From: Macrostomum hystrix
Lineage: Eukaryota; Animalia; Platyhelminthes
Assembly (NCBI GenBank): GCA_950097015.1
Contig: CATNEN010000025.1
Span: forward strand, 868,001 to 932,000
DNA length: 64,000 nucleotides
Reading direction: 5' to 3'
Shown here piece by piece: positions 1-64,000 of this stretch. The position numbers were made by a program, and so were the translations under genes. Below the pieces are notes generated by a model, which saw only the letters and a list, made by a program, of their open reading frames with translations, had not been told where the DNA came from and did not search any database. Position 1 is the first letter of the stretch; every line of letters starts with the position of its first letter.

Positions 1-1430
1 TTTCCGAGGCCGAAGCCGAGCTTCAATCCCTGCGAGCGGTGCACTCAAGGTGCCGCGGCCAGCTCGATCAGGTGCGAGCCGAGCGGACCCGCATCCAGCA
101 GGAGTACGATCGACTGCGGCGTCGGCTAGACGAATCGCCAGCCATGTCGCCTCCTCCGCCATTGTTACCTAGATCACAATTGTCGCCCTCGCCGACGCCT
201 CCGGTGCAGCATCCTCCGCCGCCGGTTCCTCCTCCGCCTACGCAGCTTCAAATTTTGCAGTCAGAAGCTGCGGCAGCTGCGGCAGCCGACGATGAGGTTC
301 TCACTCTGCGCTCTGAGAACGAAGGCTTGCGTTTCAAAGTTAGCGTTCTTGAGACCAAAGCTAAGAAAATGGAATTCAGATTAAGGGCCGAGCGAGACAA
401 AATTGACAAGCTTCAGGTAACTAAGAGTATATAAAAATGTGAATACTGTTTCGCTCGAACGTTAATTACTTATACGTTAATAAATTTCTAGCACCGACTG
501 GACGAGAAGGACACCGAGCTGGACCAGCTGGTTGATAAACTGCGCGCTAGCCGAGCTCAACTAGAATCGGAGAGAAGCCGTCGGCTCGGCGAGGCTAAAC
601 GCCTCAGCACCGCTCTCGAGGCCGAAGAGGCGCGCGCCGGTAAACTGGAACGACGCCTTCGCGAGGGCAGCGCTGAATCGGCGGCGGCCGTTCTAGCCGA
701 AGAGGCGGCTGCAGCTCGCGAAGCCAAGCGTCAGACTGAGCAGCGCCTGATGGCCGAGGCGGCTGATCTGCGCGGTCAATTAGACGAATTGGCGGCCGAC
801 AATCGCGAGTTGCGCAATCGTTTAGAAACGGCAGCCGCTCACGGCACCGGCCTCGGCGGAGGCGTCATCAGCGGAGCCGACTGTTCCGAGTGTCGACGCC
901 TGCGCGAGGCGGTTCGCGTACTTGAATCGCAGCAGACGGCGCGGCGACGGCGGGCAACCAGCGAGGCCAAGTCTGTAGCCACGGAGCCGTTGCCGCCTGT
1001 CGCCGAGGCTGCCAGCCAGACTGGCCCCGAGGCGGACGACGCCATTGAAGATGTTGACCTGCTTCGGAAACGTTTGAATGAACTCGAGTTGGCTGCGGTC
1101 GAGTGCGAGACCCTCCGTGCCCTGGTGAAACAGCTGGAGGAGTCGGCAGCAGCTGCGGCCACTTCGCCGCAAACGCCTACAGTAGTTGATGAAGCTTCGT
1201 CGGCATCGCCATCGCTGTCAACAACGGAGGACTCCGTGATTATTCCGATGCTGCTAGCTGCCGATGAGCAGTCGGTCTCGGCAGCAGCAACTCCGCTGAC
1301 TTTAATTCGGCGCCTGCGTCGCTGCCTTGTGCCGTGGCGGTCTGTGCGGCTTCGGCCGAGTGCGCGCAACGCCGCTCTGGCTTATCTGTGCGGCCTCCAC
1401 TGCCTGCTGCTGTACTTCCTGCTGCTGTGA
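1..1430 (+). CDS. Coiled-coil protein with C-terminal transmembrane anchor, golgin-84/CASP/giantin-like (5' truncated)
   Basis: Frame is open from the window start. Exon to 416, GT-AG intron 417-491 (phase 0), exon 492-1430. The long coiled coil ends in RNAALAYLCGLHCLLLYFLLL*, carrying the Y-x3-L-H motif typical of golgin-84/CASP/giantin TM anchors. Confidence 0.65.
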
Positions 1431-1464
1431 CCTTCCTGATCTGCTAGTTATAAAAGCAAGTAAA

Positions 1465-1920
1465 ATTCTAGTAGATGGAAACCCACTGGGTGGAATCCCA
1501 TTGGGTAGAATCCCATTGGGTAGAATCCCATTGGGTAGAATTCCACTGGGTAGAACCACATTGGGTAGAATCGCACTGAGTAGAATCCCACTATATAGAA
1601 TAACATTAGTTCAAATCCCACTGGGCAGAATCCCATTGGGTAGAATCCCTCTGGATGGAATCCAACTAGCTAGAATCCCACTAGCTAGAATCCCACTCTG
1701 TAGAATCACATTTGATAGAATCCCACTGGGCAGAATCCCACTGGATGGAATCCCACTAGCTGGAATCCCACTAGTTCAAACCCCACTGGGTAGAATCCCA
1801 TTGGGTAGAATCCCACCGGCTAGAATCCCACTAGTTAGAATCCTACTGGATAGAATCCCATTGGGTAGAATCCCACCGGCTAGAATCCCACTAGTTAGAA
1901 TCCTACTGGATAGAATCTAT
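1465..1920. repeat. 15-nt minisatellite (TAGAATCCCAYTGGG-like) just downstream of the golgin stop
   Basis: About 30 degenerate copies are visible. They explain the GRIPL/GILPN pseudo-ORFs. Confidence 0.95.
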
Positions 1921-2972
1921 ATATTTTTGCCTATTTTCCAAGCTCTTCAACTCTAACACGGTTATCAGTCGTGTAGTGCGATTTCGCTTGACAATAGAAA
2001 TGGATATGCTAGTTAACTTAAAATAATAATAATAATATTGTGTCGGTTAGCAATGGCAAAATTATCTTTTTCTTCTACTCGTATGTGTGACCTATCAATG
2101 ATTTTCAATCAATTTTAAGCTTCCGAAGTTCTTGCTTGACTTGTTGTATCAGTTTGTATTTAGTTAGCTGTATACTAGGTTGGAATTGCATTAAGTGTGA
2201 ATTCAGTTGAAATTACAAGCACTCGCACTATATAACACATATGTAGTGTGCTGCACCAAATAGATTTTGAACAATGTGTTTTTTGTTTGTTTTAGTTTGA
2301 AAAATGTGATTTATCTACATTATGCTTGCTCATCTATATTTGCCATAGAAATTCTACCATTAAATGGATTGTAAATTGTAATTAAATTAGTCTTAATGGT
2401 GTGCTCTCCCTCATTATAATCATTGGTTTCTGAAAACCGGTCTCTGAGTATGACAATTCGCTTTATGTTTCTAAAGTCTACTCACTCATTGATACCTGGT
2501 GAAAGCTCATTAACGTTCTTCTTCAGATGCCAAACATTGTTTTGACTTATTGTTAAGCTGAAAAATATACAAGACAATATCAATAGTTATGCAATTATGT
2601 TGACTTGCTTGTAAAATAAATTTTTAAGATTTTAAGAATATCGGCTACTTTCTCTTCGTAATTCCTGAATTGCGCATTCTAATTCTATAGATTTCCGGCT
2701 TGAGTCACAGTTGGTTCTCAGCCATAGACAGACATCTCACTCGATCAGCAAATTACGAGTATAAGGAGTATAAGGAGTGCTTGAATTGTCTAGCTATTTG
2801 CATAGCAAACATAATTATATAAATAAATACACATGCGAAAATTATAAATTCCAAATTAGTTAGCAAATTTCTGTCTTTTGTTTTATAACTATTTTAGGCA
2901 AAGCACTCGCCCAGGTTAATTAGACTAGCCTAGTCACAAAAAGCGGTATAGGGCGGTGTACCGCTGGCCGCC

Positions 2973-5900
2973 ATGCACCGAAAGCGCCGTGGTAGAGAGC
3001 CCGACTCGTCGGCCAACAACCAAACCAAGCCGAGCCGGCAGCAAAACTTCCTGCAGACCTGGGACCGGAGTCGCGACCACCGGGACAGAGAGTTGCCAGT
3101 CACGAATCACCGACGTCATCATTCGCATCAGTCAAAACAGGAGACATCATACGCGAATGTGGACAGTTCGACTTCGTCGGGTGGTTCTGACAAGTACTCC
3201 ACTGTCAGGAGGCGCTCTTTGACCTACGTACCAACGTCCGCCTGGGTGAAAGACTTCAAAGACGAAGACGACACTGATGCTTATGGCAGCATAAGAAATA
3301 CTTCCTCGAATAGGTCTCCAGATTCTGAAATACTATTTTGTGCGTCTAAAAGTTGCTCGCCAGTTCAGCAGAAGACAACTGTCGTGTCGAAACAATTAGT
3401 TATTGTGCAACAGGAGCCAGTACCACCACGGCCGCCGCCACGGGCAAACCGCAATCAGCAGCAATCAGCGCGGATTCCACCGTTAGCGTTAGCGACCCCA
3501 TCTGCATTGGTAACACAGCCTTCACAAAGTCCGCCTTCGGCATCAGCGATCCAGCCACCGACACCGCCTCGAGCGCCACGTCCACCGCCTCGAAAATTCC
3601 TGCCAAATCGGCCACCGCCACCGCCACCATCACCATCGCCTCCTTCGTCGCAGCTACCACTACCATCACCGAAGATGATGACACCAAAACCGTCCTCGGC
3701 ACCACATAAGCTCTCACCACAGATGCCATTACCACCGTCTCTGAAGCCCCCTTCGAAGCCACCTCCTCCACCGCGGAGCGCATCTGCTTCTGTTAAAAAA
3801 GATTCATTCGCTTCTGACGTGGTGTCTGACCACAGTCGGGTGCCCCAGTGTGAGCCGCACGTAGCATCTACGATAACGCGCCAGGCACTGGCAGGCAGCA
3901 CGCGCCATGCCGTCGACATGGAGATTGCAGCTACGGCTTCATCTAAGACGGAGACGAAAAAACGCCGCGTACTAAGTCAACCATCTGAGGTAGCACTGTT
4001 GCTGCACGAGATTCTAGTGGGCGGGGCAATCCGCGCGGGCGCTGGAGAGACAATGCCAGCTGAAGGGTCCATGCCTGGAAAATCGACTCACGGCTCTGGA
4101 GTAAGTCGTGCTAATAAAGACAAGTTAAAGAAGGAATCCCAGAAACTGTCAAAGAAGTCAACGAAGATGCGTAGCTACTCGTCTGAGTCGAAAATAGTGC
4201 ACATTCTGGCTGAGATCATAGCTGAGAACATAAGCCGGGCTGATCGTCACAAGTGCAAGCAGAATGGGCAGGGTGATTCAATACCTAGAAACTGCAAATC
4301 TCTTGCGGAGCCCACGAAGGTGAGTAGCAGAACCGAAATAAATAAAAAGGCTGCGAAAGCCAGACAGCACAGTAAACATAAAGACGCCGCTGCTACCGAT
4401 AAATGTGTTTGCCGCCAGCAGAACTTCAACAATTGTTTTAATAAGCCGCATAAAATTAGAAACAGAAGGTGGCTTTGCCAAACTCATGCCCTCTGCATGC
4501 GATCTGTCAGTCGCAGTCGAATTGGCGATCGCTGTGGCTCTGAAGCAGTTTTATTGGGCAGATTTTCAGCAGACATGCGAGGATCAGTGTTGCCTAGATC
4601 ATCGCTACTATCGCTTTGTCGAATGCCCGTCAGAACTTCAAGCGAGTGTGGGGTAAGACTTCTTCATCGACCAAACGCATCGAAACGCAGAGCCAACAGT
4701 CGACATAGTTTGTTTTTTGAAACAAGTATTTGTTCATCGCGAGTGCACTCGACTGCGACGCCAGTTTCCATTAGCAGCCTGAAGCTAGAGGACACCCGCA
4801 ACCGCTCCAGATCGCGCTCTACAGATGAAGCGATTGCCAGTGTACGCTCAGAAACGCCAGAGTTAAGCACGGATGCCATCAATTTTGTGCAGGTGGGCGT
4901 TATCGCCGCGCTTACTAGCAGCTCATCGCAAGCAGTATTGCTAGAGATTTCGTCAGATTCGCGGACAGTGGCCGGTAGGCAGTGCCAGCACTATTGGAAG
5001 CGAAATGTGGATGACTCCATGTCGCAGGCTGCAACCTCAACAGCTGCTAGCATTGAGGAGTTGTTCGGTTGCATTTTGAACGGTCGCGACGAGTCGAACC
5101 TTCTGCTACCCATGGAGGATACGGAGGTGACAAGCCTGAAGTCCGTGCCAGCTGACACTGGGTCCGAGTTTCGGTACGGTGACCGCATAGAGACGCAGCC
5201 TATGATTCAAATCCTTGTTCCAGAGTCATTGCGCATATCAGAGCGAGATGCAGTGTTGGACACGGAAGCCACCCAGCTTCTGAGGGAGTGCTCAAATTCT
5301 GAATGCACCTATTTTAGTAGCAAGACTGAACAATTGAAACTTTCCAGAAGAAGTTCTACACTTTCATCGAAATTTTCAGCCGGTAAGTCTGGCCTGCTGT
5401 CCAAGTCTAATATTGAGGTGGAGAGTGCTCTAGAATCCAACTGGGTTGCAACGCTGCCGGCCCGGCCTTGGATCGACCGCGAAAACTTCAACGGCGCGGT
5501 AAAAATCACCGAAAGGAAGCAGACCACGCTTGGTCGCAGAAGTCGAGTTCAAATAGTACTGCCGCTTGCAGAAGCTATTCAACATCAGATCGAACTACCT
5601 AGCTGCATCGTTGAACAAAGCTTTAGCTCGTGGCGACCTCTGAAATATGTTCAGCAGCTGAAGCTGAACCTGCCAATCGTCACCCCCGAGATTACAACAC
5701 CTGTGTCGATCAGCCAGACGATAAATATCGTCGGTCGTTTTAGTGAGTCCGAGGTCACTAAAAGTGTCATTCGGACTAAAGTCTGCTGCAGAGCTAGTAG
5801 CCCGAAATTTACATTTGCTAGATGCGTTGCATCGCGAATAGTTAATTTTTCAATAGTGAGATACCATCTTCTGGGCTCGTCAATTGAATTGGCAGGCGAC

Positions 5901-6551
5901 CTATTTAATATATCGCTGCTTAAAACGACGAATCGCTCAGAAGCGAACGATGGATCCAAAGTCGGTCGGCACCAGCAATGCGCAAGCCAGTATGATTTTC
6001 CTCCTCATTTTATTGACTTGACTTGGCCACCCTGCTGCTTCAATTGGGCTTCCGAGCGCCCCGCTAACCATGTTAACAATGATCGCATTGAACTGCTGAG
6101 AGTGGCAACCAACCTGGCTATACAATGCCACGCGAACCAAATCAGTCAGGAATCAGGCGTGAACAAATGTCTGGCGAACCCACTGAAAGATGTCGTTTTT
6201 AAATTATTAAGCCCCACCGAAAGCTCACTAAGACTTAAGCCAGTCATCCAGCAAGGATTGGTTGCCAAAGTCTTTAAAAGGATCTCTAAAAACTGTAGGC
6301 TGCGCAATATCATCTTACATTGTCCAGAGCTAGTCATCAATCAGATCTTTGCCGGCGTGTCGCAGGCGGGAGCTGCTGACAGCTCATTTAGTACTCTGGA
6401 CAAACAGACGCAGCTCGGCTACTCAATGCAGAATATGCAAAAAGAAGTTCAACAGCGACAACAACCACGACAGCTGCAAGATCCATATTCAAAGAAGCGA
6501 TTCAAATATTTAAAGCCTGAATTACAGATAAAGACAACAGCGAGAGGTTGA
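2973..6551 (+). CDS. 1192-aa single-exon hypothetical protein, Pro/Ser-rich N-terminus, no recognisable domain
   Basis: 3.6-kb stop-free ORF of non-repetitive sequence. Acceptor-like ATTTTAG ends at 2897. Composition matches the other exons. Confidence 0.75.
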   Translation: MHRKRRGREPDSSANNQTKPSRQQNFLQTWDRSRDHRDRELPVTNHRRHHSHQSKQETSYANVDSSTSSGGSDKYSTVRRRSLTYVPTSAWVKDFKDEDDTDAYGSIRNTSSNRSPDSEILFCASKSCSPVQQKTTVVSKQLVIVQQEPVPPRPPPRANRNQQQSARIPPLALATPSALVTQPSQSPPSASAIQPPTPPRAPRPPPRKFLPNRPPPPPPSPSPPSSQLPLPSPKMMTPKPSSAPHKLSPQMPLPPSLKPPSKPPPPPRSASASVKKDSFASDVVSDHSRVPQCEPHVASTITRQALAGSTRHAVDMEIAATASSKTETKKRRVLSQPSEVALLLHEILVGGAIRAGAGETMPAEGSMPGKSTHGSGVSRANKDKLKKESQKLSKKSTKMRSYSSESKIVHILAEIIAENISRADRHKCKQNGQGDSIPRNCKSLAEPTKVSSRTEINKKAAKARQHSKHKDAAATDKCVCRQQNFNNCFNKPHKIRNRRWLCQTHALCMRSVSRSRIGDRCGSEAVLLGRFSADMRGSVLPRSSLLSLCRMPVRTSSECGVRLLHRPNASKRRANSRHSLFFETSICSSRVHSTATPVSISSLKLEDTRNRSRSRSTDEAIASVRSETPELSTDAINFVQVGVIAALTSSSSQAVLLEISSDSRTVAGRQCQHYWKRNVDDSMSQAATSTAASIEELFGCILNGRDESNLLLPMEDTEVTSLKSVPADTGSEFRYGDRIETQPMIQILVPESLRISERDAVLDTEATQLLRECSNSECTYFSSKTEQLKLSRRSSTLSSKFSAGKSGLLSKSNIEVESALESNWVATLPARPWIDRENFNGAVKITERKQTTLGRRSRVQIVLPLAEAIQHQIELPSCIVEQSFSSWRPLKYVQQLKLNLPIVTPEITTPVSISQTINIVGRFSESEVTKSVIRTKVCCRASSPKFTFARCVASRIVNFSIVRYHLLGSSIELAGDLFNISLLKTTNRSEANDGSKVGRHQQCASQYDFPPHFIDLTWPPCCFNWASERPANHVNNDRIELLRVATNLAIQCHANQISQESGVNKCLANPLKDVVFKLLSPTESSLRLKPVIQQGLVAKVFKRISKNCRLRNIILHCPELVINQIFAGVSQAGAADSSFSTLDKQTQLGYSMQNMQKEVQQRQQPRQLQDPYSKKRFKYLKPELQIKTTARG

Positions 6552-9500
6552 GCAACAGATCTTGCGATTCCAGATCACCAGGTGCAATTGATGTCTCTCA
6601 GCTCAGTTAAAACTGGTTGAACGCACCACCGACGATAATGCTAGCGACGGCTATATGTCCACCAGCGATTGCGCATGAGAGCAAATCAGAACAATAACCC
6701 CCTCAATCACCGCACTGTGAGCGTGCGTTGAATTTTTTCTAATAGCATATTTTTCATGGGCTTCTTTTTCGGAACATTTACACACAGGAATATTATTTCA
6801 GATTTTTTCTGTTAAACATGAGAAGAACGTACTGCATTTTTTTGTCAGTCAGTGAGTCATAAGAGATGTATGACGTGTGTTTTTTGTTTCTTAATTTTTA
6901 CGATTTTTGCTGGGCTGCTTTCTCATCAAGTCCAGAAATTTAAATACCAGGTTGCGTCGTCACAGCCGCTAAAAAAGAAATCATGAATGTTTTGAACGAT
7001 CTATAATTAAGTAGGTAGCGAAATAGGTGTTGATGTTTGGAAACTAGACTTTAAATGAAATTCTTAACTTAGGTCTTATATTGGCAATTCGTGTCTTTCA
7101 AACAGTAGAAAGACCACGCATTTTCCCCTTGGGGAAAGACCTGCAGGGTTTTGTTTAAATACCCACTGCCCATTTCACGAAAGCTCCCAAACCGAATGAC
7201 CGATTTTTTGTGAAAGTCTAAGAACTCAATGAACTGTTGACCAAGTCAAAATGAAGAGATCAATTTATTACTCTGGGGCGATCCGGGAATTACTCACCTA
7301 AATAACGGAAGCCGTCAAACCTTCTGAAAAATTAACTCGTTTAAACAAACTCCATAGTCTAAGCGCTTACTTTTGCTATAAGCTATAAGTATCTTGAATT
7401 CAAATTTGCAGAAAAACTATGTTTTAAAAGACTTTAAGGTACTGTGACACATTTTGCGAAATATTGAGGTAATATTTAAATTCTCATTTCAGTCTTTCTA
7501 AATTTCTAGCCGCGAGCCATGCCAACATTGTTTGTGTGTTTTAAGAGTCAAGTCGTGCATTTCTTAGTATAAAAACTTTGTTGGGTTGTTTAGCGCGCAG
7601 TATATTTACTGCAGTATATTTATCAGTATGTTATGTTTCAAATAAAGCATCTGGCCACTAGCTGTGTTAGTGACTAGACCTAGACTCTGGGCTAGACCCC
7701 CGTACCCGTGACAGCAGCCAGTAAATCCATGAGAGGAATGATTGTTGTTGGCGCTCTAGGTCGGCCAGCCATGTCAGATGCGCTGAAATTTAAAAAATTC
7801 CGGTCATAATAATTTAATGTGGGAAACTAGGACATTGCCAGCAAGCTAAGGCAAAGTGGTTTGTCAATCTACAGACTGTCAGTGTCAACCTGTGTTTTGC
7901 AGATACATACTTAGCTGGACCGGACAATTGTACATCACCCTGAACTGCCTGTGAATGAAATGTGCATGTTTACATAGCAAATAGCAAATACCTAGCAAAT
8001 TTCCAAATTGCATTATAAGATTGGTACATGTACAGTTTACAATTGACTGACTTGTAACATTGTTGCTGACCCCAAGACATGTCATGTCGGCCTTTGTAAA
8101 CCTGAGAACTAAAATATCATAAAAAATTTCCCAAAAGCAAGACTAGACATTAAAATGTGTTGTAACAAAAAGTATTAGTACCAAAATGCCTAGCAAATGT
8201 TTTGTATTTTACAGCTATTTTTGTATTTATGTTTTGTCCAGCTATCTATTTTTATAAGTTCATAAATATTATTGATAGTATATAGGTTTTTGTTACAAAT
8301 TCTTAATATTCAATATTTGGCTATAAGACATTACGGCCCAATAGTGAAATCATCTTTCCTAGTCTTTCATATCATTTCTCTTCTCTCTTTTGCCTTGGTT
8401 TGCACTGCTATGTCTTTAAAAACTTATGTTTAAAATATTTACTTGTTATAAGTAATTAATTTGTCATTATTATTAAATTAGCTAACTAAACATGCACAAC
8501 TAGAGGATTGCCTGCATTTAAAGCATTCTTTAATATAATAGTGTTTCTTTCATTTTAAGTTGTTTCAGTCAAGACTAAAACAATTTGGCCTAAGTCTATT
8601 ATTAGTTTTTCTATCAGCCTATTATCTGTTAATATGATTTCATAAAAATGCAAAACAATAGTCAATATGTCAACATTTTGCTGTCAAATAGTTTATTTTG
8701 TATAGTAGTTAATTAAACAAAGTATAGGCCCTAACAAAAATATTTAGTAACCTAAAGGCAATTTTTTAATTAGTATAAGTGAAAACATATGATATAAAAA
8801 TTGGATATTGTACTTAGAATTGTCACCTAGTCAAACTAAGCAGTATGCAGGTCTCTTAAGGTAGCTAGTTTCTGCCTTTCTCTACCTCAATGTGACATTT
8901 TAACATGTGCTATACAACTGGCCAGGAATGACTTAAGACTAGAACACCTAGGAATGGAAAGCAAGGTGTAATTATGTCTTACATATGGGTCAAACATATA
9001 GGTCACAAAGTCCAAGTCAACTATTGGATTGCTCAATTTATGTAACAACAGCTGGTCATACTTAAATTTCCCCAACAAGTTATGTTACCTATGCAACTTT
9101 CAAGATTCATTGCTAATCTTAGTAAGCTAGAGTTCAAAGCTTACTAAATAGTCTTAAGCACTCAATAGTTTTTGTGCACAATTGATGTATGATTTTTGTT
9201 GGTGCAAAAGCCTCCTACCCATTTACAGTCATCAGATAAACAGCAAATTAAAATATAAATGTTTAATTAAATTTGGTTCAATTAAACTTAAATAAGCAAA
9301 ATATTGCTGAATTATCAATGCTGATTTTCTAAATAAAAAAAGATATAATATAATATATATATAATAATATAATATGCATTATTTTTGCATTGCAAGAAAT
9401 TCTAGAGTCCACGTAAATTTCTTGTACAATTAATTCAAATTTAAATAGGCTTCAATATTAATTATAAAAAACAAGTTGATTTAATGCCTGCATATATTAC

Positions 9501-10833
9501 TTTTGTGGCTATAAAAGGAGGAGCATTAACATTAAAGTTGAAGTAGTTCACTACTCACTATGAGGCTTTACAGTACAGTATTTTTATACAACAAAATTGT
9601 AGACAAAGACTATTATGTTTTACAGGTCCATTTTAAAAGTGTACTAAAACATTTTTATTTAAAAGGGTAATTGCCAAGAATAATTGTGGATCAAAATGAC
9701 CAGTTAAATGTTGTTAGGTGAGCAATAACTATCAATAGTTACTAATTTTATTTTATTACTTCTAGAGCAAGAGTATTATAGAATTGTAACTCATAAAATT
9801 TGTCTTGAATTAGCAAATTAATCCAGCCAGGCTGACACTTAAGGCTGTGCTACATAATTCTATGATAAATAGAGCTAACAAGTACTAGTAGGCATAATTG
9901 CCACACCTGCACTATTTTAGCGCTATTGCGCTATTTTGCTTTAGCTGTGCTATTGCGCTACTTTTTGTAAAATACAGTAAATCCTGCGCTAATTGATACA
10001 AAATTGTATATTTCACATTAGTTCCCTACCTCAGACTCATCTCATATAGAATAGCCAGGGAAGGGATGGAAATTAATGACCAAAAAGGACAGTACACATA
10101 CACTAAAAACATCTTTACATGTTATTTATTACTAACTGCTTTGTCCCTCTTCCCAAGATGGCTGCTCCTTATCAGCTTGCCTCCAACCCTTTCCCCTTTC
10201 TAGGCGCCTCCCATGTCTTGTGCTCTATGCCTCCACCCCTCTCGCTATATATCTCACCCTAGTCATGCCACCCCTCCCTGGGCTAGGGTGAGACTAGGCC
10301 AAAACCCTCAATGTACATATAGGGTCTGAGGTTTGGTTTAGCCAGGTGGGGTTTGGTTCACCCCTGGCCCAATCGCAGTCCCACCCAAATGGCCCAGCTA
10401 GAGCTCTTTTTTAATCACTTTTAAACAGAGAACTTGTTTTTCAACAAAGTAACAGAAGCGACAGAAGAAACTATTTAATTGAATAGACGCTTGCACCAGG
10501 CATGAATTCCAAAGCAAAGCCTAAGCGGAAGCCAAACCAACAAGGCCGAGCCACAATATGGGACGAAGACTGGCTAAAAGAGAAAGATAACTCTGGGCTT
10601 TGTGGACTTGTGGTTACTGCTTATGAATTTTACCGTTTATTTAAGTTTTAAACAATTTATCTAATGCTGCGCTAAGTTTTTCATCCAGCGCTAATATTTC
10701 ATTGCTTGCCAGTGGCAACTATGCTAGTAGGCCAGCTAGCTGTCTATGGACTACTCATTAGCTAGTTTTTTACTACATCTCGCACATTATTTTTAGAAAT
10801 TTCAGACAGTACAACGAAAAAACACTTAGGAAA

Positions 10834-11487
10834 ATGTCAGCAGCAGCAGTAGCAGCTGTTGCTCAACCTGGTCCTCGTCGTCGGCGCCAGCAGCAGCAGC
10901 AGTCGTACCTGCGCGCGCACGAGAAAACTGGTCCAAATCTAGAGAAGGACGATCATCCGATTCCTCCATTTCGTAGGACCGTGCCACCAGATCGTGTCTC
11001 CGTTCCGCGCGCCGCGTCAGCCAACGATTTGCGCCTAATTAGACGCAGCGTCAACTATGTCAGGGCCAACGCCAATGCGGCCAGCGCCGCTGGTAGTCGC
11101 CGATTTGATGCGGCTTCCACCGCAACTGCGGCGCGCACAGCTTCGGCTATCGACCTGACTGGTTATCGACGCGGCGAGGTTCCCAGTTATCTGGTTAAAC
11201 GACGCCAGCTAACCGAGGCGGCTCACGCTGCCGAAGTCGCCGCCAGACCGGATCCTGACCAGCCGCCCGGTCATCGCCGACTGAGCGACTCTGAGCGTCG
11301 GCGAACTCTCGCCCTACTAACTGAAAATCATCGATTGTTGCTAGGCGAATTAAATCGCCTACCTGTACGCTCGGATACAGTCCGTCTGGTGCGTATCAAA
11401 GGCGAGATCGAACGCAAATTGGCCGAATTAGAGGAAGCGATGCGGATCTTCTCTAGGCCAAAAGTGTTTGTTCGAATTGACAACTGA
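10834..11487 (+). CDS. ENKD1: Enkurin domain-containing protein
   Basis: GEVPSYL...PPGHRRLSDSERRRTL...LEEAMRIFSRPKVFV matches the enkurin/ENKD1 C-terminal domain. TTTCAG acceptor ends at 10805. Confidence 0.85.
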   Translation: MSAAAVAAVAQPGPRRRRQQQQQSYLRAHEKTGPNLEKDDHPIPPFRRTVPPDRVSVPRAASANDLRLIRRSVNYVRANANAASAAGSRRFDAASTATAARTASAIDLTGYRRGEVPSYLVKRRQLTEAAHAAEVAARPDPDQPPGHRRLSDSERRRTLALLTENHRLLLGELNRLPVRSDTVRLVRIKGEIERKLAELEEAMRIFSRPKVFVRIDN

Positions 11488-12222
11488 TCATATCCTTTGC
11501 GTGACTCTATTGTACACTGAAGTTTGTTTGGGGACAACACTTATTAGGATTGACAGAGTGCACTGATTGGTAAATTGGTTGCTGTCCTACAATCCTGTCT
11601 CTGGGAAGAAGCTAGAGTTCATTTTAAATCAAAACGCTTGGCCGTCCACGAATTGAAAAGGTTTTTTAGAGTTTTTTGCTCTTTTGTTGGTTTATTTTTT
11701 TAGCTTATTTATGTTTAAGCAGTCGACGCACAATATAAGATATTTTGTCGAAATTGTGATACAAAAGCCATACATTTTTACATTGTCGATATAGTTATTA
11801 CGGCTGGGCCGAGCATGGCTTTTTTAGCTGGAACTATTATTGTGATTTCTTTGTAAATTTGTTTTTCTAGTTAAATAAACGAGAACTATTATTATTGAAA
11901 GAAGCAAAACACTATTGATTTTATTTTTTATCAACCTTCCTTGCAGTTTAGATTGCCGTTTTAATAATTTAATTTTGTGGGTTAATACTTGGTATACTAC
12001 TCTAAAAGTATAGTGTGCTGCTGAATTTTATAGTTTGCTTATAAAATATAGACGGGGAGCTTGTTGCTCATTGCAGTGCTTCGGAGTTGTGAAATAGAGA
12101 TCTAGAGTTCGAATCCTAGGGAAATATTTTGTCTCCCTTACTAAACGGACCTTACGGTGTCCTTTCTATTCAATTAAAAATTATCGAATAAAATTTAGCC
12201 TCATTTTTTGCAGTCACCAGCC

Positions 12223-14657
12223 ATGAGCAAGGCGGCTAGCTTGTCCGCCATCCAGAAGCAGAAGGAGCAGCTGGTGCTGGAGATTCAACGCTTGCAATCA
12301 GATATTGATAAATACGAATACGAATTGAAGAATATTAGCATCTACCTCACGCCAGAGGAGAAGAAGGATCCCAAGGAGCAGATGGCTTCGCGAGCCAAAT
12401 TCAAGTTCAATACTAAACCGCAGGAGGGCATTGCGTTTATGGTTGAGAACGGACTCATACCAGACGATAGCCCGGAAAGCGTGGCTAAGTATCTATACTC
12501 AGCCAAGCAGCTAGATAAGCATGTGCTTGGCAACTATCTTGGCAAAGCTGACAATGCCAAATTGTTGACCGAATTCGCTGCCCAGTTTCCGTTCGCCGGC
12601 AAGAGTTTCATGACAGCTCTGCGCGAGTTTATGTTCTCCTTTAAAATGGTTGGAGAAAGTCAGGTCAGGAGCGAAATCTACCTGTGTAAACTGTATTGGT
12701 CATCTACCTGAACTTTATCATTCAACCTACCTAAACCCTATCCTATAGCCTACCCGATACCCATTCCATAACCTACCTGATATCTATTCCATAATCTATC
12801 TGATATCTATTCATTAACCTACCTGATATCTATTCCATGACCTACCTGATATCTATTCCATGACCTACCTGATATCTATTCAATGACCTACCTGATATCT
12901 ATTCAATGACCTACCTGATATCTATTCCATAACCTACCTGATATCTATTCAATGACCTACCTGATATCTATTCCATGACCTACCTGATATCTATTCCATG
13001 ACCTACCTGATATCTATTCAATGACCTACCTGATATCTATTCAATGACCCACCTAATGTCTATTCCATAACCTACCTGATATCTATTCCATAGCCTACCA
13101 AATATCTAATTCATAACCTACCTGACATCTATTCCATAACCTACCTGATATCTATTCCATAACCTACCTGAAATCTATTCCATAACCTACCTGATATCTA
13201 TTCCATAGCCTACCAAATATCTATTTTATAACCTACCTGATATCTATTCCATAACCTACCTGATATATATTCCATAACCTACCTGATATCTATTCAATGA
13301 CCTACCTGACATCTATTCCATAACCTACCTGATATCTATTCCATAGCCTACCAAATATCTATTTTATAACCTACCTGATATCTATTCCATAACCTACCTG
13401 ATATATATTCCATAGCCTACCTGATATCTATTCCATAATCTACATAAACTTACTCCAGGTAATCGAGCGCACTATGGAGATCTTCTCGGGTGCCTATCAT
13501 CGACAGAATCCGGACTTCCAACTAACAGCCGAGCAGCTGTTCATTCTCTGCTACGCCTGCATGATGCTGCAGACCTCGCTGCACAATGTTAGCGCCAAGC
13601 GAGACAAATCGCTTAACACAGTTGAAGGCTTTCACATTCTCCTAGGCCGCAGCGACCTAAAGAATCTAGATCGTCAATTTGTTAAAGAGATATTCGACGA
13701 TATCAAAGCGCAGCCATTTGTTAGCCATGACGCCGCCGACGAATTGGAAACTAGCGCTGTTGACAAAGCTGGCTACCTATTGAAACAGGGCGGCAGTGTT
13801 AAGAGCTGGAAGAGGCGCTATTTTGTGTTAAGCGGCAATCATCTTAGCTATTATACAGATCTGCCTAGTAAGGGCAAAGCTAAAGGTTCAATACCGTTGC
13901 AGGGCTTAGAGGTGCGCGAGGCCGACGAAGGCAAATACTGTTTCGAGATTGTCAAACCGGTTGGTCGTGACGGCCGCATTAAGGTGCGTCTTATGTTGTC
14001 AACTATTTCCTATGTTTAAGCTCTTTTTTATGTGTTGTACACATGCTATGTGCTAGGTAATATGCTTTTTAACGTTTGAGCACGACACTTAACTCTGAAA
14101 TTGCTTCGATTCGCCCAGCTATACTCGTAGTGTACAGTTTCACAGTGCCTTGGAGCTTGGCCCTCATGGGCGTAAATTGCGCGACAAGCGCCCAAGCCTT
14201 CTCGCCGCGGAATCGACCTCAGAGACATTAGTGCGATGGGCAAGCGTGTTAGACCGCTCTGCCACTCGCCCTTGGTTACCAACATTATTTCAGGGTATAA
14301 TTTTGTCTGTATGTGACAGTCCAGAGACTGAACTGTTGTACACTGCCTTTTTATATATTTTTATTACTTAGCTACAGTTTTACATATGCCCTAAACTTCA
14401 GCTGGATGTACTTGCTAATAGTGCTCTAAGTTTTTCTATACATATCGGCTGATTATATTTCTGTTACAAAGTAATCTATTTTATTTAACAAGCAGTTCCC
14501 TTTAACTTTCCTCTAGGCCTGGAAGGAGAACAATAGCAATCGAGTGACATCCAAGCACGATTGTTACAGATTTAGTGCGACCAGCGTTGAAGAAATGGAA
14601 GAATGGATGGACGCGCTGAAGCGAAGCATAGCAGTTAACGACGACTCGCAGGTTTAA
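12223..14657 (+). CDS. CYTH: Cytohesin-family Arf GEF (coiled coil - Sec7 - PH)
   Basis: Exons 12223-12663, 13459-13983, 14517-14657, all with phase-0 GT-AG introns. Sec7 motifs KFNTKPQEGI and FKMVGESQ|VIER (catalytic Glu); PH motif KAGYLLKQGGSVKSWKRRYF...EEMEEWMDAL. Confidence 0.9.
12720..13445. repeat. 23-nt minisatellite filling cytohesin intron 1 (ACCTACCTGATATCTATTCCATA)
   Basis: About 30 tandem copies between the donor at 12664 and the acceptor at 13458. Confidence 0.95.
14075..14132 (+). mobile_element. CORE-domain fragment of SINE family B
   Basis: TTTGAGCACGACACTTAACTCTGAAATTGCTTCGATTCGCCCAGCT matches the central domain of the 16804 SINE. Confidence 0.7.
14133..14280 (-). mobile_element. 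SINE family A, 3'-truncated copy in cytohesin intron 2
   Basis: The reverse complement gives a tRNA-like head (GTGGCAGAGCGGT...GTCGATTCC) plus body GAAGGCTTGGGCGCTTGTCGCGCAATTTACGCC...CCAAGGCACTGTG, homologous to 26740-27108. Confidence 0.8.
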
Positions 14658-15564
14658 AATCAGTTATTTGTTCAGCTGTTTGACTTACCTATTGCTCTGT
14701 TATTATGCCTATTTATTATTGCTGTCATATTAGAAAACAGTGACAATTGTTAAAATACGGCTCGTATGTTTCTGGCTGTGACATTTTTGCAGCTTATTTC
14801 TCTAATAGGCTAACTAAAAATTCAACCATTTATTAAAGGTATCTTACGGTTTATAATACTTTTTTTCGGCCTTCCTATTTGAATTCAGTATTCTTAATTG
14901 TTACATTATCGACTGTTTTATGATAGCGTTAAAATCAAACAATGCTTATTAGTTACTGCTTCATTAATTCACAATTTTCAATTTCCTGTTTTCCACCGCT
15001 TGTTGGTCGCATGAAAGAAGATTAAATAGCAATTTTTTTTCATTTCTTACATTTTTAGTTGACTAATTGTGTCGAAAAAAATTCTTTAGATTTTAACAAA
15101 TTCAAATTCTTAAACTTTTCCAACATGTTACTGTTCTCTTATAAATATGTTATTATAATTGTGCATGTGTAATTTCAAATTAAATTTTTCAGATCTGTCT
15201 AACTCCTGTCATTAAATCAAATTATATAAGAATAGATATTTTCTTATCCAAGCCGTGTGAAAAAGTTGAATTTGCAAAACCCATTTGTAAATTATCCAAG
15301 CTAGAAAATTGCCGGCACATGCGTTTTGTGTATGTATGTTTACAGTATGTATTTTAAATTGTAACTACGAGTATAACATGCGATTGTCAATATGATAAAA
15401 ATGAAAACTTCAGAATCATATCATATAACTTTTTCATATAGGCTTCGATGTGTATTATGCTTTGTTTATTTTACGTTTGTAGCATTCGTCAGTTGTCTAG
15501 CTTCATTTATGGACTTAACGAAAGGGGCAGAGGGTGCGAAGGCAAGGTGCAAAGAGAGTGAAGG

Positions 15565-15660
15565 GAAGGAGCAGAGAGTGAAGGGAAGGAGCAGATATAG
15601 TGAATGGAAGGAGCAGATATAGTGAATGGAAGGAGCAGATATAGTGAATGGAAGGAGCTA
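15565..15660. repeat. Short 22-nt purine-rich tandem repeat (AGTGAATGGAAGGAGCAGATAT)
   Basis: About 4 copies are visible. Confidence 0.85.
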
Positions 15661-16038
15661 GGTGATGTGTTGACAATATAGATCACACGGAGGTATTAAG
15701 AATTTTGAGTGATAGGTTTATTATATAGTTTTGAATCAGCACTACTGTTCAGTAGTAATAAATAGCTATGAAGTATAAAATGGCGTGTTTTACCGGGGCT
15801 TCGCAAACTTAATTCAGTGTTTTTAAGCCCTAAATAGCGCGCCGATATTGTAAATCAGGGTGTTAACTTTTTATTACATGCATAATCTATTTTGCTGTTT
15901 TGATTTTGCATTTAATTCGCTCTGTTGACAGTTGTGTCAGTAGCACGCTTACTTTTACTACCTTATTTTTTACCTGTTTGCTCTAGCAGAAGCGCATAAA
16001 TGCATATATTACCTATTTCAGCTCTATAAACTGGAAGC

Positions 16039-16560
16039 ATGGGCCGCACCGTTCTAGTAGCTTTAGACGGCAGTTCTCACAGCCTGCGCGCTCTAAAATG
16101 GTACTTAACAAATAACCAACTAGCTGGCGACTGCCTATTAATGGTATTCATCTCTGAGCCTCCGTCCATGATCATGTCGGCTGGCGCAGCCACTCCTGAC
16201 ATCTATCTGCGCTGCAAAGAGGACGCCCTGGCCAAGGCTCAACAGTTGGCTAGCGAGGCTAATAACCTGTGCTCCGAATTGGGCATTAGGCCTGACATTA
16301 CTAAACGATTCTTGGAGCGTTTGCACGCTGGCCCCGGTCCGACTCTTGTCAGCGTGGCCAATGAAGAATCCGCTGATGTCATCATCATGGGCAGTCGGGG
16401 TGTTAGCACACTTCGGCGCACCTTTCTAGGTAGCGTTAGCGACTACGTGCTGCATCATTCGCATAGGCCTTGTGTCATCGTACCGCCTCTGCAGTCAAAC
16501 AGCACCGAGTCGAAATCCGCTCAGGCCGGTCAGGCCAGTGCTACTACTGTTCCTAAGTAG
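16039..16560 (+). CDS. Universal stress protein (UspA domain), paralog 1
   Basis: VLVALDGSSHSLRALKWY N-terminus and the G-2x-G-9x-GS motif (GSRGVSTLRRTFLGSVSDYVLHH). Intronless. TTTCAG acceptor ends at 16021. Confidence 0.92.
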   Translation: MGRTVLVALDGSSHSLRALKWYLTNNQLAGDCLLMVFISEPPSMIMSAGAATPDIYLRCKEDALAKAQQLASEANNLCSELGIRPDITKRFLERLHAGPGPTLVSVANEESADVIIMGSRGVSTLRRTFLGSVSDYVLHHSHRPCVIVPPLQSNSTESKSAQAGQASATTVPK

Positions 16561-16803
16561 TATCTGTACTAGATAGGACTCAAAGAACTGATGTTTGCAT
16601 AGCATTGCAACTTTATCCAGTTCATCGTTTTTTTACCTTTTAACTATACTTATTACCAAAGCTTCGATAGCTATTTTAAACTAGAGTGCAAACCCGTCTT
16701 CAGAAAGTTTTGTTTTATAGCCTAATTATTTTGCCAAAAAGCATCATTTTATAAGTTTTTTCGTGTGTGGTATTGTTAGGATAGCGTATACCATATTGAC
16801 CAG

Positions 16804-17111
16804 CAGAGGTTGTAGCCTAGTGGTTAGGGCGTCGGACTCATGACTTGAAGGTCAGGGGTTCGATTCCCGACTCCACTGGAACAATTTGCGTCCTTTAGCA
16901 AGACACTTAACTCTGCATTGCTTCAGTTCACCCAGCTGTTAAATGGGTACCAGCATCAGCTGGGATAATTGAAGGTGGGTGTGGCGCCCCCCCAGTCCGT
17001 GGACTGAACAGCTGTACGCAGCCTTCAGATGCGCCGCGCATTAGCTGCGGCTGTGCTGTCAGCTGCACATCTGACCCAATTGGGGCAGGTGTAATCAAAT
17101 AATAAAATAAA
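16804..17111 (+). mobile_element. tRNA-derived CORE-type SINE (family B), full length
   Basis: A box TAGCCTAGTGG and B box GGTTCGATTCC. The central CCTTTAGCAAGACACTTAACTCTGCATTGCTTCAGTTCACCCAGCTGTTAAATGGG resembles the MIR/CORE domain. 3' hairpin, A-rich tail, candidate TSD TGACCAG. Confidence 0.85.
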
Positions 17112-18213
17112 TGACCAGAACGGTTCTTCCCATTTTTTCGTTTTTCTTCCGGCTGCTAATTTATCTATACCAGAGGACTGACTATCGTGCAACTTTTTGA
17201 CGAATATTTCTCTATAAAACTATCACAAGATTTCTCTCTGCTCTGCACAAATTTTTTTGAGTTGCTTTGTTAACTTTTTTTCGTACCACTATAACAAGCA
17301 GTAGCAAAATATTTTCATCGGTCTCAAAGTTTTTTTAATTCTTAGGCGGAAGATAAAATCTCTATTTTGTTCTGTTTTTTGTACAACCATTTGTAGTATT
17401 TATAACGCGTCTAACTTTAAATTTGGAGTTTCGATTAAGGAAGTCAGTGCCCTTAATTTGCAATCTCTATGTATAGATTAATTATTTACAGCTGCGCTGG
17501 TCCACAATGCGCTTGCCGTGAAATAACTTTTATTTTTTAGTTTAAGCCTATCTTGTCTTTTCTCCCCATTGGTTGTCATGATTTTTGTGAGTTTTTTATG
17601 CCACTTTTATTGGATTGTTGAACAACTTTCGTTTAGTTGCTGTTTTTTCTAAGTTTATTTTTAACTGTGTCTTATTTTTGTTTCTTCTTGTTAATTCTGC
17701 GGCTTCCTGTTCAATTTCATCACTAGACGGAAGGAGTTATATGTACTCATTTTCTGGTGTCTTTTTGTCTTTTTTTGGCTTCCTATACGCGCGTGTTTGT
17801 GTTTTCTCATAATTTAGAAATGAAAAAAATGAGAACTTTCCCTTATATACAATTATTGCCCAGTAAAAGTCGTGTTTTTGTTTGCATGTTTTATTTCATT
17901 CTTAGAAAATTTTGTGCAGGCAAAGTTTTATTAGAGTCGATTGAAATCTAATCCCTATTCAAGCAAATCCTTACCTAGAATTAAAAAAAAATATCGAATT
18001 AGATCCTCATTGTTAAATCCCATTTAAAAAAACAGATCCTCAAATCTAAAAGTCGAAACAATGATCGGATTCTCATTTTTTCGCTACTATTATTGAATTG
18101 CACAAACCTGTCAGATCCTCATTTGTCGCGATCCCCCATTAATCATTGCTAAATTCATGAAAACCGCAAAATTTTCAGTGCAATAAGCTACCAGAAATAG
18201 CAAAGCAACTGAT

Positions 18214-18687
18214 ATGGGCCGCAAGATTCTGATCCCGATGGACGCAAGCGAGCACAGTTATCGCGCACTTCGCTGGTACGCCGATCGCATGAACAAATCG
18301 TCCGACACTCTTATCTTCGTCTACGTCGCCGAGCCGCCTGCCATCACCTACGGCGGCGCCGGCGTCGGCTCACCGGAATTATTCGCCGAAGGTGTCAATC
18401 AGGCCGTGGCGCGTGGCAAACTGATGGCGGCCGAGGTGCGCCAGCGTTGCACAGATATGGGCGTGAAGGCGCAGCCGCGTTTTCTTGAACGCCTGACTCA
18501 CGGCGCCGGTCCGGCTTTAGTTGAAATAGCCGACGAGCAGGCTGTCGACGCAATCGTTATTGGCAGTCGAGGTTTGGGCGCCCTACGGCGAGCCTTTTTA
18601 GGCAGCATTGTTGATTATGTGCTGCATCACGCCAGCGCTACAACCATCGTTGTGCCGCCACCAACGCAGGCCCATGGGCAGGACTAA
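18214..18687 (+). CDS. Universal stress protein (UspA domain), paralog 2
   Basis: ILIPMDASEHSYRALRWY and GSRGLGALRRAFLGSIVDYVLHH. Intronless. TTTTCAG acceptor ends at 18178. Confidence 0.92.
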   Translation: MGRKILIPMDASEHSYRALRWYADRMNKSSDTLIFVYVAEPPAITYGGAGVGSPELFAEGVNQAVARGKLMAAEVRQRCTDMGVKAQPRFLERLTHGAGPALVEIADEQAVDAIVIGSRGLGALRRAFLGSIVDYVLHHASATTIVVPPPTQAHGQD

Positions 18688-19726
18688 GCTCTGGTTGTTT
18701 GACTGGACCTTTGTTCGCATCTTTTCTAGACTAAATGCGTCACGTAATCTTACCCCTCATTGGTTGGCGCTTGCAACGTCCTGATTGGCTAGGCGCCGTT
18801 AACGGGACTCTCTGAATTGTTGTCGCGTGATTGCTCTTAGCGTGTGCATAGAAGTGTTTCCCGCGGAATTTCCGTGGGAATTTCCTCACTTTTGAAACCT
18901 AAATGTAAAACCATCGCAAAGTATGGTGCGCAGGCTCCACTAATTTTATCGTTTGATTGGCTGATTAATTGATTGATGCGTCAAATATATTTTTCCTATT
19001 TTCTATTCGCACGGCACTTTTGTCTTCCCATACTTACGAGTACAGTTTATTGATCGTAGTATCGACGTAACAATCACATGTTTTATTAGCTTTTTCGCAA
19101 CAGCTGCTGATTTCATTTTTTCATGTCTATTTGTATTTGCCACAAAGTATTCGGTTTTTATCAGCTGTGTTTTAACTACTTGCGAGTAGTACAGAATTTC
19201 ACCAGCTTTTTGGTGCACGCTTTTGTCGAATCTTTTACTCACAATTTTGTGATTAAAGTGCAGTACGTTTTTGTGTAAACTTTTGCTAATCATTCCATTC
19301 AGAATTTTTCCGTCCTTTAGTGCAATAAATAATTTTGTGTTAAAACTACTTATCTCACTTCTGCGTCATAATTTGCCAGATTGATTTTCCGCATGCCATA
19401 GTTATCTTAAAACCTTTGCCCCCTTTTTAAAGAAATAATTAAACGAAGATCACTCAAAGATTTACAACCTATTTTTGGGTCCTTGCATTTAACTTTCTTT
19501 GGTGTGCTACTATTGAGTAGCATATAGTTGGGGTTTTTACCCTTATTTTGAAAAAAAACAGAAACTTTTTTTAATTAATATGCTTGAAACAACGTTAGTA
19601 GTCTATGATGATTATGATAAGTGTTTTTTATTCTTACCACTGAATTTCTTTGCAGCTTTCCAACTTTAAAGCTATTTGTTTGAAACCAAAACTGCTAAAC
19701 ATAATTAAGTAAAGCATCACTGAGCT

Positions 19727-22700
19727 ATGACACTCGGCGAGTCCGCTGTCCTAACGGAGCTGCACAATGGAAACGACTCCGGAGATCAACAACGCGAAAC
19801 TGTTGAACCTCCAGATGATGGCTACACCGATGTGCTTGGCAACAAGCGATTGTGGAAGAAGACTCTAAATGAAGGACGCGGTCGCGACTCTAGGCCACAG
19901 TCTGGTGATCAGGTGATGATTCGCTGTTTATTAAGAATGTTTAGCTTATATTGCGTTGTCTGATTCTTAGGTTTTGTCTGTCGGATTCTTAGGTTTATCT
20001 GTCTGATTCTTAGGTTTATCTGTCTGATTCTTAGGTTTATGTGTCTGATTCTTAGGTTTATCTGTCTTTTTCTTAGGTTTATCTGTGTGATTCTTAGGTT
20101 TATCTGTCTGATTCTTAGGTTTTTGTCTGTCGGATTCTTAGGTTTATCTTTCTGATACTTAGGTTTATCTGTCTTTTTCTTAGGTTTATCTGTCTTTTTC
20201 TTAGGTTTATCTGTTTGATTCTTAGGTTTATCTGTTTGATTCTTAGGTTTATCTGTCTTTTTCTTAGGTTTATCTGTTTGATTCTTAGGTTTATCTGTCT
20301 TTTTCTTAGGTTTATCCGTCTGGTTCTTAGGTTTATCTGTCTGATTCTTAGGTTTATCTGTCTGATTCTAAGGTTTATCTGTCTGATTCATAGGTTTATC
20401 TGTCTGATTCTTAGGTTTATCTGTCTGATTCTTAGGTTTATCTGTCTGATTCTAGGGGTTACTGGCTGATTCTTAGGTTTATCTGTCTGATTCTAGGGGT
20501 TACTGGCTGATTCTTAGGTTTATCTGTCTGATTCTAGGGGTTACTGGCTGATTCTTAGGTTTATCTGTCTGATTCTTAGGTTTATCTGTCTGATTCTTAG
20601 GTTTATCTGTCTGATTCTAAGGTTTATCTGTCTGATTCATAGGTTTATCTGTCTGATTCTTAGGTTTATCTGTCTGATTCTTAGGTTTATCTGTCTGATT
20701 CTAGGGGTTACTGGCTGATTCTTAGGTTTATCTGTCTGATTCTAGGGGTTACTGGCTGATTCTTAGGTTTATCTGTCTGATTCTAGGGGTTACTGGCTGA
20801 TTCTTAGGTTTATCTGTCTGATTCTTAGGTTTATCTGTCTGATTCTTAGGTTTATCTGTCTGATTCTTAGGTTTATCTGTCTGATTCTAGGGGTTACTGG
20901 CTGATTCTTAGGTTTATCTGTCTGATTCTTAGGTTTATCTGTCTGATTCTAAGGTTTATCTGTCTGATTCTAGGGGTTACTGGCTGATTCTTAGGTTTAT
21001 CTGTCTGATTCTTAGGTTTATCTGTCTGATTCTTAGGTTTATCTGTCTGATTCTTAGGTTTATCTGTCTGATTCTTAGGTTTATCTGTCTGATTCTTAGG
21101 TTTATCTGTCTGATTCTTAGGTTTATCTGTCTGATTCTTAGGTTTATCTGTCTGATTCTTAGGTTTATCTGTCTGATTCTTAGGTTTATCTGTCTGATTC
21201 TTAGGTTTATCTGTCTGATTCTTAGGTTTATCTGTCTGATTCTTAGGTTTATCTGTCTGATTCTTAGGTTTATCTGTCTGATTCTAGGGGTTACTGGCTG
21301 ATTCTTAGGTTTATCTGTCTGATTCTTAGGTTTATCTGTCTGATTCTTAGGTTTATCTGTCTGATTCTTAGGTTTATCTGTCTGATTCTAGGGGTTACTG
21401 GCTGATACTTAGGTTTTGTCTGTCTGATTTTCCTTTTTTAATTAGCATCGTTATCATCGAAAACTATTTTTTTTTGGCTAGGTGACCCTAAAATTCGAAG
21501 CCAGCCTTGCCGATGGCACAGTTGTTGAATCCGAAGCGGCCCTTGTAATCTCCATTGGCGAATGCGATCACCTTCAAGCGCTGGACATTGCCGCGCCGCT
21601 AATGGAGCTAGACGAGTGCTGCAGTATTATCACCTCGGCTCGTTATGCTTATGGCTTCGCTATTGAAGCCAAAACTAGCAGCGGAGTCACAGTACCACCC
21701 GGCTCTGTGCTGCACTGCACCGTCACCCTTCTATCAGTTGACGATCCTGTTGACTATGCCGCTCTGGGACCAGTTGAATCTCTCCGCATTGCTGATAGAA
21801 AGCGCGAACGCGGCAACGATCTATTTAATAGGGAGGACTTTGCCGGAGCTGTGAACTGTTATGGCAGGGCGGCCCGTATTCTTGAGGATCATTGTCAGGT
21901 GTGCTATCCCGCCCTTTTAATTTTTTTAAATCTTGCACTTGCAAACGATGCCCCGACTTCGAAGGAAGATTCGGGTATGATGAATCTTTCCACTTTCGAT
22001 TTTGGGAATCACCCTTTCAGATTTTGTGACCTTGAGAGAATCGCATTCAGTTTTTAGTGAGATTCGTCCTTTAGAATAGCCACTAGTTTGGGGGATAGAT
22101 TCGACCTTTAGAATCGCGACCAGTTTGAGGGATAGATTTGACCTTGAGAATCGCCACCAGTTTGAGGGATAGATTTGACCTTGAGAATCGCCACCAGTTT
22201 GAGGGATAGATTTGACCTTGAGAATCGCCACCAGTTTGAGGGATAGATTTGACCTTGAGAATCGCCACCAGTTTGAGGGATAGATTTGACCTTGAGAATC
22301 GCCACCAGTTTGAGGGATAGATTTGACCTTGAGAATCGCCATCAGTTTGAGGGATATACGAGCGTAGAATCGGTCCTTTTATACGAGTATAAAATCCACA
22401 TCCAAATTCAAATTAAATTTTGAATGGCGTGACTTACCGAGGCTTCAAGACCCAATGAAAATTCCGTGTCTGCAGTCTTAAATAGCATGCCTAAATAGTG
22501 CTATGTTGTATAGCCCACTTTTCGAGCATGTGTACGAAACACACATACAGTCGTATACAGTGTTGCAGGATTATATATTATTTGCAACTGCGCCATGCTT
22601 GGGTGGACAAATCATAATATATGATTATCAGACCAATAGAGTACAGAATATTAATAGATTTTACTAATATTTAAAACTAACAGGAGAACAGGCAATTTTT

Positions 22701-25411
22701 GTCATGCTGGTATATAATTAGTTGATTACACCTGCCCGAATCGGGCCAGATGTGCAGCCGTCACCACAGCCGCAGCTATTGCGCGGCGCATCTGAAGGCT
22801 GCGTACGGCTGTTCAGTCCATTGACTGGGGTTCGCCACACCTGCTCTCAATTACCCCCGGCTGATGCTGGTACCAGCTGGGTGAACTGAAGCAATGCAGA
22901 ATTAAGTGTCTTGCTATAGGTCACAAATTGTTCCAGCCGAGTCAGAATCGAACCCCAGACCTTTAAGTCATTAGAAAACAAGACTGGTAAACAAGCAGTG
23001 CAGTTAATCAGAAAAAAAGTAATTTGTATTGATGCTTACATGGCGTGACTTACCGAGGCTTCAAGACCCAATAAATAATTCCGTGTCTGCAGTCTTAAAT
23101 AGCATGCCTACAATGTGCTATTATGTATAGCCCACCTTTGAGCAGGCCTGTCAAAAATGTGCATATTTATGTCTGCATTTGTGCACTGCCTTGGTGGACA
23201 GTTTTATACTGCTAATAACTTTTACAAACTAGTTATATGTAACATTTCAATACGGATTCTGCTGGAGTCAAACAAACAGGTAGACAGGCTAGGACAGAGA
23301 GACAGAGTTTAAATATATGTTAACAGTAGGACTACCAATCCATTTTGCCGTCAGTTTTTATACCAAGGGGGAATTTGACTATTTTTGTGCTGCACCCGAA
23401 CGAAGCAACGCAAGCATGCTTCGTGTGCACACGAAACTCAAGAACACGGGCCAAATTTTTGTTGAATCAAGTCGCCAGACTGTCGAGATATTTAGGCCGA
23501 GGTTCTGATTAGGCCGAAGGTCGAAGAGCAAGTGTATTTCATGCACCCAAATAAACGAATTTGCACTGCGCCTCACTGCGGCCTTGCAGTTGCCAGCCCT
23601 TCAAAATTTATCAGCACGTCACCCGAATGTGCCTGCAACATCTCCGTCTTCGGTGGTCACGCACCTTGATCTAGACGGAGCTGCTGAACCTTCAACAAGT
23701 GGCACCAGTCAAATATGGACACCCTTGATGCAAATTTCTCCCATTTCGCTGATCAAGCCTCAATATGGTATGAAGCTTAACCACAGAACCCTCGCCTAGT
23801 CTGTCAACCAATCAGTCACCACCCAGACGCGGTCAGCACCGTCAGCAGAGTGCCTCCAGCTGGCTATGGAGTCCCTAGAGCGATTTTTCTAGTTTCTCTA
23901 ATAAAGCCTCGATATTGCCTAAACTCAACTATTACTCGTTTAATGTCCAGCAGCTCCGTCTAGATAAAGGTAGGTGACCACCAAAGTTGGAGATGACGCA
24001 GTCACATTCGAGTGACATGCTGAAAAATGTTTGAAGGCCTGGCAAGGTTGCACTGAGGCGCAGTGCAAATTCGTGTAGAGGGGTGTATGGGAAAAATCTG
24101 ACCTTCGGCCAGAACCGTTGAATATGATTCGACTTGATTCTTGTTTCAGAAGATGCGCAAGGGCCCGTGTTCTTGAGTTTCGTGTGCTTGCGTTGCTCCG
24201 TTCGGGTGCTAGTTCTTGGTAGTTCTACTGTTAACAGCTGAGTGAACTGAAGCAATGCAGAGTTCAGTGTCTTGCTAAACGATACATCTTGTTCCAGTGA
24301 TGTCGGACGAACCCCCGACCGATCTTCAAGTTGTGAGTCCGACTCTCAACCCACTAGGCTACAACCTCCTCGCCTAAAAATATAATTTGAATAGATGCTT
24401 ACATGGCGTGACTTACCGAGGCTTCAAGACCCAATAAATAATTCCGTGTCTGCAGTCTTAAATAGCATGCCTACAATGTGCTATTTTGTATAGCCCACCT
24501 TTGAGCAGGCCTGTCAAAAATGTGCATATTTATGTCTGCATTTGTGCACTGCCTTGGTGGACAGTTTTATGCCGGTTGCCTCTCGCACCACATTTATTTG
24601 GGGCGCAGCCGCGGAGAGATGGCTTGAGGGCTTGTCGTGCAATGTACGCCATTGAGGGCCAACCTCCAAGGCACAGTGAGAGTGTACACTGCCTGACGAT
24701 GAGAAAGTCAGGGCAAATGTACACACCTGTGTGAGAGAGTGCCTGCGTACAGTATCTGTGTGCGTGTGTGCTCAGGAGTCAGCGAAATGGGCAGAATTGC
24801 CTCCTCGCTGGCTGTGGGCCTACCGTCACGCCATTGCCGGCAGATTGTTATGCCATTGCCGGCAGCCCTCCTGCAATTATTATTATTGTTATTAATGATA
24901 ATTTAAAACTTAGAAACAATAAAAATCTGAACAGGGCGAAGCCGGAGTAGCCGAGGCGCGGGTTCGAGTCTACAACAATCTAGCCGCAACTCAGGTAAAA
25001 ATCTGCGCCTACGACGCCGCAATCGCCTCCTGCGACAGCGTGCTCAGCCTGCAGCCCGATAATATCAAGGCTCACTTTCGTAAAGGCAAATCTTTGGTTA
25101 GCAAAGGCGATCTACCCAATGGCCTGCGCTCTCTACGGGCCGCTCTGGAACGGGATCCGGATTCGCGTTTAGTCCAGAATGAGGTTGCCAAGGCGACGCT
25201 GGAGCTGAAGCGTCAGCAGGCTGCTAACACGGCTATGTACAGGAAGATGCTGGGATTGCGCGACGGAGCGGACAACGGCGGACGGCCCGGGCAGCAGCAG
25301 CAGCAGCGTCATGCTTCCTGGCTGCGCAGACACGCCTGGCTACTGGGAGCGGCAGCCAGTGTTCTAGTGTCCGTGACTGTGGCCAGTGCCGCTTACCGAT
25401 TCAATAGCTAA
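19727..25411 (+). CDS. FKBP8: FKBP38-like peptidyl-prolyl isomerase (FKBP domain, TPRs, C-terminal TM anchor)
   Basis: Exons 19727-19912, 21482-21898, 24935-25411, all phase 0. DVLGNKRLWKKTL...RPQSGDQ|VT FKBP domain, KRERGNDLF and YNNLAATQ TPRs, hydrophobic C-terminus. Confidence 0.9.
19965..21430. repeat. 21-nt minisatellite filling FKBP8 intron 1 (TTCTTAGGTTTATCTGTCTGA)
   Basis: About 70 tandem copies, with an interspersed variant TCTAGGGGTTACTGGCTGA. Confidence 0.97.
22060..22350. repeat. 37-nt minisatellite in FKBP8 intron 2
   Basis: About 7 copies of TTTGACCTTGAGAATCGCCACCAGTTTGAGGGATAGA. Confidence 0.95.
22725..22975 (-). mobile_element. CORE-type SINE (family B), 5' end partly lost
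   Basis: The reverse complement aligns with 16850-17100, covering the CORE domain and the 3' hairpin GCCCGATTCGGGC. Confidence 0.85.
23392..24209. mobile_element. Foldback/MITE-like element with ~270-300 bp imperfect terminal inverted repeats
   Basis: The left arm 23392-23688 (GCACCCGAAC...CTAGACGGAGCTGCTG) is the reverse complement of the right arm 23946-24209. The spacer is ~260 bp. No clear TSD. Confidence 0.75.
24232..24372 (-). mobile_element. CORE-type SINE (family B), tRNA head plus CORE, tail truncated
   Basis: The reverse complement GAGGTTGTAGCCTAGTGGGTTGAGAGTCGGACTCAC...TTAGCAAGACACTGAACTCTGCATTGCTTCAGTTCAC matches the 16804 element. Confidence 0.85.
24585..24895 (+). mobile_element. 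SINE family A, 5'-truncated
   Basis: Body and (ATT)n tail are homologous to 26740-27108. Confidence 0.85.
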
Positions 25412-25899
25412 ATGCTGGACTTACTCGTGTGTTTATCGTTTAATATCTTCTTATTATTGAACTATGTTTTTGAGCCTAGTTAGAAAAATCTTGAAACAAT
25501 GGATGCTTATTTTCCGAATTCCAGGTCTAAGTTGGTAACTTTGCTTTGAATATTACTACTTCATTTTGAATTATACATTATAATCTTATTGCTTTTGTGT
25601 CAATCTATTCTAACTTTATCTTTAACAAGCTAACATATTTGTTCACTGAAGAATGGAGACTAAAGATCGGGATTAAGACGACTATTGGGAGAGGAGATAC
25701 TGAAAGTTTAAGATTACTCGTTGCCCAGTGAAAATTTGTCATTTGCCATGCGCTAAAAACGATCTCACACGTTTAACTCTCGGAAAAGCTTCTGTCCAAT
25801 TAAATTTATTCAGCTATATATTCACTTAAAATGCCTAGCTGCGTTATAAATAAGCATGGTGTCGCCTGCCTGTGTTGCTGACCAATAGACAAGTACAAG

Positions 25900-25936
<37 letters not shown>

Positions 25937-26739
25937 AAGCTTGAGCCAAGTCGTTAATGTGATGATTTTTTTACTCGTCTGCTTCTAAATTCGTTCGATT
26001 TGCAATTGATGGTCTAATAATTTCTTGCTTTGAATTCATGAGTTATTTCTATAGTCCTAATACTGTGACACATGATTTTCTTCAATTCAGAATGAAACAC
26101 TCAAATTTGGTTGATCCAATATCAATAGCCATTCTCAGCTAACACTGACGAGACTGGTCCCTAATCAGTTTTTTTAATTACTTTAGCAGTTATAGTTGTG
26201 TTTTGCATTGATGCGATTACATATAGTAGTATATGTAGTTTGCCTTTGTTTCGCATTTTGTTTATTAATTAATTAATATTTTCTGCAATTTGCACGCGCC
26301 TAAGAACTGCATCACCCTTATATACTACTGTTGTGTCTTTTTCCATTGAAAATCAGATTTCTTCATTTAATAACATTCAATAAACACGCATGCTAATAAC
26401 GAGTAAAGTAAACTTTTAGGCCCACCATTTGTGAAATTCATTACTGGATTAACAGATTTCTTTTACTAATAATAACTACTAAATATATATCCTAGAAGTG
26501 AGTGAAGATCTTTTTGGAATATTCGGCCAATAGCATTGGTGTTTTCTGCGTTTTTATTAAAACATATTTATTGGCCTATACGAAAATATATAGGGTATAT
26601 TTTAGTATAGACAGTCAGTTTTAACTCTCGTAATTAAGTTTGTGATTTTTTAGTTGTGACAAATAAAATCCGTGGCAAGTCAAGAAACTGGCGAAACTAT
26701 CGATAGAAAAGATTCAGAATCATCCTAGTTGCTTCCGCA

Positions 26740-27108
26740 TGGGGATTTGTGGCAGAGCGGTTAGCTCGTTTGCCTCCCACTCCAAGGTGCCTAAGTTCGA
26801 TTCCGCGGCAAGGCCACATTCATTTGTGGTGCAGCCGCGGAGAGAAGGCTTGGTGGCTTGTCTTGCAATTTACGCCGTTTCAGGGCCAACCTCCAGGGCA
26901 CAGCTAGTGTGCACTGTCTGACGATAAGAAAGTCAGGGCAGATGTACACACCTGTGTGAGTGTGTGCCTGTGTACAGTATCTGTGTGCGTGTGTGCTCAG
27001 GAGTCAGCGAAATGGGCAGAGTTGCCTCGCTGGCTGCGGGTCTAGTGTCACCAAATGATGTGCCATTAATGCCCGCAACCCTCCTGCAATTATTATTATT
27101 ATTATTAT
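26740..27108 (+). mobile_element. tRNA-derived SINE family A, full length with 14-bp TSD
   Basis: A box GTGGCAGAGCGG, B box GTTCGATTCC and an (ATT)n tail. Flanked by the direct repeat TAGTTGCTTCCGCA (26726-26739 and 27109-27122). Confidence 0.92.
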
Positions 27109-27220
27109 TAGTTGCTTCCGCAATTTAAAGTCAGTTTATTTATTTCAGATTCCAAGCGAAGCAAAGATTGCACAAAATTGTAACGAAATCCTATTTAAAA
27201 GAACGCGCCACTGAATTACC

Positions 27221-30200
27221 ATGGCCGCGGATTCCGCAGTTATGATACTGGATGCCGATTCCAATGATGACGAATTCTTTGACGCTCCGCCTGCTCCCGA
27301 CTCCGCTGCGAAGGCACTGCCAGCCAGGATTGGCGATCTAACAGAATCTGAGACTCGAGATTGTCGCGAAATGCTCAGCCTTCTGGAGAGTCGGCGAACC
27401 GGTCGACAGCAGCAGCAGCTGTACGAACCGCCGAAGGCTAGACAACGCCAGCAGCAGTCGGATGACACCGTCGGTGGCAGTGGCGATGGCGAGGGTAGAT
27501 CCTCGCCCCGACCGCCGCCGCCACCGCGTCGCCCACCGCCTCCACGTCGCCCGTTGCCACCGCGGCCAACAGAGTCAGTCATGACCCGCCTGACTAAATG
27601 CGAAAATCCCGACGAATTAAAACAGGCCGCTTACGCCGCTCTGGCCATCTCGCCGGGTGATTTGGCCGACCCAGACGAGCGTCGGCTGCGCCTCAACGCT
27701 GTCCATCTGCGCGGTGTGAATCGTATGACCACAGAAGAGATCTTTCGCTATTTTGGCGATATAGCGCCAGAATCAATGGAATGGATCGATGATTATTCTT
27801 GTAATGTGGCGTTTGTTGATCATGAGACTGCTCTGCGCGCTGTTCTGTCCGTTGCCGCCGACATTGAAACCGATACTAATGAAAAAGGGGAAGAAGATAA
27901 TGCCGTTGGTGACAAAGAGGCGACTGGAGACGAGGCTAAGCCTCCGAATGAACGTCGCCGGCGTCGCCGACGAGGCTCTTCATCGTCGTCTGCGTTGTCG
28001 CAGGCGGAGAAGCCGCCGGCTGACGATGCGGCATCCGATCAGCTCACAGACTCGGACGAGGACAACCAGATGAAGCGCCTGCCACCCGGACACTGGCTGG
28101 AGGCCAAGCCGCACCGGCGCTGTCGCTGTTTGCGAATCAGATTCGCTTTTAAATCCGATCGCAAAGTGAAGGGAGCCAATAAGAATTCGAAATACTATAA
28201 AAAGTACGGCAATCCGAACTACGACAATCTGCCTGGCCGCATATCCAAGTCTTATAGGAAGCGGGTGAACGCTGAGAGGCGCTTGCGCGAGACTGAGGCC
28301 AATGTCGACACGCGAGACGCCGTTCGGTCTAAGCGACGCCGACTGGCTAACGGCGGCGACGCCTCCGATGGCGCTGGCGAAGACTCTGACATTGACGATG
28401 CACGCGCCGAAGAGCCGGCCAGGCGTCGGCCGCTGACGTCGCTAAAGATGGTGTCGGACCAGCTAGCCGAGGGCGAACCCATCGATCACACTGGCGGAGC
28501 CGCAATCAGCAGCGAAGACGCTAGAAATCGCCTCCAGGAGCGTCGGAAGGCTCGACGAGGCGCTAAATGGAGCAAATCGGCTGCTTCGGCAGCCGCAGCC
28601 GCCGCCATCGCCGCTGTCACAGCTGGTCTGGATGTTGACGTTATTAGCGACGATGATGCGGACGACGGAGGCAATAATGACGACCTGCACGCCGACATTT
28701 CAAGACGCGGACGTCGGGGTGAGCGTCAGCATGTTTCTGACGCCGTTGATATATTGGCCGATATGGAGGAAGATGACGAACTCCTTGGTTGCCAATCAAA
28801 GTCACCAACGCCACAGAGAAATTCAGAAACAGCGGTGGCAGCTGTAAATGACAATGACGCCGACGGTGGTCCAGACGGCCGGTGGCAGTGCGACAAGTTC
28901 ATGGAGTTGGAGCACGACTTTATGCACGACCGACGCCGGGGTCGACGCGAAGCTGGCAGAGGCGACGTTGGCGGTGACGGTGACTTGCGTCGTCAGTTGC
29001 GTGGCCGGCAGCTTCAACAGCGCCGTCGGTCTGGCGATGCTGGCAGAGCGAGTCCCAAAGATTCGATGTCACCTAGGCGCAGATCAGCCGCTGGCGAAGA
29101 ACTCAGCTCGGCTGTTGTCGTGCCGTCCAAGGTCACCGCCGTTACCAAAGTGAAGATCGAAGACGACGGTCAGAACACACGTGCCGACGCTGAGCGTCGA
29201 GAAGAAGGAGGCCGCCGAGCTAGTCGTAGTCCGGAGGGCGCCGACAGGAGGAAACGACGCGATCTTGCGGAAACGGATCGGGATCGAAATCGGAACAGAG
29301 ATTGGGATCGTCGTCGAGATCGTGAGCAGAATCGCGACAACTCGGATGATCGGAACCGATACCGCGATAGAGTTCAAGATCGTGAGGCTGCTCGGGATCG
29401 CGACCGGTTCCAGGATCGGGATCGTGACCGGTTCCAGGATCGGGATCGTGACCGGATCCAGGATCGGGATCGTGACCGGTTCCAGGATCGGGATCGTGAC
29501 CGGATCCAGGATCGGGATCGTGACCGGTTCCAGGATCGGGATCGTGACCGGATCCAGGATCGGGATCGTGACCGGTTCCAGGATCGGGATCGTGACCGGA
29601 TCCAGGATCGGGATCGTGACCGATTCCAGGATCGGGATCGTGACGGGGATCAGGATCGGGATCGCAACTACAACAGACGCCGAAGCGGCAACCAAGACCT
29701 GGCCCAGCTGGCAGCCGCCAACTCGGACAGTCGCTACCGGGTCAAGCGCAACTACATTGAACGACAGCAACGGCGAGAGCAGCGCAGACAGCGATCTCTC
29801 ACTAGAGCCACAACGGCTACCCCGCCTAGGGAATTATCAGCTAGGGATAAATTCGTGCCTAGATTAGACGGTGGCAGCAGCAGCTCTTCTGACACATCAT
29901 CGTCTTCCTCCTCCTCTTCGTCGTCGTCTTCTTCATCTTCATCTTCATCATCGTCATCGGAGGCTGAAGACAATGACGCTCAGGATGAAGTCAAGAATAA
30001 ATTCAGCAATGCCGCCGCCATCGACGACGACCAGGCCATGCCGCCGCTGCCAACTGTGGGCGTCAGCAGCGTCGGCGTCAGCTCATCCGGTCAGCAGTAC
30101 GATCCTCTTATGGCTGGCCGGCGTAGATCATTGTCGATGTCATCCAATAGCTCGGCTTCATCGTCTTCTTCGTCGTCATCGTCATCGTCGGGCTCATCGT

Positions 30201-30283
30201 CCGGATCGTCCAGGTCTGGTTCGGCGTCGCCGCGTAAAAAAATGGCCGACGCCAGCGTTGGCGGCGAGCCGACTCGAGTTTAG
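27221..30283 (+). CDS. NCBP3: Nuclear cap-binding protein subunit 3 with long RD/RS-rich tail
   Basis: RLNAVHLRGVNRMTTEEIFRYF...PESMEWIDDYSCNVAF and KYYKKYGNPNY match the NCBP3 RRM region. Single 1020-aa ORF. Confidence 0.88.
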   Translation: MAADSAVMILDADSNDDEFFDAPPAPDSAAKALPARIGDLTESETRDCREMLSLLESRRTGRQQQQLYEPPKARQRQQQSDDTVGGSGDGEGRSSPRPPPPPRRPPPPRRPLPPRPTESVMTRLTKCENPDELKQAAYAALAISPGDLADPDERRLRLNAVHLRGVNRMTTEEIFRYFGDIAPESMEWIDDYSCNVAFVDHETALRAVLSVAADIETDTNEKGEEDNAVGDKEATGDEAKPPNERRRRRRRGSSSSSALSQAEKPPADDAASDQLTDSDEDNQMKRLPPGHWLEAKPHRRCRCLRIRFAFKSDRKVKGANKNSKYYKKYGNPNYDNLPGRISKSYRKRVNAERRLRETEANVDTRDAVRSKRRRLANGGDASDGAGEDSDIDDARAEEPARRRPLTSLKMVSDQLAEGEPIDHTGGAAISSEDARNRLQERRKARRGAKWSKSAASAAAAAAIAAVTAGLDVDVISDDDADDGGNNDDLHADISRRGRRGERQHVSDAVDILADMEEDDELLGCQSKSPTPQRNSETAVAAVNDNDADGGPDGRWQCDKFMELEHDFMHDRRRGRREAGRGDVGGDGDLRRQLRGRQLQQRRRSGDAGRASPKDSMSPRRRSAAGEELSSAVVVPSKVTAVTKVKIEDDGQNTRADAERREEGGRRASRSPEGADRRKRRDLAETDRDRNRNRDWDRRRDREQNRDNSDDRNRYRDRVQDREAARDRDRFQDRDRDRFQDRDRDRIQDRDRDRFQDRDRDRIQDRDRDRFQDRDRDRIQDRDRDRFQDRDRDRIQDRDRDRFQDRDRDGDQDRDRNYNRRRSGNQDLAQLAAANSDSRYRVKRNYIERQQRREQRRQRSLTRATTATPPRELSARDKFVPRLDGGSSSSSDTSSSSSSSSSSSSSSSSSSSSSEAEDNDAQDEVKNKFSNAAAIDDDQAMPPLPTVGVSSVGVSSSGQQYDPLMAGRRRSLSMSSNSSASSSSSSSSSSSGSSSGSSRSGSASPRKKMADASVGGEPTRV

Positions 30284-30719
30284 CCAGATTATTGTCAATG
30301 CAGCTTAGTGTTCTCCATGTGAGACTAAGTTAACCCAACCCACCCTAACTTTAACCTTTAGTCATCAGCTGCTCTTTTAACCACTAGAAATAGGTTGGTA
30401 TATATAAGAACAGCAAGTCTAGTGCAGTAGTTCACTGTAAATTTATACATAAATATATTTTTCATCTCATTTCAAATAAAAAACCAACTGTAAGCTAAAT
30501 GACACTTCCGGTCAGTGTAATGTCTTCTGACTCACTATTTTGTCGTATGTTTTTGTTTGTTTTCTTGTTTTCATTGGTTCGTTGTTAATCGTTTACAGTA
30601 CAATGCGGTTTGCGTTTGGTGTGTTTGGAATATGTATGATAATATGTAAGTAAAAACGGGTTAGTAAATTATTCTTACGTAAACTTAGATTTTAGTCCGA
30701 TAGGTTGCTTAGTATCTCT

Positions 30720-31230
30720 ATATCTACACACACAACTGCCCCACGAAGCTCTCGACTGTCCCACTGAAACACCCACACTGCCCCTTGAGGCTCTCGACTG
30801 TTCACTGCAACACCCACACTGCACTTTGAGGCTCTCGACTGTTCACTGCAACACCTACACTGCCCCTTGAGGCTCTTAACTATCCCTGCCCGTGAGGCTC
30901 TCGACTGTCCCACTGCTTCACCCACACTGCCCCTGAGGCTCTCGACTGTCCCACTCCCACTGCTTCACCCACACTGCCCCTTGAGGCTCTCGACTGTCCC
31001 ACTGCTTCTCCCACACTACCCCTGAGGCTCTCGACTGTCCCACTGCTTCACCCACACTGCCCCTGAGGCTCTCGACAGTCTCACTACCTCACACACACAC
31101 TGCCCCTGAGGCTCTCGACAGTCTCACTACTTCACCCACACTGCCCCCGAGGCTCTCGACTTCCCCAGTCGATGAGGCTTTGACCTGTCCCACTGCAACA
31201 CCCACACTACCCCTGAGGCTCTCTACTGCA
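30720..31230. repeat. ~41-nt minisatellite (CCACACTGCCCCTGAGGCTCTCGACTGTCCCACTGCTTCAC)
   Basis: About 12 degenerate copies downstream of NCBP3. Confidence 0.92.
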
Positions 31231-31972
31231 ATACCATTTCTGCTCCGTGAGGCTTTTCTTGCATTTTTAGTTCAATAAATAAGCTACTTATTTATTTCCT
31301 TTGCAGGTTGCCTAGAAATAAAAAACACGTTTAAAATAGTAAAAAAAAGTTTTGTCGCTTGTAAGTTACTTTAGCAAGCAACGATTGTGCGTACCTGTAT
31401 TCATTTGCTGTCATTGCATTCATCGTGCTCTATTATCAATCCCGTCGATTGCTCTTCGTCTTCATCAATCAGGATTATATCGCCCATGGTTACTAAAAGA
31501 AGCACAATATTTCATGAATTTGTCATGTGCTGTTCCGCTTGAATCAATATGCCACTTAGCAAATCAACCGCTTCTGTGACAGCCATGCCAATAAATTAGT
31601 GAGCGTGTCTGGTCTATTCAACTCTAACTTGTGCACTAATACTTTGTTCTGAAACAAAACTTTTTTCTTTGCTAAGTAAATTTAACCTTCTGATGTGTTT
31701 GCGTGTGTCATCTTTCTTTTGTTACGAAATAAACATTTGCAAGGCAATTAAACTATATTTTTCAGCAAAAATATTTGGCTTTAGGATTTTGATAAAGCTT
31801 CTTTTTTGTTATTGGTTTTGTGCTTGTTTTTGCTCCGTTTCATCTTGCAATGCAAAGTTTGTGTCTCAATGGTCACATTGTTAGCGTTGTTGTAGGATTA
31901 AACAGTTCTATTGACTATATTCTTTTTTTATTAATTTCAGCTTTCAGCTACGGATTAATAAGTGCAGTAATT

Positions 31973-34900
31973 ATGAGTACAGTTGCCGCTAACTGGAATC
32001 AGCAGCTGCGACAGCAGCAGCAGCAGCAGCATCCGGCAATGCAGAACTACTGCTACCCCCCTCAGCAACAGCAGGGCGGCTTCTATTTTGGACCGCCGCC
32101 ACAAATGCCGCCACCGCGACCGCAGCTGCCTCCGCCTCATTTGCCTCCGCCGCCGCTGCCACAGCAGCAGCAGCAGGCACTAACAGTTGGTGACATATTC
32201 ATTGGCAACCTACCGGCGTCGGTTACTAAATCGGATTTGAGTCGCGAACTTGGCCGATTTGGCCCTATCGATCACATCAGCCTGGCCTACGGTCCAGGCG
32301 GCAGCTTTAGGGGCTTCGCTTTTATTAGATTCTCTAGGCCTGAATCGGCCATTGGCTTGGTTGAAGGACGCGGTCTGGGCGTATCGCTTGAAGGTCGCCT
32401 GTTGCGTATTGAATGGCGTCGGAAATGTGGCGGCCTCGGTTGCGGCACCTCCAGCGGAACCAGCTGCGATGTTGGTGTGAATGCCGCTGCTGTTGCTGCT
32501 CCTGCGGCAGCGCATAATTCTGCCGGTGGAAATGTCCTAGGAAAGTCTGTTATTATGGTAGGCCTAACTTTTCGCTTGTATCCTTGATATTTTAGGCCTC
32601 TCTTATAGTGCAACCCCATTCTCTCAACTTACTTGAATAGACTAATATCATTATTCACATTACTTATACTTGAGTAGGCTGATATCCCTCTTCTCCCCAA
32701 TCTACTTGAATAGACCGATATCCCCATTCTCCCAATCTACATGAGTAGGCTGATATCCCCCTTCTCCCCAATCTACTTGAATAGACCGATATCCCCATTC
32801 TTCCCAATCTACTTGAGTAGGCTGATATCCCCATTCTTCCCAATCTACATGAGTAGGCTGATATCCCCTTCTCCCCAATCTACTTGAATAGACCGATATC
32901 CCCATTCTTCCCAATCTACTTGAGTAGGCTGATATCCCCCTTCTCCCCAATCTACATGAGTAGGCTGATATCCCCATTCTTCCCAATCTACTTGAGTAGG
33001 CTGATATCCCCATTCTTCCCAATCTACTTGAGTAGGCTGATATCCCCATTCTTCCCAATCTACATGAGTAGGCTGATATCCCCATTCTTCCCAATCTACA
33101 TGAGTAGGCGGATATCCCCATTCTCCTCAATCTGCGTGAGTAGGCTGATATCCCCATTCTCCCAATCTACATGAGTAGGCTGATATCCCCATTCTCTCAA
33201 TCTACATGAGTAGGCTGATATCCCCATTCTCTCAATCTACATGAGTAGGCTGATATCCCCATTCTCTCAATCTACATGAGTAGGCTGATATCCCCATTCT
33301 CTCAATCTACATGAGTAGGCTGATATCCCCATTCTCCCCAATCTACATGAGTAGGCTGATATCCCCATTCTCCCCAATCTACTTGAATAGACCGATATCC
33401 CCATTCTTCCCAATCTACTTGAGTAGGCTGATATCCCCCTTCTCCCCAATCTACATGAGTAGGCTGATATCCCCATTCTTCCCAATCTACTTGAGTAGGC
33501 TGATATCCCCATTCTTCCCAATCTACTTGAGTAGGCTGATATCCCCATTCTTCCCAATCTACATGAGTAGGCTGATATCCCCATTCTTCCCAATCTACAT
33601 GAGTAGGCGGATATCCCCATTCTCCTCAATCTACATGAGTAGGCTGATATCCCCTTCTCCCCAATCTACTTGAATAGACCGATATCCCCATTCTTCCCAA
33701 TCTACTTGAGTAGGCTGATATCCCCCTTCTCCCCAATCTACATGAGTAGGCTGATATCCCCATTCTTCCCAATCTACTTGAGTAGGCTGATATCCCCATT
33801 CTTCCCAATCTACTTGAGTAGGCTGATATCCCCATTCTTCCCAATCTACATGAGTAGGCTGATATCCCCATTCTTCCCAATCTACATGAGTAGGCGGATA
33901 TCCCCATTCTCCTCAATCTACATGAGTAGGCTGATATCCCCATTCTCTCAATCTACATGAGTAGGCTGATATCCCCATTCTCTCAATCTACATGAGTAGG
34001 CTGATATCCCCATTCTCTCAATCTACATGAGTAGGCTGATATCCCCATTCTCCCCAATCTACATGAGTAGGCTGATATCCCCATTCTCCCCAATCTACTT
34101 GAATAGACCGATATCCCCATTCTTCCCAATCTACTTGAGTAGGCTGATATCCCCCTTCTCCCCAATCTACATGAGTAGGCTGATATCCCCATTCTTCCCA
34201 ATCTACTTGAGTAGGCTGATATCCCCATTCTTCCCAATCTACTTGAGTAGGCTGATATCCCCATTCTTCCCAATCTACATGAGTAGGCTGATATCCCCAT
34301 TCTTCCCAATCTACATGAGTAGGCGGATATCCCCATTCTCCTCAATCTGCGTGAGTAGGCTGATATCCCCATTCTCCCAATCTACATGAGTAGGCTGATA
34401 TCCCCATTCTCTCAATCTACATGAGTAGGCTGATATCCCCATTCTCTCAATCTACATGAGTAGGCTGATATCCCCATTCTCTCAATCTACATGAGTAGGC
34501 TGATATCCCCATTCTCTCAATCTACATGAGTAGGCTGATATCCCCATTCTCTCAATCTACATGAGTAGGCTGATATCCCCATTCTCTCAATCTACATGAG
34601 TAGGCTGATATCCCCATTCTCCCCAATCTACATGAGTAGGCTGATATCCCCATTCTCCCCAATCTACATGAGTAGGCTGATATCCCCATTCTCCCAATCT
34701 ACTTGAGTAGGCTGATATCCCCATTCTTCCCAATCTACATGAGTAGGCTGATATCCCCATTCTCCCAATCTACTTGAGTAGGCTGATATCCCCATTCTCT
34801 CAATCTACATGAGTAGGCTGATATCCCCATTCTTCCCAATCTACATGAGTAGGCTGATATCCCCATTCTCTCAATCTACATGAGTAGGCTGATATCCCAT

Positions 34901-35161
34901 TCTCTCAATCTACATTAGTAGGCTGATATCCCCATTCTTCCCAATCTACATGAGTAGGCTGATATCCCCATTCTCTCAATCTACATGAGTAGGCTGATAT
35001 CCCCATTCTCTCAATCTACATGAGTAGGCTGATCTCCCAATCTAAAATGAAGCAGACTGAGATTTACTATGTTTACTGAGATAAACTAATATAGTTTTCT
35101 TTGTACCTAGCCGTTTTGTCCCACCATCGAATCAACCAACAGCCCCAACAAGGTGACATGA
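31973..35161 (+). CDS. Gln/Pro-rich single-RRM RNA-binding protein
   Basis: ATG at 31973. RNP2 IFIGNL and RNP1 RGFAFIRF. Probable donor ATG|GTAGGC at 32558 and acceptor at 35110, giving a short terminal exon with a stop at 35159-35161. The 3' structure is uncertain. Confidence 0.7.
32600..35040. repeat. 35-36-nt minisatellite in the RRM-gene intron (CTACATGAGTAGGCTGATATCCCCATTCTTCCCAAT)
   Basis: About 65-70 copies with repeated blocks of variants. Confidence 0.97.
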
Positions 35162-35520
35162 GCTTGTGCTTGAACAAAGCGATTACTCTTCAGTCTGCGG
35201 CGATGAGCTCGTCCTTGAACTACAGCCTGCAGCAGCCAGACGAGCTGCCCAAATGGCTGCACGATCGCCTAGTAGAGGACACCGCGCGCCTAGTCGACTG
35301 CCTGCTAGCAGAACTGCGTCTGTGCAACCAGCTGGCCGCTGCTGCCACTACAGCCAGCGAGGCGGCCTCGTTGCGTCAGCAGGCTCGCGATCTCGAAGTC
35401 AGACTGCGAGCTCGCAACGCTGAACTGGCCAATCTGAACGGCTCGGGCTCTCGCTGCAAGCAACAGCAGCAGCAGCAGCAGCGCCCTGGACAAGGCGACC
35501 AATCCTGTAGCAGAACTTGA
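35158..35520 (+). CDS. Small coiled-coil/Gln-rich ORF (separate cistron, or last exon of the RRM gene in another phase)
   Basis: 120-codon ORF with exon-like composition (LRQQARDLEVRLRARNAELANL). No recognised family. Confidence 0.45.
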   Translation: MSLCLNKAITLQSAAMSSSLNYSLQQPDELPKWLHDRLVEDTARLVDCLLAELRLCNQLAAAATTASEAASLRQQARDLEVRLRARNAELANLNGSGSRCKQQQQQQQRPGQGDQSCSRT

Positions 35521-37093
35521 TGCAATACTAAATAATAAACCGCTTCTCTTGTCGATTTTCTTAGCACCAAGTTTACAGGAAAATGATCGAATTTTTTGGC
35601 GCGTCGATTTCGTTTTTATTTTATTCATGTTTTTCTTCCCATAGCGATATGTCCTGTTCTTTTTTCGCACTTAACAATAGAAAGACCAGGTATTTCAAAT
35701 ACCCACTGCCTACTTCACGATAGCTCTTAAACCGAAGTTTCCACCCTTTACGTTGAACCAACTTTTGCAGCCGTCCGAGTCAGCATCGTTGACATTTTCA
35801 GCGATTCCTGTCGTAGATGTAAAATTCTATGGCGAATCCTTATGGGTTCAAATGTATAATCAATAAAATATAATTAACAATAGTAGCAGACGTGGTTAAA
35901 TAATGAAATTTTGTGAGCAGAAAATGGTCGTTTTTGCCACCAGACACCCCGACGAGATTTGTCGAATATCTCGACGATGCCGATGTTTTGTGATTCTGGA
36001 AGTTGTCGTCGTCGTCATCGTTGACGTCGTCGGATAGAACGGAAAATTTCAGATCGTGTTCTGGATTTTCATGGCGATTGGTTGAATATTTTGGGCGATA
36101 CCGAAAAAGGACATTGTGCGTATTTGAAATACCCCCGTGGTGTTCCTATTGTCACTTCTGAACTGTTGCTAATCCAGTCTTGTAATATTTTCATTTTGCA
36201 ATTTTATCTGTCTGTTCTGACGCCTACACGTTTATACGCAATAGCTTCAATAGCTGTTCATTTATTTGATCATCAAGTCGGGTAACTATAGCTTATTTTG
36301 CTACTTAATCTATGCGCGCCAAATTTGACAAGCGTCCATATTTATTCATTCTTCTACCTGATAGTGTGTGCGACAATCTTTTGTCTCGTCAGGTCTGATT
36401 TGTTGTCTGACGGCATTTGACTTTTAGAAAGTTTTATTAATATGATCGTTTTTATAAACGAAAGAAAGACATTTTTATCCTTATTTTTGTACTTCATAGA
36501 CTTCACCGTGCAATGTACGAGTATAGTATAGTATTTTTTACTTCATACCTTTTCAAAATTATACACGAAATGCTTGTAAATGCACTAATTTGTGTAATCT
36601 CTAAAGCTTTCGTGTATTTTATTTCACACATGCTTATTACATGTTCTTACTTAACTACTTTGTTAGTAGCATCTTGGTATTTTGTGCGTCTTACGTGTTA
36701 TTTATTCAGTTTAGCAGTACTTTTTAAAAATAATAAAATACTTTTGCGAGTTAGCGTGCCTGTTTGGTCTTGTTTTGTATCTGCATTTTTGGTTTCTTTA
36801 TTTTCTTTTGAAATATTATATAGTTGTTCTTTTGAGACGATATGTATCGAAATATGTATCAAATAATCTTTCTTTTCTGAGTCACAGTTGACTATGGAAC
36901 AGAACAAAGCAGAAACTAGTTAGATGCTATGCGTATCCAAAGTATTTAGTATAATTAAATATTGAATGATACGTTGAATGTAAAAATATTGTGTGACATA
37001 AGAATGAAAAAGTCCTATTAGAACAAGGAGGCCGCAGCCGATATGTATAGAAAATTACTTACCATCTTCAGCTGTGAAGCCAATAACTAAGCT

Positions 37094-37513
37094 ATGCTAG
37101 ACCCGGTGGCAGTGTACGACCTGCTAGTTAAACTGGCCGATCAGGAGGGCATTCGGGTCACTGTTAAGCAGTCGGCTAAGGGCGCCGCAATTGCCGGCAC
37201 AGGCGCCTTTGTCGGCGGCCTAATCGGCGGTCCTGTTGGCGTGGCGGTCGGCGCTACACTCGGCGGCCTGACAGGCATGTGGGCCACAGCTGGCACATTT
37301 GAGCCGCTGGCTGTTGTACTCAAACGGCTGCCAAAGGAGAAACGCGACCAACTGTTGGACTCAACTATGGATCTGTTGCGCGGCCTGGATGTTAGCGATG
37401 CGGCTCTTCTGGCAAGCTTACTGGCTAGCAACATGGATTTGAGAAGTCAGGTGTTGGCTCAGTTAACTGGCTTCGCTACTGAGCAGCTGGGCTTGATGCT
37501 GCAGCCGTCATAG
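37094..37513 (+). CDS. C19orf12: C19orf12/Nazo-family glycine-zipper membrane protein
   Basis: LLVKLADQEGIRVTVKQSAKGAAIAGTGAFVGGLIGGPVGVAVGATLGGL...FEPLAVVLKRLP matches the family pattern. Intronless, 139 aa. Confidence 0.9.
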   Translation: MLDPVAVYDLLVKLADQEGIRVTVKQSAKGAAIAGTGAFVGGLIGGPVGVAVGATLGGLTGMWATAGTFEPLAVVLKRLPKEKRDQLLDSTMDLLRGLDVSDAALLASLLASNMDLRSQVLAQLTGFATEQLGLMLQPS

Positions 37514-37964
37514 CTGATAAGACAGATTTGTTTACATAGAACATGTACTGAAAATATCATTCTCATCTAAAATTAAATGGATTTTTGCAGATAAATATAA
37601 TTGAGTAAAATTTTCTGTGGGATGTCCTCTATATTCAGGTGCATATTAACGGTATTTATCCTGATGTTAACAGCCATGTGCCATTGTAATTAGTAGCTTG
37701 TACGTATATTTTTTATTCTTCTATGGATGTTCTTATATCAAGTGATCACAACAAAAACGTTTTGAAACCGCTGCGTTAGCTTTTTAGAAATTGCCATCCT
37801 TCTATCTTTTTTCGTGTATTTTGCAACACAAAAGTAGGGGCTAGCAGAGCTTTTGAATGCTAGTCGAGCTAAGGTCAAAAGATTCGATTTTAAATCATGT
37901 TCTTTCTTAACGGCTTTGTTATTACTGTCTTAAGTGTCTTGTCGAGTTTCGGTGGCGACCCCTA

Positions 37965-38032
37965 ACCCAGTCCACGGACTGAACAGCTGTACACAGTCTT
38001 TAGAAGCGCCCCGCAACAACTAGGCTAGGTGT
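37965..38032 (+). mobile_element. 3' fragment of SINE family B
   Basis: CCCAGTCCACGGACTGAACAGCTGTACACAG...AGGTGTAAT matches 16993-17097. Confidence 0.65.
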
Positions 38033-38091
38033 AATATTTAATCATCGAATCATTCTACTCTTATTAGAGTATCCCACCAAAAAATTTCCAG

Positions 38092-40108
38092 GCTACCAGC
38101 GTCAGTCCTGTTGATATTAGCAACGCCCTAGCAGCGGCGGATGAGTTTTTACACTTTAAACGCCTCTGTGGCGGCGGTAGCGGCGGCGACTTTGATCTAA
38201 TCAATCGACTATTGGCGCAACAGTTGCGCACCACCGCAGACTGCGACGCTTTTGTCGGAGTGGACGGCGTCGCCTACAAGCTGGCCGGCTATCTGGCTGG
38301 TCGACGCGCCGACGAAGCTCTGCTTGCTGGCCACCTTCTGCTACGCCTGACTGCCAGGTGTAGCGCGAACTCAATCACTGAGCTGCTGCGCCAGGCTGGG
38401 CCCTACTGTATTGGCCACGCCACTGGCGGTGGCGGCCTTATTCAACGCTTGTGCCTAATAATTTTAATTAATTGTTGTCGCGCAAGTGTCGCTCTAGGCG
38501 GTCGACTAGTTCGTCTAGGCCTATTGGATGCCTGTTTAATTGGCCTTCGATTGGTTAGTGTTAAATGGAACATTAAAGAAGTAGATGATGACAATAGTCT
38601 GCTAGATTTGTACATTCTCGGCTTAGTCAGATTGAGTCGTCTGTGCTGCCTAGCTCAGAGTCGAGCACTACGGGATCTTGTACAACCCCGTCTGGTGTCT
38701 ATGCTGGAAACTGTTAGGCGACTTTGCCAGAGAGCTGCTGACCGACTGGCTGCAGGTGCGTTAACGAAGGCCTATACTTTGATTTTTACTAGAGAGGGCG
38801 GTGGCAAAGCGGTTAGCGCGTTTGCCTCCCACTCCAAGGTGCCTAAGTTCGATTTCGCGGCGAGGCCACATTCATTTGGGGCGCAGCGAGAAAGCTTCGG
38901 GGTTTGTCGTGCAATTTACGCCGTTGAGGGCCAACCTCCAAGGCACAGTGAAAGTGTACACTGGCCTGACGATGAGAAAGTCAGGGCAGATGTACACACC
39001 TGTATGAGCGTGTGCCTGCGTACGGTATCTGTTCTTGTGTGCTCAGGAGTCCGCGAAATGGGCAGAATTGCCTCCTCGCTGGCTGTGGGTCTAGTGTCAC
39101 CAAATGATGTGCCATTGCCTGCAGCCCTCCCGTAAGTTATTATTATATTATACGGATTGTTACTAGTTTATTGCTATTTTAATTTTTCGAAATGCGCTTG
39201 TACTCTACTGATAGTAGCTAGTACTAGAGTTTAATTTTGTGACTAAAAATTACTTCTTTGAACACAAATCCGCAGGCATCGTTGATCCAGCCCTCTGCCA
39301 GCCATTCTTCGCTGCCTGTTGTCTTCAGCAGGCCTTCTTAACCGCTCCTAATCAAGACAGCCAACCAATGGAACTGCTGACACCTCAGCATCCCGTATTG
39401 CTAGCCAATCTGGCTACGTCTATCGACCAGTCGAGCGAAGCATCGGCCGCGGCTGTCTCACTCGGTCGTGGACTTCGCTGCTGCGCCGCCCGATCCGCCT
39501 ACCTAGTGTCGGCCGATGCTGCTAGCTCATCAGTGCAGCCGCAGCTAGCCTGCGAACTAGTTAGACAGCTGGCCGAATTGGCTGTTCGACATCAGGCTTC
39601 GGTTGAGGCCGGCGATCTACTAGTTGCCGTTGTTAAACTCGCATCGTCGATAGCGGAGTCGGGACTACTGTCTGAGGTGGCGGGCTCGGCGCTGCTCAGA
39701 CTGGGCACTTGCGCGCCAAACTGGCTGGGCCGACGCGGCTGCGGCCTGACAGAGATGGCGCTCCGTTTGGCAGCCGATCAGCTGATTCGAATGCCCGAGA
39801 GTAACACTGCGGACGCTTCCGCAGCTGCTGAATTGTCAAATCTAGTGACAGCTTGTCAAGCCTGTCTGGGTTCCTCACTGCCCTCTGCTGCTGCTGCCGT
39901 TTCTGCCGACGGTGGTGGCATCGGCGATCGAATCCTAGTGCCGACTTTGCACCTGTTGGCGCTGATTAAGCGTCGTCTAGGCGCGGATTATTGGCTTAGT
40001 CTGACCGGCGGCAATCGGCTCTTGAATCGATTGCTGGCCGACTGCAGCGGACTGGTTGCTTCAGCCGCCGAGCACACCGCTTATTTGATGGACTCAAAAC
40101 TGCAGTGA
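38092..40108 (+). CDS. Leu/Ala-rich alpha-helical (ARM/HEAT-like) hypothetical protein lacking a cognate start ATG
   Basis: Exon 38092-38755 is open from the acceptor TTTCCAG. A phase-1 GT-AG intron 38756-39275 contains a SINE. Exon 39276-40108 continues in frame. The fold assignment is inferred from composition only. Confidence 0.7.
38800..39150 (+). mobile_element. SINE family A, near full length, intronic
   Basis: tRNA head GTGGCAAAGCGG...GTTCGATTTC, conserved body and TTA tail. Confidence 0.9.
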
Positions 40109-40134
40109 TTTCTGTCATGACAGACTGATCAGTC

Positions 40135-40255
40135 ATTTGATTGATAACACTAGTGCTGATTACCTGTCAGCCAGCTGATTGATAACACTAGTGCTGATTA
40201 CCTGTCAGTCAGCTGATTGATAACACTAGTGCTGATTACCTGTCAGTCAGCTGAT
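40135..40255. repeat. 38-nt tandem repeat x3 just after the stop (TGATTGATAACACTAGTGCTGATTACCTGTCAGTCAGC)
   Basis: Three near-identical copies. Confidence 0.9.
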
Positions 40256-40815
40256 AAAAATTACCTGCCAGTAGCTTATTTACAGGACTTTCAACCATAA
40301 CAGTCTAGATTCAATAGAGAGCCTGGTTCCATATTTTTTATGTCACTCTACTCAATGATTCTCACATTTTCAAACACAGCTAAACGATCTTGTTGCGCTG
40401 ATTTCGTTTTCAATTGAATTTTACGAAGCATTTTCGTTTTCGTGGTTGGTGTCTGCTGGTTTTTTATAAAGGCTTTTGTTATTTTGTTGAATGCTTTTTT
40501 TCATTTAATGAACCAACTTTAGAGACAAGAATCCGTTTTCATTGATTTGTGTTACATGTTGTTGTGTTTAATATGTTCTTTTCGTCTAATGTGTTTATAG
40601 ATATGATGTGTGGGTGGTCATAGGAAGTTGCAATACAGACCTACTGTACAGATTGCTACTACCATTTCATCTCTTATTAGCTTTTTGCTAACTCTGATAC
40701 TTGATAGATATAATCTTATACCTTGATCACCATCTGCTGGCATTTCAGCTTGCATTATCAAATCCGTACAAAAAGCAGAAGCCGAATCCTTTGCAACTAA
40801 AAAGCAGCAGTCAGC

Positions 40816-43800
40816 ATGGGCGGCGGACACGTGCCAGAGCCAACCAGAGAGTCGCTTTATGAGCCGCTAAAGAATCCGCAATTTAACGAGACCTGGCTCT
40901 ACAAAGCCTTGGATATTCCTACTGATTGGTTTAAGCGCAATGTTACTGATCGATTTCGGCAAAAATATCCCTATTATCATCAGCGATTTCCACGAGTGCC
41001 CACCATCGACCAGTGCTACGTTGACGACCACATCTGCTTTCTAGAGGCCAATGAACAGTACAAGCGAGATCGGTCAGTGAATTTCTATAATCTGCATCCT
41101 AATTGTCATAATCTGCATCCTATTTGTCATAATCTGCATCCTATTTGTCATAATCTAAATCCTAGTTATCATTATCTGCACCGTAATTGTCATAATCTGC
41201 ATCCTAGTTATCATAATCTGCATCCTAGTTATCATAATCTGCATCCTAGTTATCATAATCTGCATCCTAGTTATCATAATCTGCATCCTATTTGTCATAA
41301 TCTAAATCCTAGTTATCATTATCTGCACCGTAATTGTCATAATCTGCATCCTAGTTATCATAATCTGCATCCTAGTTATCATAATCTGCATCCTAGTTAT
41401 CATAATCTGCATCCTATTTGTCATAATCTGCATCCTAGTTATCATTATCTGCATCCTAGTTATCATAATCTGCATCCTAATTGTCATAATCTGCATCCTA
41501 GTTATCATAATCTGCATCCTAATTGTCATAATCTGCATCCTATTTGTCATAATCTGCATCCTATTTGTCATAATCTAAATCCTAGTTATCATTATCTGCA
41601 CCGTAATTGTCATAATCTGCATCCTAGTTATCATAATCTGCATCCTAGTTATCATAATCTGCATCCTAGTTATCATAATCTGCATCCTTTTTGTCATAAT
41701 CTGCATCCTAATTGTCATAATCTGCATCCTAGTTATCATAATCTGCATCCTAATTGTCATAATCTGCATCCTATTTGTCATAATCTGCATCCTATTTGTC
41801 ATAATCTAAATCCTAGTTATCATTATCTGCACCGTAATTGTCATAATCTGCATCCTAGTTATCATAATCTGCATCCTAGTTATCATAATCTGCATCCTAG
41901 TTATCATAATCTGCATCCTAGTTATCATAATCTGCATCCTAGTTATCATAATCTGCATCCTAGTTATCATAATCTGCATCCTAATTGTCATAATCTGCAT
42001 CCTATTTGTCATAATCTGCATCCTATTTGTCATAATCTGCATCCTAGTTATCATATTCTGCACCGTAATTGTCATAATCTGCATCCTAGTTATCATAATC
42101 TGCATCCTAGTTATCATAATCTGCATCCTATTTGTCATAATCTAGATCCTAGTTATCATAATCTGCATCCTAGTTATCATAATCTGCATCCTAGTTATCA
42201 TAATCTGCATCCTAGTTATCATATTCTGCATCCTAGTTATCATAATCTGCATCCTATTTGTCATAATCTAGATCCTAGTTATCATAATCTGCATCCTAGT
42301 TATCATAATCTGCATCCTTTTTGTCATAATCTGCATCCTAATTGTCATAATCTGCATCCTAATTATCATATTCTGCATCCTAATTATCGGCATCCATTCC
42401 GCGCCATTGTCATGGCAACCAACTGACGCCTGGCCTTGAATCTCCGCAGGCTGGTCGACCTGGAGATCGTCCACATTCTGCGCAGGCGGCAGGCCCAGTG
42501 CTTCAAATGGTACGGCAGGCAGCGCGACCTGGCCGAGAAGCACTGCGCCCAGATTATGAAGGACTACGACGAGAGTAAGAGGCTTTGAGTACCAACCTTC
42601 CTTGGGACTGTGTCTTGGAGAGTGACAGTGACTGTGTCTTGGAGAGTGACTGTGTCTTGGAGAGTGACAGTGACTGTCTTGGAGAGTGACAGTGACTGTG
42701 TCTTGGAGAGTGACAGTGACTGTGTCTTGGAGAGTGACAGTGACTGTGTCTTGGAGAGTGACAGTGACTGTGTCTTGGAGAGTGACAGTGACTGTGTCTT
42801 GGAGAGTGACAGTGACTGTGTCTTGGAGAGTGACAGTGACTGTGTCTTGGAGAGTGACAGTGACTGTGTCTTGGAGAGTGACAGTGACTGTGTCTTGGAG
42901 AGTGACAGTGACTGTGTCTTGGAGAGTGACAGTGACTGTGTCTTGGAGAGTGACAGTGACTGTGTCTTGGAGAGTGACAGTGACTGTGTCTTGGAGAGTG
43001 ACAGTGACTGTGTCTTGGAGAGTGACAGTGACTGTGTCTTGTAGAGTGACAGTGACTGTGTCTTGGAGAGTGACAATGACTGTGTCTTGGAGAGTAACAG
43101 TGACTGTGTCTTGGAGAGTGACAGTGACTGTGTCTTGGAGAGTGGCAGTGACTGTGTCTTGGAGAGTGACAGTGACTGTCTTGGAGAGTGACAGTGACTT
43201 TGTCTTGGAGAGTGACAGTGACTTATTGAATGAGAGTGACAGTGACTTATTGAATGAGAGTGATAGTGACTTATTGTAGGAGAGTGACAGTGACTTATTG
43301 TAGGAGAGTGACAGTGACTTATTGTAGGAGAGTGACAGTGACTTATTGTAGGAGAGTGACAGTGACTTATTGTAGGAGAGTGACAGTGACTTATTGTAGG
43401 AGAGTGACAGTGACTTATTGTAGGAGAGTGACAGTGACTTATTGTAGGAGAGTGACAGTGACTTATTGTAGGAGAGTGACAGTGACTTATTGAATGAGAG
43501 TGACAGTGACTTATTGTAGGAGAGTGACAGTGACTTATTGAATGAGAGTGACAGTGACTGTCTTGGAGAGTGACAGTGACTGTGTCTTGGAGAGTGACAG
43601 TGACTGTGTCTTGGAGAGTGACAGTGACTTATTGAATGAGAGTGACAGTGACTTATTGAAGGAGAGTGACAGGCATTGATTGATGGAGAGTGACAGTCAC
43701 ATGTCCCTAACCAATTGTTCCCGCAGCCTCCACCAACTACTTCATCAAGTACGGCGACATGGGCGTTCACTACAACGTTAAGAACGCTTTGATGAAGCAG

Positions 43801-43977
43801 AAGCACCGGATGCTGTGGGAGCAGAAACACGGCGAAGTTGGCAGCCGCGGAGATCCCAACAGATTTCCGAACAATGCCGATCCCCAACCTGGCTCGCTGG
43901 ATCACGAGGACACCCTGGTTGGCAATCTGCGCAAGTTCAACTCCCACGTAAAAAATCCCAAAGAGATGGCCCCCTAA
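40816..43977 (+). CDS. NDUFB10: NADH:ubiquinone oxidoreductase subunit B10 (PDSW)
   Basis: Exons 40816-41072, 42450-42574, 43727-43977 (phases 2 and 1). YYHQRFPRVPTIDQCYVDDHICFLEANEQYKRDR|LVDLEIVHILRRR..C...KYGDMG...ALMKQKHRM. Confidence 0.93.
41085..42380. repeat. 21-nt minisatellite in NDUFB10 intron 1 (CATAATCTGCATCCTAGTTAT)
   Basis: About 60 copies. Confidence 0.97.
42605..43700. repeat. 24-nt minisatellite in NDUFB10 intron 2 (GAGAGTGACAGTGACTGTGTCTTG, switching to ...TTATTGTAG)
   Basis: About 45 copies in two subtypes. Confidence 0.97.
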
Positions 43978-44818
43978 ATCGAATCATAAAATACTGATGA
44001 AAGAAGTGCTGCTCGCGGAACTTTTACAAAACTTCTTCTGGTTGACGTCGGAAAATGTGACTGGCAAAGTAGGGTTATATATCATGAAATATCACTCGGA
44101 AGAAAGTCTAGGATTTCCGTTAATTATCACAGTTTTTTGTAAAGTTTTCTCTCTTAGTAACATCACACAGTCTGGGTTAGATGTATTATGTATTGAGCTA
44201 TTCTGTGAGTAATATATTATCAATACATTATTAGCTAATAAGTAACACTAAAGTTCTAGAGATTTGTTTAGCTTTTAGTGTGTTTGAGCTTGTGTGAGGC
44301 GCTATAACTTTTTGTGTCTTTTACCTGCATCTAGACTAATCAAATAGTTATCCAACTCGATATGTTCATGCCTTCTCATCGATCATTTTCACGTCAATTG
44401 ATTAGAATTGTTAGAAAATACTAAAACAGTCCCCAAGTTAGTACTTAGCAAAGAAGTAGTACATATTTTATCTATATATATTCTTTCGAATACGAAATAT
44501 AATACAAGAGATCAATGAAACTATTCAATTTTCTTCTCCAAGCTAGCTGCAGAAAGTTAATAAAATTAGCACAAGCTCAACTGATCTGATGCACGTTTCA
44601 CTTGTTGTTTCATTTCCTTTGTTTTTTAGTATTAGATGAATTAATTGAATGGGAAAATTAGAATTCTTAGATAGCTGGTAAAGCCATCTGAATAGAAACT
44701 ATGGTTGTTAATTCGTATTTTATTATGTACAGATTAGTGTTATTATTGTTTAAAATAACCTAATGTTACTACTTTCAGCAACACTGCGCCGGGCAGACTT
44801 GAAAGCAGCAGCAGCATC

Positions 44819-47219
44819 ATGGAACAGCTGATGAAAGTGCTGGTGATTGGCGATCCGACTGTTGGCAAGACATCATTTGTACAGCGATACGTTAATAATT
44901 TATTCCAGTCTGATTACAAGCAGACTATTGGGGTGGATTTCGCTCTGAAAGTAGTTCGCTGGTCAGACACGCAAACTATTAAATTGCAGATGTGGGACAT
45001 TGCCGGTCAGGAGAGGTGAGTGAAATGGCTATCGAAGTAACCACTTTAAGGTGGATAACAAAATAATCAACTACGAGCTACTGCGATCCAAGAGAATAGA
45101 AAATATCGTTTTAGCCAGTCATTTAATAATAATTAAAATAGGTCTTTAGCATTTTGATTAATGAGCGGGTATCAAAAACCCGAAGGACACAATAGCCGAC
45201 GGCAAAAGACAAAGATCCAACAAAGAACAATACGTCAAAATACATCGATGCAGCACAGAAGCAAATATCAAAAAGACAACAAAGACAATAAAAGACAATA
45301 ATACGTCAAAAATCACAATGATAGAACCCAAAAGCTGACGTCAAACACAGTAATAAAACCCAAAAGCAGGCGTCAAAAGAACACAATGATAGAACCCAAA
45401 AGCAAGCGTCAAAAGAACACAATGATAGAACCCAAAAGCAAGCGTCAAAAGAACACAATGATAGAACCCAAAAGCAAGCGTCAAAAGAACACAATGATAG
45501 AACCCAAAAGCAAGCGTCAAAAGAACACAATGATAGAACCCAAAAGCAGGCGTCAAAAGAACACAATGATAGAACCCAAAAGCACACGTCAAAAGAACAC
45601 AATGATAGAACCCAAAAGCAGGCGTCAAAAGAACACAATGATGGAACCCAGAAGCAGACGTAAAAAGACACAACACAGAAGCAGACGTCATAAGACACAA
45701 CACAGAAGCAGACGTCATAAGACACAACACAGAAGCAGACGTCATAAGACACAACACAGAAGCAGACGTCATAAGACAAAACACAGAAGCAGACGCCAAA
45801 AGACAACACAGAAGCAGACGCCAAAAGACACAACACAGAAGCAGACGTCATAAGACAAAACACAGAAGCAGACGTCATAAGACACAACACAGAAGCAGAC
45901 GTCATAAGACACAACACAAAAGCAGACGTCATAAGACACAACACAGAAGCAGACGTCATAAGACAAAACACAGAAGCAGACGTCATAAGACAAAACACAG
46001 AAGCAGACGCCAAAAGACAACACAGAAGCAGACGCCAAAAGACAACACAGAAGCAGACGCCAAAAGAAAACACAGAAGCAGACGCCAAAAGACAACACAG
46101 AAGCAGACGCCAAAAGACACAACACAGAAGCAGACGTCATAAGACACAACACAGAAGCAGACGTCATAAGACAAAACACAGAAGCAGACGTCATAAGACA
46201 CAACACAGAAGCAGACGTCATAAGACAAAACACAGAAGCAGACGCCAAAAGACAACACAGAAGCAGACGCCAAAAGACAACACAGAAGCAGACGTCATAA
46301 GACACAACACAGAAGCAGACGTCATAAGACACAACACAGAAGCAGACGTCATAAGACACAACACAGAAGCAGACGTCATAAGACACAACACAGAAGCAGA
46401 CGTCATAAGACAAAACACAGAAGCAGACGTCATAAGACACAACACAGAAGCAGACGTCATAAGACACAACACAGAAGCAGACGCCAAAAGACAACACAGA
46501 AGCAGACGCCAAAAGACAACACAGAAGCAGACGTCATAAGACAACACAGAAGCAGACGTCATAAGACACAACACAGAAGCAGACGTCATAAGACACAACA
46601 CAGAAGGTGCGTCAAATAAGTGATAAAGAAACAAGCAGACGTCACAAGATACAAGTCATCAAGATAAATAATGGATCATTTATCTCATTCGTCCCCTCAC
46701 TGCTCATTGATTATCTTTGACACCAGATTCACATCCATGACTCGCGTGTACTACCGGGACGCACACGCCGCCGTTATCGTATTCGACTTGACCTCTCGCC
46801 AGACATTCGACGGAGCATTGAAATGGAAGCGCGATTTAGATAGCAAATGCTCCCTAGCAGATGGCAGTAAGCTGCCTGCCATTCTGCTGGCTAACAAAAG
46901 CGACTTGTTGAGCCCCGGCCAGAGGCTGCTGCAGATCTCCGAAATTGAGACCTTCTGCAGGGAGAATGACTTCATTGGCTGGACAGAAATCAGCGCCAAG
47001 GAGGGCCTCATGGTTGAGGAGGCGATGCGATTCCTCATAGAATCTGTGCTGGCTAAGAATGCCAGTATGTCATTGGCGTCTAGCCAGAACCCTGCGAGTC
47101 TGGACAATGCGGATCCGGCCATTGTCCGGCTAGGCGCTATCAGCGGCTCTCGTGGCCGTAAAAATAATAGCGGCCGGGATCATCTTGGCGATGAGGCTAG
47201 CGGCGGCTGCGGTTGTTGA
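44819..47219 (+). CDS. RAB29: Rab29 (Rab7L1)-like GTPase, Rab32/38/29 group
   Basis: Exons 44819-45015 and 46727-47219 (phase 2). GDPTVGKTS, WSD...WDIAGQER|FTSMTRVYYR, NKSD and C-terminal GCGC. FTSMTR is Rab29-like; Rab32/38 have FGNMTR. Confidence 0.82.
45300..46650. repeat. Compound A/C-rich minisatellite in the Rab29 intron (36-nt unit, then 25-27-nt unit)
   Basis: AAGAACACAATGATAGAACCCAAAAGCAAGCGTCAA followed by ACACAACACAGAAGCAGACGTCATAAG. Confidence 0.95.
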
Positions 47220-47424
47220 ATAGCGGTTGTTTAATACGTTCAACTCTATAAGACTCGCTTGTTCTATTGTATTCTCAAATTTTCACTAGAACAATACGCT
47301 ATTGTACTAGTATTTTTGGTGATTGCTTTCGTAATTTATGCTGTTCGAGGTTGTCGATTTTCATTTTCGAGGTCGTGGTTATGGGGCTCATTTTGTATAT
47401 CTAGTGTCTGAGATTTCGTGGTCA

Positions 47425-47905
47425 TTTTCCACCATCTACGGAGTGAGATTTCGTGGACATTTTCCACTATCTACGGAGTGAGATTTCATGTTCATTTTCC
47501 ACAATCTACGGAGTGAGATTTCATGTTCATTTTCCACTATCTACGGAGTGAGATTTCATGTTCATTTTCCACTATCTACGGAGTGAGATTTCATGTTCAT
47601 TTTCCTCAATCTACGGAGTGAGATTTCGTGGACATTTTTCACTATCTACTGAGTGAGATTTCATGTTCATTTTCCACTATCTACGGAGTGAGATTTCATG
47701 TTCATTTTCCTCAATCTACGGAGTGAGATTTCGTGGACATTTTTCACTATCTACGGAGTGAGATTTCATGTTCATTTTCCTCAATCTACGGAGTGAGATT
47801 TCATGTTCATTTTCCTCAATCTACGGAGTGAGATTTCGTGGACATTCTTCACTATCTACGGAGTGAGATTTCGTAGACATTTTTCACAATCTACGGAGTG
47901 AGATT
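47425..47905. repeat. 35-nt minisatellite downstream of Rab29 (ATCTACGGAGTGAGATTTCATGTTCATTTTCCACT)
   Basis: About 14 copies. Confidence 0.95.
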
Positions 47906-48849
47906 TAGTTTTGATATATATTTTGGGCCACAATCGACTGCTTAAGTGCTATGATGATAAAAAAAAATTTTGCTTTGAAACTAAAACAATAGTTATGTGT
48001 TTTTCTTATATTCAGATGTCAAGAGCTTCCATTGCTGCTGAAACTGATATTTTCAGAGTTCAAGCATTATTTGATTCCGTTTTTCAATACATTTTCCACA
48101 AAAAAATTTACAATTGCAGTTGCCTTCTCAATAGGTTCCACTTAAGCACGTTTTGAAATGTTTTGGTGCAATTTTTGTACATTAAAGCGTAACTACCTAT
48201 CTTATTGGCCCATTTAATGATCACGAATACTAGTTGCGTTTTTCGGCTCTGCTTTCAACAGCTGACAGTCTGAAAATATTTAGTTACTATCCACAATTCA
48301 TAGGGTGGGATTTCCGGATCAATTATCTACTGGGTGAGATTTCAGGATTCACTATACACTTGGTGAGATTTCGGTATCAATTATCATCTATCATCTGTAT
48401 GTCAACATGTACACTTACGATAATATTTCAACTACTCATGTTGGTGCTATAAAATCTCTTTGCTGCTCAAAACATGCACAGGTGGATTATACACACGCAT
48501 TATGTTTGGCTGTCATTTCTTTAGATTTCATATATTCGCGTTGTTTTACTTTACATTTTTTCTCGTACCAGCTTTTTAGCTGCATTAAACGTTTTTTATG
48601 TATCAAACTCACTTTTCCGTATTCTAATCACCAGTACAGAAATTTGTGATGGCACAATTAAATTGATGTGACGTGAAATGTGCTCTTTTTTACAACTTTT
48701 TCAAGAACTTTATTCAAGCATTCGTTACAAAACTGAATGTGACAAAAATTATGTTTTATTTTTTTTGTATCTCAAGAAATTTTCTGCTTTAAATAGTAAA
48801 ATAAGAATCATTGCGCGCTCGCAGTGCTGTAATCTGAATCGCTTGATCA

Positions 48850-50455
48850 TAGAGAAATCCCATTGTGGCTAGGTTTGTTGCTAGGCTAAATCTACTGCGA
48901 TTGGGATGATTCCCTAGAGAAATCCCTTACTTGCTAGACAGAATCCTACAGTGATTGGGATTATACCCTAGAGAAATCCCTATGTTGATAGGCAGAATCC
49001 TACAGTGATTGGGATTATACCCTAGAGAAATCCCTATGTTGATAGGCAGAATCCTACAGTGATTGGGATTATACCCTAGAGAAATCCCTATGTTGATAGG
49101 CAGAATCCTACAGTGATTAGGATTATACCCTAGAGAAATCCCTATGTTGATAGGCAGAATCCTACAGTGATTAGGATTATACCCTAGAGAAATCCCTATG
49201 TTGATAGGCAGAATCCTACAGTGATTAGGATTATACCCTAGAGAAATCCCTATGTTGATAGGCAGAATCCTACAGTGATTAGGATTATACCCTAGAGAAA
49301 TCCCTATGTTGATAGGCAGAATCCTACAGTGATTAGGATTATACCCTAGAGAAATCCCTATGTTGATAGGCAGAATCCTACAGTGATTAGGATTATACCC
49401 TAGAGAAATCCCTATGTTGATAGGCAGAATCCTACAGTGATTGGGATTATACCCTAGAGAAATCCCTTACTTGCTAGACTGGATCCTACAGTGATTATGA
49501 TTATACCCTAGAGAAATCCCTATGTTGATAGGCAGAATCCTACAGTGATTAGGATTATACCCTAGAGAAATCCCTATGTTGATAGGCAGAATCCTACAGT
49601 GATTAGGATTATACCCTAGAGAAATCCCTATGTTGATAGGCAGAATCCTACAGTGATTAGGATTATACCCTAGAGAAATCCCTATGTTGATAGGCAGAAT
49701 CCTACAGTGATTGGGATTATACCCTAGAGAAGTCCTTATGTTGATAGGCAGAATCCTACAGTGATTAGGATTATAGCCTAGAGAAATCCCTTACTTGCTA
49801 GACAGAATCCTACAGTGATTGGGATTATAGCCTAGAGAAATCCCTTACTTGCTAGACATAATCCTACAGTGATTATGATTATACCCTAGAGAAATCCCTA
49901 TGTTGATAGGCAGAATCCTACAGTGATTAGAATTATACCCTAGAGAAATCCCTATGTTGATAGGCAGAATCCTACAGTGATTAGGATTATACCCTAGAGA
50001 AATCCCTATGTTGATAGGCAGAATCCTACAGTGATTAGGATTATACCCTAGAGAAATCCCTATGTTGATAGGCAGAATCCTACAGTGATTGGGATTATAG
50101 CCTAGAGAAATCCCTTACTTGCTAGACAGAATCCTACAGTGATTGGGATTATACCCTAGAGAAATCCCTTACTTGCTAGACTGGATCCTACAGTGATTAT
50201 GATTATACCCTAGAGAAATCCCTATGTTGATAGGCAGAATCCTACAGTGATTATGATTATACCCTAGAGAAATCCCTATGTTGATAGGCAGAATCCTACA
50301 GTGATTAGGATTATACCCTAGAGAAATCCCTATGTTGATAGGCAGAATCCTACAGTGATTAGGATTATATCCTAGAGAAATCCCTATGTTGATAGGCAGA
50401 ATCCTACAGTGATTAGGATTATACCCTAGAGAAATCCCTATGTTGATAGACAGAA
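48850..50455. repeat. 54-nt minisatellite upstream of BCAS2
   Basis: About 29 copies of CCCTAGAGAAATCCCTATGTTGATAGGCAGAATCCTACAGTGATTAGGATTATA, ending ~90 nt before the BCAS2 acceptor. Confidence 0.97.
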
Positions 50456-50552
50456 CGAGACTCGTGACTGTTGCGGATAAGAAAATGCCGCGTAAACTTG
50501 TGCGCCATTATAATTTTCAATTGACTTGAAATTCCTGGTAATTCCAGAGACA

Positions 50553-51838
50553 ATGTCCGCCTTAGAGCAGCAGGCAGCCCTAGTTAACGCGCTGCCTTAT
50601 GTGGATCGCGGCTTTGAAGAGGCCGGTGTTCGCGAAGCCGCCCTAGGCATGGTCGAAGAAGAGATGCGCCGTTATAGGCCAACTAAAAACTATCTGGAGC
50701 ACCTGCCGCCATTGAATCTGCATCAGTTTGAGACGGATATATTGCGAGCCGAATTCGAGCGTTTGAGCAGTCGCCAGCCGCCTGAGCACATGAGCATGAA
50801 ACGCTACGAGCTGCCAGCGCCTCCTACTGGCCGAATGACTGACGTTCAAAGCTGGCGCGACTCGGTGGACAATAGCAAGGCTCAGCTCGAGCATCAGAGT
50901 GTGCGCATACAGAACCTGCAGCTGCTGCTGGCCCATGGACCTGACGCTTGGAGATGCCACAATGACAATCTGGTGCGGATGGTGACCGACACTGAGCGAA
51001 GACTGCAGGACACTCGCAAGACTATTAAAGAAGTCAATCTGCAGAGGAAAACTGAACAGGCCAGTGCGGGATCATGATCCCGGATCACCGTTTCTACTCC
51101 TGATCTTTCAATACTATTTCTCCCCTCTGATCCTTCAGGACTAGCTATTTCTCCCCTCTGATCCTTCAGGACTAGCTATTTCTCCTCTCTGATCCTTCAG
51201 GACTAGCTATTTCTCCCCTCTGATCCTTCCGAACTAGCTATTTCTCCCCTCTGATCCTTCAGGACCATTTCTCCCTTGATCCTTCAGGACCATTTCTCCC
51301 CTGATCCTTCAGGAACATATCTCCCGTTATCCTTCAGGACCATTTCTCCCTTGATCCTTCAAGACCATTTCTCCCCTGATCCTTCAGGAACATTTCTCCC
51401 TTGATCCTTCAAGACCATTTCTCCCCTGATCCTTCAGGAACATATCTCCCGTTATCCTTCAGGACCCTTTCTCCGATGATCCTTAAGTCTAGGACCAGAA
51501 AGTAACATTTTTTTCTTGCGTGTTGTCAGGTTCGGGCTGGCGAGCGCTTACACACCCTTGAGGACACCTGGGTGCACCTGGTGATGAAGAACTACGAACT
51601 GGAGCGAGAGATTGCCGACTTGGAGACGGCGGTCCACGCAGCCGAGGCGGAGCGTCCGAAGCCGCCGCTGCCGCCACCGCCGCCATTGAAATCCTCCATT
51701 CCTAGTGTAACTACAGCGGAAACTGCGCAGCCAGTTGCAGAACCGGAAGCTGCAGCACCGGAAGCGCAAGACCCAGCGGAACCGGAACCAAATGATGAGT
51801 ATCCGCCAACTCCTCCTCTGACGGAATCAACTGACTGA
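50553..51838 (+). CDS. BCAS2: Pre-mRNA splicing factor SPF27 (Prp19/CDC5L complex)
   Basis: ALPYVDRGF...EEEMRRYRPTKNYL...MKRYELPAP. Exon 50553-51059, probable GC-AG intron 51060-51529, exon 51530-51838 (VRAGERLHTLEDTWVHLVMKNYELE). Confidence 0.92.
51090..51485. repeat. 31-nt then 23-24-nt pyrimidine-rich minisatellite in the BCAS2 intron
   Basis: GATCCTTCAGGACTAGCTATTTCTCCCCTCT followed by GATCCTTCAGGACCATTTCTCCC(C/T)T. Confidence 0.92.
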
Positions 51839-51949
51839 CCTGCCACGATTGGCTGACTTGAAAATGCTATTTATTACTAATATAATGGCTGCTTCATTAA
51901 TAATGCCCAGTTTCTAGACAGCCACATAATGATATATCCTGCTTTCTTG

Positions 51950-53930
51950 AACTCACTCAGTCCCAACCCTCGAACCCTCAGTCCCAACCCTCGATCCCTC
52001 AGTACCAACCTCAGCCAGACGATCTCTCAGTACCAACCTCAGCCAGACGATCTCTCAGTCCCAACCTCAGCCAGACGATCCCTCAGTCACAACCCTCGAT
52101 CCCTCCGTCCGAACTCTCGATCCTTTAGTCCCAACCTCGATCCTTTAGTCCCAACCCTCGATCCTTTAGTCCCAACCTCGATCCTTTAGTCCCAACCTCG
52201 ATCCTTTAGTCCCAACCCTCGATTCTTCAGTCCCAACCTCGATCCTTTAGTCCCAACCTCGATCCTTTAGTCCCAACCTCGATCCTTTAGTCCCAACCTC
52301 GATCCTTTAGTCCCAACCTCGATCCTTTAGTCCCAACCCTCGATTCTTCAGTCCCAACCTCGATCCTTTAGTCCCAACCTCGATCCTTCAGTCCCAACCT
52401 CGATCCTTCAGTCCCAACCTCGATCCTTTAGTCCCAACCCTCGATCCTTTAGTCCCAACCTCGATCCTTTAGTCCCAACCTCGATCCTTTAGTCCCAACC
52501 CTCGATTCTTCAGTCCCAACCTCGATCCTTTAGTCCCAACCTCGATCCTTTAGTCCCAACCTCGATCCTTTAGTCCCAACCTCGATCCTTTAGTCCCAAC
52601 CTCGATCCTTTAGTCCCAACCCTCGATCCTTTAGTCCCAACCTCGATCCTTTAGTCCCAACCTCGATCCTTTAGTCCCAACCCTCGATTCTTCAGTCCCA
52701 ACCTCGATCCTTTAGTCCCAACCCTCGATTCTTCAGTCCCAACCTCGATCCTTTAGTCCCAACCCTCGATCCTTCAGTCCCAACCTCGATCCTTTAGTCC
52801 CAACCCTCGATTCTTCAGTCCCAACCTCGATCCTTTAGTCCCAACCTCGATCCTTTAGTCCCAACCTCGATCCTTCAGTCCCAACCTCGATCCTTTAGTC
52901 CCAACCTCGATCCTTTAGTCCCAACCTCGATCCTTTAGTCCCAACCCTCGATCCTTTAGTCCCAACCTGGATCCTTTAGTCCCAACCCTCGATTCTTCAG
53001 TCCCAACCTCGATCCTTTAGTCCCAACCTCGATCCTTCAGTCCCAACCTCGATCCTTTAGTCCCAACCCTCGATTCTTCAGTCCCAACCTCGATCCTTTA
53101 GTCCCAACCTCGATCCTTTAGTCCCAACCTCGATCCTTCAGTCCCAACCTCGATCCTTTAGTCCCAACCTCGATCCTTTAGTCCCAACCCTCGATCCTTT
53201 AGTCCCAACCTCGATCCTTTAGTCCCAACCTCGATCCTTTAGTCCCAACCTCGATTCTTCAGTCCCAACCTCGATCCTTTAGTCCCAACCTCGATCCTTT
53301 AGTCCCAACCTCGATCCTTTAGTCCCAACCCTCGATTCTTCAGTCCCAACCTCGATCCTTTAGTCCCAACCCTCGATCCTTTAGTCCCAACCTCGATCCT
53401 TTAGTCCCAACCCTCGATCCTTTAGTCCCAACCTCGATCCTTTAGTCCCAACCTCGATCCTTTAGTCCCAACCCTCGATTCTTCAGTCCCAACCTCGATC
53501 CTTTAGTCCCAACCTCGATCCTTTAGTCCCAACCTCGATCCTTTAGTCCCAACCTCGATCCTTTAGTCCCAACCTCGATCCTTTAGTCCCAACCCTCGAT
53601 TCTTCAGTCCCAACCTCGATCCTTTAGTCCCAACCTCGATCCTTCAGTCCCAACCTCGATCCTTTAGTCCCAACCCTTGATTCTTCAGTCCCAACCTCGA
53701 TCCTTTAGTCCCAACCCTCGATCCTTTAGTCCCAACCTCGATCCTTTAGTCCCAACCTCGATCCTTTAGTCCCAACCTCGATCCTTTAGTCCCAACCCTC
53801 GATTCTTCAGTCCCAACCTCGATCCTTTAGTCCCAACCTCGATCCTTTAGTCCCAACCTCGATCCTTCAGTCCCAACCTCGATCCTTTAGTCCCAACCCT
53901 CGATCCCTCAGTCCCAACTATCGATCCCTC
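51950..53930. repeat. 20-21-nt minisatellite (TAGTCCCAACCTCGATCCTT) downstream of BCAS2
   Basis: About 95 copies. Confidence 0.97.
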
Positions 53931-54664
53931 ATGCTCAACCTTCAATTATTCAGGCTTAATCCTAGATATTTTATGCCCTTCCCTCAACCATTCAGGTCTC
54001 GTTCCCTTTTCCTTCGGGTCTTACCATCGATGCTTCAGGTCCATTTACTGATTTTCGGGCTCCTAAAGTTTGAGAAGGAAAGGTTGGTATATTCTGTGCA
54101 TTTTGTCTCGCTGTGCTAATTCGGTCACGAAACGTCAATAAAACATATTAAAAATCTTGCTAATGGCCTAAGTGTCGTAACTTGCTACCTACCAATTGGA
54201 GAGTTAAAATGTTCTCAGCTACTTTTTAAACTTGTATAAATATTCTCTTCTAATGTTATTAATTGTTAATAGTGTGCATATTAGCTCGTAAATGCATCGT
54301 GTAATTAATATCTAAGTACGAGCATGCTAATAACTGTTGTAATTTAACTACGTAACTAAGTGATTTACTATTCAAACAAATATATTGACAAGCGCTGATG
54401 CTGGTTAAAATAATATTTTATTGCCAAGGAAGCCAATTTATGTCTTTTTGTCTTTTTAATAAAAGTTTCTTTATATAATACTGAAAGTAGATGTGCATTC
54501 AGTGTAGAAATTGTTATTAACAAGATAAATACTAAGGGGATTTTCCATCAGAATTTCTTTTCGCTGGCTACACACATGTTGCAAATTGTATCCGATCTTG
54601 CTACAAAAAAATTCTGCTGCTTAGCTATCTTCGTATTTTGCTACTACAAAGAAGTGGAAGATTA

Positions 54665-55480
54665 CGTCTAACTTGTAAAAGATTGCCCCAGCTTCCACGA
54701 TATCCGTCTTCCAGCTTGTGAATGATTCCAACTTCCAGCTTCCATGAAATCCAGCTTGTCAAAGATTGCGCCAGCTTCCACGATATCCAGCATGTGAAAG
54801 ATTGCGCCAGCTTCCATTAAATCCAGCTTGTGAAAGATTGCGCCAGCTTCCATTAAATCCAGCTTGTGAAAGATTGCGCCAGCTTCCATTAAATCCAGCT
54901 TGTGAAAGATTGCGCCAGCTTCCATTAAATCCAGCTTGTGAAAGATTGCGCCAGCTTCCATTAAATCCAGCTTGTGAAAGATTGCGCCAGCTTCCATTAA
55001 ATCCAGCTTGTGAAAGATTGCGCCAGCTTCCATTAAATCCAGCTTGTGAAAGATTGCGCCAGCTTCCATTAAATCCAGCTTGTGAAAGATTGCGCCAGCT
55101 TCCATTAAATCCAGCTTGTGAAAGATTGCGCCAGCTTCCATTAAATCCAGCTTGTGAAAGATTGCGCCAACTTCCACGATATCCAGCTTGTGAAATATTG
55201 CGCCTGCTTCCACGATATTCATTTTCCAGCTTGTAAAGATTGCACCAGCTGCCAAACATCCAGCTTCCAGCTTGTAAAAGATTCCACCAGCTGTCAAACA
55301 TCCAGCTTGTAAAAGATTGCACCAGCTGTCAAACATCCAGCTTGTAAAAGATTGCACCAGCTGCCAAACATCCAGCTTGTAAAAGATTGCACCAGCTGTC
55401 AAACATCCAGCTTCCAGCTTGTTAAAGACTGCACCAATTTTGACAATATCGATCATTTAGCTTGTGAAGGAATTGTGCCA
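54665..55480. repeat. 36-nt minisatellite (CCAGCTTCCATTAAATCCAGCTTGTGAAAGATTGCG)
   Basis: About 11 near-identical central copies with degenerate flanks. Confidence 0.95.
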
Positions 55481-55707
55481 GCTATCAAGGCATTCATCGT
55501 CCGGTTTGTGAAAGATTGCGCTAACTTGCACGATATCAATCTCACGATAAGATAGTAGCAAATTTCACGCATTCATATTTTATCTTTAAGCCTCTTTAAA
55601 ATCGATCGAGAACCATTAATCTCAGCAACTGTTAGGACTAAAAATTAAATAAACTTTGCCTGACATTCAGGCGCACACACAAAGTCCTGAGCTGCATACG
55701 AACTAGC

Positions 55708-57330
55708 ATGCCATCGGGCAACACTGACAGTTGTGACAGCCGCGGCTTCCGCTGCTACTACGATCTGCTGCAGATTGATCCGGCTGTCAGCCAGGCCGAG
55801 TTGCGCCGAGCCTATCGGCATCAGGCCCTGATCTGGCATCCGGACAAGCAGCCGACGCCTGAACTTGCGACCGCCTCCGCCGAACAATTCCGACAAATTC
55901 AACGAGCCTATGAGATACTGAGCGATCCGCGCACCAGAGCCTGGTACGACGAGAATCGGCAGCGAATTCTGCGGCGTGGTGGTAGATCCAAGCGCCCGCC
56001 TGACGCAGGCGCGGAATCAGCCGCCGCTTCTGTCAACATTTTCGAATACTTTCCACCGGGCTGCTATCGCGATTATAGCGACGGACCTGGTGGATTTTTC
56101 AGCGTCTACAATGGACTGTTTGACCGGCTGGCTGCGGAGTTCACGCAGTCAATGAGCACGAACGGAATGGGCGACTCTGTCCCGCCACCGCCTATGCCAG
56201 GTTAGCTTAAGTTGTCTAGGGGATAAACTCCCACGAACTCTTCTACTTCCAAGTGAAACTCCTGCTCCAGTTATTAGCATGCTTCAGCATCACTCAACCC
56301 CTCTTCTCAATCTACCCCTACTCTCACTCTACATCTCTTCTCACTCTACATCTCTTCTCACTCTGCCCCTCTTCTCACTCTACATCTCGTCTCACTCTCC
56401 ATCTCTTCTCCCTCTACCCCTCTTCTCACTCTACATCTCTTCTCACTCTACATCTCTTCTCACTCTACATCTCTTCTCACTCTACATCTCGTCTCACTCT
56501 ACATCTCTTCTCACTCTGCCCCTCTTCTCACTCTACCCATCTTCTTAATCTACCCTCTTCTTCTCACTCTACCCTCTTCTCAATCTACCCCTCTTCTACG
56601 TACTCTACTTCTATTCTCACTCAACACCTCTTCTCATTCTGCCCCTACTCTCTCACTACCCCTCTTCTCCCTCTCTCCCTCTCTCACTGTTAGGGTTCTG
56701 AGAAAGTTTGAGCAGTAAATCACAGTGCAATCTCAATCCACCGCAGCATTCGGCAGGTCGGACTCAGACTTCGAATCGGTGGTTGCGCCATTCTACTCCA
56801 GCTGGGAGGCTGCGGCTGCGGCCTCGGCCAATCAGCAGAGCCGCAGCGAAGAGATTCGGGTCCTAATCGCATTTGTCAAGGCCTGGGATCCGCGAGTGCT
56901 TAATTGGCGACTGAAGGCGGCATCGAATTTAATAACCGGCTTAGCCGAAGAGGAGGCAGTCCGTGCCTCAGTTGGTAGGTCTGTGCAAGCCGGTCTCTTT
57001 GTCTGCCTCGGTGCTCTGATTGGCGGCGGCTTATCGTCATCTTCTACTAGTAGAGGCGGCAGTTACGGCCTGGCGCTGGGCGCAGCCTTCGCTGGCGCCG
57101 CCTACGCCCTGCTCAGTTGGGGCCAGTTTGTTTCGCTAGCCGAAGCTCTGCGCCTGATGCCGGCGGAGAAGAGGACGCGCTTGGCGGAGCTCACTCTGGA
57201 CACTATGCGAGAGGTGAACGCCATGGACACGGCTACCTGGGCGTCGCTGATTGTCACTGACGCCGCCTTCCGTGCCCGACTGCTCAGCCAGGCTAGAGAG
57301 TTCGCTTGCGGTAAAACTACTCATGATTAG
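55708..57330 (+). CDS. Chimeric protein: DNAJC21-derived J-domain fused to a C19orf12-like membrane domain
   Basis: Exons 55708-56200 and 56747-57330, with a phase-1 intron at the same position as in DNAJC21. J domain RCYYDLL...WHPDK. The C-terminal ~130 aa aligns end to end with the C19orf12 at 37094. Confidence 0.85.
56270..56690. repeat. ~17-nt CT-rich minisatellite in the chimera intron (CTCTACATCTCTTCTCA)
   Basis: Degenerate tandem copies. Confidence 0.9.
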
Positions 57331-57669
57331 TCTGCAGCGGCTGGCCATGGGACTCTGGGATGAAAAACTGGGAGATGAAGTACTCTTGTGATTGACTATA
57401 TGACCTGCATTTTAACTGTAAATTATAGTTTTTATTATGTGGGCATGTAGTTAATGATTACATTAATCTATCTGTGTCAACGCAATTTATCTGCTGTACT
57501 CTTAACTTAAATCAATATTGCGTAGTAACAACTCTGTTGCCTACTACTATATAATTACCTAATTAATAAGAAACTGTCATTTAAATTTATATTTTTTGAA
57601 GCTCTAATTTCTCAGCGATCCGGACAAACTGCCCCCACCCGCTGTTGGACCCAACAGCTGTCAGAAATT

Positions 57670-58085
57670 ATGAGACACGGGAGAGATGAGACACGTGAAA
57701 GATGAGACACGGGTAGAGATCAGACACGTGAGAGATCAGACACGGGAGAGATCAGACACGGGTAGAGATCAGACACGGGAGAGATCAGACACGGGAGAGA
57801 TCAGACACAGGAGAGATGAGACACGGGACAGATGAGACACGGGAGAGATGAGACACGGGAGAGATGAGACACGGGAGAGATGAGACACGGGAGAGATCAG
57901 ACACGGGAGAGATCAGACACGGGAGAGATCAGACACGGGAGAGATGAGACACGTGAGAGATCAGACACGGGAGAGATCAGACACGTGAGAGATCAGACAC
58001 GGGAGAGATCAGACACGGGAGAGATCAGACACGGGAGAGATCAGACACGTGAGAGATCAGACAGATCAGACAGATCAGAGAGATC
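57670..58085. repeat. 16-nt purine-rich minisatellite (GAGAGATCAGACACGG)
   Basis: About 25 copies between the chimera and DNAJC21. Confidence 0.93.
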
Positions 58086-58342
58086 GAGTCTGCCTCTCGC
58101 ACCAAGGTCCCTGAGCTCGAATCCGCGGCGAGGCCACATTAGTTTGAGTCGCAGCCGCGGAGAGAAGGCATGGGAGCTTGTCGTGCAATTTTCGTCCTTG
58201 AGGGTCAAAGTGTACACTGCCTGACGAAGTCGGGCCGGATATGCACACCTGTTTGAGTTAGAGGTCAGCGGAATGGGCCGAGTTGTCTCTCGTTGGCTGC
58301 GGGTCTAGTGTCACCAAGTGATGTGCCCCACAGTCCTCCTGC

Positions 58343-58377
<35 letters not shown>

Positions 58378-58378
58378 C
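58086..58378 (+). mobile_element. SINE family A, partial head, internally deleted
   Basis: CTCGAATCCGCGGCGAGGCCACATT...GCAGCCGCGGAGAGAAGGC...GGCTGCGGGTCTAGTGTCACC plus an (ATT)n tail. Confidence 0.85.
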
Positions 58379-58456
58379 TTGCAGCCAAAGGGAGTCACAC
58401 GCAGACTCGGCAGCACCTGTACATAGCTGGATCATTGATTTAGCTCGAATTTCGTC

Positions 58457-61315
58457 ATGACTTCGACCGATCCGAAAAGCGGCGGAGTTCGCTGCTACTA
58501 CGACCTGTTGGAAGTTGAGCGTCAGGCAACTGACGACGAATTAAAGAAGGCCTACAGGCGCCTGGCGTTACGCTGGCATCCAGATAAGAATCCAGACCGC
58601 GTTGAGGAGGCCACCGCTCATTTCCGATTGGTTCAGAAGGCCTACGAGACTCTCTCTGATCCGCAGGAGCGAGCCTGGTACGACAAGCACCGGGAGCGCA
58701 TTCTCAAAGGCGGCCTCGGGCGCGGCGAGGCCTACCAGGAGGAGCGGCTGGACGTATTTCAATACTTCACCTCGGCTTGCTACGATGATTATGACGACGG
58801 CGAAGAGGGCTATTTCACTGTGTACGCCAAGGTGTTCAACGATCTGGCCGAGGAGGAGAGGCGGGCCTGCGACGGAGACGACGAGCCGCCGCCAGATTTT
58901 CCAGGTTGGTGCCACCACAGATTGACATTTCAGACTGTATGACAAATTTATTGTTGCTCCTAAATACTCAAGTACATTAATGTGTCCTGGACTTCATATA
59001 GATCCTCAGGTACATTAATGTGTCCTGGACTTCATTTAGATCCTCAGGTACATTAATGTGTCCTGGACTTCATTTAGATCCTCAGGTACATTAATGTGTC
59101 CTGGACTTCATTTAGATCCTCAGGTACATTAATGTGTCCTGGACTTCATATAGATCCTCAGGTATATTAATGTGTCCTGGACTTCATATAGATCCTCAGG
59201 TACATAAATGTGTCCTGGACTTCATATAGATCCTCAGGTACATTAATGTGTCCTGGACTTCATATAGATCCTCAGGTACATTAATGTGTCCTGGACTTCA
59301 TATAGATCCTCAGGTACATTAATGTGTCCTGGACTTCATATAGATCCTCAGGTACATTAATGTGTCCTGGACTTCATATAGATCCTCAGGTACATTAATG
59401 TGTCCTGGACTTCATATAGATCCTCAGGTACATTAATGTGTCCTGGACTTCATATAGATCCTCAGGTACATTAATGTGTCCTGGACTTCATATAGATCCT
59501 CAGGTACATTAATGTGTCCTGGACTTCATATAGATCCTCAGGTACATTAATGTGTCCTGGACTTCATTTAGATCCTCAGGTACATAAATGTGTCCTGGAC
59601 TTCATTTAGATCCTCAGGTACATTAATGTGTCCTGGACTTCATACAGATCCTCAGGTGAATATTATTAACTTCCCAGATCATCAGGTTGATATTATAAGC
59701 TTCCCAAATCCCAAGGTAGATATTATAAACTTCCTGAATCCTCAGGTTGATATTATAAGCTTTCCAAATCCTCAGGTTGATATTATAAGCTTTCCAAATC
59801 CTCAGGTTGATATTATAAGCTTTCCAAATCCTCAGGTTGATATTATAAGCTTTCCAAATCCTCAGGTTGATATTATAAGCTTTCCAAATCCTCAGGTTGA
59901 TATTATAAGCTTTCCAAATCCTCAGGTTGATATTATAAGCTTTCCAAATCCTCAGGTTGATATTATAAACTTCCCAAATCGTCAGGTTGATACTAATGTC
60001 TTTCTATAGATCATAATTGCAAGCTTCGAGTATATTGTGACAAAACATTGCAGAATTCGGTCGCTCCGACTCGCCCTACGACAATGTTGTTGGCCCCTTC
60101 TACTCCCACTGGGAGACCTTCTTCACTCGCAAATCCTACGTCTGGGTGGAGAAGTACGACACCAGGGAGGCGCCGAATAAGTACGCCCGCAAGGCCATGG
60201 AGAAGGAGAACCGGGCAGCCAGGGACGCCGCTAGGCGGGAGCGCAACGAAGAGGTGCGCACCCTGGTGGCATTCGTTAAGAAGCGCGATCCCCGCGTTGT
60301 AGCCGAACGACGCCGACTAGAGGCTCGGGCTCGCGAAGTTGAAGCCAAAGCCAAGGCCATGGCCTCGGCGGCTCGCCGGGCTCACCTGGAGACCGCCAGT
60401 CGTTACCAGGCCCCGGCCTGGGCTCGCACCGACGAGTTGGAGGCCGAACTCGCCAAGATCGAAGCCGAGCACGGCGCCGGGGCGTCCGATTTCGACGATT
60501 CCGACGACGATCAGGTAGCTGACCAAGGAGGTGAAGGAATTGTTGAAGACGGCGAGGCGGTGGATAATCGAGCAGCCGAGGCTGAAGCAGAATCAGACAA
60601 TGAGCTGATGTGCTTAGTCTGCGAGAAAATGTTCCGCACTCCGGGTGCCAAGCAGAGCCACGACCGTTCCAAGCGGCACCGGGAACGCCTGGAACTGCTG
60701 CGCGCTGAGATGGCCAGGCACGATCGAGTTGAATTGTTGACATCAAGCGAACAACAAGCCGAACAGGGAGGTCGAGTTCCAGACGAGCACGGCGACGAAG
60801 AGGAAGATGAATCTACGGAGGCGACCAAGAAATCTAAAAGCGGCAAGAAGAACAACAAAAAGAATAAGAAGCGTCAGCAGCTTCAGTTGAACGACTCGGA
60901 CAAAGAAGATCAGAAAGAGCAGAACGAGGAAGCTGATGCAGGCAATGCCAAGGAGGTCGCTGTGGAGAGCGCAGGCTCCAATGATGACGAAGACGAAGCA
61001 TCTAAGCAGGCTTCGTCGTCGAAGAAGCCTCGCCGCAGGAAGGATCGTCAGCGACAGAAACAGCAGGAGCTGCTTGAACAGCGACGCCAGGAGGTGGCCG
61101 AGGCGGCTGCTGATGGCGCCGATGGCGTCGCTAACTCGGTTACTCAGGTGTGCAAATCCTGTCGACAATGGTTCGAATCGAAGAATGCGCTATTCAAGCA
61201 TTTGAAGGAGAGCGGCCATGCGGCGGTTAAGCCTGGAGCAGCAGCTGCCGCCGCCGCTGCCGCCGCATCGTCTGCGCGGACAGATAGTAAAAAGTCTAAC
61301 AGTAAGCGCAAGTAA
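58457..61315 (+). CDS. DNAJC21: DnaJ homolog subfamily C member 21 (Jjj1-like: J domain plus two C2H2 zinc fingers)
   Basis: Exons 58457-58904 and 60054-61315 (phase 1). HPD motif, FGRSDSPY...FYSHW, LVAFVKKRDPRV, CLVCEKMF...HDRSKRH, CKSC...LFKHLKESGH. Confidence 0.95.
58965..59995. repeat. Compound minisatellite in the DNAJC21 intron (38-nt then 30-nt units)
   Basis: GATCCTCAGGTACATTAATGTGTCCTGGACTTCATATA (about 18 copies), then CCTCAGGTTGATATTATAAGCTTTCCAAAT (about 11 copies). Confidence 0.96.
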
Positions 61316-62169
61316 TTCGCCACCAATACCGAGTAGGCATACAGTTGCTAATAGCATTTCTCTGTGACAACTTTCTTACGCAGTGACTCGTGGCTAGATT
61401 ATTGCATAGATATTTTATGCGGTTTCTGTCTCTGTACGTAATAAAATATTAATGTCGAAACAAAAAATACACGGCTGCATTCTGAAAAAGCTCATATAAA
61501 CTAATGATCATTTTTGGGGTCATTTTATTTTCAACTCTGTTGCTAAAATCCCTCCACCCCCCCCCGGATGTGTGTTGGCTTAACATTCTCATTTTGGGAT
61601 TTCGCTTTCCCATTGGCGAGTAGGCAAGGGCTGTGCGTGCGCGAGTGTGCCAAATCGGCATGACGATAACTAAAAAAACAAAACTGGTCGTTGCCCGCAT
61701 CTCGTGCTCGGCTGTAATCGCCTATTTCTGATGAAAATGCTGCTCCGCGTCACAGCTGCAAACTGTGATTATTTTTGTGTGCGCTCGTCAAGAGAGGATA
61801 AGAGATTTCGGGGATTTTTTTGGGCGCGAGTGTTTACCGCCGATTTTTTTCACTTTCATTTTATTTTTATAGTCGAGAAAACAACGCTGATTTGTTTACT
61901 GAGTGTTTCCCGAGCGCGACCAAAATAGAAACTTCATGCTCAGCTACCCATTGTTAGATGGTAGTTTGAATGGCATCATCAAATTCTATTATGCGCCAGT
62001 GCTTCCTAACAGGCGAAAGAAGCAGACCCGATGCTGACACGACAATGCTAGTTTTTTTGCTCAACTTTCTATAGCACTTCGTTTGACACGTGGAGCACGT
62101 ATTGTGTATTTATTCTCATGAACTGATGAGCATGCTTTCTTAAAGTATGAGTACAGTATGAGTACGACT

Positions 62170-62365
62170 TAGAATCCCTGAGCTCGGCGAGGCCACATTC
62201 CGTGGAAAGAAGGCTTTGAGGACCTAAGAGTATACACAGCCTGAGGGTGAGAAAGTCAGGGCAGATGAGCACCCCTGTGTGCGTGTGTGCTCAGGAGTCG
62301 GTGGAATGGGCAGAATTGCCTCCTCGCTAGCTGCGGCTCTAGTGTCACCACATGATGTGTGATGA
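62170..62365 (+). mobile_element. SINE family A, degenerate and deleted copy
   Basis: GGCGAGGCCACATT...GAGAAAGTCAGGGCAGATG...GGCAGAATTGCCTCCTCGCTAGCTGCGG. Confidence 0.8.
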
Positions 62366-62487
62366 TGTGTATCGCACCTTGATTACGTAATCACGACGCC
62401 CCGATTATAAAAATCGGCACATCACGGATTGATTAAATCCTGCGTTAATAAACTCTTCTTCGGACAGGAAATTAAACAGGATTTCTG

Positions 62488-63313
62488 ATGGCTACCTTTG
62501 TTCCACTGGCAATGCGACGCCCGTGTAATATACAAAGAAAGTTGGAACGCTTCAGACTCTTACTCTCCTTTGTGCCTACGCGCTGCAGTAAGTGCCTTTG
62601 GGATGCCGAAGTTATGAAGCGCACGGTTGCAGAACTCTGGGATCATACAGCAGTCAATTATCCCAGATCCCCTCATCTCGCGTGTGAGCGCTGCGATCGT
62701 GATATACAAAAAAGAGAGATTAAAAAGCTAGAAGTTATGCAAAGTTTCATTGCACAGGTATGTTTTGCATTGAGTCCCCGTCCTGAATCTAACACAGACT
62801 CAAGGGTTATCCGTCACAAACTGAACAAAAAGAGATTTCAGATTGGGCTCTCGGGGATCAAAGGTAGGGAGCGGCCTACTATATAGCCGCTGGGAGATGT
62901 GACTAGGCTAAAATACGCGTTCGCGGTCATATCTTCCCATGTCCGGTCCTGCTTCCCCCCCATCCTCCCATCCCTTCAGTAGCCGACCAATTGGCGGCTG
63001 GGAGATTTTGAAGCTCTAGCTTTTTTATCCCCAAAAGCAGCCCCCCAACCGGCTGCCTGGCTGTAAGCGCTCTTCCCCAAACTCCTTCCCTGCGTTTGAG
63101 CTTGTATTAAAGTCATTTAGACGTTGAGTTCTCGCCTACGTATTGCAGATGTAGTGCATCATCGCAGAACTGCGTGCATGTAGATTTACTGTCTTAAAAT
63201 GTGATTTGTTTGTTATTTTATCGTTTACATATGTATAATATGTGCTTATTCTGTTGCCCTACAATTTAATTCTGTGTTTTATTGGTACCGATTCGCAGAT
63301 CTCAGTTGCTAAG
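62488..63313 (+). CDS. Possible 5' exons of an unidentified gene (62488-62757 plus microexon 63299-63313)
   Basis: ATG-initiated frame with two CxxC motifs, ending at a phase-0 donor CAG|GTATGT. A 15-nt segment is flanked by TTCGCAG and AAG|GTAAGC. No homology recognised. Confidence 0.3.
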
Positions 63314-63409
63314 GTAAGCATTCTGCAGCATATTGTGCCGATATACTTTGCAAGTTAATTGTTGCTTGACGATAATACTTTGTTTAGGAAGAGAGCAGAG
63401 GATAGCAGG

Positions 63410-64000
63410 GAGTAGATCAGTAGGATGGGACTAGATCAGGGGAGAGAATAGAAGGGACTAGATCAGGGGAGAGGATAGGATGGGACTAGATCGGAGAGGA
63501 TAGGATGGGACTAGATCAGGGGAGAGGATAGGATGGGACTAGATCAGGGGAGAGGATAGAAGGGACTAGATCAGGGGAGAGGATAGAAGGGACTAGATCA
63601 GGGGAGAGGATAGGATGGGACTAGATCAGGGGAGAGGATAGGATGGGACTAGATCAGGGGAGAGGATAGGATGGGACTAGATCAGGGGAGAGGATAGAAG
63701 GACTAGATCAGGGGAGAGGATAGAAGGGACTAGATCAGGGGAGAGGATAGGATGGGACTAGATCAGGGGAGAGGATAGGATGGGACTAGATCAGGGGAGA
63801 GGATAGGATGGGACTAGATCAGGGGAGAGGATAGAAGGGACTAGATCAGGGGAGAGGATAGGATGGGACTAGATCAGGGGAGAGGATAGAAGGGACTAGA
63901 TCAGGGGAGAGGATAGGATGGGACTAGATCAGGAGAGAGGATAGGATGGGACTAGATCAGGGGAGAGGATAGGATGGGACTAGATCAGGGGAGAGGATAG
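63410..64000. repeat. 28-nt purine-rich minisatellite (GGGACTAGATCAGGGGAGAGGATAGGAT), runs off the window
   Basis: More than 20 copies. Confidence 0.96.

What the first reader, a model, noticed from the sequence alone, without database searches (positions are those of the whole stretch)
55708..57330. Intact chimeric gene: DNAJC21 J-domain fused to a C19orf12/Nazo membrane domain, with relatives of both parents nearby
Seen: exon 1 is a paralog of DNAJC21 exon 1 (RCYYDLL...HPDK...AYEILSDP..RAWYD..R.RIL, then the F.YF...CY.DY.D...G.F.VY...F..LA.E block), and the phase-1 intron sits at the same position. Exon 2 begins like DNAJC21 (FGRSDS.F..VV.PFYS.W), lacks the ~35-aa WVEKYD...AARRE segment and keeps EEIR.LIAFVK..DPRV. 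From ~56929 it switches to sequence collinear with C19orf12 at 37094: LITGLAEEEAVRASV vs LLVKLADQEGIRVTV; GGSYGLALGA vs GGPVGVAVGA; FVSLAEALRLMPAEKR vs FEPLAVVLKRLPKEKR; ASLI...FRARLLSQ vs ASLL...LRSQVLAQ. Both zinc fingers are lost. Both halves are strongly diverged yet the frame and HPD are intact, arguing for an old, retained gene. Established: DNAJC21/Jjj1 is a 60S-maturation Hsp70 co-chaperone, and C19orf12 is an ER/mitochondria-associated glycine-zipper protein (MPAN gene; Drosophila Nazo is an antiviral/lipid effector). Inference: a new membrane-tethered Hsp70 recruiter. I know of no such architecture.
Basis: partly seen in the sequence, partly recalled or inferred. Interest (0 to 1): 0.9.

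Follow-up and report, generated by a model that had tools for sequence, protein, structure and literature searches.

The report
Flatworm J-domain–C19orf12 fusion gene
A flatworm (Macrostomum) genome carries a real, transcribed and evolutionarily conserved gene that joins the Hsp70-recruiting J-domain end of the ribosome-assembly factor DNAJC21 to a copy of the membrane protein C19orf12, a domain combination I found nowhere else.

Summary
A two-exon gene (55708-56200 and 56747-57330, + strand, phase-1 GT..AG intron) encodes 358 aa.

- **N-terminal part:** an intact J domain (HPD at 55837-55845) plus DNAJC21-like sequence. The core of the zuotin-homology domain and both zinc fingers are missing.
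- **C-terminal part:** a complete but diverged C19orf12 domain. Pfam scores below its cut-off, but a profile-profile comparison gives 99.5% probability, E 6e-23.
- **Parents:** both lie in the window. DNAJC21 is directly downstream and has its intron at the same site and phase. C19orf12 lies 18.6 kb upstream.
- **Transcription:** transcript-like contigs from three public runs (one study) remove exactly this intron. One 1493-nt contig spans the whole reading frame.
- **Conservation:** Macrostomum lignano has the same gene in the same gene order on two contigs, annotated only as "hypothetical protein".
- **Selection:** omega is 0.05-0.25 in every module. The protein still changes about 7 times faster than parental DNAJC21.

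The function is inferred only: an Hsp70 co-chaperone anchored to ER or mitochondrial membranes by the C19orf12 hairpin and no longer serving the ribosome. I found no paper on it and no such architecture outside Macrostomum. It is a new variant of known kinds.

The parts
55400..55502 (+). 5'UTR exon. It extends upstream of 55400 in contigs of X5 and X6; the X4 contig starts at 55444.
   Evidence: Contig pieces, table 8. No upstream ATG in the spliced or unspliced leader.
55503..55669 (+). 5'UTR intron (GT..AG, 167 nt). Spliced out in X5 and X6, retained in X4.
   Evidence: table 5 (joint 55502>55670) and table 8.
55708..56200 (+). Coding exon 1 (aa 1-164 plus the first base of codon 165). Derived from DNAJC21 exon 1.
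   Evidence: 46% identity to 58457-58904, E 2e-44.
55756..55950 (+). J domain (aa 17-81), with HPD at 55837-55845.
   Evidence: Pfam DnaJ PF00226, 73.1 bits against cut-off 27.8, E 1.9e-20. Foldseek matches to solved J domains.
56032..56142 (+). Post-J block shared with DNAJC21 (F.YF..GCY.DY.DG..GFF.VY..LF..LA.E).
   Evidence: Alignments. AF2 pLDDT is about 95 here in the M. lignano orthologue.
56201..56746 (+). Phase-1 intron (546 nt, GT..AG), mostly a 17/51-nt tandem repeat. Same site and phase as the DNAJC21 intron 58905-60053.
   Evidence: (joint in 3 runs).
56747..57330 (+). Coding exon 2 (aa 165-358 plus the stop TAG).
56749..56898 (+). Remnant of the zuotin-homology domain (aa 166-215). 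The FGRSDS..FYS.WE and EEIR.LIAFVK..DPRV ends are kept. The 44-aa core is replaced by 13 aa at 56809-56847.
   Evidence: alignment. No PF21884 hit in the chimera at E<=1, whereas the parent and P0019 hit it.
56899..56922 (+). Junction zone (LNWRLKAA) between DNAJC21-derived and C19orf12-derived sequence. It lies inside exon 2 with no intron.
   Evidence: The BLASTP alignment with C19orf12 starts at aa 222. The DNAJC21 alignment ends at DPRV. The exact breakpoint is inferred.
56917..57309 (+). C19orf12-like domain (aa 222-352), collinear with residues 6-129 of the 139-aa parent.
   Evidence: best C19orf12 hit P0004, E 1.1e-8 against 1.84 billion proteins; hhalign 99.5%; 13 of 22 informative family-conserved columns kept.
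56989..57033 (+). Hydrophobic helix 1 of the hairpin (AGLFVCLGALIGGGL). The first glycine-zipper motif is kept as GALIGGG.
   Evidence: Kyte-Doolittle maximum 2.05. Helix in the AF2 model of the orthologue.
57064..57120 (+). Hydrophobic helix 2 of the hairpin (YGLALGAAFAGAAYALLSW). Two glycines of the second zipper are replaced by alanine.
   Evidence: Kyte-Doolittle maximum 1.9. Column table.
57331..57482 (+). 3'UTR. Contigs end at 57481-57499.
   Evidence: table 8.
58457..61315 (+). Parent 1: canonical DNAJC21 (exon 1 58457-58904, exon 2 60054-61315; 570 aa; J domain, ZHD and two C2H2 fingers).
   Evidence: About 95% identical to M. lignano DNAJC21 over the parts compared, omega 0.04-0.05.
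37094..37513 (+). Parent 2: canonical single-exon C19orf12 homologue (139 aa).
   Evidence: Pfam PF20721, 88.4 bits, E 5.9e-25. 75.5% identical to M. lignano P0004, omega 0.115.

Best explanation
This is a lineage-specific, functional chimeric gene of macrostomid flatworms.

Origin (inferred from the anatomy): a tandem DNA-level duplicate of DNAJC21 kept its first exon and the shared phase-1 intron. Its exon 2 was then truncated just after the zuotin-homology region and joined in frame to a copy of nearly the whole coding sequence of the neighbouring C19orf12 gene.

Product (shown): an intact J domain with HPD, a conserved DNAJC21-type post-J helical module, a gutted zuotin-homology domain, no zinc fingers, and a C19orf12 domain. 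The C19orf12 domain keeps its two Gly/Ala-rich hydrophobic helices and its soluble helices.

Mechanism (inferred):
- The C19orf12 hairpin anchors the protein in ER or outer mitochondrial membranes, with both ends in the cytosol.
- The J domain therefore stimulates ATP hydrolysis by cytosolic Hsp70 at that membrane. It may act next to canonical C19orf12, through zipper-mediated helix packing.
- The parental role at the pre-60S ribosome has been given up.

I put the gene being real, expressed and under selection at about 0.9, and the membrane-tethered Hsp70-recruiter mechanism at about 0.5.
For: - Gene model and in-window homology to both parents.
- Same intron site and phase as DNAJC21.
- Spliced transcript contigs in three runs. 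One contig covers the full ORF, and the 5'UTR intron is alternatively retained, which argues for RNA rather than a retrocopy.
- Orthologues of 359 and 362 aa in M. lignano with the same intron site and phase. Gene order there is C19orf12 - gene without Pfam hit - NDUFB10 - Ras-like - BCAS2 - chimera, with DNAJC21 next downstream on the contig where that part was read (L001).
- Purifying selection in each module. NG86 omega is 0.12-0.23 and YN00/ML 0.05-0.25. Uncorrected pN/pS never reached 1 in 1000 bootstraps.
- In the N-half tree the chimeras group with Macrostomum DNAJC21 (89/100).
- The C half is a C19orf12 homologue. phmmer hits to C19orf12-like proteins run from E 1.1e-8 (best, P0004) to 6.6e-4, and hhalign gives 99.5%.
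- The ZHD core and the zinc fingers are absent.
- The hydrophobic hairpin is retained and at least as hydrophobic as in the parent.
- From the literature, C19orf12 is an ER/mitochondria membrane protein with glycine-zipper helices, and its soluble parts bind cytosolic partners: PMC4470416, PMC13751628.
Against: - No protein-level, localisation or ATPase data exist. All functional steps are inferred.
- The chimera evolves fast. dN against M. lignano is 0.29, compared with 0.035-0.05 for DNAJC21 and 0.16 for C19orf12.
- The few variants seen among transcript contigs are 8 nonsynonymous to 3 synonymous, including G126R in a conserved motif. Constraint is therefore modest.
- Pfam C19orf12 stays below its gathering score in all three chimeras, at 19-25 bits against 30.
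- Several family-invariant glycines and the GGP turn are altered, and 4-7 residues including an arginine are inserted in the hairpin loop. Membrane insertion is plausible but not assured.
- The runs that carry the spliced form are not on record as RNA.
Confidence: 0.6

Rival explanations
1. The C19orf12 module is not membrane-inserted here. The protein would be a soluble J-protein whose C19orf12-type helical domain serves as a partner- or client-binding module. It might bind canonical C19orf12, or the flatworm counterparts of its cytosolic partners, and deliver them to Hsp70.
For: - The hairpin helices are Ala/Gly-rich and only moderately hydrophobic (Kyte-Doolittle maxima about 2).
- Invariant glycines and the GGP turn are changed, and a polar loop containing an arginine is inserted.
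- Human C19orf12 is described as present in cytosol as well as membranes, and as binding Miro1 and Kif5b directly (PMC4470416 and PMC13751628).
Against: - Both hydrophobic segments are kept in both species and are at least as hydrophobic as in the membrane-bound parents.
- The small-xxx-small spacing is preserved through G to A changes.
- AF2 models a helix-turn-helix at that place.
Confidence: 0.17
2. The protein still works at the ribosome, as a membrane-anchored ribosome-associated J-protein. The conserved post-J module and the ZHD remnant would dock on 60S subunits or on ribosomes at the ER surface.
For: - The post-J block and both ends of the ZHD are the best-conserved and best-modelled parts (pLDDT about 95).
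- The nearest predicted structures are J+ZHD proteins of the DNAJC21/Jjj1 type, TM 0.45-0.47 over about 210 residues.
Against: - The basic core of the ZHD (44 aa) is gone, and PF21884 no longer scores at all.
- Both zinc fingers and the charged C-terminal half of DNAJC21 are absent.
- An intact DNAJC21 under strong constraint sits next door.
- The structural match partly reflects the DNAJC21 rows in the input alignment.
Confidence: 0.1
3. It is a transcribed but functionally dispensable duplicate, slowly decaying, whose open frame has merely survived so far.
For: - Its protein divergence is about 7 times that of DNAJC21.
- Variants among contigs are 8 nonsynonymous to 3 synonymous.
- The two M. 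lignano copies differ by 6 nonsynonymous and 5 synonymous changes plus two indels.
Against: - At synonymous divergence of about 1 or more, an unconstrained 358-codon frame would not stay open in two species and three gene copies.
- pN is about one third of pS in every module, and no bootstrap reached parity.
- HPD, the intron site and the C19orf12 signature columns are all conserved.
Confidence: 0.08
4. It is an artefact: an assembly chimera, a read-through gene model, or two separate genes.
For: Public M. lignano gene models (P0002, P0003, P0026) do wrongly merge BCAS2, this gene and DNAJC21, so this locus is error-prone for annotation.
Against: - Single contigs from three runs carry the exact spliced ORF.
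- Two independent M. lignano contigs carry the same two-exon structure.
- The junction between the modules lies inside one exon, so no splicing or assembly join is needed to create it.
Confidence: 0.02

Closest known systems
DNAJC21 / yeast Jjj1 (cytosolic type III J-protein of 60S subunit maturation)
   Same: The J domain with HPD, the post-J block, both ends of the zuotin-homology domain, and the phase-1 intron site. The gene lies in tandem with DNAJC21 and groups with Macrostomum DNAJC21 in the tree.
   Different: The ZHD core, both C2H2 fingers and the charged C-terminal half are lost. The J-domain loop after HPDK is lengthened. It evolves about 7 times faster. It carries a C19orf12 domain instead.
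C19orf12 / Drosophila Nazo (PF20721; small glycine-zipper membrane protein of ER and mitochondria, mutated in MPAN)
   Same: It is collinear over residues 6-129 of the 139-aa flatworm protein. It has two Gly/Ala-rich hydrophobic helices followed by the soluble helices. V, S, G, F, L, D and R signature columns are kept.
   Different: Identity is only 25-36%, and Pfam is below its cut-off. Family-conserved columns G34, G39, P58 and G68 of the alignment are changed in one or both chimeras. The hairpin loop is lengthened, and the last ~10 residues are replaced. The domain is fused behind 220 residues of J-protein instead of standing alone.
Membrane-anchored J-proteins with cytosolic J domains (e.g. 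DNAJB12/DNAJB14, yeast Hlj1, DNAJC5) - comparison from general knowledge, not tested here
   Same: The proposed logic is the same: a J domain held at a membrane surface activates cytosolic Hsp70 locally.
   Different: They are unrelated in origin, and their anchors are single transmembrane helices, tail anchors or lipid groups. None uses a C19orf12 hairpin. I found no such architecture outside Macrostomum and no paper on it.
Chimeric genes born from local duplication, the classic route to new domain combinations
   Same: Both parents lie within 20 kb. One parent is duplicated in tandem with its intron preserved. One daughter evolves much faster than the other.
   Different: This one is old enough to be shared by two species with saturated synonymous divergence. 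It joins two genes of medical interest.

Membership tests
J-domain proteins (Pfam DnaJ PF00226) | J-domain profile match above the curated cut-off | tested here: met
   73.1 bits against 27.8, E 1.9e-20, aa 17-81. 72.6-73.5 bits in the M. lignano orthologues. Foldseek top hits are solved J domains.
J-domain proteins (Pfam DnaJ PF00226) | HPD tripeptide between helices II and III | tested here: met
   H44-P45-D46 at 55837-55845, conserved in M. lignano.
J-domain proteins (Pfam DnaJ PF00226) | HPD-dependent stimulation of Hsp70 ATPase | not testable with these tools
   Needs a biochemical assay.
DNAJC21 / Jjj1 | Zuotin-homology domain (PF21884) after the J domain | tested here: not met
   No PF21884 hit at E<=1 in the window protein or in P0001/P0017. 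44 core residues are replaced by 13. The parent and P0019 do hit it.
DNAJC21 / Jjj1 | Two C2H2 (JAZ-type) zinc fingers in the C-terminal half | tested here: not met
   None in the chimera. Present in the neighbouring DNAJC21.
DNAJC21 / Jjj1 | Descent from DNAJC21 (tree position, shared intron) | tested here: met
   The clade with Macrostomum DNAJC21 has support 89/100. The phase-1 intron is at the identical site. It is therefore a derived paralogue, not a DNAJC21 orthologue.
C19orf12 (PF20721) | Pfam profile match above the gathering score (30 bits) | tested here: not met
   21.8 bits (window), 24.0-25.6 (P0001) and 19.4 (P0017), with E 1e-5 to 1e-3.
C19orf12 (PF20721) | Homology over the whole domain | tested here: met
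   hhalign against 12 non-Macrostomum family members: 99.5%, E 5.8e-23, 123 columns. The best phmmer hit among C19orf12-like proteins is E 1.1e-8 in 1.84 billion sequences. BLASTP to the window's own C19orf12 gives E 2e-16.
C19orf12 (PF20721) | Two glycine-zipper hydrophobic helices joined by a short GGP turn | tested here: inconclusive
   Both hydrophobic helices are present, and the first motif is kept. In the second, G to A changes give GxxxGxxxA. The P of the turn is lost, and 4-7 residues are inserted.
C19orf12 (PF20721) | Small stand-alone protein of about 140-150 aa | tested here: not met
   The domain is the C-terminal 40% of a 358-aa protein.
C19orf12 (PF20721) | ER / mitochondrial membrane localisation | not testable with these tools
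   Needs tagging and fractionation.

The most novel reading that the evidence does not exclude
The fusion is a Rosetta stone. On this reading, C19orf12-type proteins normally work together with a cytosolic Hsp70/J-protein system at ER-mitochondria membranes, and Macrostomum has hard-wired that partnership into one polypeptide. That would give the orphan MPAN disease protein a testable molecular partner.
Probability: 0.1. Interest if true: 0.75.

Novelty: new variant of a known kind. Interest (0 to 1): 0.52.

Why it matters
C19orf12 is still described as an orphan protein whose loss causes a human neurodegeneration (MPAN). Its molecular activity is debated, with proposals ranging over lipid handling, tubular ER and mitochondrial transport.

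A natural gene that has been kept for a long time and welds a C19orf12 domain to an Hsp70-recruiting J domain does two things:

- It is a clean, datable example of how a membrane-targeted co-chaperone can be built from two neighbouring genes.
- It is a hint, though a weak one because it occurs in a single lineage, that Hsp70 chemistry is useful at the place where C19orf12 sits.

M. lignano has transgenesis and RNAi, so localisation and loss-of-function tests are feasible. The finding also corrects public annotation. The NCBI entries are "hypothetical protein, partial", and the UniProt models merge this gene with BCAS2 and DNAJC21.

Tried and rejected
- **Word-indexed protein search, exon 2:** nothing found. 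The 358-aa full-length protein exceeds the length limit of 1.75 times the query, so the blank means little. The exhaustive HMMER search then found the orthologue.
- **Spliced protein as a query:** it could not be handed to the search tools by reference, so the exons were searched apart and the M. lignano protein P0001 was used as proxy. No search could be made for the window species' own full-length protein in transcriptome collections.
- **Search with P0001:** no further species.
- **Foldseek against the PDB:** only J domains, with no hit for the C19orf12 part.
- **ESM Atlas shape search:** only DNAJC21/Jjj1-type proteins.
- **Tree of the C19orf12 half:** unresolved. The chimera stem is 2.8 changes per site. 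Grouping with Macrostomum C19orf12 appears in the best tree at 32/0 support, so it is neither shown nor rejected. Origin from the local C19orf12 therefore rests on proximity, on the best phmmer hit being M. lignano C19orf12, and on shared details such as the P.EKR motif.
- **Literature searches:** nothing on C19orf12 plus J-domain fusions, on Macrostomum plus DNAJC21, or on the M. lignano gene identifier.
- **Dipteran origin:** considered at first and dropped once the best relatives proved to be M. lignano.
- **Retrocopy origin of the DNAJC21 part:** rejected because the intron is kept.
Full report
**What is there.** On the + strand an ORF opens at ATG 55708 and runs to a G|GT donor after 56200. 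The acceptor CAG| ends at 56746, and the frame continues from 56747 to TAG 57328-57330. Splicing the two pieces gives 1077 nt in frame and a protein of 358 aa. The intron is phase 1, 546 nt long, and mostly a 17/51-nt tandem repeat. The transcribed leader has no upstream ATG, and an in-frame stop lies at 55639.

**Both halves have parents in the same window.** tblastn of the spliced protein against the window gives three matches:
- aa 11-176 against 58478-58939, 44% identity, E 2e-37;
- aa 163-216 against 60047-60301, E 6e-8;
- aa 222-352 against 37109-37480, 32% identity, E 1e-11.

Pfam identifies the downstream gene (58457-58904 plus 60054-61315, 570 aa) as a canonical DNAJC21, with a J domain, a zuotin-homology domain and C2H2 fingers. 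It identifies the ORF at 37094-37513 as a canonical C19orf12 protein at 88 bits. Pairwise BLASTP gives 46% identity and E 2e-44 for exon 1 against DNAJC21 exon 1. It gives 32% identity and E 2e-16 for the C-terminal part against C19orf12.

The DNAJC21 intron is also phase 1 and splits the same codon position...P|(E/A)FGRSDS.... The DNAJC21-derived part therefore arose by DNA-level tandem duplication, not retroposition.

**Anatomy of the product.**
- Exon 1 carries a full J domain (73 bits) with HPD at aa 44-46. It also carries the post-J block typical of DNAJC21.
- Exon 2 starts like DNAJC21 exon 2. The 44-residue core of the zuotin-homology domain is replaced by 13 Ala/Gln/Ser-rich residues, and the terminal EEIR.L.AFVK..DPRV helix is kept. 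Pfam's ZHD model no longer scores at all, and no zinc finger is present.
- From about aa 222 the sequence follows C19orf12 residues 6-129.

Pfam's C19orf12 model hits all three known chimeras only below its cut-off, at 19-25 bits against 30. Three other results settle the homology:
- phmmer against 1.84 billion proteins returns thirteen C19orf12-like proteins of 139-143 aa. Their E-values run from 1.1e-8 (the best, M. lignano's own C19orf12) to 6.6e-4.
- A profile-profile comparison with twelve non-Macrostomum family members gives 99.5% probability, E 5.8e-23, over 123 columns.
- Of the 22 informative family-conserved columns, the window chimera keeps 13, including F292, L310, D325 and R340 in the soluble helices. 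Several glycines are replaced by alanine, the proline of the GGP turn is lost, and the hairpin loop is 4-7 residues longer.

Two hydrophobic segments remain at aa 246-260 and 271-289. They are at least as hydrophobic as those of the parents. In the AF2 model of the orthologue they form a helix-turn-helix (mean pLDDT 78.6, with the N-terminal 210 residues mostly above 90).

**It is transcribed as one spliced message.** Seven public runs hold the stretch. I laid four of them on 55400-57700.
- In runs X4, X5 and X6 (one study, organism B), contigs skip exactly the predicted GT..AG intron.
- One 1493-nt contig covers 55444-56197 joined to 56744-57482. That is leader, complete ORF and 3'UTR.
- A second GT..AG intron in the leader (55503-55669) is removed in X5 and X6 but retained in X4.
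- Only thin low-depth fragments lie in the coding intron.

The runs are not on record as RNA. Two precisely removed introns, one of them used alternatively, are what transcripts give and what a genomic retrocopy does not. All three runs come from one study, so this counts as one line of support.

**It is conserved.** The exhaustive search found a 359-aa protein, 67% identical over all of exon 2, with the same architecture. It is Macrostomum lignano PAA57946.1, annotated "hypothetical protein, partial". A second copy, PAA53278.1, has 362 aa. So the window comes from a macrostomid flatworm closely related to M. lignano, but it is not M. lignano. Organism names are coded in the run tables.

The M. 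lignano loci show the same two exons, the same phase-1 intron site and the same neighbours. The order is RRM gene, C19orf12, a gene without Pfam hit, NDUFB10, Ras-like, BCAS2, chimera. DNAJC21 follows on contig NIVC01002430.1 (L001). On the second contig the next called gene has no Pfam hit. This rules out an assembly chimera and places the fusion before the split of the two species.

**Selection, window against M. lignano.**

| Sequence | dN | dS | omega |
|---|---|---|---|
| Chimera, whole (pN 0.24, pS 0.67) | 0.29 | 1.72 | 0.17 (NG86); 0.18 (YN00); 0.11 (ML) |
| Chimera, J domain | | | 0.16 |
| Chimera, post-J block | | | 0.12 |
| Chimera, ZHD remnant | | | 0.23 |
| Chimera, C19orf12 module | 0.26 | | 0.14 |
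| Parental DNAJC21 (exon 1; first 110 codons of exon 2) | 0.035-0.05 | ~0.96 | 0.04-0.05 |
| Parental C19orf12 | 0.16 | 1.43 | 0.115 |

Synonymous sites are saturated, so I also bootstrapped the uncorrected pN/pS, which overstates omega. No replicate of any module exceeded 0.75. All modules are therefore under purifying selection. The DNAJC21-derived half has changed about 7 times faster than its parent, and the C19orf12 half about 1.6 times faster.

There are two caveats. Variants among the transcript contigs are 8 nonsynonymous to 3 synonymous. The two M. lignano copies differ by 6 nonsynonymous and 5 synonymous changes.

**Origin.** In a tree of the N-terminal 200-270 residues with 37 other DNAJC21-type sequences (molluscs, echinoderms, an arthropod, a fungus and unnamed ones), the three chimeras form one clade (100/99). 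That clade groups with the two Macrostomum DNAJC21 proteins (89/100) on a stem of 1.5 changes per site. The duplication is therefore specific to this flatworm lineage as far as sampled, and was followed by rapid change.

The C-half tree is unresolved. Derivation from the neighbouring C19orf12 is the simplest reading, but it is not proven. No other protein with this architecture turned up among 1.84 billion cluster representatives. That query is a diverged family member, so independent fusions elsewhere cannot be excluded.

**How it most likely works.**

Shown:
- an intact J domain;
- loss of the ribosome-related ZHD core and of the zinc fingers;
- a retained C19orf12 hairpin and soluble helices;
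- transcription, conservation and purifying selection;
- a fully intact DNAJC21 next door.

From the literature, C19orf12 is an ER/mitochondria membrane protein with glycine-zipper helices. Its N- and C-terminal parts form one soluble domain (PMC4470416). It is described as ER-anchored and as binding the cytosolic partners Miro1 and Kif5b (PMC13751628).

Inferred:
- The hairpin places both ends of the C19orf12 module, and hence the N-terminal J domain, on the cytosolic face.
- There the J domain triggers ATP hydrolysis and client capture by cytosolic Hsp70.
- The zipper helices may also pack against canonical C19orf12 and so bring Hsp70 to its complexes.
- The pre-60S role of DNAJC21 is abandoned.

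The rivals are a soluble J-protein that uses the C19orf12 fold as a binding module, a membrane-tethered protein that still binds ribosomes, a slowly decaying duplicate, and an artefact. They are weighed in their own sections.

**Comparison and verdict.** The protein is a derived paralogue of DNAJC21 that fails two of that family's defining features. It is also a diverged homologue of C19orf12 that fails Pfam's cut-off and the stand-alone format. It should be filed under neither family as a plain member. Functionally it resembles membrane-anchored J-proteins with cytosolic J domains, but its anchor is of a different kind.

I found no paper on it. Public annotation treats it as hypothetical, or merges it with its neighbours. 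First readers of this scan have noted several other candidate chimeric genes in this genome. This lowers the surprise of finding one, though those notes are unchecked.

I rate it a new variant of known kinds. It is well supported as a gene, moderately interesting in itself, and more interesting if the link between C19orf12 and Hsp70 proves to be general.

Noticed in passing
window 54735-55413, 56290-56688, 57673-58063: Three minisatellites surround and fill the chimeric gene. A 36/35-nt unit (about 18 copies) runs into the 5'UTR exon. A 17/51-nt unit (about 23 copies) makes up most of the coding intron. A 16-nt unit (about 24 copies) lies between the chimera and DNAJC21.
   Followed up: partly
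window 55503-55669: A GT..AG intron in the 5'UTR is spliced out in contigs of two runs and retained in a third. This looks like alternative splicing of the leader.
   Followed up: partly
P0002, P0003, P0026 (M. lignano UniProt/WormBase models); L001 6419-18458: Public M. lignano gene models of 626, 1008 and 693 aa merge BCAS2, the chimera and DNAJC21 into single, frame-scrambled proteins. The NCBI models (PAA57946.1, PAA53278.1) are correct, but they are labelled hypothetical and partial and start 9 residues upstream of the likely ATG.
   Followed up: partly
window 38065-40108: The gene between C19orf12 and NDUFB10 has no Pfam hit (ORFs 38212-39135 and 39239-40108). Its M. lignano counterpart has 516 aa, also without a Pfam hit. 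Another first-reader note proposes that it starts at a spliced-leader AUG. I did not examine this.
   Followed up: no
window 55982-56083 (variants in run X4): One run carries four nonsynonymous differences within about 100 nt of exon 1: G92D, R93G, K95E and G126R. The last falls in the conserved DGPGG motif. They may mark a divergent allele or strain.
   Followed up: partly
window 2973-6551 and 42268-43947 (-): A 1192-aa ORF has no Pfam match. A 559-aa reverse-strand ORF overlaps the tail of the long NDUFB10-frame ORF and has only a sub-threshold Gp5_trimer_C hit, so it is probably low-complexity repeat sequence.
   Followed up: no
L003 13577-14774: On the second M. lignano contig, the gene called downstream of the chimera copy has 300 aa and no Pfam hit, instead of a recognisable DNAJC21. 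The DNAJC21 copy there may be mis-called, further away or lost.
   Followed up: no
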